DNA from: Trichosphaerium sp. ATCC 40318
Lineage: Eukaryota > Protista > Tubulinea
Direction of reading: 5' to 3'
Length of the DNA: 64,000 nt
NCBI GenBank assembly: GCA_038496445.1
Contig: JALMLS010000619.1
Coordinates: 1 to 64,000, forward strand
Under the pieces are notes generated by a model, which made no database searches, was not told the origin of the DNA, and saw nothing but the letters and a program-made list of their open reading frames with translations. Of the stretch, positions 1 to 64,000 are shown one piece after another (within the stretch, counting starts at the first letter, position 1; every line of letters starts with the position of its first letter). Both the position numbers and the translations under genes were made by a program.

Positions 1-356
1 ATGCTTGTGTTACCGCATATGCTATTTGGAAAGATGCATTTCCAAAAAACTTTGTTTGTGTAACTACTGAGACGTGAAAAAGGGTAAAAAAAGAGATTAA
101 AGTAGGAAAAAAACAGGAAAGCCATCTTCACAAAGGACATAAAAAAAACACTTGAAAAATACATTTACAAAAAATGGTTGCCTGTGAAACATCAAAGTGA
201 TTTTTTTCTGATTTTGTAAAGTATCAGGGTTTTGACCTAGAACAATAAATGACAGGTCAACATTAGTGTTAATAATACCTGCACTGGTGCAAAAAAATTT
301 CGAAAATAGATAACACAAGTCAGAACATGTGAAATGGAAAAAAAAAATTACATACT

Positions 357-498
357 CCTAAACCCTAGATGTCCATCATTTAGCCCTAATGTCGATTAGG
401 GTTAGGGCACATACCCTAGTCTACATTTAGGGTTAGGGTTGGTTGCCCTAATGTAAATTAGGGCTAGGGTTAGGTTTACAACCCTAATTATCATTAGG
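357..498. repeat. Degenerate telomere-like (TTAGGG/CCCTAA) patch with units in both orientations
   Basis: Multiple ttagggttaggg and ccctaa units, including two palindromic subunits (gccctaatgtcgattagggttaggg and gccctaatgtaaattagggctaggg). Confidence 0.7.
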
Positions 499-823
499 AT
501 ACCATGAATCTGCAGATTATTGAAAATAAATGTTACATAGTTCAAGTTTTAATATTTCATTTAAGGTTATTTTGGCTATTTCTTTTTTTTTACACTCTCG
601 TGTACTTTCACTTAACAGCAACTACAATAATGCAAGGTTTGGAAGTGTACGCAATTGTATTTAAGGCTATGTTTAACAACCAAAGTTGTTACAACTGTTT
701 ACAAATAATGCAACTATCAATGTTATTATTAGTACCATTATTAAACAACTCATTAGCAGCATGTGTTTTTTATTGTACAAAGTCCCTAATATTACAAGTG
801 AAGTACTCAACTACATAGGAAGC

Positions 824-3800
824 CTATCGCCGACCATAAAGTCGGCCATCTTCTTCAGATTCTTCACTTCCTGAAAACTCTTCTGAAAATGCTTCATCAG
901 ATGCTTTTGGCAGCACCAAAAAAGCACCTCCACTACTATACCCACCTGCATCACTGTCATTGAAATCATCACCAGACCAGTACGACTAAGCACATTATGT
1001 TAGATACACATTTTGGATTCATAGCACATACTGCTTCATTTCTAACAACATCCCAATCAACACGATTACCCTGTCGCAGAATAGGCTCATCGTCTTCAAT
1101 CGTAGCTGGAGTTTTACGCCAAGGTACTGACTCATCAGGTTTTACACTAGGCTTTTTCTTGCCAAGCTTAACTAACACAAACCATTAGCTTGTACAATAC
1201 TAAGTGATTAGTTTTTGCACGTACTCTTAGCAGAGATACCCATACCCAAGCGCTTCTTTACCCTGTTGCGCTTATCTTCATTCTTTATAGGTATAGCCTT
1301 TAGCTTACGGCCGCGAACATCTGCAGGACTATAACGTGATTAAGCAAGAAAATTAAGAACCAAAAAAAAAAGCGTATAGCATTAAGGCTCATTAAACAAA
1401 GTGTACCGTGCAGAATCTAGCATGCTATCAGACAAACTCCCATTAGCAGATTTCATAGAACGAGCGCTCTCCATGACCTTATATTGCTTCAACTCATTTG
1501 ACATGCCAGCGTTTTTATGCTCTAATTCATTCTTTTCTTTGAGTAAAAACTCCAAGTTTTGTTGGAGAGTCTCTTGTTGTTGTTTCAGGTGCATAATATA
1601 CTTTTCAGAGTGCACCACACGACCACTATCGCTCACACTACCATCCTATAAACACATCTATGTTAGTTTAACACGCAACGAATAGCGGTATATAAAATGG
1701 CGTGTACGTGATAAGCTGATATACCACCAGTGGGACCAAATCCAGATTTAGGTCGCAGTTGTTTTGCCCCTGATACAATAACGCGAGGCGCTGCAGGTTC
1801 ACGCGTATCTGCTCGGAGAGAAGCTACTTCACGCCTTAGAGCCTATAGTGTGTTAGTCTGGGTTCCATAGAGGTGCTTTATTTCAAAAAAAAACAAAAAG
1901 CCCAAGTACTTTTCTTGACACATCAAGCTCTGAGCGCAACGCCAATTGCCCGTCATCGAATATTTTTTGTATGCGCTCTTTGTCTTTGGTTGAGAGCTTG
2001 TATTTAGTTCCTTCAATTTCTTCTCGTGCCTAACTCAACAAATTACACCCCAAAAAAAAAACAAAAAGAAAACAAAACAAAAATAAATGTGAAATACGTA
2101 CAATGGAAAGCTCTGACTCTAGGCTGAGAACCTTACCCATAAGCATGCTTTCTTGCCGCGCTTTTTCGTTGGTTATATCAACTAGAGCATTGTACTTATC
2201 CATAACTTCAAACAATCGCTTTTCAACACTACGTGTTGTTTCTTGTTCGCGTTTAATCTGCTCTTGTAACATTCTTGAGTCTGGATGAGCTTGCGAGTAC
2301 GAGTTGATATCACGTGGAACCCTATCTCGAACGGTTATATTTTTTTTTACTACAAACCAATAATACTAGTTATTACTAACCCTCGCAAAGACGCTTTACG
2401 CAGCGAATCACGTCTTATATGTATGCTAGTACGCTTCACTTCATCTACTTCAGTGCGTAACTCTTCTGTACGATTTTTTAAGTCCCTGATGAGCTTCACT
2501 TTAAGTGCTAGCTTATTCTAAGCAGAACTGCGTAAGCAAAAATAACGCCATTGACAAAATATCCTATCCGTACACTCAAGGTGTTGTTACGTTGTTGCTC
2601 CTTCTCTAGGTCAGTGGTGAGCCTAGCTATTTTTTCTTCCTTTAATTGGTTTTGTTCTTCATATAAATAGCGCTGATCCTTGAGTTGTTGTTCTAATTGA
2701 TCAACTTTGGCTTTGTACGCGGAAAGAGCAGTAGGTGTCATCATGTCATATTTTACTTTTTTTGTTTTATCGCCAGAGAAGGATGAATCATCAGAATCTT
2801 CATGAGCGTCAGTTGTATCTCCTGCGCCATCAGTATCGTGACCCGCATGTGCAGTTTTATTGGTGCCAGTTCTAGCAGACCCCTCTGTTGGTGCTGTGAA
2901 AGCACGCGAACGTGAACGTGTAGAAGCTGTTTGGGACTCTGTACAAAAACTCTTGTTAGAAACAGAAGTAATTCGAAAAATGAGGGGTTAAAAAAATAAG
3001 TGGTATACCTGTAGGTTTAAATATTCGCAATTTCTTGATCTTGCTTTTGGACTTGCCACGTTTATACTTTTTCTTATCTTTTTTTGATTTCTTTTTACTT
3101 TTACGTGGTGTACCACCTGCAGAAGCAACCTGAACCCCTTCAGATGCTACGTAACAAATAAGCCAAAAATAATTACGAAAGAGTTTTCCAAAAAAAAAAA
3201 AAAAAAAGGAAAAATATTTACCTTCATCGCCACTAGTGCCATAAGCACCACCATCTGTATCTATGGTAACACCCTTGCTACGCGCTGCACTACGACCGCT
3301 CTACAATTGGACTGTTAGAAAATGAGAATAAAAGAAAAAAAAGATATTTTGTGACACTTCACGAAAAACGGCCGTTTGGCGCTCATAAACACTCGATACA
3401 TACCATATCGCTCATTAGCACTTCCAGATGCAATTTACCCCTTACTTTCTCATCTAAATTCCGACCTTGCAATTCGTACCATCCTTTAACAGGGTTTTCT
3501 ACCGGTAATTCCGAAATAGCGCACTCTATTTGACCCATAAAATTACTTTCGCCATTCCATACAGAAACGAGGAGAGTTTGGTCTTTTTTGGCAAGGTCTT
3601 CAGCGCTACAAAAATAACAACCAGTCAGTAAAAATTATTACAAGCGCATGCAATAAGGTGGTGTTCATAAAAAAGGCTTGTAGTATAAATTCTTGCAAGC
3701 AACAATTCTCTGCTTTTTGTTTTCTTCAAGTTGACATTTTCTCGCTTTTGGAATTGATTGCTTTGAAAGACAAACCACGAGAGGCTTGGTGTATACGTAC

Positions 3801-4112
3801 AAGAAAAATCGCTGCTTCCAAACGGGTTTGTTGGTTTGATTAGCTACCTTCGTTCTAAAATGCATTTTACCGCATGTAACTACACAAAATGGATTGCATG
3901 ACGCTAAATCGTGTTAGAGCAAGGGTTTATAACGAAAATTACTCGTAGTTGGGTTTTTTTGTACGCACCGGCTTGTTTCTTGCCAGATAGCCCTCGAGCT
4001 TCTATAACTGTACGAACACGTTAGCCACGGACTATGATACATCTTATTGGAATACAAACATACCAGAAACTGCAAGTTGCTGTTGTTTCTTCTCTTGATT
4101 CGAATTGGACAT
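824..4112 (-). CDS. Multi-exon protein: N-terminal C2 domain, Lys/Ser-rich linker, long coiled coil, acidic tail
   Basis: Spliced translation MSNSNQEKKQQQLAVS-VIEARGLSGKK-DLASCNPFCVVTCG-FRTKVANQTNKPVWKQRF-LLVSVWNGESNFMGQIECAISEL-GWYELQG-GKLHLEV is a C2 fold. Heptad-rich exons lie at 1400-2750. Ends EESEEDGRLYGRR*. Confidence 0.8.
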
Positions 4113-5534
4113 ATTATAATCAACTTGTGCTTCAGCACTCCATTTACTGTAATTTGTTTTCTATTTTTAATACCACCAACGACCATTTTTTGACTTGCGT
4201 TTTCGTTTATTTCGACAATATGGCACGCTTGCAAATAGGTAGTACGGATCCCTTTTGTGGCTACAAAGCAAAAGTTGCACTTTACAATTACTGGCCGTTT
4301 TTGTTGTACTAGCTGAAAAATTCGTTGTGAAAGCAACGAGGCCATTTAGGGATAGAGCGTAGTTCGTTCTACACCTTTTAAACGCAAAAGCCGTTTAAAA
4401 CTGCGCGCAACAGTCCAAACAATACCACAACATAGTACTGTAAACTCACATGACCAAAAAGTTCAATTGGACACCTAATGAAGTCAGATGAATGTCAGTG
4501 AAAAAGAGACATCGAGATCTCAAAAATATGCTACTTCATATTTTATTCAGGGTGCACTTGCATTGGAAGGGGTAATTCAGGTTACTATTGTTGCGTCACG
4601 TACGTCAAAAGATCGGTAGAAAGATCTTTTCCTTTAAAAGTGGGAAGAAATGACTCCTTTTTTTATGTCTCAACAACGAGATGTCGGTACGCCAAACGCC
4701 AATAACAGCTTTTCTGTGTAGCACAACTGGAAATTTGCGTACTTTTCATACGTTTTCTGCATTTTCTACATATTAGGTTAACAACACAATGACGGACGTC
4801 TACAATTTGCGAGAAACAAGAAAGTACACCGGATACAACAAAGCTCACCCCGGCCACGACCTTTCAAAATGGATGCAAGCCAACGGTTGGCGGGTAACAA
4901 ACAAAAACAGAATGTATACTGTAGAGGCTCGCAAGAAAGGCGCCCATGTAAATTTTCGAGTGCGTAATAGTTATTGGAAAAAAAAAAAAAGTCAAAGCGT
5001 TCGTAGCGCCTTTATCAGTAAAGGCATATTGAGTAGAGTGTCTAATGTCCGTTTAGCCTGAATTCAAAGCAACGTTTACAACGGCTTCGGATGGAAGCAT
5101 GACAATAACAATTCACTCCTACGCCACCATAAAAGTAGTAACAGGCACAGTGGTACGTACACGCTTCTTTTGTCCATTTTTTTGTTTTGCCCTCTCTTGT
5201 AATTATGCCACGTGCTAGTGGTGAAAAAAATGTCACAAGTTTTTTTAAAACGACACATGACATCTTTAACTTACTTGTGCTAAAACGTGGCTGCAAAAAA
5301 CTAACCCACATTAGGTCGGTGTTCTTACTGGCGGCATAAGCGCAGCTGTTGGAGTTGGTACCTTTGCAGTGCACGCTTCTGGTGCTGAAGCTTTTTTGAG
5401 GCAAGTTTGGATCTTTATTGAATCACACGCTGCTTCTCCTCCTGAAGTCTTACAACAAGTTGGGTACGACACGCAATACTACTCGTACTATTGAAGCTAA
5501 CACGAATAGATTCAAACACTTAGTACCAAAACAA

Positions 5535-6194
5535 ATGGATAACCCAACGCAATCTAGTCCTTCCCCACAGCCTGCGCGTCCTTCGCAACCGTACCCGAAC
5601 CAATCGTACGGACAACAACCAGGACAATATGCGCATCACGCACAACCGACATACCCCACGCAATCGTACGGACGGCAACCAGGACAACCTCTACATTCCC
5701 CCCAACCTGTGCATCGTGCCTATCCCGCTCAACAATACCCACCACAGCAAGCATATGGCCAACCTCAACCTCATCAGTCACCGCAACCAACACATCAAGC
5801 CTATCCTGCGCAACATTATCCACCACAGCAAGCATATGCGCAGCAACCACATCAACAAACACAAAGTCACCAGCCTGAACAACATTCAGTACAATACTCA
5901 TCCGACCATTCACAATCCCCTGTGCAATACCGAGCGAATTATGCTCCGCCAGCTCAACAGCCGCTTCAGCACTATGGTTCCCAAGAACACCTCAGCCAAA
6001 CCACCAGTCAATACACTGCTCAAGCTCCAACAAATGCGACAGCGTCACCTCCTGCATTAGACGCTAGAAAGCAAGAAATCCAAAAAACAATCGCCACAAA
6101 GCAAGCAGAGCTGAACGATCTTGAAAAGAGAGCTGCGCAAATACGTGTTGAAATAGCTACACTGAATGTAGAATTGTTGAATGTACGAGAATAA
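5535..6194 (+). CDS. Intronless Q/P/Y/H-rich low-complexity protein with C-terminal coiled coil
   Basis: Long ORF, first ATG at 5535. Internal repeats (YPNQSYGQQPGQ/YPTQSYGRQPGQ; AYPAQQYPPQQAY/AYPAQHYPPQQAY) and a heptad tail RKQEIQKTIATKQAELNDLEKRAAQIRVEIATLNVEL. Confidence 0.7.
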   Translation: MDNPTQSSPSPQPARPSQPYPNQSYGQQPGQYAHHAQPTYPTQSYGRQPGQPLHSPQPVHRAYPAQQYPPQQAYGQPQPHQSPQPTHQAYPAQHYPPQQAYAQQPHQQTQSHQPEQHSVQYSSDHSQSPVQYRANYAPPAQQPLQHYGSQEHLSQTTSQYTAQAPTNATASPPALDARKQEIQKTIATKQAELNDLEKRAAQIRVEIATLNVELLNVRE

Positions 6195-6497
6195 AGAAAA
6201 AACCTTCAAAATTCTAAAGTACATATTTTATTTCACGCATGAACAGCTTAGCTTGATGATATCGTAATCACTTCAGCTAAAAGAGGCCTCTTTTTAACAC
6301 CTCGATTGAAATCCACCCGATATGGGAACACTATTTTCCGTACCACAGAATACAAGCACGAGTATACAAAAAGTACAGCTATTGTGCCACCACTATTTTC
6401 TTGAATAAGAATAGTGCCATTCAAAGACAACAATAATCGCAGCTTGATCAGTTTGTCCTAACTACATGGCACCAGAATCACGACTTGTCCAACAATC

Positions 6498-6740
6498 TAA
6501 ATCCGGAACCCAAATATGTGGAATTTTGTCAAAAAAAAGTCAAAAATTCGGCACACTAATTATCCTACATTATGCCATAGGAACTATTTAGAAAGCCAGG
6601 TTGGGGGTCAGAGCCTAGTGTCAACTGAGAGCCATAACCCAGTTGTCTCCCTTTGTGGCGAACAGTTCAATATCACTTTGACATTTTTCGACTGTTTTTT
6701 GACATTTTAGTTTACTGGCTAAATCTAGCCCGGATTAAAA
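6498..6740. mobile_element. Possible old MITE-like foldback
   Basis: Imperfect inverted ends: aatccgg...tgtcaaaaaaagtcaaaaat versus the reverse complement aatccgg...tgtcaaaaaacagtcgaaaaat. No TSD seen. Confidence 0.25.
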
Positions 6741-7011
6741 CTGAAATTAACTTCCGGAAACCTACATACTGGAGCTATTACAAGTACCACCAATTTGCGG
6801 AAAATTGTGCGTTTACCACTTATTTTTATGGAAGATAAAATAGTAAGTTGTACAATAATACAGTGTGTACACTTTCGACGCTTGCTGAGCTACACTGGCT
6901 CGAATTGTGCTTTTTGTGTTGTATGTTCAAACATTTTCTCTTTATTTATTTAATACTACTCAAAAGTACAACAACTCGGCGTCGTACTGCGTGTACGAAG
7001 GTAATATGGGT

Positions 7012-10000
7012 TTACGAACCTACAGCCCGATGTATTTGAGCGTTGTCATCAAATACTGGCCATTGACCACATTCGTTGGCATTAAACTGGTTATAGGCAA
7101 ATTCTGATCCAAACACGCCGTCTTTCACAGCATAGTCCCATAGTGTGCCTTCCACTGCAAAATCAGTTGTGTTAGAGCCTTCATGGGATGTTTGGCCAAG
7201 AACACCTAAAAAGAAACGAAGTTAGGCCGCAAAAGTTTAAAAACGAGCGTTAAACATACCATGAGGAAGGTCAGCGCCAGTTTGTTGTCGGTACGACATT
7301 TTGAAGTTAATATGACAACTTGAATGTTTACTGGAGGAAAATCTAACGGTAAGTCTATAACCGCCAACCATTATGAATGTCTTTCCGTTTTCTCTCTCAG
7401 TCCTAAATCGTATGTTTGAGCACGTGTGAAAAAAGTTTCTTAGCGTACCTTTTAACCCCAAGGACGTTTCCCTTTAATCGCCGTCCAGGTTCTAAATCGC
7501 GACCGTTTAACCGTGCAATGTGAGTTTGGTTGCTCCTGTCACACTCAAAATAGAGCTGACGGAACTTACGTTCTCCAGAATCACCCATTACACAAACATT
7601 TATGCCAACACTTCCCATGTATGTTTTTGTTTTTTCAGGTCTCAAATCAGCATTAACAAACCGAGAGTTCATTTGGAAACTTGGTGCAGTGACGAGACTA
7701 TTCAATGATTAGGTTTGTAAACGAATAAAAGGCATACTTGAACACCATGTCAGGCTTCCCGTGAAAATCTAAACACATTTAGCGAATAAATGTTGGTCTG
7801 AGAACGTACCAAAAATTTGACCTCTGAAGCCTACAAAATGCGGATCTGAAGAAAAATTATACTACGTTGTAACTTAGTGTCATACCTCCTTGGCCTTGTC
7901 CATTTGGAGCCATTGTAGTTGGTGGTGCAGTTGTAGGAACCTACAAAAAGACGAATTATTACAATAATAGTACTACATAACATTACAACTTACAAGGAAC
8001 TTTCCAGTGGTGCTAGGCGCTAGCACAGCAGGTGCACTGGTAGTAGGTGGTGCTGGTCGTTGAAAGGTAACGACAAGTTCTAAGGTAAAAGGATAAGTAA
8101 CATACGCGTGTATTATTTTGTTCACAAAATCTTCAAACCTGGTGATCCTGCACTTGCTTGAGCTGAAGCGAACTCTGAAGTTGGTCCTGATGTTTCGTCA
8201 GTCTTGATCAACCACCCGTAGTTATTTCCAGTATCAAGCCAATGCTGGACGTCTGTCACCATCTCATCAGTACTCATGATGGACGCTACGATCAGTCAAC
8301 CATTTGAGTCATATTTAAGTTCTTACTTAATCCTTGAAACATAACAGAGAACGTTGCTGATACAACTTGAGAGAAGTCGCCACCAGGATTGGTCCAGCGA
8401 AGAGCCGGATAGAAACTATGTATCCAGGTAGCGTCTGACGGCATTGGTAGGGTACCGACGCTAGGATCAGAAGCGAGGGAGTTACCCTCATCTAAAAATT
8501 CGTTAAATAAAAAAAATACAATGGCACGTGCCCCAATTACGCAGAACGTTGTGTACAGAAAAAGAGCTAATAGAAACCTGTGCAGTAGCAACAGTCAATC
8601 GTAAGTTTGCACTTAATATTATTGAACCAGCAGGTATCTGTGATATATCAAATTTAACAGCAAAACGCCTTCTTAGTCCACTACTCGAAACGCCTAATTA
8701 CTGGTTTACAATTAACAATTGCTTTTTGTAGTACCAGCTAGTAGTGTAGTTCCTAATCCATTAGCTAAATCGCCTTCTTGATCATCGTATAAAGTAACAT
8801 CTGCCTCAGGATTCAACGTTAAAGTATCTGGTGCTGCAGTTGGCTTTATCATTGTAAGTACACAAGTGTTAGATTTTTAACGAACCGTATTTGCAATTGG
8901 TGGTAGTGGAGGAAGTGTCATAGCAGGTGCCATCACAGGAGACATTGTTGACATACTGCAACTAATAACACGTTGAGGATTAAAGTGATAGCCAAGAGCC
9001 CTATGCTTTTTATTAGTACTCACCAAAACTTAACTAACAGATGGATTGCTTACTCAAGGATTGAAGCTTCTTCAGCAACGAAAGATCGTCTGGTTACACC
9101 CAATTGAGTTATAGGTTGAATAACAGCATTTGGGAAAGCTGTGCCATCGAGGTGTTGTAAGCTAAATCCCAAACTGCAGAAAACTTAGAATAAAGTGTTG
9201 AGTTCTGTACATACGCAAATGTGTTTGGAGTGAAAATTATTGGAGGTACAACACAGTTCGAGGTTTGGGACGATATGAAAACTAAAGCTCCTGCTCCACC
9301 GCTACCAACGTTAGTGTTATTAGAATAAACACACAGAGTAATTACGTTAAAGCACTGGCATCGACTTGAAGTGCACCATCAGTGTTAAAAATCAGCCCAT
9401 TACTTGACATTACACCCAAATAAGACTCAAACGAAGTGCGTGCATTCTTAACGAAAAAAAGTTAGCCGCTTGCCTTTATAAAGCCCGTACAGGTCTACCA
9501 AACAAAGACGATCCAGAAGCATCTACACAACATTATTATATAAATAGTAAAGTATCACGTGCCTGTGTGACTAATGACGCCCATGGCGTGCACCAGCTCG
9601 TGCAAAATAACGCTGTAAAAATCATATAGCTGTTGACCTTGAGGAACAGGAGAAAACTCAAAATGCCAAGCTTAAATCACATAAGCACGAATCAAATATT
9701 TGTCATAAATTTTTAACTTGCCTGCACCGAAATTTACTCGCAAGGACATTTCGGGAAATCCAGGAAAGTTATCTCCACCGGAAATATACATTGCCTCTGA
9801 GCTTGATCGTGCGAAGCCGTCCGATATAGGGAAGTAGTACGAGCCTCCCTCAGCAAGAAAAGATTGACCAGCATCATTCACAGATGCTTCAATTACAACT
9901 TCAAAAGCTCTCCTTGCTATTATACTGGTTTAATACAAATAGAAGTCATATTCTTACAATCGCCTGGAGAAGGTAAACGCAGAGAGTTGCCAACGAATTG

Positions 10001-10545
10001 AAGCACTGCCTCTACAATGCTTCTTGCCTACATCTGGTAATTAAACACGTGTCTCTAGCCGTTTTTTCTTTAATCGTCAACCTGTGGTCCTTGTACAGCA
10101 TCATCAAATCCGATGCCTGTTCCGCTATCCATATAAAACACTTCAAATGATATGCTGTCCGTAATCTTTTCGTCTCTTATTAGCGTTGTCACGAAATAAT
10201 TAAAGGTTGATACAAAGAGTTGTAGCACGTGGCTGTTTCGCTACAAGAGCTGGTATTGTCACAGTTTAACGTACCACAATCGTAGTCATAGCATCTCTTT
10301 TGCTCGTATGTATAGGAGTGTATTCTGCGCATCCACGAGTAGTGCATTTGAACAAAGGCTCGTCTGGTTAAAGAAATTTAACAAAAAAAGCCATTAATTA
10401 TCATATTTCTTATTTAAAATACTCTCCGGATGCATGTAGTAAGGTACATACCCAAATCTTGTGCCTGCACTGACAATAAACAAATGAAAAACGCGCAAAC
10501 CGTCGCTAGAACGCAATGGCGCCGAAAATATAGGTCCGACTGCAT
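7012..10545 (-). CDS. Secreted multidomain protein: HEXXH zinc metallopeptidase, DNRLRE-like beta-sandwich, Pro/Thr linker, GDPH-initiated VWD/root-cap-like domain
   Basis: Signal peptide MQSDLYFRRHCVLATVCAFFICLLSVQAQ. Peptidase motifs YDFYSVILHELVHAMG and FSLQHLD. DNRLRE-like RRFAVKFDISQIPAGSIILSANLRL, WTNPGGDF, VQHWLDTGNNYGWLI. C-terminal GQGDPHFVGFRGQIFDFHG and LPHGVLGQT...VEGTLWDYAV..FGSEFAYNQF. Confidence 0.8.
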
Positions 10546-11066
10546 TGATTAGAGAGTAGGCTGTGGAAATGCGCGAAAGTGAGATAGCTTGAGATTATTA
10601 ACGCCCTCCACCACGTGCGACTGTGTATGTGCCAATACTGTGGTAAATACTTCGCAAAACAAAAAAGTACACATTGGGAAGCAAATCGTAAGTTACAATG
10701 AGCACGTGCAACTTGCATCTTAAACTTCCGATACTGTGCACGTGTTTTCGGTATTAGTATGATTAGACATGGTATCGAACAACTGACTTGTGTTTGCACT
10801 GCTGTTTTAGCGTATGTACTAGCCACACGTTTGGTGATAAGACTTTATATATCAATTACAGTAGGTACGCATCTATTAACCTCGAAGAAATACCAAACAC
10901 AATCATTATACAACTATAACTAGCAGTCACTGAACACAAATTACAACATTTAGGCTTAAGTGTAGTGCTATATTACAACACTACAATGCATATATTCTTT
11001 ACTACACGCTTTAAGAAAAAAAAACCTTTTAAAAATTGCAACTATAAAGATCACAATTCAAAAGGC

Positions 11067-12868
11067 CTATTCGCTGCTACCAAAGAGTACTTTGATGAAA
11101 TCTGTGATTTCTGATGCAATTTTATCTGCTCCAAGGCTTAAAAATAAGCTATCCTAAACGGTAATAGTCAAGATGTAATTCAAAGCACTTTAAAATATTT
11201 ATATGTCAAAAAGAACGTACCAAATTGTTACCAACATTTTTGTACTCATACTTTGTAGAGAGTTTGGAAGAAAAGAATGTCTCTTGCTCCCAAACACGGT
11301 TTGCTACCTCATCAAGCTCTAGAGCATCATTATGAAGGTGTGGTGCCTGTAAGTGGAGGACAGGAATATCCAAAGGCAAAGAGTAAGCGCCATCTAAAAT
11401 TGTTAGTTTTTTTTTTCTGATAGAGATTTAGTCGTGGTACCATTGGTCTTATTCTTGATATTCTCGGCATAGGTTTTCATGAGTTCTAGATTATTAGCAT
11501 CCCAGTTCTTTCCTTGATTAATGACATGCGTCCATATTGGATATAAATCCTCAGGGACGTGCTTGTACAAAAGTTCAAGCTATGGCGAATATCGTTAACG
11601 CCACTCTTCGCTAAGTTCGAGTAAAACAAATGCGTACTTTAAGCAAACCAGCGATTCTTCCCAGTCCGATGACAACAGAAACCTAACGTATTATTAAAAC
11701 GACAAATGATAAACATCTGACTAAAAGGCATACGTGTGCAATGTGACATATACGTTCAGCATATCCAATAAGAGTCTCTGCTTGTTCTTTCATGTCTAAT
11801 AATTTGTTTAAGGCGCAATAGGCCAATTAATATTGAATGCTTAAAATACCTTCATCAAACATTGCCAAAGGCACAGGTTCGAGCTACAGAAAGTAAATAA
11901 AACAACAATAACAATGTCAAAAAAAAAAAACAAGAAAGACATTTCTTCTTAACGTACGAATACTAGGCCATCAACGTTCTTATAGTACTTGTCCTGAAGC
12001 ATAACAGACATTGTTAACAGACTAGCAGATGAGTGACTTGCCACAATGACCTAAACATTGACCATCAATTTGAAAAAATGTTGCTCTACTAAAACAGATA
12101 AACCATACCTTTGTGTCTTTGCTGTTGCGTTCACGTTCAATTAAGGAACGCAAATCATCCATGTTACGAGTAATATCAGTTGCGTTTACCTTATCCGGAA
12201 ATGTTAGTTGCGTGGTCCAAAGGTGAGACGAGAGTGATGGTGATTAGAGCCATACGAAATTTTTTTCAGTTTGTTTTTCAAATACGTACTGTGCCCGAGC
12301 TACGACCGCGTCCAATCTTATTGTATGTACATGTGCGTATACCAGGTTTGTATTTCCTCATTGCACGTTGTAGATTGGCGACTTGGAAAATACCTGCGTT
12401 GAGATTTAATAAATACGTGCGTAAACGGCGTGTTATGCGTGATTACGCAAACTTATGCTATTTAGACGTACTTTGTGTAAACCCAGGACAAACAAATAGC
12501 AATGTGTCGCTGTAGGCGAATTAATATTTGCTAGAGTATTCTTACGCACCTTTCTTTGTTACCGACGCAGTACACTTCGAGTTGTCTATCATTTACAGTC
12601 ACAACCTCTGACGGCCATTCTAGATACACTTTTTCGATCTGCGATACGCCCAAATTGAGCATAAAGCCCACCAGCATAACCGCAATGCATGAGTAAACTA
12701 TTGTTTGAACAAAGGCTCCAATACGCGCATAAATGGATGGCCTGAACACAAACGTAAGAAACTCAACATTTGACGTGGCATGTACGCTGGTTCGCTACGT
12801 TTTTGCTTCTGGGATTGTTCCGTTGCCTTAGCGCCTTCTTTATCCTTGCCTCCCTTGCGCTGTCTCAT
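11067..12868 (-). CDS. Membrane-anchored alpha/beta-hydrolase fold protein
   Basis: N-terminal TM segment, then VNDRQLEVYCVG, LLFVCPG, RTCTYNKIGRGRS (YDRxGxGxS-like), VIVASHSSAS elbow, VDGLVFLEP and LDIPVLHL. Confidence 0.75.
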
Positions 12869-13252
12869 TCTTGGTGCTGTGCAAACCTCTTATGGTCAAA
12901 CAAAATCTCAACATTGCAATACATAGTGACTGACATTAATTCTACAGTTGGCGCATTATAGCTTGGGAGAAAACCTGTGACAGTCACTTGTCGAGGTTCA
13001 TAAATAAAACTGGGAGTGTACTCAGTTGCTACCGAACAACGATTAGATTTAGTAAACAATCAAGGTCTAAAAACGTTGTTGTATTTTCTCACAGGACTGT
13101 CAATGCATACATGTAGATTTTCGTAACGCTTTTAAAACGAATACTGTTGATGAAACGTGCAAGCTGAGAATTGTTGTTTTTATTTATAAACACATGTAAC
13201 TTGTATGCTGTTTTGGCTAGTAAAAACAACATCAAGTGTCGCGCTAGAGTCA

Positions 13253-24186: not shown

Positions 24187-26245
24187 ATGTATCTGTTGAT
24201 TGTTGTTTTAGTACTGGTGTTTGCTATAATTGGGAGGGTAAAACGCCAGTTATGTTTTGCAAGTTAACCAAAACCTCTTTAGATATTTATTTGGCCTTTT
24301 ATCGAGTACAAAGGAGCCATTAAGGTGCATTTTAGGCGCTTGTGAGCTTGTTTACCATATTTAGCTCCCTGGACCACCTAGGCACATATTATTCGGTTCA
24401 TTGTATAACATACCAATAGAGAAAGTAATGCAGGTATGTAGTTGATGGATTTATAAGACGGGTCAACTTTTAACCGCATTCACATTTTGCCGTTCTGACA
24501 TTGGACTTACTGTTAACACAGAAACAAGTCGAATGGAGTATCAAGTATGATCATGTTTTCAACCAGTGGATGGGACCTAGTGTGGTAATGGGCACGTCAC
24601 GTGACATTTATACAACCCATTTCTAACCTCTTGTGAACAGCATGTGTAAGCGATCCAAAGTACATCAAGCCGCTAATGAGATCATCTGTGAACATTGAAA
24701 AAGGACTTGCGTACTTTATTATTCGTCCATGGCTACGAGATGGTCTTCTTCTCAGGTCAGACTGAACGTCACACAACTTCTCCTGACACTTCTCGTAGCT
24801 CAGGATCGAAATGGAAGACACGCAGGCGGTTGCTTACTCCAGGCTTCCACTACAATATCTTGAAGGTAGTAGGAAAATGCACAACACGTTTTTTAACTGG
24901 TATTGAAAGGGGTATGTTCGGCTAGCTGGCCAGAAAGCGAAGGAGTTCGTAGATATTGTGTACGCTTTTTTGACATAGCCATTTATCTAAAGCAATGATG
25001 ATAGGGCCAATAAACATCTCGGACAATTCATGGAGGTACAAAAAGAAATGACGCATCTCAGCTTGGATATTGTTGGTACATAAACATAAAAACTAGTGTT
25101 GTACTTCTGGCTTATTGTATTCTAGGTCTTTGTGCGTTTAATTCAGATTTTAACGCTACAAGTGGACAATCTGGTACGTACGAAGACAGTGCATGTGTTC
25201 TAAAATGGTACAGAGTATGTCAATGCTGTAGAGGAGATCTCGTCAATGGCAGAGCACTGGATACGAAATCTTGCCTTTCTCCAAAATCATAGTCTATTTA
25301 AGCTTACGTCCACTGGATCACGTTACTTTAAAGCGATGAACATGATGCATGAACACACAGCAAATATTATAAGAAATCGTATGAGTGAGCTAAAGGAAGG
25401 AACTGTTTCCAAAAAGAAGAAGCTTGACTTTCTAGATATTCTCCTGGAGTGCCGTAATGAAGATGGCAAGCCTCTCGACTTCCTATCCATCCATGAAGAA
25501 GTTGATACATTCTTATTCGAAGGTACTACCTAAAACGAATCAGAGTAGGGTTGTTCTTTGTTTAACACTTCCGTTCTAGGTCATGATACAACTGGTCACT
25601 CTCTTAGTTGGGCGTTGTATTGCTTAGCTACAAATCCAGAAGCACAACGCAAAGCTCAAGAAGAAGTAGACAAAGTCCTAGGGGATAAGGAATTTCCAGA
25701 ATACGGAGACCTAGCATTGTTCAAGTACTTGACTCTCTGTATAAAAGAAACAATGAGGTTGTACCCAGCAGGTAATATTTCTTCCTTACTCTTGAACTCC
25801 CAGCTCTCTGACATGCGTAAATAGTTCCCTTTGTCATACGTAACCTCACCGAACCTTTGATTCTGAAAAATACAGTATTGTCAGCAGGCTCGATGGTTCA
25901 AGTGTCACCTTTTCTGTTGCATAGGAACCCTACTATATGGCCAGAACCAGAAAAATTTATCCCGGAAAGATTTTTAGAGTCGCCTAAACCATTCACATAT
26001 ATTCCTTTCAGCGCTGGTACGGAAGCTTTTAAACATACATGTGTACCTTGTTTCTGAAGCATATAATAGGACCTCGAAACTGTATTGGACAGAACTTCGC
26101 TATGCATGAAATGATAGTTGTTCTTGCAATGATACTTCGTGCTTATAACATTGAGTTGGATGCGGACCACACAATAATACCTGTCTTCAAAATTATTCTA
26201 AAGTCCCTCCATGGTGTCAAAGTAAAATTCAATAAGCGTGCTTGA
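24187..26245 (+). CDS. Cytochrome P450, CYP4-clan-like
   Basis: N-terminal TM anchor, LPGPP, WKTRRRLLTPGFH, DFLDILL, I-helix EVDTFLFEGHDTT, KETMR (ExxR), PERF and heme motif FSAGPRNCIG. Confidence 0.95.
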
Positions 26246-26537
26246 TGTATGCATCTTCTTTGTAATAAATCACGTGATAACAAACAGTTTTTATTTGGCA
26301 TTTCGCATGGCAGTTTTGTGATACTAAAAGGTTATGACTGTTGGATGCTTTATGCCTTTACTCTGATGGCTAGGTAACAAAGCTTTCAGTGTGAATTCCA
26401 AGTTCTCTTATTCAGTAGCAATTGGTTATGGTCAACTCGCAATAAAAAGAGTGTAAAGTCAAACTTAAGGATGAGTTGACTCAATCACAAAACATTTTTT
26501 CTGTTTTAATTGTAAGTGGTTTCAAACGGCTAAAACG

Positions 26538-27834
26538 ATGTCGCAGGCAATAAATTACCTTGAGAATATTCCACCAGTACCTATCATAGATCATTAAATT
26601 GCAAATTAACAATAAAACAGGAACTCTTCTTTTTTCTTCAAGATGAAATGCCTATATCGGTTATGGGGCGTATAGCATGTACCTCAAAGCTTTTAAACTC
26701 TGTAAGTTTGTGTTTAATCTAAAACTGTTAACAACATCCAAAGGCGTTCGATAATGCGTCAATGTGGAGAAATAAAGCTAAATCAGTATTTCCTGGATCA
26801 ATACACAGTTTACAAGTTTCAAATAACGCTTGGCGGGAAGCTTATGCGCTATTAGGTACCCTCACTCATTAGCAATGCCAATGAGATGTTTATATTGATC
26901 ATTTAGAGGGTAACTCTGCGAAAAACACAATACCTTGGGAAACAGACGATAAAAGCAGATTCAAACTAAAAATAGAACCGAAACAAAATGAAATTTCCGT
27001 TAAACAACTTTCAGATCCAACTACTTCCAGACCTGCTTGTGTATGTCTTTTTTTGTCACCTATTGCCTAAATTAAGTATATTTTTAGACTGTAAAGCTTC
27101 CAAAGTGGACTTTTGCATCAGCAGAGGAAGGTCCACGTGTCATGTTATGTTACTACGAAATTACAATCGTTAAAAAAAATCCTTTTGACAGGTATGGAAA
27201 AAAACCAAACATACATCGATTCTAATTAAGATATAAGCTCTTTTGCTGTAGGTATAGGACCAAAAGATTTTACAAATACTTACCAGTGTGTTGGATGGCT
27301 TGATTCGTCATTTGCACTTCATACAGACGACTTTGGCACGTGCTAAACAAATTTGTTTATTGTCCTTGGTTTTAGTAACATTAGTTTAAAGGGCAGTACT
27401 TTTCTCTCTATGCAGGACCTAAACACCATTTTGAAGCAAACAACCATGAAATTGCAGTTGGTGATACCGTTGGATGTGGTATATGCTGGAACGGAGTTGT
27501 AATATGGACTCTCAATGGAAAACTGTTGGAGATTGGAGCAGTTTCATTGAATAATGACAAAGAATATATTGAGTCGTATGACTTAGATTATAGAGAAATC
27601 ATCTTGTTCTAATCTACTACTAGATATCATGGCGCTATTACAAGCTTATCCAACGGTGATGACTACGTCATCAACACTGGGCGCAAGCCGTTTAAATTTG
27701 ACACTACATCATTTTTAACGAAATATGAAAATACTATTAAAGGCCTAGTACTTAATGCATGTGACGGTGGATCTTTGTTTGTTTCAAATAACATGCGCCC
27801 AAAAAGATATGACAGTCAAATACCCAAAGATTAA
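26538..27834 (+). CDS. F-box-like plus SPRY domain protein
   Basis: LENIPPELFFFLQDEMPISVMGRIACTSKAF is F-box-like. FAVGI..VGWLDSSFALHTDDFG, GDTVGCGI, WTLNGKLLG and INTGRKPFKFD are SPRY motifs. Confidence 0.8.
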
Positions 27835-28825
27835 TAAATAAAGTAAATCAAAGCCAAGCGAGAAAACAAAATATAATTATCTATGGTAAACAAATATTAA
27901 TAAAAGTTACGATAATGCTGCTCCTCTTTAAATAGCACTTACAACTTCTCCAAACCCACATATTTAAGGCACTTTCGTTGCACCTTTTTCTATCACTCAT
28001 ATCCAATGGCACCAGGCGATGTACTTTGGTTTTTATTTTTTCACATTAGGATCTTACTTTCCAACTTCTTACTTGAGTATGTATCAGTCGCTTTCGTCAG
28101 AGATCTAACCCGCATAGCTAATAACAATAGAAAAATTTTAGGAACCTCAGCGTTACCATCTAATCCTTCTGTTAGAGCTGCAAGCTTGATACTTAGACGT
28201 AGATTTTGATATCTATTATGCCTTTATGTAAATTTCGATCATTCAGATAAGGTGAGAAAAAAATACCAAAAGCAGAAAGGATGAAGGAGACAAAAAAGAG
28301 TCCTAAAATCCTGTGGATAAATGGAGAAAGCTCGAAAGAAGGTATTTATTGACTTCACTAATACGTTGGATTCCTTCAGGTTTAGCAACTTTTGACAATC
28401 ACTACTGGAGTTTTTATCGATTTCATTCTTTCCGGAATAGAGTTTTTTGATTTGCGAAGTCTGTCGTTCTTAACCTTTTGTTTGTAGGCATGGAAAACTG
28501 CCATGTCAAAATGAAAGATATCATGGATGGTATGAACAGGTACGATAAAAACAGCATACTCCAGTCCATACACTCTAACCTACGCACTAGCTATAGGTTT
28601 GAAACTGGTTTGAACCAAAGTTGAACGAAGGCACAACCAGATTTTTGTTTTTCAGTTGATCACGTGATATTAATGCCTAAGTTTTACTTGCAAGTAAAGG
28701 AAGTCATACAATTATTCATGTAAATGCAGACTACCATATGTAACTAAAACTCCCTATGATGCAATACCAGCCTTTTTCTTTTTTTTTATTTCGCCATTTT
28801 TTTTTTACATATTTGTTGGTTTTTT

Positions 28826-31800
28826 TTACTCTTTTGTTTTACTAAACAACTGAGAAGCCTTTGATTTATTATAATCTACCTTAAAACCTCTTTGTTGATG
28901 TTTTTGAGTTTGTTGTTCACCACCGTTACTATTATTTTGTCTTCCAGATGATGGTGACGTATTATATTTAGTAGCATTTGTTTGGTTGTTGCTACTAACA
29001 TTCTTACCATAAAACCATTGTTTAATAAAATCATCCATTTTTTGTTGAGACCAATTAAGCTCTTCAATTTTATAATAAATACCCAATTTATCCCCAACGA
29101 GCTGATGTAAGTGTCCTACAGTAACCACTGAGTTTAGTGTAGTTTCTACATGTACATTAAAGCCCATCAGAGCTCCAACTTTGTCACCAGTAGCATCTAA
29201 AAGAATCGATTAAATCAAAACAAAACAGAAAAGAAACTCAGATGCCTACCTTTTGGTATGACAAACGCTCTCATGAACGAGTCACTATTCCTAGATACGC
29301 TTATAGCCTGGTGTATGACATGGACGTTTCCTTCAGGAAACCTAGGAGTTGTGTAAGCTGATAAGAACCGATTGGGAAAAAAAGAGATTTTGTGCATGCC
29401 TTTCTGTAACATAGCCAAGTAATTTAGATAATAAGACTGTAGTTGCATTAAATATTGTATCAGCTTGTTCCTTATTATCATATAGATGCTTTTCCATTGC
29501 AGCGATTGGTAAAAACTCAAAGCCAAACATTTCTTTTGTATTATGATATGCTACAAATACACCTGCCATCTTTCCTAAAATAAAACATGCTTAGAGCACT
29601 GAACACAAAGCAAACGAAGAAAAAAATAATATCAAAAAAACACACGATTATATGATCATACATAAGTAAATGAACAAAGTGATTTTAAAGAAACTCCACA
29701 AAAGCAACGAGTTTGGTCCAAACCAAAAAAAAAAAAAAAGGAAAAAAAAAGGAGAAAAACGTTTTGTCGACTAAAACGTACCTATCCGAACTTGCAAGGA
29801 GTGCTTCAAGAAAGCAGCTCTAATCATATCATAGAATTCACGTTCAAAACTATCACCGTACCCACTAAAAATAGTAAGTAAAAGAACCAAAACGAAACGA
29901 AAGTAATATTAACCGCACGTGACATGCTCCAATTTAGATACGTGATAGTCAGGTGGTTCCAAAAGATCCAATCGAATATCTGAAGTGGCACGTGTCTTTA
30001 AATCAAATGTACCACCTACACCATCTCCATAACAATCTAGCTGAGCTCTCATCAAGAAATCAGCACGCTGTAACAAAACAGTTAAGATATATTCGTATAG
30101 TACATTTTTAGACATTACCTTTGTGTAGTGAAATACGTCCTCAATAGTATCATCAGGGCTAGCTGTTGTTGGCTTAACAAATTGAGATACAAATACATCA
30201 GCTGGATTTGTAAGCATGTGTTCCATTGATTTGCCCAAGAACATAAGAAGTTGAACTTTTTTTTCTCTTGTTTCTCTTTTCTGTACTATCTCCTCAGCTG
30301 TCATATTAGACACGTTGGAATTGAATTCTAATTGACACTTATATGCATCTAGACTGTATACACCATTTTGATTTGTTAACGAGATTCCAGTAGGTGCAGA
30401 AGCAGCTCTTGTAGGATGTCGAGGCTGAAAATAAAAAAATTAAACAACTTTTTTTTTGTTTTCCATTTTACTGTACCCTACGTGCGAAATCTTGACTTAA
30501 ATTATGTGTACGCGCAGGCTTATGGTTAGTTATAAGCCAAGTCAACTGAGATAATGTACTAGTAAGAGATGACGTAGAACCCTAAATAAAGTTAAAAAAT
30601 AAGAAATTTTTAGGAGTCTATTTTGACGCGTACAGTGTATCGAGCACCATGTTCAACAGCAAGAGATTGAAGAACTGTGTCTTTAGATGCCGTAATATAA
30701 GGTGGTATCTTGGCGGTATCTATTTCATCTGGATGATGAATCTAACGGACAAAAAAAATTAAAAAGTGTCAAATCTCATAAAAGTGAAAAAAATATAAAA
30801 CTTTTGGGCGATGGTGCATTTCATACGTATGATAATGACTGATCAAAGTTAAACTTTTCTTTTTCCTTCAATAAATGTAATCCAGGCTCATTCAAAACCT
30901 TGTCTAACCTAAAGGTAACAATGTGTCAGTACAAGACATGTCAACAAATAATAATTGAATGTGAGCGTTCTGGTACTTTTAAAATAAGCTAAGAATACGC
31001 ACCCATGGTCGAGTTTTGGGATAAGGCTCAAGTCAGGGAATGATACAGTCTCCTAAAAGAAGTTATTGGTTTTTGTACAAATAATTGTAATACGCATCTA
31101 AGGCACTCTCGACGCCTACGCTCGCGCGAAAGAAGTGAAACAATTATACAGCAGTGCGTTTTAAGTGTAAATTATCAAACTTACGTGTTCAACTGTTGTA
31201 TCTAGCTTGGTATAACCCAAGCCTTCTAGATCGTCTTCTTTGAGTTTCTTGGATGAATTAGCGTTTTTTCTCAGTTGACATTTTCTCAGTAGTACCTTGA
31301 ATTGCTGCGAAAACACATCTACGTTTGCGCCGCACCAACCTCTGTAATTAATACCGAGTTTGGCAGGTTCTTCCTTGCCGCGCTCTAAATTCACCAGTAT
31401 TAGGCTACAAACCATATTTAATACGCATCACGGACCTTCTGGATCCCAAAAAGCTCTGCGATTATTTTCTTGAAGCTGTTTTCCTACTTTGCCAACGTAA
31501 TTCGATACTACTTCGTTAGCAGAGGCCCTCTGGGTGGAAGGTAATGGAAATTGTTTCTCTCTTCGAACACGACAGAAGCCAGTTAACCGCATACAATAAT
31601 ATACGTGGTGTGTTCACCTGGGGAGAAATATTGAGCTCGTACATCAAATGCAACAGAGTAAACTTAACTATGTTCAAAATTTTTGGTTTCAGTGTAGCAA
31701 TGTAATGAGTGGCATTAGTCACAAGATTCGCACTGAGATTGTGTAACAGCTAAAATAGATGAAGCGAGGCTTCTTGAGTGATACAAACGTAATTGTAGTT

Positions 31801-31927
31801 TGTATGAGCTACACGCACGAAGATTAATTACTGGATCATAATACCGCCGGTGTTGGCTACACAGCGCCTAAAAAAAAAACAAGTCCAGCGAGAGCGCTTT
31901 CAATTATACTATACGCCACCCACTCAT
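28826..31927 (-). CDS. PET127: Mitochondrial RNA-processing protein Pet127 homologue
   Basis: IPKLDHGLDKVL..PG, PPYITASKD, GSTSSLT, FLMRAQLDC, TFDLKTRA, SFEREFYDMIRAAFLKHSLQVRIGKMAGVFVAYHNT..FGFEFLP. The start codon is approximate. Confidence 0.9.
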
Positions 31928-32134
31928 TGATCGCGTAATTAGTTTGTTACTTCGTTGATTGTTAGTTGTCACTTTCGCGTTGCGAGGACACTGAGTAGCA
32001 AACGTGATTTGTTGAACGTTGAACGCACTCTATCGTGGAGGTTCGTGGGTAGAATCAATTTTTTTGCTTCACAAAAGTCGTAAAGGCATTTCTTTTGTGT
32101 TCACAGTACCAAAAAGCAATAATTAATACGCAAT

Positions 32135-35100
32135 ATGTCAAAGCGTAAGATAGGAAGCTTTAAAGGATCCCGCAGAAAGAAAAAGGGTCTATTTCGTCTA
32201 GTAAGAGAAGGCACAGTTGAAGACGTGGATGCGGCGCTTAGAAAAAAAGGAGCAAGTGAAGAGATTGATTTTAGAGGCCAGGTATGAATTTAGTAGTTCC
32301 AGCACGTGACATCAAAGAGTTTTGAAAAAATTATTTTCCTTGATGCTTTTATTGAATAATTTAATCTCGCTCAGTGTGGATGCTTAGTAACGGCATCACT
32401 TCGCGTTTGGTTTTTTAAATAGGACAATCTGAAAAAATTTTGTACCGTTTTGATCTAACAGGTTAATATAGAACGCCCTTCATGTGGCAGCAGCTAGGGG
32501 TGAACCTGGTATCGTTAGCGCTCTATTAAAAGGAGGCGTAAACTTTAATCTTGCCGATTCTGAGGTACGCCGCCATAAACCGCTTCAACATCACGTGACG
32601 AATCAGCTATTTTTGTTTACGGGTTTTGCCGAACTTTGAGCGGCGTAATGTATCTGTGTATGCTTAAACGCGCTGTAGAATTGGTATCCTATACATAGAG
32701 CAGCTGAAAAGAACCATCTTGATGTCGTCATCATCCTACTCTCGCAAGAAGGCATTAAAGGCACTAAAGTAGTTTTTTGTACCAATGAGACTTACAGTAA
32801 GTGTAGTGCGTCATCCAAACGGTGATGGTCATACATTAATGCATTTGATTGCAATGAATTGTGCAAACGCTGCTAAAGACTTTATAAAGGCTATTATTGA
32901 CGTACGATTTAAAAAACAAGTTTGTTTTGAAATTTACTGTTCATTATAAAAGTTCTAACTTGTGTTGAATAGAAAGGTGGCGAAATAAACGCTACTGGAC
33001 CGGGTGGAAACACACCACTTCATTTCGGTACTACTCTAAGTTTAAATTTATAACTTCCTTTTGGTAAAAAGAGCGCAAGCACGTGATTTTATTACGACTT
33101 CCTATGTTTAATGCTATTTTTTACTTTTTTTGTTAATTTGTTTAGCAACTGTTTCTGGTCATGTCAAAACAGCTGAATCCCTTATAAGGTGTGGATCTCA
33201 GGCACGTTCTTTTATTCTAGAATATCTAATTAGCTTACGTGCTACTAGTGCGAAATTATGAACGATAAAGGAGAAAAACCACTTACACTAGCGACATTAT
33301 CGGGAAATGCGAAATTAATAAGGTACACAATTTACATTATTGAGCAATAATTTACGTACTCTTAGCACTCTACTACGCTCTCATGGTGCCAGTAAAACAC
33401 ATAAACGGTCAGTATCTTCTCCTGGACCACATATAAGTAACAAAATATCGTAAGCACCTTTTTTAGTTTGAACAGTATCTTACTTTGTGTTTTTCAGCTC
33501 CAAAAAAGGACGTAAAAAATCGCGTCAGACTGCTACTTCAGTATCTGATTCGCATCCAGAACCTGATAAAAGCGTAAAGGTAAAATAATAAAAGGTATAA
33601 CGGATACTAACGCGAATACAATAGTACGAGTTGACATTTTATGGCAAAGATTTTTATTTGTGCTTAAAAGATGACAATTGGGATCGTGCTTTGTAAGCGC
33701 TTTATATTTTCCTTGATAACACTTACTAATTATACGCAGGTTTGAAGGAGGAGTAGAGATAATGCGCGAGAAGGGTCACAAAGTACCAAACGACCCAGCG
33801 ACACACGATGACGCACAACAAAAAGAAAAGGTGCTTTTCTTACCATTAAAATATCCATCATAGCTGTCGCTTACCTTTTTGTCTCTTAAAGATGCCAATG
33901 TCTAAATTATTCGCATTGTATCTATCAGTATCTGGAAAAGCCAAAGAAGACCCACAGATTTTAAAATGGATCGAAAAGTTTCTTGCTGGGCCTAAACAAG
34001 CGTATTTTAATCACCTCATAAAGACCTGGGATCATCGTATTCGTGTAAGTTTATGCACGTGGTTTTTTTTGGAGATAAACTCACGTGATATTTTCAGGAA
34101 CGTCCAAACGAAGACGGTATAATAGATGACGGCGCTGGACTTGGAAACGGTGATAGCAATGATCCAACATCACCCAACTTTTATCCATCTTCTGCTCCAG
34201 AAAATAATCATAGAAGTCATAGAAGCAGGCCAAATTCGGATAGTAGTAGTCGTAGAGCTGCTAGGAGATCTAGAAGCGAAAGAGAAGCACGTCATAGCAT
34301 AGACTATGGGTCTACAAAGAGATACAAGGAGTTTAAAAGCGGAAAGGATAAAGAAAGGTACACGTTCTTTGCTTTGGTGATAGCCTCCTAATATTCTTCA
34401 GCAGAGGTCAAAGAGTATCTAGAGATTCAAAGAGAAGATCTCAGAAATTAACACCAGAAGCGTAAGCCTCATAAATCCAACTTGATTCAGAAAAAAAACC
34501 GAAAAAATCGATAACTTTTATGTTTGTTCTCATGATACTTCTTCTAATTATCCAGCAGTCAATCACTCAAAAGAAAAAAATCACGCAAAGAGCGTACAAA
34601 ATCAAGTGAGCGTGGGGACAGATCAAGTGGTGGAGAAAGAGGTGGTAAAAGCGATAAAGTCGATCGCGTAGATAAGTCAAGTGGAGGTGGTGAGCGCAAG
34701 TCACACAATATTTGGGATGATTTCACTAGTGACAAGGATCAACGCATGTTAGACATTCTGGCTGGAGACGTTGAGCCGAAAATAAACGGTACGTCTCACG
34801 AGTTTGGACGAAAAATCAAAGCTTTTTGTCTTATTTCAATGAAACTAACTTGTTGAAAAGAGAAATTGAAAGAAGGGTTGCCGAAGAAGAAAACAAAACC
34901 TTCATACCAAACAAAACATCGTGCTCGAAATCTTATTGCTAGACGCAATATCGAGGGTACTTTCAAATGGGAAATAAGCCCACAGGACATTCAAGTTAAG
35001 GAAAAAATTGACTCAGGTAAAGTTGACTTTTTCGCTTAAGTCAGAATTGTGTTGACTGTTTTAAGGGTCATTTGGTGTTGTTTATAAAGGTACATGGATG

Positions 35101-36208
35101 GCTATCGAAGTAGCTGTAAAAACAGTTACAGCCATGTCAATGACAGATCAGGATTTTGTTGATTTTCTTGCTGAGATAGACGTCATGTGGTACAGTTGTT
35201 ATCTACTTTTTCCTCGCTAATCTGTCGTATTTTTAGTCATCTACGACACCCTAATGTTCTAATGTTCCTTGGAGCGTGCTTGCAAGCTCCTAATTTATTC
35301 TTTATAACACCTTATATGGGGAATGGTTCTTTGCATAAATTTCTACGTGATAATCCGGACTTGGATTGGTAAATACCATTTTTTTTTAATTTTTTTTCTT
35401 TCTTCTTCTAATATTTTATGTACTAGGTCGATTCGATTATCCTTGAGTATTGAAGCATCTAGAGGTATACTTTATCTCCATCATCAGAATCCACCTATCC
35501 TACATCGCGATTTGAAGGCAAGTATTTTACAAAACAAAATTCAAACTAAAACATATCATTGGTATTTGTTATTGAATTTCTTCAACATACAACCGACTTA
35601 CAATACTTGTAGAGCCTAAATCTACTCGTTGATAAAGATTACAGAGTTCTTGTAGCTGATTTTGGTACGTTTAAAAGCCAGTACACATCACAAAAGCCGC
35701 GTACTAAATCAACAAAAGGTATATCAAAAGAAAAAAGCAACTCTATAAATACGCGCATGGGCACCTTGAATTGGTTAGTAGTTATTAAAAAGAAGTTGGG
35801 CAGCTATCTAACATTAGCTCAGGTTAGCACCAGAAGTCATCTCCGACCCAAACCCAAAATACACAGAAGCAGCTGATATTTACTCACTTGGGATTGTGTT
35901 TTGGTACGTAAAGTTTTTTGTCAGATTCTTGATGTTTGTGACTTACTCGTTGTCTTTAACATAGGGAAATCGCAAGTGGAAAGTCCCCATACCGTGGAAA
36001 ATCACCCCTCGAGGTTATACGCGCTATAGATCTACAGAAACGTCCAAGTATACCAGAAGATGTTGATAAGGGTTTCAAGTCATTAATAGAAGATTGCTGG
36101 GATCAAGATGCTGATAGGCGCCCTAATATGGATCAAGTCATGGAAAGGCTTCTTAAAGTTAAGGAAAATGTAAAGGACGACGAGGATGTAAATAACAAGA
36201 CTGCGTGA
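32135..36208 (+). CDS. Ankyrin-repeat, tyrosine-kinase-like (TKL) protein kinase
   Basis: Ankyrin motifs TPLHVAAARG, PIHRAAEKNH, TPLHFA, KPLHLA. Kinase motifs GSFGVVYKG, VAVK, LRHPNVLMFLG, HRDLKSLNLLV, DFG, GTLNWLAPE, ADIYSLGIVFWE. Confidence 0.93.
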
Positions 36209-36524
36209 TGATAAAAACATTTTATCTTCTCAAAGAACCATTTGACTCGTTTTCTTCTTTGTACACGTGAGAACAATTTTTTTCAAACGTAACGTTGCTT
36301 GCTCAATGCATTATTTCGGCGCGCCATGAAATAGGATGGAAAAAAAAAAGGGAAAATTTGCCGTGTAGTACAAATGCAGAATCTACGTCGCTGGTTCAGT
36401 GAAAATATGAGCTTCAAAAAAAAGTTGTGTGAAAATACGTAGTCGTTTAGCTTAAAACCATACGAAATCATAATTACAAATACTGTAACACATCAACAAC
36501 ACATCAGGATTAAAATAACATACC

Positions 36525-37184
36525 ATGGGATCCATTATAACATCATTTAAGAAACTCGGCAAAAAAGACGTAAGATTGCTTATGCTGGGCTTAGATGCTG
36601 CTGGAAAGACGGTAAACTATCTATCTACGCCTATGAAACTAATAAATAATCTAGACAGTGCTTTACAGACTCAATTTGGGCGAAACCGTTAGATCTATTC
36701 CAACAATCGGGTTCAACGTCGAAGAAGTCAGATACAAGAAGCTACAGATGCAAATATGGGATATCGGTACGTATCAGTTTACCTACTTGAACGAACAGTG
36801 AGCGATCACGTGATTTTTTGTTGACAACGAGAAACTTATTTTCTTTTAGGCGGTCAAGATAAAATTCGACCTCTTTGGAGACATTACTACAATAAGGTTG
36901 ACGCCTTGATTTATGTTGTTGATAGCTCAGACACCGACAGATTTGACGAAGCACATCTCGAACTTAAGAAAGTTTTAAGTGTTGCACAATTGCGTGGAGC
37001 ACCTGTTTTAGTTTTTGCAAATAAGCAAGATTTACCAAAAGCAAGTCCTATAATGGAAATGGGACACTCTCTTGGTCTTCATGATTTAAAAGATAGAAAA
37101 TGGCATATGCAAGCATCAGTTGCAACAACTGGTGAAGGATTATACGAAGGTTTAGATTGGCTTTCAAATGCACTCAAAAAATAA
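36525..37184 (+). CDS. ADP-ribosylation factor (Arf) family small GTPase
   Basis: MG start (myristoylation), [50 protein letters not shown]. Two introns. Confidence 0.96.
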
Positions 37185-37572
37185 GCCAGGAAAAAACAAG
37201 TAAAAACCTAATGTACAATAAACTGTAAGATACTTCTACATGTTTGCTTGGTTCCTTTATCGCGAAATCACAAGTATATCATAATCAATTGGAGGTAGAA
37301 AATGTTACACTGGTGTCTCACAGAACCAACAAAGTAGATTTTTAAAGTAAAATACAAGTAGAAAAAACAATTAATATCTTAGGACATTGACTTATAAAGC
37401 TAAGTTGCGCTGAAAACGCACGTGATTTCTAAAGCGCAAATAGTCGGATTTGCCAAATCGGTAGCATAATAACTCTTCTATTCATTTGCCCATCCTTTCT
37501 AGTCAAATACATTTACCTGTCCGTGCACGGACAGTCAAATAAGTTCAGTAAACTCAACAACTAAAAACCACC

Positions 37573-38427
37573 ATGAACGACACAGTACGCGCCCAGCTTT
37601 TAAAAAAGGCTATAACTAAGTCACATCCGTTTACTATCTACGCTTGTGCCAGTGGTCTAAGTATGCTCGGTATAATTGGGTACTTTAACTACAGCACACC
37701 TGGATGGGCCACAGAAGCTGTTCCAGATGAATCAGATACAATACTCTTTAAAAATGAAGAGTACACGGTCGGTAAACGACAAGACCAAAACGAAGTATAC
37801 GCTATTAGTACAAGGAATGTAGGTTGGTGGTATGGATACTTACCAGAATGGTACAACTCCGAAACTACAAGTGTCGTCTTACCAAGAGGTATAAACGACA
37901 TAGAACTGTATGATAAATCAGGTACTAAGCCAAAGAGTATAGCTTTGAATCGAATCATGCCTAACTGGGAGTACAATCTTTATAGTGGAGCATGTGTTAT
38001 AGGCATGTCCAGTATAAGTGGTGGAATTGGTAAACTACTCTGGTCACGTGTTAAGCTATCACAGTTCAGAAAATCATCAGTCAAATTTGGAGGTGATGTT
38101 GGTTGTATGGTTGCTTTGTATTCTATTGTTCCCGGAACTTTCTTATTGTATGGTTTAATGAACCTTGAGCATGCTTCGAAAATATTCTATGAATCAGAGA
38201 GGAATTGGCCTGACGGAGAGACAAGGTGGCCAACGTACGATACTATGGGTTTAGTCCGAAAACATGTTGGTGTTCTTGCAGGTGTATTGATCTTTAGTTT
38301 GTTTGGAGTAGCCATTACTGGATTTCTTGTAGGTCCTCCCGGGTATTTAACTGGGACTAGGCATTCTAAAATAGTATTATCAGAATACAGAAAGTTGTAT
38401 AGGCTGTACAAAAGAAAAAAATATTGA
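37573..38427 (+). CDS. Intronless hypothetical membrane protein (284 aa, about 4 hydrophobic segments)
   Basis: Uninterrupted 855-nt ORF with a good start context (aaccaccATG), Gly-rich hydrophobic segments and a basic C-terminus. Confidence 0.7.
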   Translation: MNDTVRAQLLKKAITKSHPFTIYACASGLSMLGIIGYFNYSTPGWATEAVPDESDTILFKNEEYTVGKRQDQNEVYAISTRNVGWWYGYLPEWYNSETTSVVLPRGINDIELYDKSGTKPKSIALNRIMPNWEYNLYSGACVIGMSSISGGIGKLLWSRVKLSQFRKSSVKFGGDVGCMVALYSIVPGTFLLYGLMNLEHASKIFYESERNWPDGETRWPTYDTMGLVRKHVGVLAGVLIFSLFGVAITGFLVGPPGYLTGTRHSKIVLSEYRKLYRLYKRKKY

Positions 38428-39077
38428 ACCAATCAATTTTTTTTTATTTACGTTTTGGGTGAGTTTATGTGCTTACTCTGTTCGCTCACATTGTAGGCAA
38501 AACTGAGTAAAACCAGAAAAACAACAAATTGGTATGTGCTGTAACCTTTCGGGCGAGTGTGGTTAATAATATTGTTTTATCCGCGTAACAATACGTTCTG
38601 CCAAAACTAGTGGATTTTGTAATTTGACAATACAAATCACTTACATTTTGGACAATACACTTCGATCAGCATCTACAATAGTACAATACTCACCAAATGT
38701 TGGTGGGCATGCACGTGAACTAGTGTTACCTCTGGATATAGACATCCAGCCTTATTTAGGTCTGAGGTATATGCATCTAATGCTGAATAGTTTCTCCAGT
38801 TCTTGTTCTCACGTACAAAGTGTAATTATACCCAGCTGTAGTCCCCTTAAATTTTCAAAAGCAAATGAGTTATGGCTCTTCGTCAATGTAGATCTACCAC
38901 GTTAATTAACCATTTATTGCTTGTTATGGCGAAGTAATGCTCACAGAGATAAACAAAGGTATTCAGAATTAGCTTTGTTCGTGGAGTTATTGAAAACTTT
39001 CGGAGAAAACGAGACTATTTTATGTATGCGGGTGAAGTTACATCAAAGAGATTGTGCTCTTTGTACTGATTTTATTG

Positions 39078-39352
39078 CTAGTTCATACACTCTCCGAACT
39101 CTGGACATTTATCTCCAGGACATGGAAAAAAGAAGACACAACAGTAATACTTGTTCAAAGGATGACCGCAATCTTCACAGGAACCAGCTGGGTCTCCAGG
39201 AGAAATCGTACATGGTATCGCCTTTGAAGAACAGTAAGAATGTGGTTGGGTATTCGGTACTTTTTTAAAAATCAAGTTGTTCGTACTTCGGTTACAGTGA
39301 AGAAGAATAAAGTAGCAAGTGCAAAGAGGATAAAAGTTGTTGAGGTGCGCAT
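39078..39352 (-). CDS. Secreted 8-cysteine peptide precursor, copy 1 (one intron)
   Basis: MRTSTTFILFALATLFFFTVTE / intron / AIPCTISPGDPAGSCEDCGHPLNKYYCCVFFFPCPGDKCPEFGECMN*, with AATAAA just after the stop. Confidence 0.85.
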
Positions 39353-40953
39353 GTTGTAATGGATTGGGTTGTTTAAATTTTTGTTTACTATCTATGACAT
39401 TTTGTTACACAACTTGTAAATAATGCGAGAAATAAGATCACATGTGAATGATTGTCTGTCAAAAAACCCTTTTGAAACCAATAATGGTTTCTTATTTACT
39501 TTACACGCATATTCTACTTCGTTGTTCCAAACTTTGGTTCGGACCGTTGTGTTATAAGTTTAGAGAGTGATTTTCCGCTGTATTCTCTTCTAGAAACTGT
39601 GTAGAACAACGTTTGTTGTCCACTCGCCCAAAACCCTATTCATACCTTTACTATAACCGCGTTTTTTGTGCACGTGTCCCAAATACAGAGTGACCTCACT
39701 TTGAACTCAAACAACCATAGCATGTCGTAACAGCCCTTCTTACAACACCTCGGTGGAAAGTAGTAATTCACACAAGATTATACGCCTCGTAGAAGCATAC
39801 AAACCCTATTGGTAGTAGTAGTATGAATATGTTGGCAAGATGAGTATGTTGGCTATCTAAATAAGTACGAAAAGCAGGTACGATGTGTGATAAAGTTGAA
39901 ATGGAGACTTATTTGCCAATGCTAAAACTTCAAAAGAGTTCCTCAAAAAAGACATTTGAATCAAAATCTCTGAGATGACTAAAAATATATTTTCCAAACT
40001 GGGTTAGGCGGGAACACAATCCGTTTGGTGCGTTTTTCATCCTCCCATTTGATGGATTACGGTCAGGTTATTATACAAACAAGCACTGGAAGTCAAGAAA
40101 CAACAAAATACAGAGAATCTGTTTTTTTGTGATTCTTAACAATCCTAACGTATCCTGTACCCTTATAGCCCTGAAATTCTCCACAGACGATGTACGGATT
40201 GGAACGCGAAAAGTGAATAAATCACAAGAGAGACTAAAACCTGTACAGACGCAAAACAATTGAAAAAAATCGTTTTATATTAACAGTCTTCGTGGAAAAT
40301 TACAATTTTTATTGATAGGGTGTTCACAAGGGAAAGAAAAATCTACCTCATGTCATAAATCAAAGAATTGTTGGTTTAAAGAGAATCTTAAGAAACATAC
40401 AGCAAACCAGTTGCCACCTATTGGTAAAAAACCCAAAGTTCTCCAAGACTATTTTCGAATGTTCGTTATCCCTAATAGAGTCACTATAGAAACTAGCCTG
40501 TATATATGGTCTAGACAATACTTTGCAGGTTGGGTTTATTAAGTGTACACAACTTTTTTTTTGTACCTTTTAAGAGAAGATAAACCGAACGGATTTATAT
40601 TCTTATATTCTGCTGTTCAAAAAAGCACAACATGACGCTTTTACACCTATATTAAGTGTTTCAGGCTTTTTGAGTACCTGTAAAGCGGGGGGCTTGCGAT
40701 AGTTTGAATCACAAAGGGGCGAAAACCGTAAACACAAACGGCATAACTGCTTTTTTAATTTGCTTTTGTATTTGTTTTTGTCTATCTCAACACGCCGCTA
40801 ACTTTGGTGGTGTACGGAACAAAAAAAAGTACCAAATCGCTTCGCAGTGCCGAAATAATATATCTTTAACATGACGCTGTGACAGCGTGAACATGGTACA
40901 AAAACCCAAAAGTATCACATGTCAAAAAATCAAAAAACCCAATCCATTACAAC

Positions 40954-41231
40954 ATGCGCACCTCAACAACTTTTATCCTCTTTGCACTTGCTACTTTATT
41001 CTTCTTCACTGTAACCGAAGTACGAACAACTTGATTTTTAAAAAAGTACCGAACACCCAACCACATTCTTACTGTTCTTCAAAGGCGATACCATGTACGA
41101 TTTCTCCTGGAGACCCAGCTGGTTCCTGTGAAGATTGCGGTCCTCATCTGTTGAACAAGTATTACTGTTGTGTCTTCTTTTATCCATGCCCCGGAGCTAA
41201 ATGTGAAGACTTTGCAGCTTGTATGGAGTAG
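40954..41231 (+). CDS. Secreted 8-cysteine peptide precursor, copy 2 (one intron)
   Basis: MRTSTTFILFALATLFFFTVTE / intron / AIPCTISPGDPAGSCEDCGPHLLNKYYCCVFFYPCPGAKCEDFAACME*. Inverted duplicate of 39078-39352. Confidence 0.85.
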
Positions 41232-41831
41232 CAATAAAATCAGTACAAAGAGCACAATCTCTTTGATATCACCCTCACCCCATACAGCATCGTTTTTCTT
41301 GAAACTTTCTATTGGAAGCCACTAGACACTTTTTTACATCCAAACTACTGTCATACACTTTGAATACAATCTACAAGTTGAGTGAAAGTGACAAACTATT
41401 TTTATGATAGCCAAAAAGCAATATTAAGTACCGATTTGGGGCCTTGCTAGTATTTCTTTGCAACCAGGCCCAAACATGCTAACTTGAAAGATAGTTGCAA
41501 ATATGGTGACCTTAGAGTCAAAAATAAAAGCTGCTCTTTCGTCCGTGGAAATAACTTTATTTCGATTTAGCCCTTAAGCTTTTAAAAAGTAACTCCCGAT
41601 CAGCAAGCACGTGACTTTCTGGTCACCACCACAAAGTACTCGTTAAGGATACATCAATAGGTTAGCTTGTAGTCTAGGGGTTGCCTGTACTCACAAACCA
41701 TCTCGAAAAACTAGCTTAGCGCTAAAAAATAGAGTTCAGGTCAAACCCAAGCAATGTTGACTACAGTGCACGCTTTTTGATTTGAAAATTGGTCGTTGCC
41801 TTTAACCACGTAACGCGGGAAAGTCATAGAG

Positions 41832-44800
41832 ATGGATCTACAGTTGAGAGTGATGCCTAGTAAATGAGTTAAACTACAATGCTGTTACTAATAGTAGGTT
41901 AGGATTTCGCAGCTTGCCGCACATTTTACAGCCTCGTATACGCTCACTAGAGCAGTTTGTGCGTATTTACGAACGTTTCATTCGAAATAGCGAAGAAAAA
42001 GACAAAAACCGTTTAGAATACGTTGTACCCGTTTGTTCTCAATTCTATGGCTCTGGTATGCGTAGAAACCCTTGTTTTGAGGTTCTAAAGCATATTTTAA
42101 GGCAAAACAATATTCATGTATCATTTGCAGTTTGTCTTTAATGACGAACACACTTTGAACGAATTCAACAGATTGACTGATATTGAGCGTAAAACTAGTA
42201 AGCGATACAATACATTATTGGCTGGAAACACACGATGGCAACAATTTAAATCTGAGAACAAAGGAACGTTTGATAAGCTTGCGAAAACACGCTTTATTAC
42301 TTTACATAGTGGCGCTTCAGGTGGTATGTTTTGTAAAATGATTTGTGTTTTACTTTCTTTCACAGGAGGCGGATTTGGAGGCACTCATGAGCACGCCTTA
42401 GCTAGTTGTTTGGGAGGGAGGTTGTTGTGTAAGTTAAGGTTACATTTACTGTTTGCTGGCTAACAAACGCAAAGCTAAAACCGTTCCTTCTGACGAGTTA
42501 CAACAATGGACAATTGCTTTAACGACAGGATCATTTGGCAGTGCTTCTTCTGTTATGGTACAAGCATTGCAGCTATTCTGGAAATATCAACCCGATTCTC
42601 CAGTCTTTCTTGTCACTGATGAGTTTGAATCAGGGTTGCCACCGGTATGATATTACGTGACATTTTATGTTTCCTAACACATGAATAGCATATGGATCTT
42701 ACAGAATACCTCAAGGATCTGTGTAATTTATGTACAAGAGTCTGCAAGGAGACTGGATGTGCGTTTGTTGTTGTCATAATCTAAGATGTGTTTAACTGTA
42801 TTAGACCCTGGTTTTGGATTTGCGTTCAGTGGTGTTGACAAATCACTGATTGGTATCAGTGGTACACCCGGCCTATTATGTAAAACAGAGTGGATACAAT
42901 TGAATGTATGTGCTCAACCGTCTCATTGGAAAATAACATAAAAGGGTAGCCTTTCAACATTGAAGATATTGTATCAATTATCAAAGCACTTTATGAAGAT
43001 GGACATGAGATTATACCACCAGAACTATGGCATGAGGCTGCTCAAGCACTCATGTATTATTTTGCAGGTCATCCTCGACATATTCGATATGCCATGGAGT
43101 GCCTAGATAAGTTGCTTATCACAAAAACTTTAGAACCAATAGTTTCAAGAAAAGACATCCACACGTGCGACTTGTACAGTGCTATATTTGTTATTTGACC
43201 ATATTTAGATGGATGCGCAATGCTTTGCAGTATCTTACAGATTCTAATTTTTTTACCAATGACATCACCCGCAAGCTAAGACGTAAAGATCTCCATATAA
43301 TGGCTCATGTACAATTGTACAGTGTGACTGAATTACCTTTGGTAAATACATCAGAACATGGTTGGCAACGAAATCAGCTTGCTATTGCAGGTGTTAAATT
43401 GTACATAGCAGAATATATCTACTACGCACCTTGTGCCACTAAAATATTGCCCAATGGTACCATACCTTATAACAATAACTTAAATGTTATTTATTTGTTT
43501 TCAAGGTGATATTGTATCATGTTTGGGTTCAGTGGTGTGGTCGTACTTGAAAAAAAAAGTAGATATTGTTGGATGGAGAATTCAAGAGCGCATTGCATGG
43601 ATAATGGAAATTGAAAAGAATGGTAATTGTAGCCACTAGTATAGATTATGTAACTGAAGAGTACTTTTAGTTGATATGTTAACTCTATACATTATATGGG
43701 GTCTCTTAAAGATCGTTTTACACGAACACTTGATGCAGCATCTTGTTATCTACCAGAAATCTGCGCTCAAGGTACCTTCAAGATAGATTTCTTGTGAATT
43801 GTCTTCTGATATTTGAGCGTAGCACATCAAAGCAAAACGTTTACAGGAAGTACTCCTGTTACCTACAATATACAATGATAAATCTGACATTGAGCAAGAG
43901 GAACCAATAGAACTATCAAAGGTACGTTTACGGACACACACATTAATGACAGTTTGCAGGAGCTGAAACACAGTATTGCAAAATGTTTAAAACGCGGAGA
44001 CGAACCATTTAATAATGTAAGATCAATACTATCAACTGACTTTCCTTGGTTATGGTCTACAGTATGCAAGCACACCAAGACATTTGTTGGTTTGACAAAA
44101 GATAAATCACGTGCGTATAACAATGCAAGCAAATGTTTGTTAATAAAGTGGCCGCAGGTTCATTTAGTTACATACGATTTGCTACTGGACGTGAAGATGA
44201 GTTTGTAACTGTTGGTGTATTAGACAAGGTATGTTTTAAATTGAAGTAATTTTTACTCACTCCTCCGGGCAGTGTTATGAAGAGTTGTCTTTTCATCAAT
44301 TAAAAAATGTAATTGATGAATACAGTTCAATTACATATGAGTGTGATTCAGATCTTCATGTGATGTTGATGACAACTAGTCATGTTGGAAATCAAATCTG
44401 TGATGTATTTGGAGGAAACTATTCTTCCTTTGTCATTCAAGGTATGTGCCAACTGAAAGACCAGCATTTTTAATTTCTAAAATTCTAGCTGGACAATACT
44501 ACAAGTGTAGTGTAGATGGAAAAAATACAAATAATACGACTATGTTTGTGGATATTACAACAAAGAAGATGTTTTGCAATGGTCAAGTATTTAATGTATC
44601 ACGCTTGTTGTTAAAATCTACATCGTAACTTTTTTGTTTGTAGTGTTGTGAAGCAAGTGACAATACAACCAAAGTCACACATGGTGATACTGTAATCCAC
44701 TTTGATACATCATCATCAAACACGATGTAAGCTTGTTTTTTTGCTGTATATCTTTAAAAACTGGTATAGTAACTAATAGCCTGGTAGTTGCTCACCCAAC

Positions 44801-45392
44801 ACACATTTCACAATAAGTGAAAGTGAGATACTCGTTATTCCAAAAAATTATGAGGTACTTGTTGCAGGTTTAGATACTTTGGAAGTGTTGGTGGGAGGTC
44901 CGTTGTTGAGATCGTTGGGCTTGACTGAGGATTATGAAAGTCCTACAACAAGAGATATTACAGATCTTATGGATTGTACGGTCTATTGTGGAAAAAGTAT
45001 TAATCCTGCTACTTAGATAATATAACACCTCCAAAACGCTTGCAAAAAGACGTAAAAAAAAGGAATAGAGATACTGATGTGTGTACTACGCAAATCAAGA
45101 AGCCTCGCCTTACAGATTACAACGTTGATTTGATGGTGCAGCAAAAAAAAAGAGTTATTGGCTTTGATAAACATGATTGTGTGATTAATATCCTTGTAAA
45201 ATTGGGGTACAGAACACGTAACCTTCACATGGAAGTAAATGGGGAAAGAGTAAACAAGTTTATGCTGATGACAAATGTGCAAGCATTGGCTGTACGTATA
45301 AATTACTGTAAATGAAGTTAACTTATTTTCTGTAGAAGAAAAATAATTGTGATATTAACGTAATTGACGATAGTTATTGTACCATCTTGTAA
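41832..45392 (+). CDS. Large multi-exon P-loop NTPase, Crinkler-effector/STAND-like
   Basis: Walker A VPVCSQFYGSG|KT is reconstituted across an intron. Walker B VFLVTDEFES, FAFSG and YFAGHPRHIRYAMECL (GxPR) follow, then an unassigned C-terminal half. Confidence 0.65.
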
Positions 45393-45599
45393 AGAGGTAA
45401 TTAGGCCTAGTAATAATAAAATGACTTGTGTCTTGAATCTAACTCTTTGATATTTATTAGAACAATAAAGTGCCTACCAAGCCTGGACATATTCCTTCTA
45501 CGTGACAAGAAGCACGCTTTTAAAAATTAACAGGCACAATCACGCTACATTAAGGCTAACTCAGAACTAGTGCACGTCACGTCTGAACGCAAATTAAGT

Positions 45600-46650
45600 T
45601 TATTCAGTGACTGTTGGTACTTGTACATCCTGAAGACTTTCTGGAAATCTACTGAATTGTACGCTTAGCATTCTGTCGATGTTCTATTTTTCGAAGAATA
45701 CAATTTGCTTATGTTTCTTTTTCTACAATTCAATTAGTTCTATCGATAAATGTTGCGTACCGCGATTGCTTTCAAATCAACTATTGTATATTTATCATAT
45801 ATTGTGTCCTCATCAGTAAGTCTTACATGCATAGGTCCAAGGCAGAAGCTTTGGCGCACTTCATCTGCTAACCCGCTTGCCGTTGAATCTTGGGCATACT
45901 TTATGGCGTAGTCAATATGAGGTGCTTGTTTTGGTTGCACAAGACACTTGGGCAGTTTTTTTTCTAGTTTGCCCAGAATATGTACTTTCGTCTCCTACTC
46001 TTTTCAAACTCGTTGTGGTGCCTTAATTAATTTATCAGTTTAACTCAGGTACATTCAACATACCTGTCATGAGATTGCAAAGATATTGCATTTGAGCCCG
46101 CCTGTTGTCTGGTTTGGATTGCAAATATTGAAACAAAACTTTCCCATTTTTTTTCCATCAACTCACTGTTAGCTAGAAGCACTTCATGGTTAGGTTTAAT
46201 TAAACAGAATTGCTTCTCAGTGACTAGATCATTAGCCGATAAAAAACTAACAACATTAGTTCTAAATTCTCAGAATTTTCCGCAAACACATGGATTATTT
46301 CCAAAATAACTCCAAAGTAGTTTTCAACAGACCGCCAATCGAGAATGGGATAGAATTAATCCATTCGTGGTATTCCTTGACAGGTATAAACCCGTCTGCG
46401 CAAATATAAGTACAAATTGTAGTACTTAACTCACCCAAGAGTTTTTCCAAAAAGAGCAACAATGCCACGCACTAGCAAGGCGATTTTTGTACCGGATTGT
46501 TTTTCTGTAGCGAGGATTATTCGTAATACAACGTGACTTACTTTTAACTTTTATAAAGCGTGTCCTTCTCAGAGAACTGAACACGGTTTCGTTTTGTTGT
46601 GCATGTCTCATCCAGTCCGAGTCTTGGCTTTCGCTACGAAAATGATCGAG
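45600..46650 (-). CDS. Hypothetical spliced gene or gene relic
   Basis: Exon-like blocks bounded by GT/AG (IALLVRGIVALFGKTL; EKQFCLIKPNHEVLL; KYTIVDLKAIA). The full frame could not be resolved. Confidence 0.3.
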
Positions 46651-47405
46651 ATGTTCTTACGGAGCGCTAGTATTGTTGAGCTAAACTCGTCGACAAACCA
46701 GTGCGGTTGTAACTTGCATATGTATTTTTTTCAAAGGCGCTACTCCTACGCACAGAGAATTGCTATGGAGTAATGTTACCAAGCGAACGAAAACTGAATA
46801 AACGCTCTAAAGCATGGAAATACTGCCAACATCACACTATGCCGATTTGTAGTTGCAAAGGCTTTTTTCTGAAGTTGTCCTCAATTGGAATTACCACACG
46901 CGCGTACCATAGCGAGAAATAAAAGCACACTGTGAGCTATAAAACCGTAGCCCTCTTTGACCCAAGTAGAGTTTCTACAAACACATAACGTTGTTACACA
47001 ACGTCAGAAGGATCAGCTAGCTGTTTATTTGACTAATCAACAATCGGTGCAACAAAACAGCAAGAACAACGGCGAAACGCTTCCTATTAGCGTTTTTGAG
47101 GCTTTTCGGAAAAGTTCTGCGTAATTGCGCTTAGACACTAAAACTACCGACGCTCTGGTATTTGCAACTCGTTTTGTTCTAACTCGCGAGCGCTTTGTGC
47201 CAGCAACACGCGTTTGCGACGTTGTATGAGAAGAAAAATAACAAAGCAGCTATGCGCAGCGCAAGCCCTTTGAAGTGTAGTATGAGCATAAATAAACACT
47301 ACCTACTTATCGCTATTTGGACCTGTTTGAATGAACGCGTTTGAAAAATATTGAAAATACAAAATTTTAAAATTGGCGGCAAAAACACCTAAACACAAAC
47401 ACGCC

Positions 47406-50400
47406 ATGTCTTCCAGCCTAAAGTGGTCCGACGTGCTTTGCGAAGAAGAAAAAAGTTGTGTAAATGTAGCACTTCACCCGGACGGACAGTACGCGCCTCA
47501 TTACGTCTTTTAGCGTACTAAGACTATATGGAGGCATATATTTCTGTGTTCTCACGAAAACAACGATGTTACAGTGTTAGATATCAAAAACAGTGATGCC
47601 AACCCAGAAATTGTGCCACACGAGGAAGGAGTATACGCAGTAACGACTACTATAAAAGTAAGCGTTAAAAAAAAAGAATCAAGACTAACGTAAACGTAGG
47701 GTGATATGTTTGCTACAGCTTGTGGCGATCGTGGGTTGTATTTGTACGAGTACCCTTCAAAAGGTGGCAATTTCACAAAAACACTCTTAACACGCTTCGA
47801 AAACGCTGTATATGACGCAAAGTTCGATCCTACAGATGAACGTGTCGCTGGCGCAGGGTACGTTTCTTAAATTTGCTCATCAACGCAAAAACAGCGTTAA
47901 ATACTAGCGAAATGCACCGCAGCTTTGTTTCTAGCAGTTCTGATCATTTTTTTTTTCAACGGTTAATTAAATATTTGAAACTAATCAGAGTTTTCTAGCG
48001 CTGACGGTGTCATTCGTATTGTTTCAGTAGTTGGAGGCGATTTAAAGCTATTAAAGGGACATACTAGCTCTGTTACAACAGTTGCTTTCGATCCACAACG
48101 AAAATACCTTGTACGTTTAGAACCCGCTCGACGTTGTCCTTGAATACACAATTGAGCTCCAAACGATCTCTCTGTGACGTTCTTTTACTGTCACAAAACT
48201 TTTTATTTCATTTCATTTCTTACGCCGATTCTAGGCTTCTACAAGTACTGATTGTACTTTACGCATATGGAATCTAGACAAAGAAGAAGATTCAGAAGTA
48301 CACAAAGCGGAAATGCTCCCTAAGGGCGGAATTACACAAAAACAACCTCATCGCATATCCTGGAATATTGATGGCTCACTTCTCGCTGTGCCAACTGCAA
48401 AAGGTATGCGCGATGCGCGTTTTTCTTGTTTTTTGTGTTTTTCGTGTATTTTTAATGATTGTCTCGTTAGGTGTCGTTTTATTACAACGTGGCAGTTGGA
48501 AGGTTGTTGGAGAGTTTAAAGAGCATAATGTAGAAGCAGTTGCAACGGTACGTGCTGTTCCTTTTTTTCTTTTGGTTTTTTTTTCTTATTTTTTTTTTGT
48601 AGATGTTTTCTCCTCGTGGTGAGTTCTTAGTTTCCAGTCATGTTGATGGAAGTGTTTTATTATGGAATGTAAAAACAAAAGAGTCTTTAGAGCGTCACAG
48701 ATGTGATTCTCGCGTTACTTCAATGGCATGGAATACTAAGGTAAACGCCTGAGGTTTTGAACTATTTTTGGTCTAGTTCGTTTTTAACTGTTCTTTTAGG
48801 ATAATGCTGTCATTCTAGTCAACGAGGACGGCGAGTTTGCTGTATGGGATAACATACTCTCTTCACACATGAAGCGTGAAGAGACTGGTACTGTAAAGAA
48901 AAACCCTATCGACTCTCAAAGAAAGCAGATTGAGAAGTGCGTTGTACTTCTTTTTTATTTCTCCTACTTCGCTTCTTCTAACCGACCTTGATGTAGTTTA
49001 ACCAGTATGTTCCTTGATGATGAGTGCGATGTTGATGAAGATGTTGAGATGGAACAAATCTCTGCTGCTAATATCATAACGTGCGTAACGAAGCTATGAA
49101 AAAAAAAACCTAAGAACCTACCTGGATTTCTAATTCGACAGATATTTTTCTGCCCTCGTGACTGTTTATTGTCAACTTTATTTTCCCGCGTATATGTATT
49201 TTCCTTGGTTATTTTTTGACAGTATGTTTAGTAAACCAACGACAAAGCAAACGAAAAAAGTAAATAGACGTGTTGCTAAATCATCGAAAGTCTTGGACTC
49301 TGATGAAGAAGATGAGTTATTAGGCCAACTCGCACAAGAAGAAGAAGAAATGGATGATATTCCTGAAACACAAATACCTGTACGTCTCAATTGTGACATG
49401 AGTAGTAGACTGTGAATCTGACTTTTTCGAAAACTAGGATTACGTTGATTTTGAAACAAAAAGATTTGGATCTGTTGACAAACAAAGACAAACAACACTC
49501 ACCAGTCACTTGAAACCTGTACATATTGATGATATTTCACCAACTGTTAGAGCACCTCAAGCTCCTTTTCAACCAAATGCTTCGCCTATTGGAGAACAAA
49601 GAAGGTTTCTCGGTGCGTTTTAATTTCAAATCCTATTTTTTTCTCTTTTTTCTTGTTTTTAACGATTTCGCGCTTACATTGATTTTTTTAGCTTGGAACA
49701 ACCATGGTTCAGCAGTATCACGATACGACGGTGTTACTTCTTATATTGACATTGAGTTTGCTGACTTGGGACGTCACAGAAACTTCAGCCTTTCCAAAAA
49801 TTTTGCAATCGGTACGTTGGGTTTTTTTGTGTTGTTCAACGGTTTTTTACTGATTGTAACGCCTAGATTTCGGCGCTGTTGCTGATGACGCTTTGGTATT
49901 AGCTAGCCCTGGCACCCTTTTCTACAGAAAATATGATAACTTTATGTGGGAGTCATCTCAAGGGTGGTCAATCAATCTAGTAGACAAAGAAGCCATTCAA
50001 CGTACACGCTTTTTTTTTCACAAAATGTCAGGCGTCAGCCGCTTGTACTTTACCGTTATTACTCGTTCTGTTGTGGCTAAGACGTATGTATAGTTCTTGC
50101 TGCTGGTACTGGATTTGTTGCTATTGGTACAACAAACAACTACGTCCGCATCTTTTGCTCTGGTGGTATGGAAAAGTACGTCTTTCTTATCTGTTTTTTT
50201 TATACTTGACACGTCATTAACGTTATTTACTTCTAGAGCCATCCTTTGTTTCGGTCCTTTACTGTCAATGTCTGCTCAAGAGCATATTCTCGCTATTGTA
50301 TACCATGCAGGCATGTACTCTATCAACTTGTTTGAAATCAACGGCTATCTTGCTTATGTTTTTTTTTGCTTTAGGTTCTAGCCGTAAATTAGTTCTCATG

Positions 50401-52137
50401 GATACACGTGACCGTTCAGTTGTATATCATAAAGACTTACCTTGTCCTGCTAATGTTAATCTAACATGGATTGGGTTCTCTCGTGATGGTATTTTCCATA
50501 TTCTCAGAGATGACGGTAAAATGTTGTGTTTGGCTCATTGGGAAGAGTAAGTTTGCTTTTTTTTTTTGGGCTTTGTTTTTAATTTCGGTTTTCGAATCTA
50601 TACTGATGTTTATGGTAGCGACAAACCTTGTGGTGGACTATGGCAAGTTGTTCTTGAGGTTGACCAAAAGAGACGTATCTGGCCTATTCAGATTCAGTCC
50701 AGCGGAACACTTTTATACCTTCCTTTGTTGGTACGTAATGCTTTTTGTTTCTTTTTTGTCATCAAGAACGATGTTGTATTTTCGCACGTGATATTTACAC
50801 AATGTTAGGCTGATGAGATAGCACCAAGGAATGTCAGTGCACGAAGGCCTGTACCAAGTACCATGAAGTAAGTTAGAAGAACGAGCTTTTTTACTTTTTT
50901 CCTCGTTTGGTTTGCTGATTTTTTTTTCAAAAGGGTTCGCGCACCTGTGTTGACACAAGACTCAAAGTATGCTGCGTTTGGCGAAAAGTTCATGAGAGAC
51001 TCCATTCGTTATCACACTTTGGAACCAGCACTTGAAGAAGGTCCTGAACTGTTGCAGGAGCAAATTAAACTCGATAAGATTGCTTTGCAATTGTTCCAAG
51101 TACGCCTTTTTTTTTTTCTCGTTTTTACATTTTTCGGCTGTTAGAGGATCAACACCTTTATCTTCTCTATCCTCACGCTTTGTCTACGATTATCCAAAGC
51201 ATTGCTTCTTTTAAAACCAAATTTAAACCTACAACTAGTTTACAAAACAGTTTGTCGATCGTTTTCTTCTCCTCCACCTTTGCTTACATTTCTACCTTAG
51301 ATTGCCTGTGAGAAGGGTAAACAAGAACGTGCGTTGAATCTTGCTAAAGATCTATTACTCGGTGGTTCGATAGAAGGTGCCCTTCAGTTGGCATTCAATA
51401 AGCAAGTATGTATTATTCAATTCCCTCTTTGTATAGCACGTGTTAACTTTTTTTTGTTCAGCTTCGTGGTTTGACTGAGCGTATCACAGCATTCAGAGAT
51501 TCTGAATTTGGCGAACAAGAAGAAGAGTCTGAAGAGGAGCTAGAGTTATCTATTGAAGACGATACGTCAAGCCGCTCTGTAAAGCGTAGAAGAGTTGATT
51601 ACAACAAGAGCCAAGCGACAAAAACGTAAGCCCTTTAATTTGAAAACGTTTTTCTTTTTGCGTTGACTGACATTGTGTTGTAGTGATCGCTTGGTTTCTG
51701 AGCCTGTTGAAGACGTTAGTGATGATGACTCTGATGATGCTATGGACGAGGATGTTGAAGAAAATGATGATAAAGAGAACAGTACGGAGAAGTTATCGCG
51801 TCAGCAATTTGTTCTTTTTTTTTTTCATTTATATTTGTTTGTTCATTTTTTTTTCCATTAGAGCAAGCCAACATTACTAAGAAACCTTTCAATCCTTTTG
51901 CTTCTAAGAAGAAGAAAGTCAGTGGGGGTAATGGTACGTCTTCTTACCTGAAACATGATGTCTTGAGAGCAGAAAACAGCATAGAGATTTCTTCGTTTTA
52001 GTAATGAACTTTTTTGTATTGACTTTTTTTCAGGTTGCATCTTCTCTACAATCGGTGGTATTGTATCAAAAGGAAAGGATAGTCCTCTTACACAACGTAC
52101 AAAGGGTAGAAAGAGAAAATTACAATCTGGGTTGTAA
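47406..52137 (+). CDS. WDHD1: WDHD1/And-1/Ctf4 replisome adaptor (WD40 plus SepB/Mcl1-mid domain)
   Basis: N-terminal WD40 repeats (LKGHTSSVTTVAFDP..ASTSTDCTLRIWN) and the family signature APFQPNASP..RRFLAWNNHG..IDIEFAD, followed by LTWIGFS and a helical ACEKGKQERALNLA region. Confidence 0.88.
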
Positions 52138-55100
52138 AATATGACACGTCAAAAGAAATTTGTACATAGAACAAAAAAAGCACCACCACTTACTTGTATG
52201 TACACTTTACGTTAAGTTTGTGCGTATAATGTACATAGTAAAAGATATTATCTTAATACTGTATTTGTTATTTTACGTAGATGTACGCTAACGATAGAAA
52301 ACGTTTCCTTTTAGCAGCCTGGTTTGGCGATATTGTGAAATAGTTGGTTGCAAATTGCCAGTTGGCTCCTTTTTTCTGTTATTTGTTCGTGATTTACAGC
52401 GCTCGACTTTGAAGGCTAAGACCTGAGGTATAGCTAAAGTTCTGTATTTGTTGATGTAGAATACAAACTTGAAAGTTTTTGTTTGCATGTAATAAACGAA
52501 AAAATGGCACCTGTCATGTGACGATACTTGAAGAGTAAAAGGCAAATATTAAAGACAGACGTTAATAAATTTGTGAATGAGGCGTAGGAGGTACTACAAA
52601 AAAGAACATAGACAAACAAACGAAATGAATACAACAGCCAAAATAATACAATCTCAAGTATGAAACAAACTTTATTCCTTTCACAGACAAATGCATTCAA
52701 GTACCACGTTGCACTTGATGTTATTAAGTCAAAATTAAATTTGACACATGTCAAAATGTGTCAACGTTTTCGTCGATGGCATTTTGCGGCGTATGTACAT
52801 TAGTGTGTGAATACCTAGAGTGTTAGGCGTTTTTTTAATCCAATTGGAGAGCTGCAATACCAATAGTAATAAAACAAGGACTACAGTCTGTTATTTCAAA
52901 GAACACTGAGCGCCAGAATGTGACGACTCCAAATGTCTTCAGATTTGATTTCTATCTCGTTACCATTTCTAACCATTTCTAAGTTCACGCACAATTGAGC
53001 ACAATAGGAAAAACCACAGAAGAGTTTAAAGTGTCCACAGACTTTCTAAAAACCAATAGCCTAGACAAGAACTGGCGCACGCAATAGTTCTTTTGATCGT
53101 GGGGCAATTGAAGTCTATCTAGTCGTTGTCTGCTAACAGAGAACTTTAAATGCTATAACATCCAAAGTATGCTACGATACAACTAACGCAATATGTACAT
53201 AACCAGTATGCAGGAATGACTGTCTCAAGGTTAGTTTACTTGCAAACGCACGGAATGTCTCTGCTAGAGTACTTAGTTGTGCTTAGCAACCTTTATTGTA
53301 GTGGCGTCGTAGATAGTTACGCATTCGCTGATAGTTACTACGACATAGCACGCGGCGTAGAAAGATGAATCTGCACAGTACTGAGCAAAGAAAGCACCTA
53401 GTAGTAACATGAAAAGCAACTACTAGTAAAAAAATTGTTCTCAAAAAACTACCGTTAAAGAAAAAGTATGACTTTGCTTCTTGTGGAGGAAAGAACTACG
53501 CTGCAACAACATGGAGTATTGGCTTGAACTCTGTTTGGCCTTTATTGTAGAGGTATCCCATTCGTAGGTGATAAGGGTTTACTGTTACCTCGTGCAGCTC
53601 CGTTGTGGTTTATTCTTTTCTCCATCATACTGCCAAAGCACTAGCGAGCGATCCTTTGAAAATGATCTCCCTCAAACCAAGTTATTATTTTGTGAGCTGT
53701 TTTATTGTGACGTTGCAAACATGCGCGCATACAAGTGTTGAGGTTGCAATTGTGCTAATTGCAAACCATAAAATGGCCGTTTGCCACAAAATTGTGTTTA
53801 CCCAATCGAAAAACGCTGTGATATTCTGTACGAAAGCTTCAGTTAGAGCTCTATCACTTGTTAGTTTCAACACTAGGCGCCTCTCCTCGCGTAAGCCAGT
53901 TTAAACGATGTAAAATCTTCGCTCATGCAGTGTATTGCAAGTGGGAAATAGGAGCGGCTGGCAATTGTCGTACGAAAGCTCTTCCTGAGTAGCACTCAAC
54001 ATAAGTCTATCGTTCGTTTTATGCAGTTCAGTGTAACAATCGTGGTTTCGAACCGAAAAGTGCCAAAAATACGATGAAAGCACTCTCTTAGTGCATATGA
54101 GAGACGTAAAACCTGAGGTAACAGTCAAAAACTGTTGTCCTGTTTAGTTTGGGCTACAAATGCTACAAAACGTTTATATACGCGTAGAAATGCGTATTAG
54201 GGACTCGAGCGGTAACAATGGGCTTAAATCGCAAGACTTACGCACGCCTTCTTTGGAAGGCCGCAGATAGCGAAAAAACAGAGCTACAAAAACGTTTGTG
54301 ATAAGAAGTTCGTTTTAGAGATAGGCGTTTCATCTCATTCCAAAATGTCTATGGCATACAATAATACCTTGCTCTGTTGGTTCTCTTAACGATGCTGGCG
54401 TGCAATACGGTTTAAAATACAAATTGAAAAACTGGTTCTACCGTTTCGCACTAAAACGGTGTGTACGGAATCGACAAAAATAATTCTAGGCTGGAAGTGT
54501 TCATGCTAACAGGACTAAAGTAGATAAATACATCATTAGTTGCATGCGATAAACGCTTGGCGTATGTCAAACAAATTTAAAACTGCTTCTAATATGTTCT
54601 TTATTTTCCGACAGTCTTCATCCGTGTGTGCACTTCTTCTGGTTCATAACTTTAAGTATTCTACTTTACTTCTAACCTACAGGATTTCTCAGAGACGCGT
54701 AATCAACAACAATGCCGCCTATAATATTTGTATAAGTTAGATATTTTGTATCATTTCCAGAAAGAATAAAATTGGGTTGCACGTTATGCAACCGTCATGA
54801 AAAAGAAGTAAAAAATGTTCAATTGTATTGAATAAAATAGCGTAGTACTTATGCATACCTACCACTAACCATAACCTTCTTTTCATCTTTTGTTGTACGT
54901 CAGCACTTGGTGTCTCGCATGTGACACCCGTTGGAAAGAAATTAGTAAGACTTGTAAAATTTTACGAAAAAGCTTGTGTCTCCTTACTTTTTATTATTAT
55001 ATTTCCTTCAACAAGATCTGCAACAACTTGAGGATCACCAGCGATCTCACAACTTTCCAGATGCTAACTTAAACATAGTATTATTCTCAGTCTCCAAATT

Positions 55101-55805
55101 CACTCTAAATGCCAACAAGCACTCTGAAAAAGAGACAAGTGAGCGAGAGGATAGACAAAGAACATTTTGCGTACTGGAAGGTGGTACCTTAAAAATTGAT
55201 AAGTAATCAACTCGCTCGTACCAGTTTGTAAAGTTCAAGATAGCTTTCGTGAGAAACAACAAGCAAAAGAATAAACCAAACTCGTGTTTTCAATCAAGCT
55301 TAAACTTGCATACGGCACAGTTTCTACTTGGCAATAAGTTGGCAGCACTACTACAAACAACATCAAGTGCCACAAGGCAAAGTTAGACCAATCCTCAATC
55401 CCAACAAAAGCTATTGCAAGACGATCTGGGAGGAAAGGAACACACTGTCCCTGACCGATAGCTCTGGCGCAGAGCGAGCGTGTGTGTGGTTTATTTACCT
55501 AACACGCTTGCATGTACATGAAAAAATGAAGAAAACGAAAAAAACAAAATCTTACGGGTGGTAGTGGGTGGGTGATTTCTGCTTGCTATCGAATAAACAG
55601 CCTCAGTTGGTTGCTTGTCTTTGTTGGATCAGTCCAGCTCGTTCAAGCGCCTGAAATGTCTCGCATGTTCAGACAAAAAACAATCACTCGCTTCTAGTGC
55701 TGTTAATGACTCAGTCTTAAAGTTGAGTCGACAAACGCAAAAGCCAAGTAAAGCTGGATTGAACTGAAGCCGTTCCTGAAAAAGCCAGGGAAGCTATTCG
55801 TATCA

Positions 55806-56741
55806 TTTCCAAGTCCTGCCATCTATTACACCAACCTTGTTTGGGAGCCTTGAAAATATAATATGAGTACATCTTTTGTCGATAATCTGGGTCAATTCCA
55901 TATTTATGAATCAACTTAAAAGGTAGGGATCAAAAAAATGACTGAAGCAGCGTGGAATAAGAAGGGAATCTTATCAGCAGTGCAATATTTGCAATTCTTA
56001 TTGCTATTGCCGGATTACCTTTTATCACCATGGAGACGAGGTCACTATTACTAGCCTTTACATTGGTTTGCTATCACGAGTGATGCTGTACCAACATACG
56101 AACAAAGTTGTTACAAAAGTTTTGATTCATTTGGTATATGTACTTCCTTCTGGCTTCAGCTAACTTTGCGAGAGAGCTCTACATCAATGTATTGTGACAT
56201 AAAGGCAATGGAAACGAACATCCCTTACTTGCTCCTTACGCTTACAATGTAACTACCAACGTAAGAAACAATTAACAGGCTTTGCACCGACTGTACTTGG
56301 CGTGTAGCTAGCGTTTAAAAGGCGTAAAGAAATGGTCCGTTTTGCGTCATGTTTTGTTTGATTATCTTTCGCTCTATTTACGCACAATTTCTATTGCGCC
56401 GACCACGCGATCGCATGCATGAAAGCCTGAAGATATAAAAAAAACCCGCAAAAAACACAGCGAGCAAAAATCCATCTCGCCCACGTGATCTTCAAAAAAA
56501 AAACTGAAACTCTGCGTGGCGAGATAGCATAAACTTGCTCAACGAATTCGTTGCGTTGCCGATTCTCGTTATGATAATGTTATTATAACGTTTCATAACG
56601 CAATGTGTTGCCTGGAACGGGTAAAAAAATAGTCCGCAAAAATAACTTCAAAAAGGCTTCCTTTCGAGCGTTATAGCAGATGCGCTCAATTGATTTTTTG
56701 TTCGAAAGTTGTTGAAAAGTCAAAAAAGAACCCGTTTCGCA
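55806..56741. repeat. Direct repeat copy 1 (~0.9 kb); may contain degraded coding fragments on the minus strand
   Basis: Aligns from tttccaagtcctgccatctattacacc to aaaaagaacccgtttcgca with 57777-58599, with many small indels. Confidence 0.9.
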
Positions 56742-57776
56742 CTAAACGCTTCCTTTTTCAATTGCTCCAAGTGCATTCACTCCTTCAATGGCCGGTGAAC
56801 TGTTCGAAAAAATTTTCGACGGCAAGGCTTTAACACTCGTAACGAAACCACATCACACCTGTAGTGTGGTAAAGTCATATCTTATTTTGGTTGGTAAGAT
56901 AAGAACAGGCTACAAACCATGTTTTCCAAAAAAACTGAGTTTTAGCTTTTCTCCTTCGTTGGTACTACAAGCTACTGCAATATTGCATTAACAAGTTGCA
57001 AGCGTTAATGTCAATGTTTATTATTGGTCACACTTTCAATGATTTACATCAAGTCGCCACTTGGAAGCGTGGGCTCTTTACACTTGTGCCTTCGCAAACC
57101 TAGTAATCTCAAATGTAATATAGTATGTACGCAAAGGTACTAACAAGTAATACTGTAATAGCAAGATAATCACGATGATCCTTCATACCAGATAAGTGTG
57201 GTGCGGTGAGGTGCTTTTGTATCAACACTACTGGCAGTATTTTACAAGGTGTTTGTTTGCTGGATCAAAGTTAGAACCTCTACAAAATAGTGTTCTATTG
57301 GCTCAGTTCATGGTTTATTGTGGTTCATACAAGTCTCATATAATTTTCAAAAGCAGCATGAATAGTGATCCGCCACCAAATTCACAGTTGCAGTCAGCAA
57401 ATTCACTTGAGGCGGAGAAGTAGGAATTGTAGGTGTTTCTTGTAGGATTGGCGCTTGTGTAGCATTTCTTCTACTCTATGTGTCACGAATAATACCTCCT
57501 TTGTTGTCATTGCTGGGTTTGCTGTAAAGATGTCAAAAAAGCGCGTTTGGTATGATGTTTTTCTGTTTGCTTACCTGCGATGTAGGTTAGGATCAGACAA
57601 CTCAAGTTTCTGTAAATAGTTTCATTAAGTTCAGTTGGATGCGTGTTAACTTTTCCAAACGGTAACTTCAGCGACTTCTCCCTGTTAAAATGAGTTCAAA
57701 AACAATTAGTAAAAAACACACAGCTTAAAAAAAGTTGTTTGTACAGTAAAGGGTAGTGTAAAAAGAAGCTAGTATC

Positions 57777-58599
57777 TTTCCAAGTCCTGCCATCTATTAC
57801 ACCAATTGTTTGGGAGCCTTGAAAATATAATATGAGTACATCTTTTGTCGATAATCTGAATTCCATATTTAAAATCAACTTATCAGGTAGGGATCAAAAA
57901 AATGACTGAAGCAGCGTGGAATAAGAAGGGAATCTTATCAGCAGTGCAATATTTGCAATTCCTATTGCTATTGCCGGATTACCTTTTATCACCATGGAGA
58001 CGAGGTCTTTATTACTAGTTTACATTGGTTTGCTATCACGAGTGATACCAACATACGAACAAAGTTGTTACAAAAGTTTTGATTCATTTGGTATATGTAC
58101 TTCCTTCTGGCTTCAGCTAACTTGTGCGAGAGAGCTCTACATCAATGTATTGTGACATAAAGGCAATGGAAACGAACCATCTCTTCAAAAGTAGCCCATA
58201 CGCATTAAACGTAAAAGGCGTAAAGAAACGGTTTTGCGTCTTGTGTTTGATTATCTTTCGTCTATTTACGCACAATTTCTATTGCGCCGACCACGCGATC
58301 GCATGCATGAAAGCCTGAAGATTAAAAAAAACCCGCAAAAAACAAGTTTCGCCCACGCACTTCAAAAAAAAAACTGAAACTCTGCGTGGCGAGATACATA
58401 ATTGCTCAACGAATGTTGCGTTGCCGATTCTCGTTATGATAATGTTATTATAACGTTTCATAACGCAATGTGTTGCCTGGAACAAAAAAATAGTCCGCAA
58501 AAATAACTTCAAAAAGGCTTCCTTGAGCGTTATGCAGATGCGCTCAATTGATTTTTTGTTTGAAAGTTGTTGAAAAGTCAAAAAAGAACCCGTTTCGCA
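57777..58599. repeat. Direct repeat copy 2 (~0.8 kb)
   Basis: Near-identical to 55806-56741, lacking an internal block after gaaacgaac. Confidence 0.9.
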
Positions 58600-58606
58600 T
58601 AGTAGA

Positions 58607-58840
58607 TTCCGAATTTTCCGAAAACAAAAATTCGAAAGTGTAGAAAGATGCAGAAAGATGCATACCTAGGGCAGTCCACTTAACTAGAAAGCGCCTGGTT
58701 CACTTACGGTCGGGTCCTCGCTGTGCTCGGAACTAGAACCCGACCTTCGCTCACATATAGTGATCCATTGGTGGGTATAGGCATTCAGTTTTTGTATCGA
58801 ATTCTATTTTTTCGAATTTTTTCTTTCGAAAAATTCGGAA
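58607..58840. mobile_element. MITE-like element with ~40-bp imperfect terminal inverted repeats and an internal GC hairpin
   Basis: Left end ttccgaattttccgaaaacaaaaattcgaaagtgtagaa versus reverse complement of the right end ttccgaatttttcgaaagaaaaaattcgaaaaaatagaa. Internal stem ggtcgggt...acccgacc. Confidence 0.55.
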
Positions 58841-60132
58841 AAAACGTGGGTCCGGTAGAATTGTCGCTTGCAGTTTTGACCGCAACACTTTAAGAGCAAA
58901 TGACACTAAGTGGCTTATCAGCAACAAGCAATTGTAAACAAAGTTTCCACCTTGAGTTGATATTTATTCAAGAAAGATTTTAAGTGCGTTCTTGTGCGGT
59001 ATAAAGGAACTTTTCATACTTTTGTCTGCTGGCTGTAGATACATAGCTACGCAATAAAGTGGTAAAAACTAAAAATCATAGCCATTATTTGCAATCTTAG
59101 AACTATAGAATAGTAAGCGTTACGCAACCGCAAATATTCTGTAACGCTTTGACTCACACTGGAAATTCTAACTAGTTGGAGTTCATCTCAGCTCTTCAAA
59201 TGCCCAAATTATTTCAAAACTATTTCTAGGTTTTATTCCTGTACATACAAGGAGCTTTTAGGGCGTACATGATCATAGCTGTACTGATTGCGTTCGGGAT
59301 GCTGGCAAGGAATGAGACTAAAAACAGTTGTGGCTGAAAACCCACGTGTTAAATTGAAAAATTTATCCTCACGTGCTGTCAACAAGTTTTATCGTTTGCC
59401 CCTTCTTAATGTTTCACGCGTTATTGTACCGAGGAACTAATCCTGAACGAAATAGGAACGTAACTGAGTTTTTGGTGTCGTAAACCACTGCTTTAACCTC
59501 TATATATACTATACGCAACGTAACCACGTACAGCCAGTTTTTTGGCAGTAGTTGTAGTATTAAAAAGGGAACAGCAAAGAAAACGCCAAAAAACTACAAA
59601 CGTCGCATAATTTTAAGCAAACGAACCGTATTTTGTGTTTGCGCGTTGTATTGCGCCATATGTATTATCTCCGTATCTTCTCATCGTACGTGTGGGAGAA
59701 GGCTTTGTATATGAACGGGGAGATATGTTGAACGCAAACAATGTACACGAGTTGGAACACAAACAATTCTATGAACCGTCGGCGAAACTTAAATCCATTT
59801 TACCATACAATCAACACTGGTTACAACGCTTCATGGCAGAGCCAGCCACATAGCATCGAAGAATTAGAATTAAAAGGTATTATTAGAAACGAATCTTAGA
59901 TCTACCTCTCCGTGTTATTAAAAATCTTCAATAGCCGAATTGGCGCAGCTTCAATGCAAATACCAATATTACTACATGTACCTCCCTTGTTTAAAATGCA
60001 CGTTCTCTTATAATAAAAACACTTTCTTTATGATTGCTGAAACAAAGTCTACATACTCTTGAACATAGCAAACGACATCTATTCTATTCAGGTTTGTATT
60101 TACCAACACTTAAGTATCAACCCAATTTGTAG

Positions 60133-63100
60133 CTGGCTAACAATCTCCAATGTTATTGTAATGTTATGCCATACAATCAAGATTGAACATTGAAGCAAAA
60201 ATAAAGAATGGCTATACAGCTTTACTTGGTGCAGGTATGATAGTGTTTAAATATAACATCATCTGTTACTCACATACTCTTTAATTGGTAGCATATAATG
60301 GACATGATAATGTGATAAAAGTATTACTTGAATCAGGAGCCAACATTGAAGCCAAAGAAAAAGATGGAAGTACTGCTTTGATTGATGCAGGTATGATAGT
60401 GCTTAACCATAACAACATCTGTTACTCACATACTCTTTAATTGGTAGCCTTTAATGGACATGATAATGTGATAAAAGTATTACTTGAATCAGGAGCCAAC
60501 ATTGAAGCAAAAGAAAAAGATGGAAGTACTGCTTTGATTAATGCAGGTATGATAGTGCTTAACCATAACAACATCTGTTACTCACATACTCTTTAATTGG
60601 TAGCATATAATGGACATGATAATGTGATAAAAGTATTACTTGAATCAGGAGCCAACATTGAAGCCAAAGAAAAAGATGGAATCACTGCTTTAATTAGCGC
60701 AGGTATGATAGTGTTTAACTATAACAGCATCTGTTACTCACATATACTCTTAATTGGTAGCCTATAATGGACATGATAATGTGATAAAAGTATTACTTGA
60801 ATCAGGAGCCAACATTGAAGCCAAAGAAAAAGATGGAAGTACTGCTTTGATTGATGCAGGTATGATAGTGCTTAACCATAACAACATCTGTTACTCACAT
60901 ACTCTTTAATTGGTAGCATATAAAGGACATGATAATGTGATAAAAGTATTACTTGAATCAGGAGCCAACATTGAAGCCAAAGAAAAAAATGGAATCACTG
61001 CTTTAATTAGCGCAGGTATGATAGTGTTTAACCATAACAACATCTGTTACTCACATACTCTTTAATTGGTAGCATATAATGGACATGATAATGTGATAAA
61101 AGTATTACTTGAATCAGGAGCCAACATTGAAGCCAAACAAAAAGATGGAATCACTGCTTTGATTAATGCAGGTATGATAGTGCTTAACCATAACAACATC
61201 TGTTACTCACATACTCTTAATTGGTAGCCTTTAATGGACACGATAATGTGATAAAAGTATTACTTGAATCAGGAGCCAACATTGAAGCCAAACAAAAAAA
61301 TGGAATCACTGCTTTAATTGGCGCAGGTATGATAGTGTTTAACCATAACAACATCTGTTACTCACATACTCTTAATTGGTAGCCTTTAATGGACACGATA
61401 ATGTGATAAAAGTATTACTTGAATCAGGAGCCAACATTGAAGCCAAAGAAAAAGATGGAAGTACTGCTTTGATTGATGCAGGTATGATAGTGCTTAACCA
61501 TAACAACATCTGTTACTCACATACTCTTTAATTGGTAGCATATAATGGACATGATAATGTGATAAAAGTATTACTTGAATCAGGAGCCAACATTGAAGCC
61601 AAAGAAAAAGATGGAATCACTGCTTTAATTAGCGCAGGTATGATAGTGTTTAACCATAACAGCATCTGTTACTCACATATACTCTTAATTGGTAGCCTTT
61701 AATGGACACGATAATGTGATAAAAGTATTACTTGAATCAGGAGCCAATATTGAAGCCAAACAAAAAAATGGAAGTACTGCTTTGATTGATGCAGGTATGA
61801 TTGTGTTTAACCATAACAGCATCTGTTACTCACATATACTCTTAATTGGTAGCCTTTAATGGACACGATAATGTGATAAAAGTATTACTTGAATCAGGAG
61901 CCAACATTGAAGCCAAACGAGACAATGGAAGTACTGCTTTAATTTGTGCAGGTATTTATACAAATAAACTTGATTTGAAGACATTAAATTCATATTAGCA
62001 AAAAATGGCACAACCCAGTTTTGAAAACATTGTTGAAACAAACTATAGACATTTTATTAATTCCAATTGAATGGAAAGAGCTTTAATCAAAATACTAACA
62101 CAGGTGGTTGCTGATGAGCCTGCGTTCATCAATGTGTTTGAAACTCTTTTGACACTGTTTCCAAATGATCAACAAAGTTGTGAACTATGGTTATCATGTG
62201 CTCATATGAAAGAGATACCTCACTGGCGACTCAATCTTGCAAAATGGTTGCAATACTTGGTATGTCTTCCTTTTGTACCAACTATTAAGTACTAATCACA
62301 CAAAGCCAACACGTCCATATTTTAAAGTTGCAATGCAAAAAGGCATTTGTCATTTGATTTGTACATATAATCGCACATTTGTACAATCTTCGGTATGAAC
62401 ACATAATACAAGTATGTGTAATATAATAACTTATTTTGGTTCATTAGAGCTTTTGGTTACAGCAAGGAGAGCTGATGGAAGGAATTCTATCCGACTTACC
62501 AGATGATATGTGGAGTAATACTAAACACACTGGGTCTGTTATTGAAATGTGTATAAAAGAAGGATGGTGTACAAATTCTCTTCAAAAAGTACCCAAGCAA
62601 GATAGTATGTGTTTAGTGGTATTTCTTTTATTAACATTGTACAGCGTTTGCTTGCTATGAGTGTTCTCAATATGGATTGTATTTGTGCAGTTATTGTGCA
62701 ACTCAACATAATCAAAACCACGTAATTGTTTTGTAGTTATTTTGCTAACAGTTTGAGTAGAAGCTCTCTAAGCACATTGGTAGTTTCAAAAAATGTGAAT
62801 GCAAGGATTGCAAACACGTTATTAATCCCATATCTCCAAATCAAAGAGTTGAAAACCCTACAGCAGGTAAAAAAGCACTGTTAGTCCAACCACACTAAAA
62901 CTTGAAGGGTTAAAAAGTGAGACGTCATGGGACTTAAATCCAAGATTACATTATGCCCACACCTGGGATAGATCCAACAGCAAGTGAGTAGTTACTCATT
63001 ATTAACTCATGTTTAACTGGTTTTTGTCAAACAAAAAAGGGGCACAATTGAAAAAGCAACGCACTTCAGAACACTGAATCTTCTTGATTCAAATAAAAAT

Positions 63101-64000
63101 GATATTGTAGCCAAGAGAGAACTACAGTTTCTTTACCAACAAATGTCAACAATGCACGGCTATGATAAATATGATGTTGTAGAAGCTCATCTTGTTTGCA
63201 ATGACATGCTGACTCGAAACTTTGGCATGTACAATACAGTACTTAAACACAGACATCAGTATGTTTACATGTTAATAGACTACAAATAATCTTAGCTGTT
63301 ATTTAGGGAACTCCGTTGGTTGTTTTGTAAAAATGATTGGAAACAGGGAATCAGCAAAAGGCACAAAGAAAATAAGATAAAGGTTGCAGATTGTTATTCA
63401 AAACTTGCTGGTGAAAATACCCCACATTCAAACAATAATTCAGAGCAGGTAGTTTGCCTCTTAAATATAATAATACCTAACCAAAAATCAGCTACCAGTT
63501 GTATTAATGGTTCATGGAACAACTCGTGAAGCCGCTTGGAGTATTGTAAAGGCTGGATTTGGAGTATTAAGTTCGTTGGATGCTGGATACTACGGTCAAG
63601 GAATCTATTTTACAGTATGGTTAAAAAGTCACCATTGCCAATCTGACTTGTTTTTTGAAATAGCACAGCATTGAGTATGCCTGTTCATACGATAAATCTG
63701 CTAAAGACAAGAAGACACTTGTGCTTAGTTTGGTTACGCCTGGGAATGTATATCCTGTACACAACTGCAACCAATCACATTACTGGTTTGTTTACTTACA
63801 AAGCATTGATAGGTTACAGAAAACCCTAAAGATGAAGATAACCTTGTTGGTAAACCAATTAAAGCTGGATATCAAAGTCACTATGTATTGGTAAACAGCA
63901 AAGGACAAGTGTTGGAGCAAGATAAAATAGATAAAGCAGTGTATGATGAGCTAGTTGTAGCTCAAGGTAGTGATTACAATTGATGTACTTTGTTGACTAA
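60133..64000 (+). CDS. Ankyrin-array, helical domain, UBR-type zinc finger, PARP-family ADP-ribosyltransferase; 3' end beyond window; frame breaks flank the array
   Basis: 11 intact ankyrin exons. Zinc finger CTNSLQ..FACYECSQYGLYLCSYCATQHNQNH..KKCECKDC. PARP motifs LMVHGT, DAGYYGQGIYFT..EYACSY, LSLVTPGNVYP, YDELVV. Stops and frameshifts occur at ~60133-60190 and ~62008-62070; the true start was not found. Confidence 0.8.
60235..61951 (+). repeat. Tandem array of 11 intron+exon units (period 155-157 bp; 99-nt ankyrin exon plus 56-58-nt intron)
   Basis: Exons start at 60292, 60448, 60604, 60761, 60917, 61073, 61228, 61383, 61539, 61696 and 61853. Each is preceded by a near-identical intron gtatga..ttactcac..taattggtag. 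Confidence 0.97.

Follow-up and report, generated by a model that had tools for sequence, protein, structure and literature searches.

Repeats that are nearly identical except for hypervariable contact residues are a known hallmark of fast-evolving recognition, as in the fungal NLRs and the ROCO and NB-ARC genes of brown algae. In fungal NLRs, such as those of the HET-E/NWD family of Podospora, ANK, TPR and WD repeats share at least 85% identity and undergo concerted evolution by inter-repeat recombination, and a repeat domain counts as highly internally conserved when its repeats share at least 85% identity across 100 residues or more, with repeat-number polymorphism between isolates as a further criterion (Dyrka et al. 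2014, PMC4986451). The exon-shuffling LRR-ROCO and NB-ARC-TPR genes of Ectocarpus encode one repeat per small exon, with local duplications within the locus and positive selection inferred on the solvent-exposed binding residues (Zambounis et al. 2012, PMC3341825; PMC11378527). Homogenisation of exon and intron together has been described for the iterated exon-intron units of spider silk genes, where it is probably due to unequal crossing-over aided by identical introns (PMC9779670). Ankyrin repeats also lie N-terminal of the PARP domain in tankyrases, which have been reported from animals only, and in other ankyrin-bearing PARPs (clades 4 and 1A; Citarelli et al. 2010, PMC2964712). Here, we describe a protist locus that shares features with all of these systems, and which is probably a lineage-specific ankyrin-PARP gene with germline-amplified, homogenised cassettes in which contact diversity is kept or driven by selection.

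The window analysed is a stretch of 64,000 nucleotides of Trichosphaerium sp. ATCC 40318 (contig JALMLS010000619.1, positions 1 to 64,000), and the locus comprises 11 tandem units of 155-157 bp on its forward strand (Table 1). Tandem Repeats Finder (TRF) returned a single array at 60186-61955 (period 156, 11.3 copies, 92% matches, zero indels), and splice-site parsing divided each unit into a GT..AG intron of 56-58 nt (GTATGA...TAG) and a 99-nt exon. The cassette exons are phase 1/1, because each exon ends in a G that opens the next codon. The locus therefore has the one-repeat-per-exon organization with frame-preserving boundaries of the Ectocarpus type. The initial annotation, made from the letters of this DNA, had proposed 11 near-identical units, introns included, each with a 99-nt phase-1/phase-1 ankyrin exon. 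TRF, splice-site parsing and translation bear out this description, and the extent given for the array stands for the 11 units; what had been missed is a twelfth, degenerate leading unit (unit 0). A hidden structured RNA in the cassette was ruled out, since neither the cassette intron nor the unit folds more strongly than shuffled controls (z = +0.36 and +0.53), and an Rfam scan of the whole window yielded zero RNA families.

Table 1. Features of the array locus and of the spliced gene downstream, in positions of the window
Feature	Position	Strand	Basis
Unit 0, degenerate leading ankyrin exon, 102 nt, array-like acceptor TTTGTAG/C	60133..60234	+	Frame, contig variant
Array, 11 cassette units, one 33-residue ankyrin repeat per exon	60235..61951	+	TRF, unit alignment, translation, profile
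Cassette exon 1 (AYNGH...EKDGSTALIDA)	60292..60390	+	Pfam Ank on single exon, E=6.7e-4
Example cassette intron, 57 nt, GTATGA..TAG	60391..60447	+	MFE z = +0.36
Cassette exons 2-6	60448-60546, 60604-60702, 60761-60859, 60917-61015, 61073-61171	+	Splice-site parsing
Cassette exons 7-11	61228-61326, 61383-61481, 61539-61637, 61696-61794, 61853-61951	+	Splice-site parsing
129-nt intron, last cassette exon to linker	61952..62080	+	Inferred from frame and paralogue-type contig joint
Three linker exons, family-specific	62081-62259, 62306-62392, 62448-62604	+	GT..AG joints 62258>62305, 62391>62447 in contigs
Two Cys/His-rich exons, zinc-finger-like in look	62645-62721, 62761-62866	+	62722-62760 intron inferred from frame only
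Exons just upstream of catalytic core	62908-62983, 63040-63258, 63307-63448	+	Contig joints
PARP-like catalytic exons, motifs HGT, YYGQGIYF, YDELVV	63492-63614, 63664-63756, 63813-63965	+	Pfam PARP, homologues

The encoded repeats are ankyrin repeats of 33 residues with the helix-turn-helix pattern of the family. A single exon scores 20.3 bits against Pfam Ank, compared with a cut-off of 21.1, whereas the profile of all 11 repeats matched ankyrin-1/2 (4e-46), the consensus four-repeat protein 1N0R (2e-32) and many DARPins in the PDB; the ankyrin region of a homologous contig, L001, matched Ank_2 at 2.9e-38. Protein identity among the repeats is 85-100% over 363 residues, within the identity range used for highly internally conserved repeats in fungi, and 26 of the 33 columns are invariant. 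The scaffold, which had been described as invariant in protein, is so, although its DNA carries five synonymous variable sites. A 38-nt scaffold word occurs perfectly 11 times in the array and nowhere else in the window (chance expectation 0), and had no exact match in metagenome contigs. The cassette introns are nearly alike as well, with 7-9 variable columns of 58. Exon and intron are thus homogenised together as in spider silk genes, but the silk genes encode fibre proteins of structural function, whose low-complexity repeats lack a hypervariable binding surface. Furthermore, the array units (92% alike in DNA, introns included) resemble each other far more than the repeats of Ectocarpus do, and those are LRR or TPR repeats joined to a ROCO GTPase or NB-ARC domain, whereas here ankyrin repeats are joined to a PARP-like domain. 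The parallels drawn initially with the repeats of fungal NLRs and with brown-algal exon shuffling are apt.

Within the repeats, amino-acid variation is limited to seven positions, with exactly the alternatives listed in the initial annotation (Y/F, N/K, E/Q/R, K/D, D/N, S/I and D/N/S/G/C). All seven fall within the 14-position concave ligand-binding set of PMC8415598 (P=8e-4; surface mapping by alignment to consensus ankyrins and to that study), as expected from the earlier claim that variation is confined to the binding surface, and they include positions 1, 3, 8 and 33, for which the same study reports the greatest diversity and the strongest enrichment in protein-protein contacts. Across the 11 repeats, none of the 19 scaffold residues of the other faces changes. 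DARPin libraries likewise vary beta-turn and helix-1 positions on an identical framework. Five of the seven variable positions coincide with what we take to be the randomised positions of these libraries (2, 3, 5, 13 and 14 in the numbering attributed to Binz et al.; P=5e-4); in that numbering, the array departs from the libraries in having position 33 fixed and positions 1 and 10 variable. Unlike DARPins, the array is natural and has two to five alleles per position; the likeness is one of pattern and does not make the array a member of that family.

At the seven variable codons, diversity per site is 0.24 in total and pN is 0.22, compared with 0.047 in the introns and with a pN of 0 and a pS of 0.10 in the scaffold. 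Nonsynonymous diversity at these codons is therefore higher than both intron diversity and scaffold synonymous diversity. For a set of six positions taken a priori from the literature, the nonsynonymous excess over intron and synonymous sites has a P of 3e-4 to 1e-3; the excess over these neutral proxies drops to P=0.09 when each of the 14 concave codons is treated as free, and the cassette introns would be a poor neutral yardstick if, being short, they are themselves constrained, as they may be. A permutation of codon clustering reached P=0.06 after post-hoc correction and was not counted as support, and codon-model tests are unreliable because there are only 11 recombining sequences of 99 nt. 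Over the whole exon, pN/pS is 0.37. The evidence for a substitution rate above neutral is suggestive, with P from 3e-4 to 0.09 according to the choice of test set.

None of the helix-2 and convex positions varies in the array, although they do so freely in the homologue L001. This argues against a neutral origin of the pattern, in which a very young tandem duplication has kept its similarity by conversion and the differences only mark the least constrained surface residues. Such an origin would agree with the overall pN/pS, with the corrected clustering value and the loss of significance over 14 free codons, and with the fact that, in ankyrin repeats at large, variability is highest at the concave positions (PMC8415598). 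However, two codons have differences of 2-3 nucleotides and one has five alleles while the introns differ by about 5%, and the a-priori position set retains its excess, so we regard neutrality as a rather unlikely explanation. Selection on contact residues of homogenised cassettes is the reading that we retain.

The variants are distributed among units as a mosaic. The four-gamete test is failed by 91 of 153 informative site pairs (Rm of at least 8 recombination intervals), and variant blocks are reassorted across units; the reassortment of variant halves that had been noticed by eye is real. Unit 3 is identical to unit 9 and the start of unit 7 to the start of unit 10, and the similarity at an offset of six units suggests a multi-unit duplication. 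The common synonymous variants (codons 1, 5 and 30) adjoin variable codons, as would be the case in old haplotype blocks.

The identities between units also bear on whether forms are generated by exon skipping, combinatorial splicing or somatic cassette rearrangement, which would produce many receptor forms from one gene. Skipping of symmetric exons would keep the frame, and one contig joint connects the end of unit 6 to the start of a non-neighbouring Y-type exon. Nevertheless, the joint labelled 'skips 525' is explained by the identity of units 3 and 9 and of the starts of units 7 and 10, and the other odd joints have a CCAT variant absent from the array and therefore come from paralogues. 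Moreover, the joint data are assembled contigs at 92% identity or more, not reads, and neither recombination signal sequences nor other machinery were seen. None of these joints is therefore assignable to exon skipping at this locus, nothing points to somatic or programmed diversification, and we consider this explanation extremely improbable.

Near-identical 156-bp repeats are hard to assemble, and the best public DNA run has no more than 1/6 of the sampled words, so that the number or order of units might be wrong through mis-assembly. However, at the protein level 9 of the 11 repeats are distinct, the variation is in keeping with codons and frame, and the array-neighbour junctions S(AGC)>F and N(AAT)>Y are present in RNA-like contigs, whose source may be paralogues and which are not assignable specifically to the array locus. 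An assembly artefact is accordingly a very unlikely source of the array.

From the array onward, a spliced frame is open for 851 codons with 22 GT..AG introns, and leads by way of a linker and a Cys/His-rich segment to a PARP-like domain; the gene continues past the window end. Several of the 22 introns are supported by joints in RNA-like contigs, and the gene is colinear with two transcript-derived proteins. In contig L001, ankyrin repeats, linker, PARP domain and coiled coil are all on one transcript. The linker exons, colinear with the homologue P0001 at 37% identity, had zero Pfam matches, and in particular no match to the SAM domain. The Cys/His-rich segment is missing from P0001, and its exon pieces, scanned separately, matched no zinc-finger or other family in Pfam.

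On a single exon of the window, the PARP profile PF00644 scores 17.8 bits (E=0.0025) against a curated cut-off of 26.7, whereas the homologues P0001 and P0002, to which the catalytic region is 58-59% identical, exceed this cut-off with 30.9 and 36.5 bits. A profile search of the PDB placed PARP12 first (E=0.001), followed by PARP4 and PARP10 (E of 1e-3 or weaker), and a phmmer search with the PARP region of a homologue found no match in the PDB. The His of VHGT and the Tyr of YGQGIYF align with FHGT and YGKGSYF of PARP12, and the putative catalytic Glu in YDELVV is placed by motif position alone. The gene appears to carry a divergent PARP-like catalytic domain, with an enzyme activity predicted from sequence. 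A query with P0002 returned 17 distant loci with a PARP-like domain on Cys-rich or other proteins; these are uninformative on the array because they lack ankyrin motifs.

The order of domains recalls that of tankyrases and other ankyrin-bearing PARPs, and the likely logic is therefore, by analogy, an ankyrin-mediated recruitment of targets for ADP-ribosylation. The array gene differs from them in having no SAM, WGR or PRD, in its divergent catalytic domain, in the coiled-coil tail of its homologue and in its homogenised ankyrin repeats. With no SAM in the linker and with PARP12, PARP4 and PARP10 as the nearest solved catalytic domains, it is not a tankyrase. Several features also set it apart from fungal NLRs: in this protist gene, each repeat has an exon to itself, the repeated unit includes the intron, and a PARP-like enzyme domain follows at the C-terminal end. 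A NACHT or NB-ARC domain, central in NLR/STAND proteins, was absent from every exon piece scanned within the resolved part of the gene and from P0001 and P0002. The initial reading as a diversifiable receptor or library is an interpretation only; the array adjoins a PARP-like enzyme domain, and the scans revealed neither NACHT/NB-ARC nor any other domain of sensor signalling.

At the other end of the array, the 5' half of unit 0 has two stops in the array frame. Its final 53 nt (from 60182) share that frame and encode LNIEAKIKNGYTALLGA, and an alternative acceptor at 60181 preserves the frame into the array. Contigs of runs X2/X7 have a variant of unit 0 that lacks three single bases and carries one G>T; this variant would be an intact 99-nt repeat. 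For the 5' end, an enumeration of ATG/GT/AG paths led to 10-24 models, all equally weak and none adopted, and the array is preceded by 8 kb of gene-poor, partly duplicated DNA. Given the stop-broken unit 0 and the 5' end not found, this gene copy may be damaged. These features, with no start codon confidently linked to the array, would also suit an ankyrin-PARP pseudogene that is decaying or has lost its 5' end, a reading that is hard to reconcile with 851 codons over 22 exons without stop or frameshift and with splice sites that are all canonical. Zero nonsynonymous change in the scaffold, the acceptor at 60181 and the coverage of exons by contigs of run X1 at 99% identity or more point the same way, and we judge a pseudogene to be quite unlikely.

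The observations on this probable ankyrin-PARP gene can be brought together as follows. Tandem amplification of a 156-bp cassette, composed of a short intron and a 99-nt symmetric exon, built the ankyrin arm, and because the exon is symmetric, each gain or loss of a unit adds or removes exactly one in-frame repeat. The mosaic of few variant blocks is the mark that germline unequal crossing-over and gene conversion between units leave. The introns and the rest of the repeat are homogenised, with amino-acid differences at only seven concave beta-turn and first-helix positions, where selection may keep or drive contact-residue diversity against homogenisation. Successive repeats would then offer different contact surfaces, so that specificity could change quickly over generations, and the array might recruit targets that the C-terminal PARP-like domain would ADP-ribosylate, as the tankyrase-type analogy suggests. 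The array can thus be seen as a fast-evolving recognition module, for which a receptor or immune role is an inference only.

A broader proposal is that the ankyrin-cassette PARP genes are a germline-diversifying recognition system of this marine amoeboid protist, in which cassettes that are gained, lost or exchanged retune the surface to rapidly changing targets, for instance of viral, bacterial or non-self origin, that the PARP then ADP-ribosylates; we consider this unlikely as a whole. If it were true, an immune-like or conflict system would have been built without any NLR-type domain. A conflict or recognition family of this kind would be a new architecture in eukaryotic innate recognition, with a variable ankyrin arm and a PARP effector, and a natural counterpart to DARPin libraries. 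In comparison with the known recognition genes, the array locus shows their signature in ankyrin repeats, one per exon and with the intron inside the unit, and has a predicted ADP-ribosylating domain in place of the nucleotide-binding switch. The ankyrin-PARP family is almost unsampled: the 72-aa exon upstream of the catalytic core has only two matches among 1.84 billion proteins, and a full homologue used as query has seven among 5.8 billion, all of them unnamed.

The array is real. Tandem Repeats Finder detected one array at 60186-61955 (period 156, 11.3 copies, 92% matches, zero indels), and parsing of the recurrent TGGTAG and CAGGTAT sites set the boundaries of 11 units, in each of which a 56-58-nt intron (GTATGA...TAG) precedes an exon that is always 99 nt long (n=11). 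Each exon ends in a G that opens the following codon, so all are phase 1/phase 1, and a single exon encodes a single 33-residue repeat. The initial annotation of near-identical tandem ankyrin exon units, introns included, is thus confirmed, as is its list of variable residues: 7 of the 33 columns vary and 26 are invariant, with a repeat-to-repeat identity of 85-100% (n=11). At the nucleotide level, 26 of 157 columns vary in the unit alignment, and a 38-nt scaffold word occurs perfectly 11 times in the array and nowhere else in the window, forming an invariant run at the exon centre (P=0.002 under random placement). The central scaffold, described previously as invariant in protein, is fixed at that level, not entirely in DNA, as it carries five synonymous variable sites.

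Coordinates of the array gene and other features in the window
Feature	Position	Strand	Description
Degenerate 31-nt repeat	383-476		TTAGGG-type (GGGTTA) telomere-like motifs
81-nt repeat	5685-5838		1.9 copies, within Gln/Pro-rich ORF 5418-6194
Neighbouring gene	~47500-51700	+	multi-exon
Duplicated ~0.9-kb segment	55837-56741; 57806-58599		1.9 kb apart, 93-100% identity
Unit 0	60133-60234	+	degenerate twelfth unit, upstream of array, array-like acceptor, 102 nt
Cassette array	60235-61951	+	11 units
Cys/His-rich segment	62448-62866		several CxxC pairs, between linker and PARP region
PARP-like catalytic exons	63492-63965	+	gene runs off window end

Pairwise diversity was 0.047 in the introns, 0.025 over all sites of the scaffold codons (nonsynonymous 0, synonymous 0.10) and 0.24 at the seven variable codons (nonsynonymous 0.22). 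Repeat positions were assigned by alignment to consensus ankyrins and DARPins, which placed the variable residues at positions 32, 33, 1, 3, 8, 11 and 12 (PMC8415598 numbering). All seven lie inside the concave set defined in that paper (positions 32-12; chance probability 8e-4), in agreement with the earlier proposal that variation is confined to the concave binding face. Positions 1, 3, 8 and 33, which that paper reports as showing the greatest diversity and the strongest enrichment for protein-protein contacts, are all among the array's variable positions. The image of a "natural DARPin-like library" fits this pattern of variation. In DARPin numbering the variable positions are 1, 2, 3, 5, 10, 13 and 14, five of which are reportedly library positions of Binz et al. 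(P=5e-4).

Evidence of selection for diversity at the contact residues is suggestive, not decisive. In its favor, variable sites make up a larger fraction of the nonsynonymous sites at the six positions that the literature singles out a priori than of the introns and scaffold synonymous sites taken together (P=3e-4 to 1e-3). Two of the codons show differences at two or three nucleotides, and one of these has five alleles. Furthermore, common synonymous variants adjoin the variable codons, with one intron variant tied to the 3' block of the preceding exon, as expected of old haplotype blocks held around selected sites. On the contrary, whole-exon pN/pS is 0.37, a clustering test with post-hoc correction gave P=0.06, and the excess over neutral proxies falls to P=0.02-0.09 if the count takes in all 14 concave codons. 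A set of eleven short sequences that recombine is no sound basis for codon-model inference.

The uniformity of the scaffold owes more to recent common ancestry or homogenisation than to protein constraint, since helix-2 and convex positions, none of which vary in the window array, vary freely in the diverged array of L001, the contig encoding the transcript-derived homologue P0001. All four gametes were found in 91 of 153 informative site pairs, with at least 8 recombination intervals within 156 bp, which bears out the claim that variant blocks were reassorted by recombination. Unit 3 matches unit 9 exactly, and the stretch from unit 2 to unit 4 is similar to that from unit 8 to unit 10. This mosaic pattern is consistent with unequal crossing-over and with conversion among the units, and spider silk genes offer a published precedent for exon and intron being homogenised together.

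None of the public runs examined is recorded as RNA, and the maximum share of sampled words was 17%. Their contigs contain spliced junctions, some fusing cassette exon to cassette exon without the intron, which shows that RNA contributed to them and supports splicing of the cassette type. Exon skipping at the array locus, also suggested initially, was not upheld. The "skips 525" joint can equally be read as the ordinary unit 9 to unit 10 junction, and other odd joints carry a CCAT variant that the array lacks and are therefore paralogous in origin. A further joint runs from the end of unit 6 to the start of a Y-type exon; no adjacent units of the array form such a pair, and the joint is uninterpretable at the contig identity used (at least 92%).

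The spliced frame from 60182 is open for 851 codons to the window end, over 22 GT..AG introns of 39-129 nt. Downstream of the array, GT..AG joints in contigs from four public runs match, and thus support, the boundaries of 8 of 11 introns; those at 62722-62760, 63449-63491 and 61952-62080 were placed by reading frame, the last having as its only backing a non-canonical, paralogue-type joint. Three family-specific linker exons follow the array, then two Cys/His-rich exons, a rarely matched region and three motif exons. Pieces of the Cys/His-rich exons gave zero Pfam family matches, and the region before the catalytic motifs matches only two proteins among the 1.84 billion cluster representatives searched.

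The last three exons carry the motifs HGT, YYGQGIYF and YDELVV, and one is a weak Pfam PARP match. A profile of the catalytic region retrieved PARP12 (E=0.001), followed by PARP4 and PARP10; His and Tyr align, and the putative catalytic Glu is placed by motif alone (YDELVV). The transcript-derived proteins P0001 and P0002 are each 58-59% identical to the gene model, colinear with it and above the Pfam PARP cut-off. P0001 is missing the Cys/His-rich segment, its spliced transcript (L001) encoding seven ankyrin repeats, a linker, a PARP domain and a coiled-coil tail without it. Searching P0001 against 5.8 billion proteins yielded seven relatives, none named and one also with ankyrin repeats. From these colinear homologues and nameless relatives, the gene is therefore a member of a rare, unannotated ankyrin-PARP family. 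Three metagenome contigs (L003, L004 and L005) encode the same divergent PARP-like domain (GYYGQGIYF ... GYQSHY) at the C terminus of ORFs of ~900-2,200 aa, with Cys-rich repeats in or just upstream of these ORFs and ankyrin motifs in none; thus, in other organisms the domain is joined to a variety of N-terminal arms.

The array consists of germline-amplified, homogenised ankyrin cassettes, the putative binding arm of this family. Tankyrase shares the ankyrin-plus-PARP logic, but the gene is not a tankyrase: the domains that define tankyrase are missing, and the gene carries no SAM, WGR or PRD domain. Fungal NLR repeat domains similarly combine high internal conservation, hypervariable binding-face positions and concerted evolution, although the array gene has one repeat per exon and no nucleotide-binding domain in the exon pieces scanned. 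[quoted passage not shown] Our literature search found no paper on ankyrin exon-intron cassette arrays in PARP genes. The labels "receptor" and "diversifiable", and any immune role, stay at the level of inference.

In the array frame, unit 0 contains two stops, and the frame is kept only over its final 53 nt. Contigs from two public runs (X2 and X7) contain a variant lacking three single bases (60138, 60149 and 60169) and with G>T at 60135; such a version would specify an intact 99-nt, 33-residue diverged ankyrin repeat. Consequently, this gene copy either has a damaged first repeat or enters via the acceptor at 60181. Enumerating upstream start codons and splice paths for the 5' start gave only weak models of equal merit, and ~8 kb upstream of the gene is without clear coding sequence. 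The duplicated segment inside this stretch may have arisen by tandem duplication or may represent a mobile element. An X2 contig joins near 59874 to 59933 (region 59863-59933), omitting ~58 nt with GT..AG-like ends, which hints at small upstream exons of the array gene or of a paralogue. The neighbouring gene has an acidic C-terminal tail and weakly matches the first WD40 of WDHD1/CTF4 (PF24817, E=1e-5, well below cut-off).
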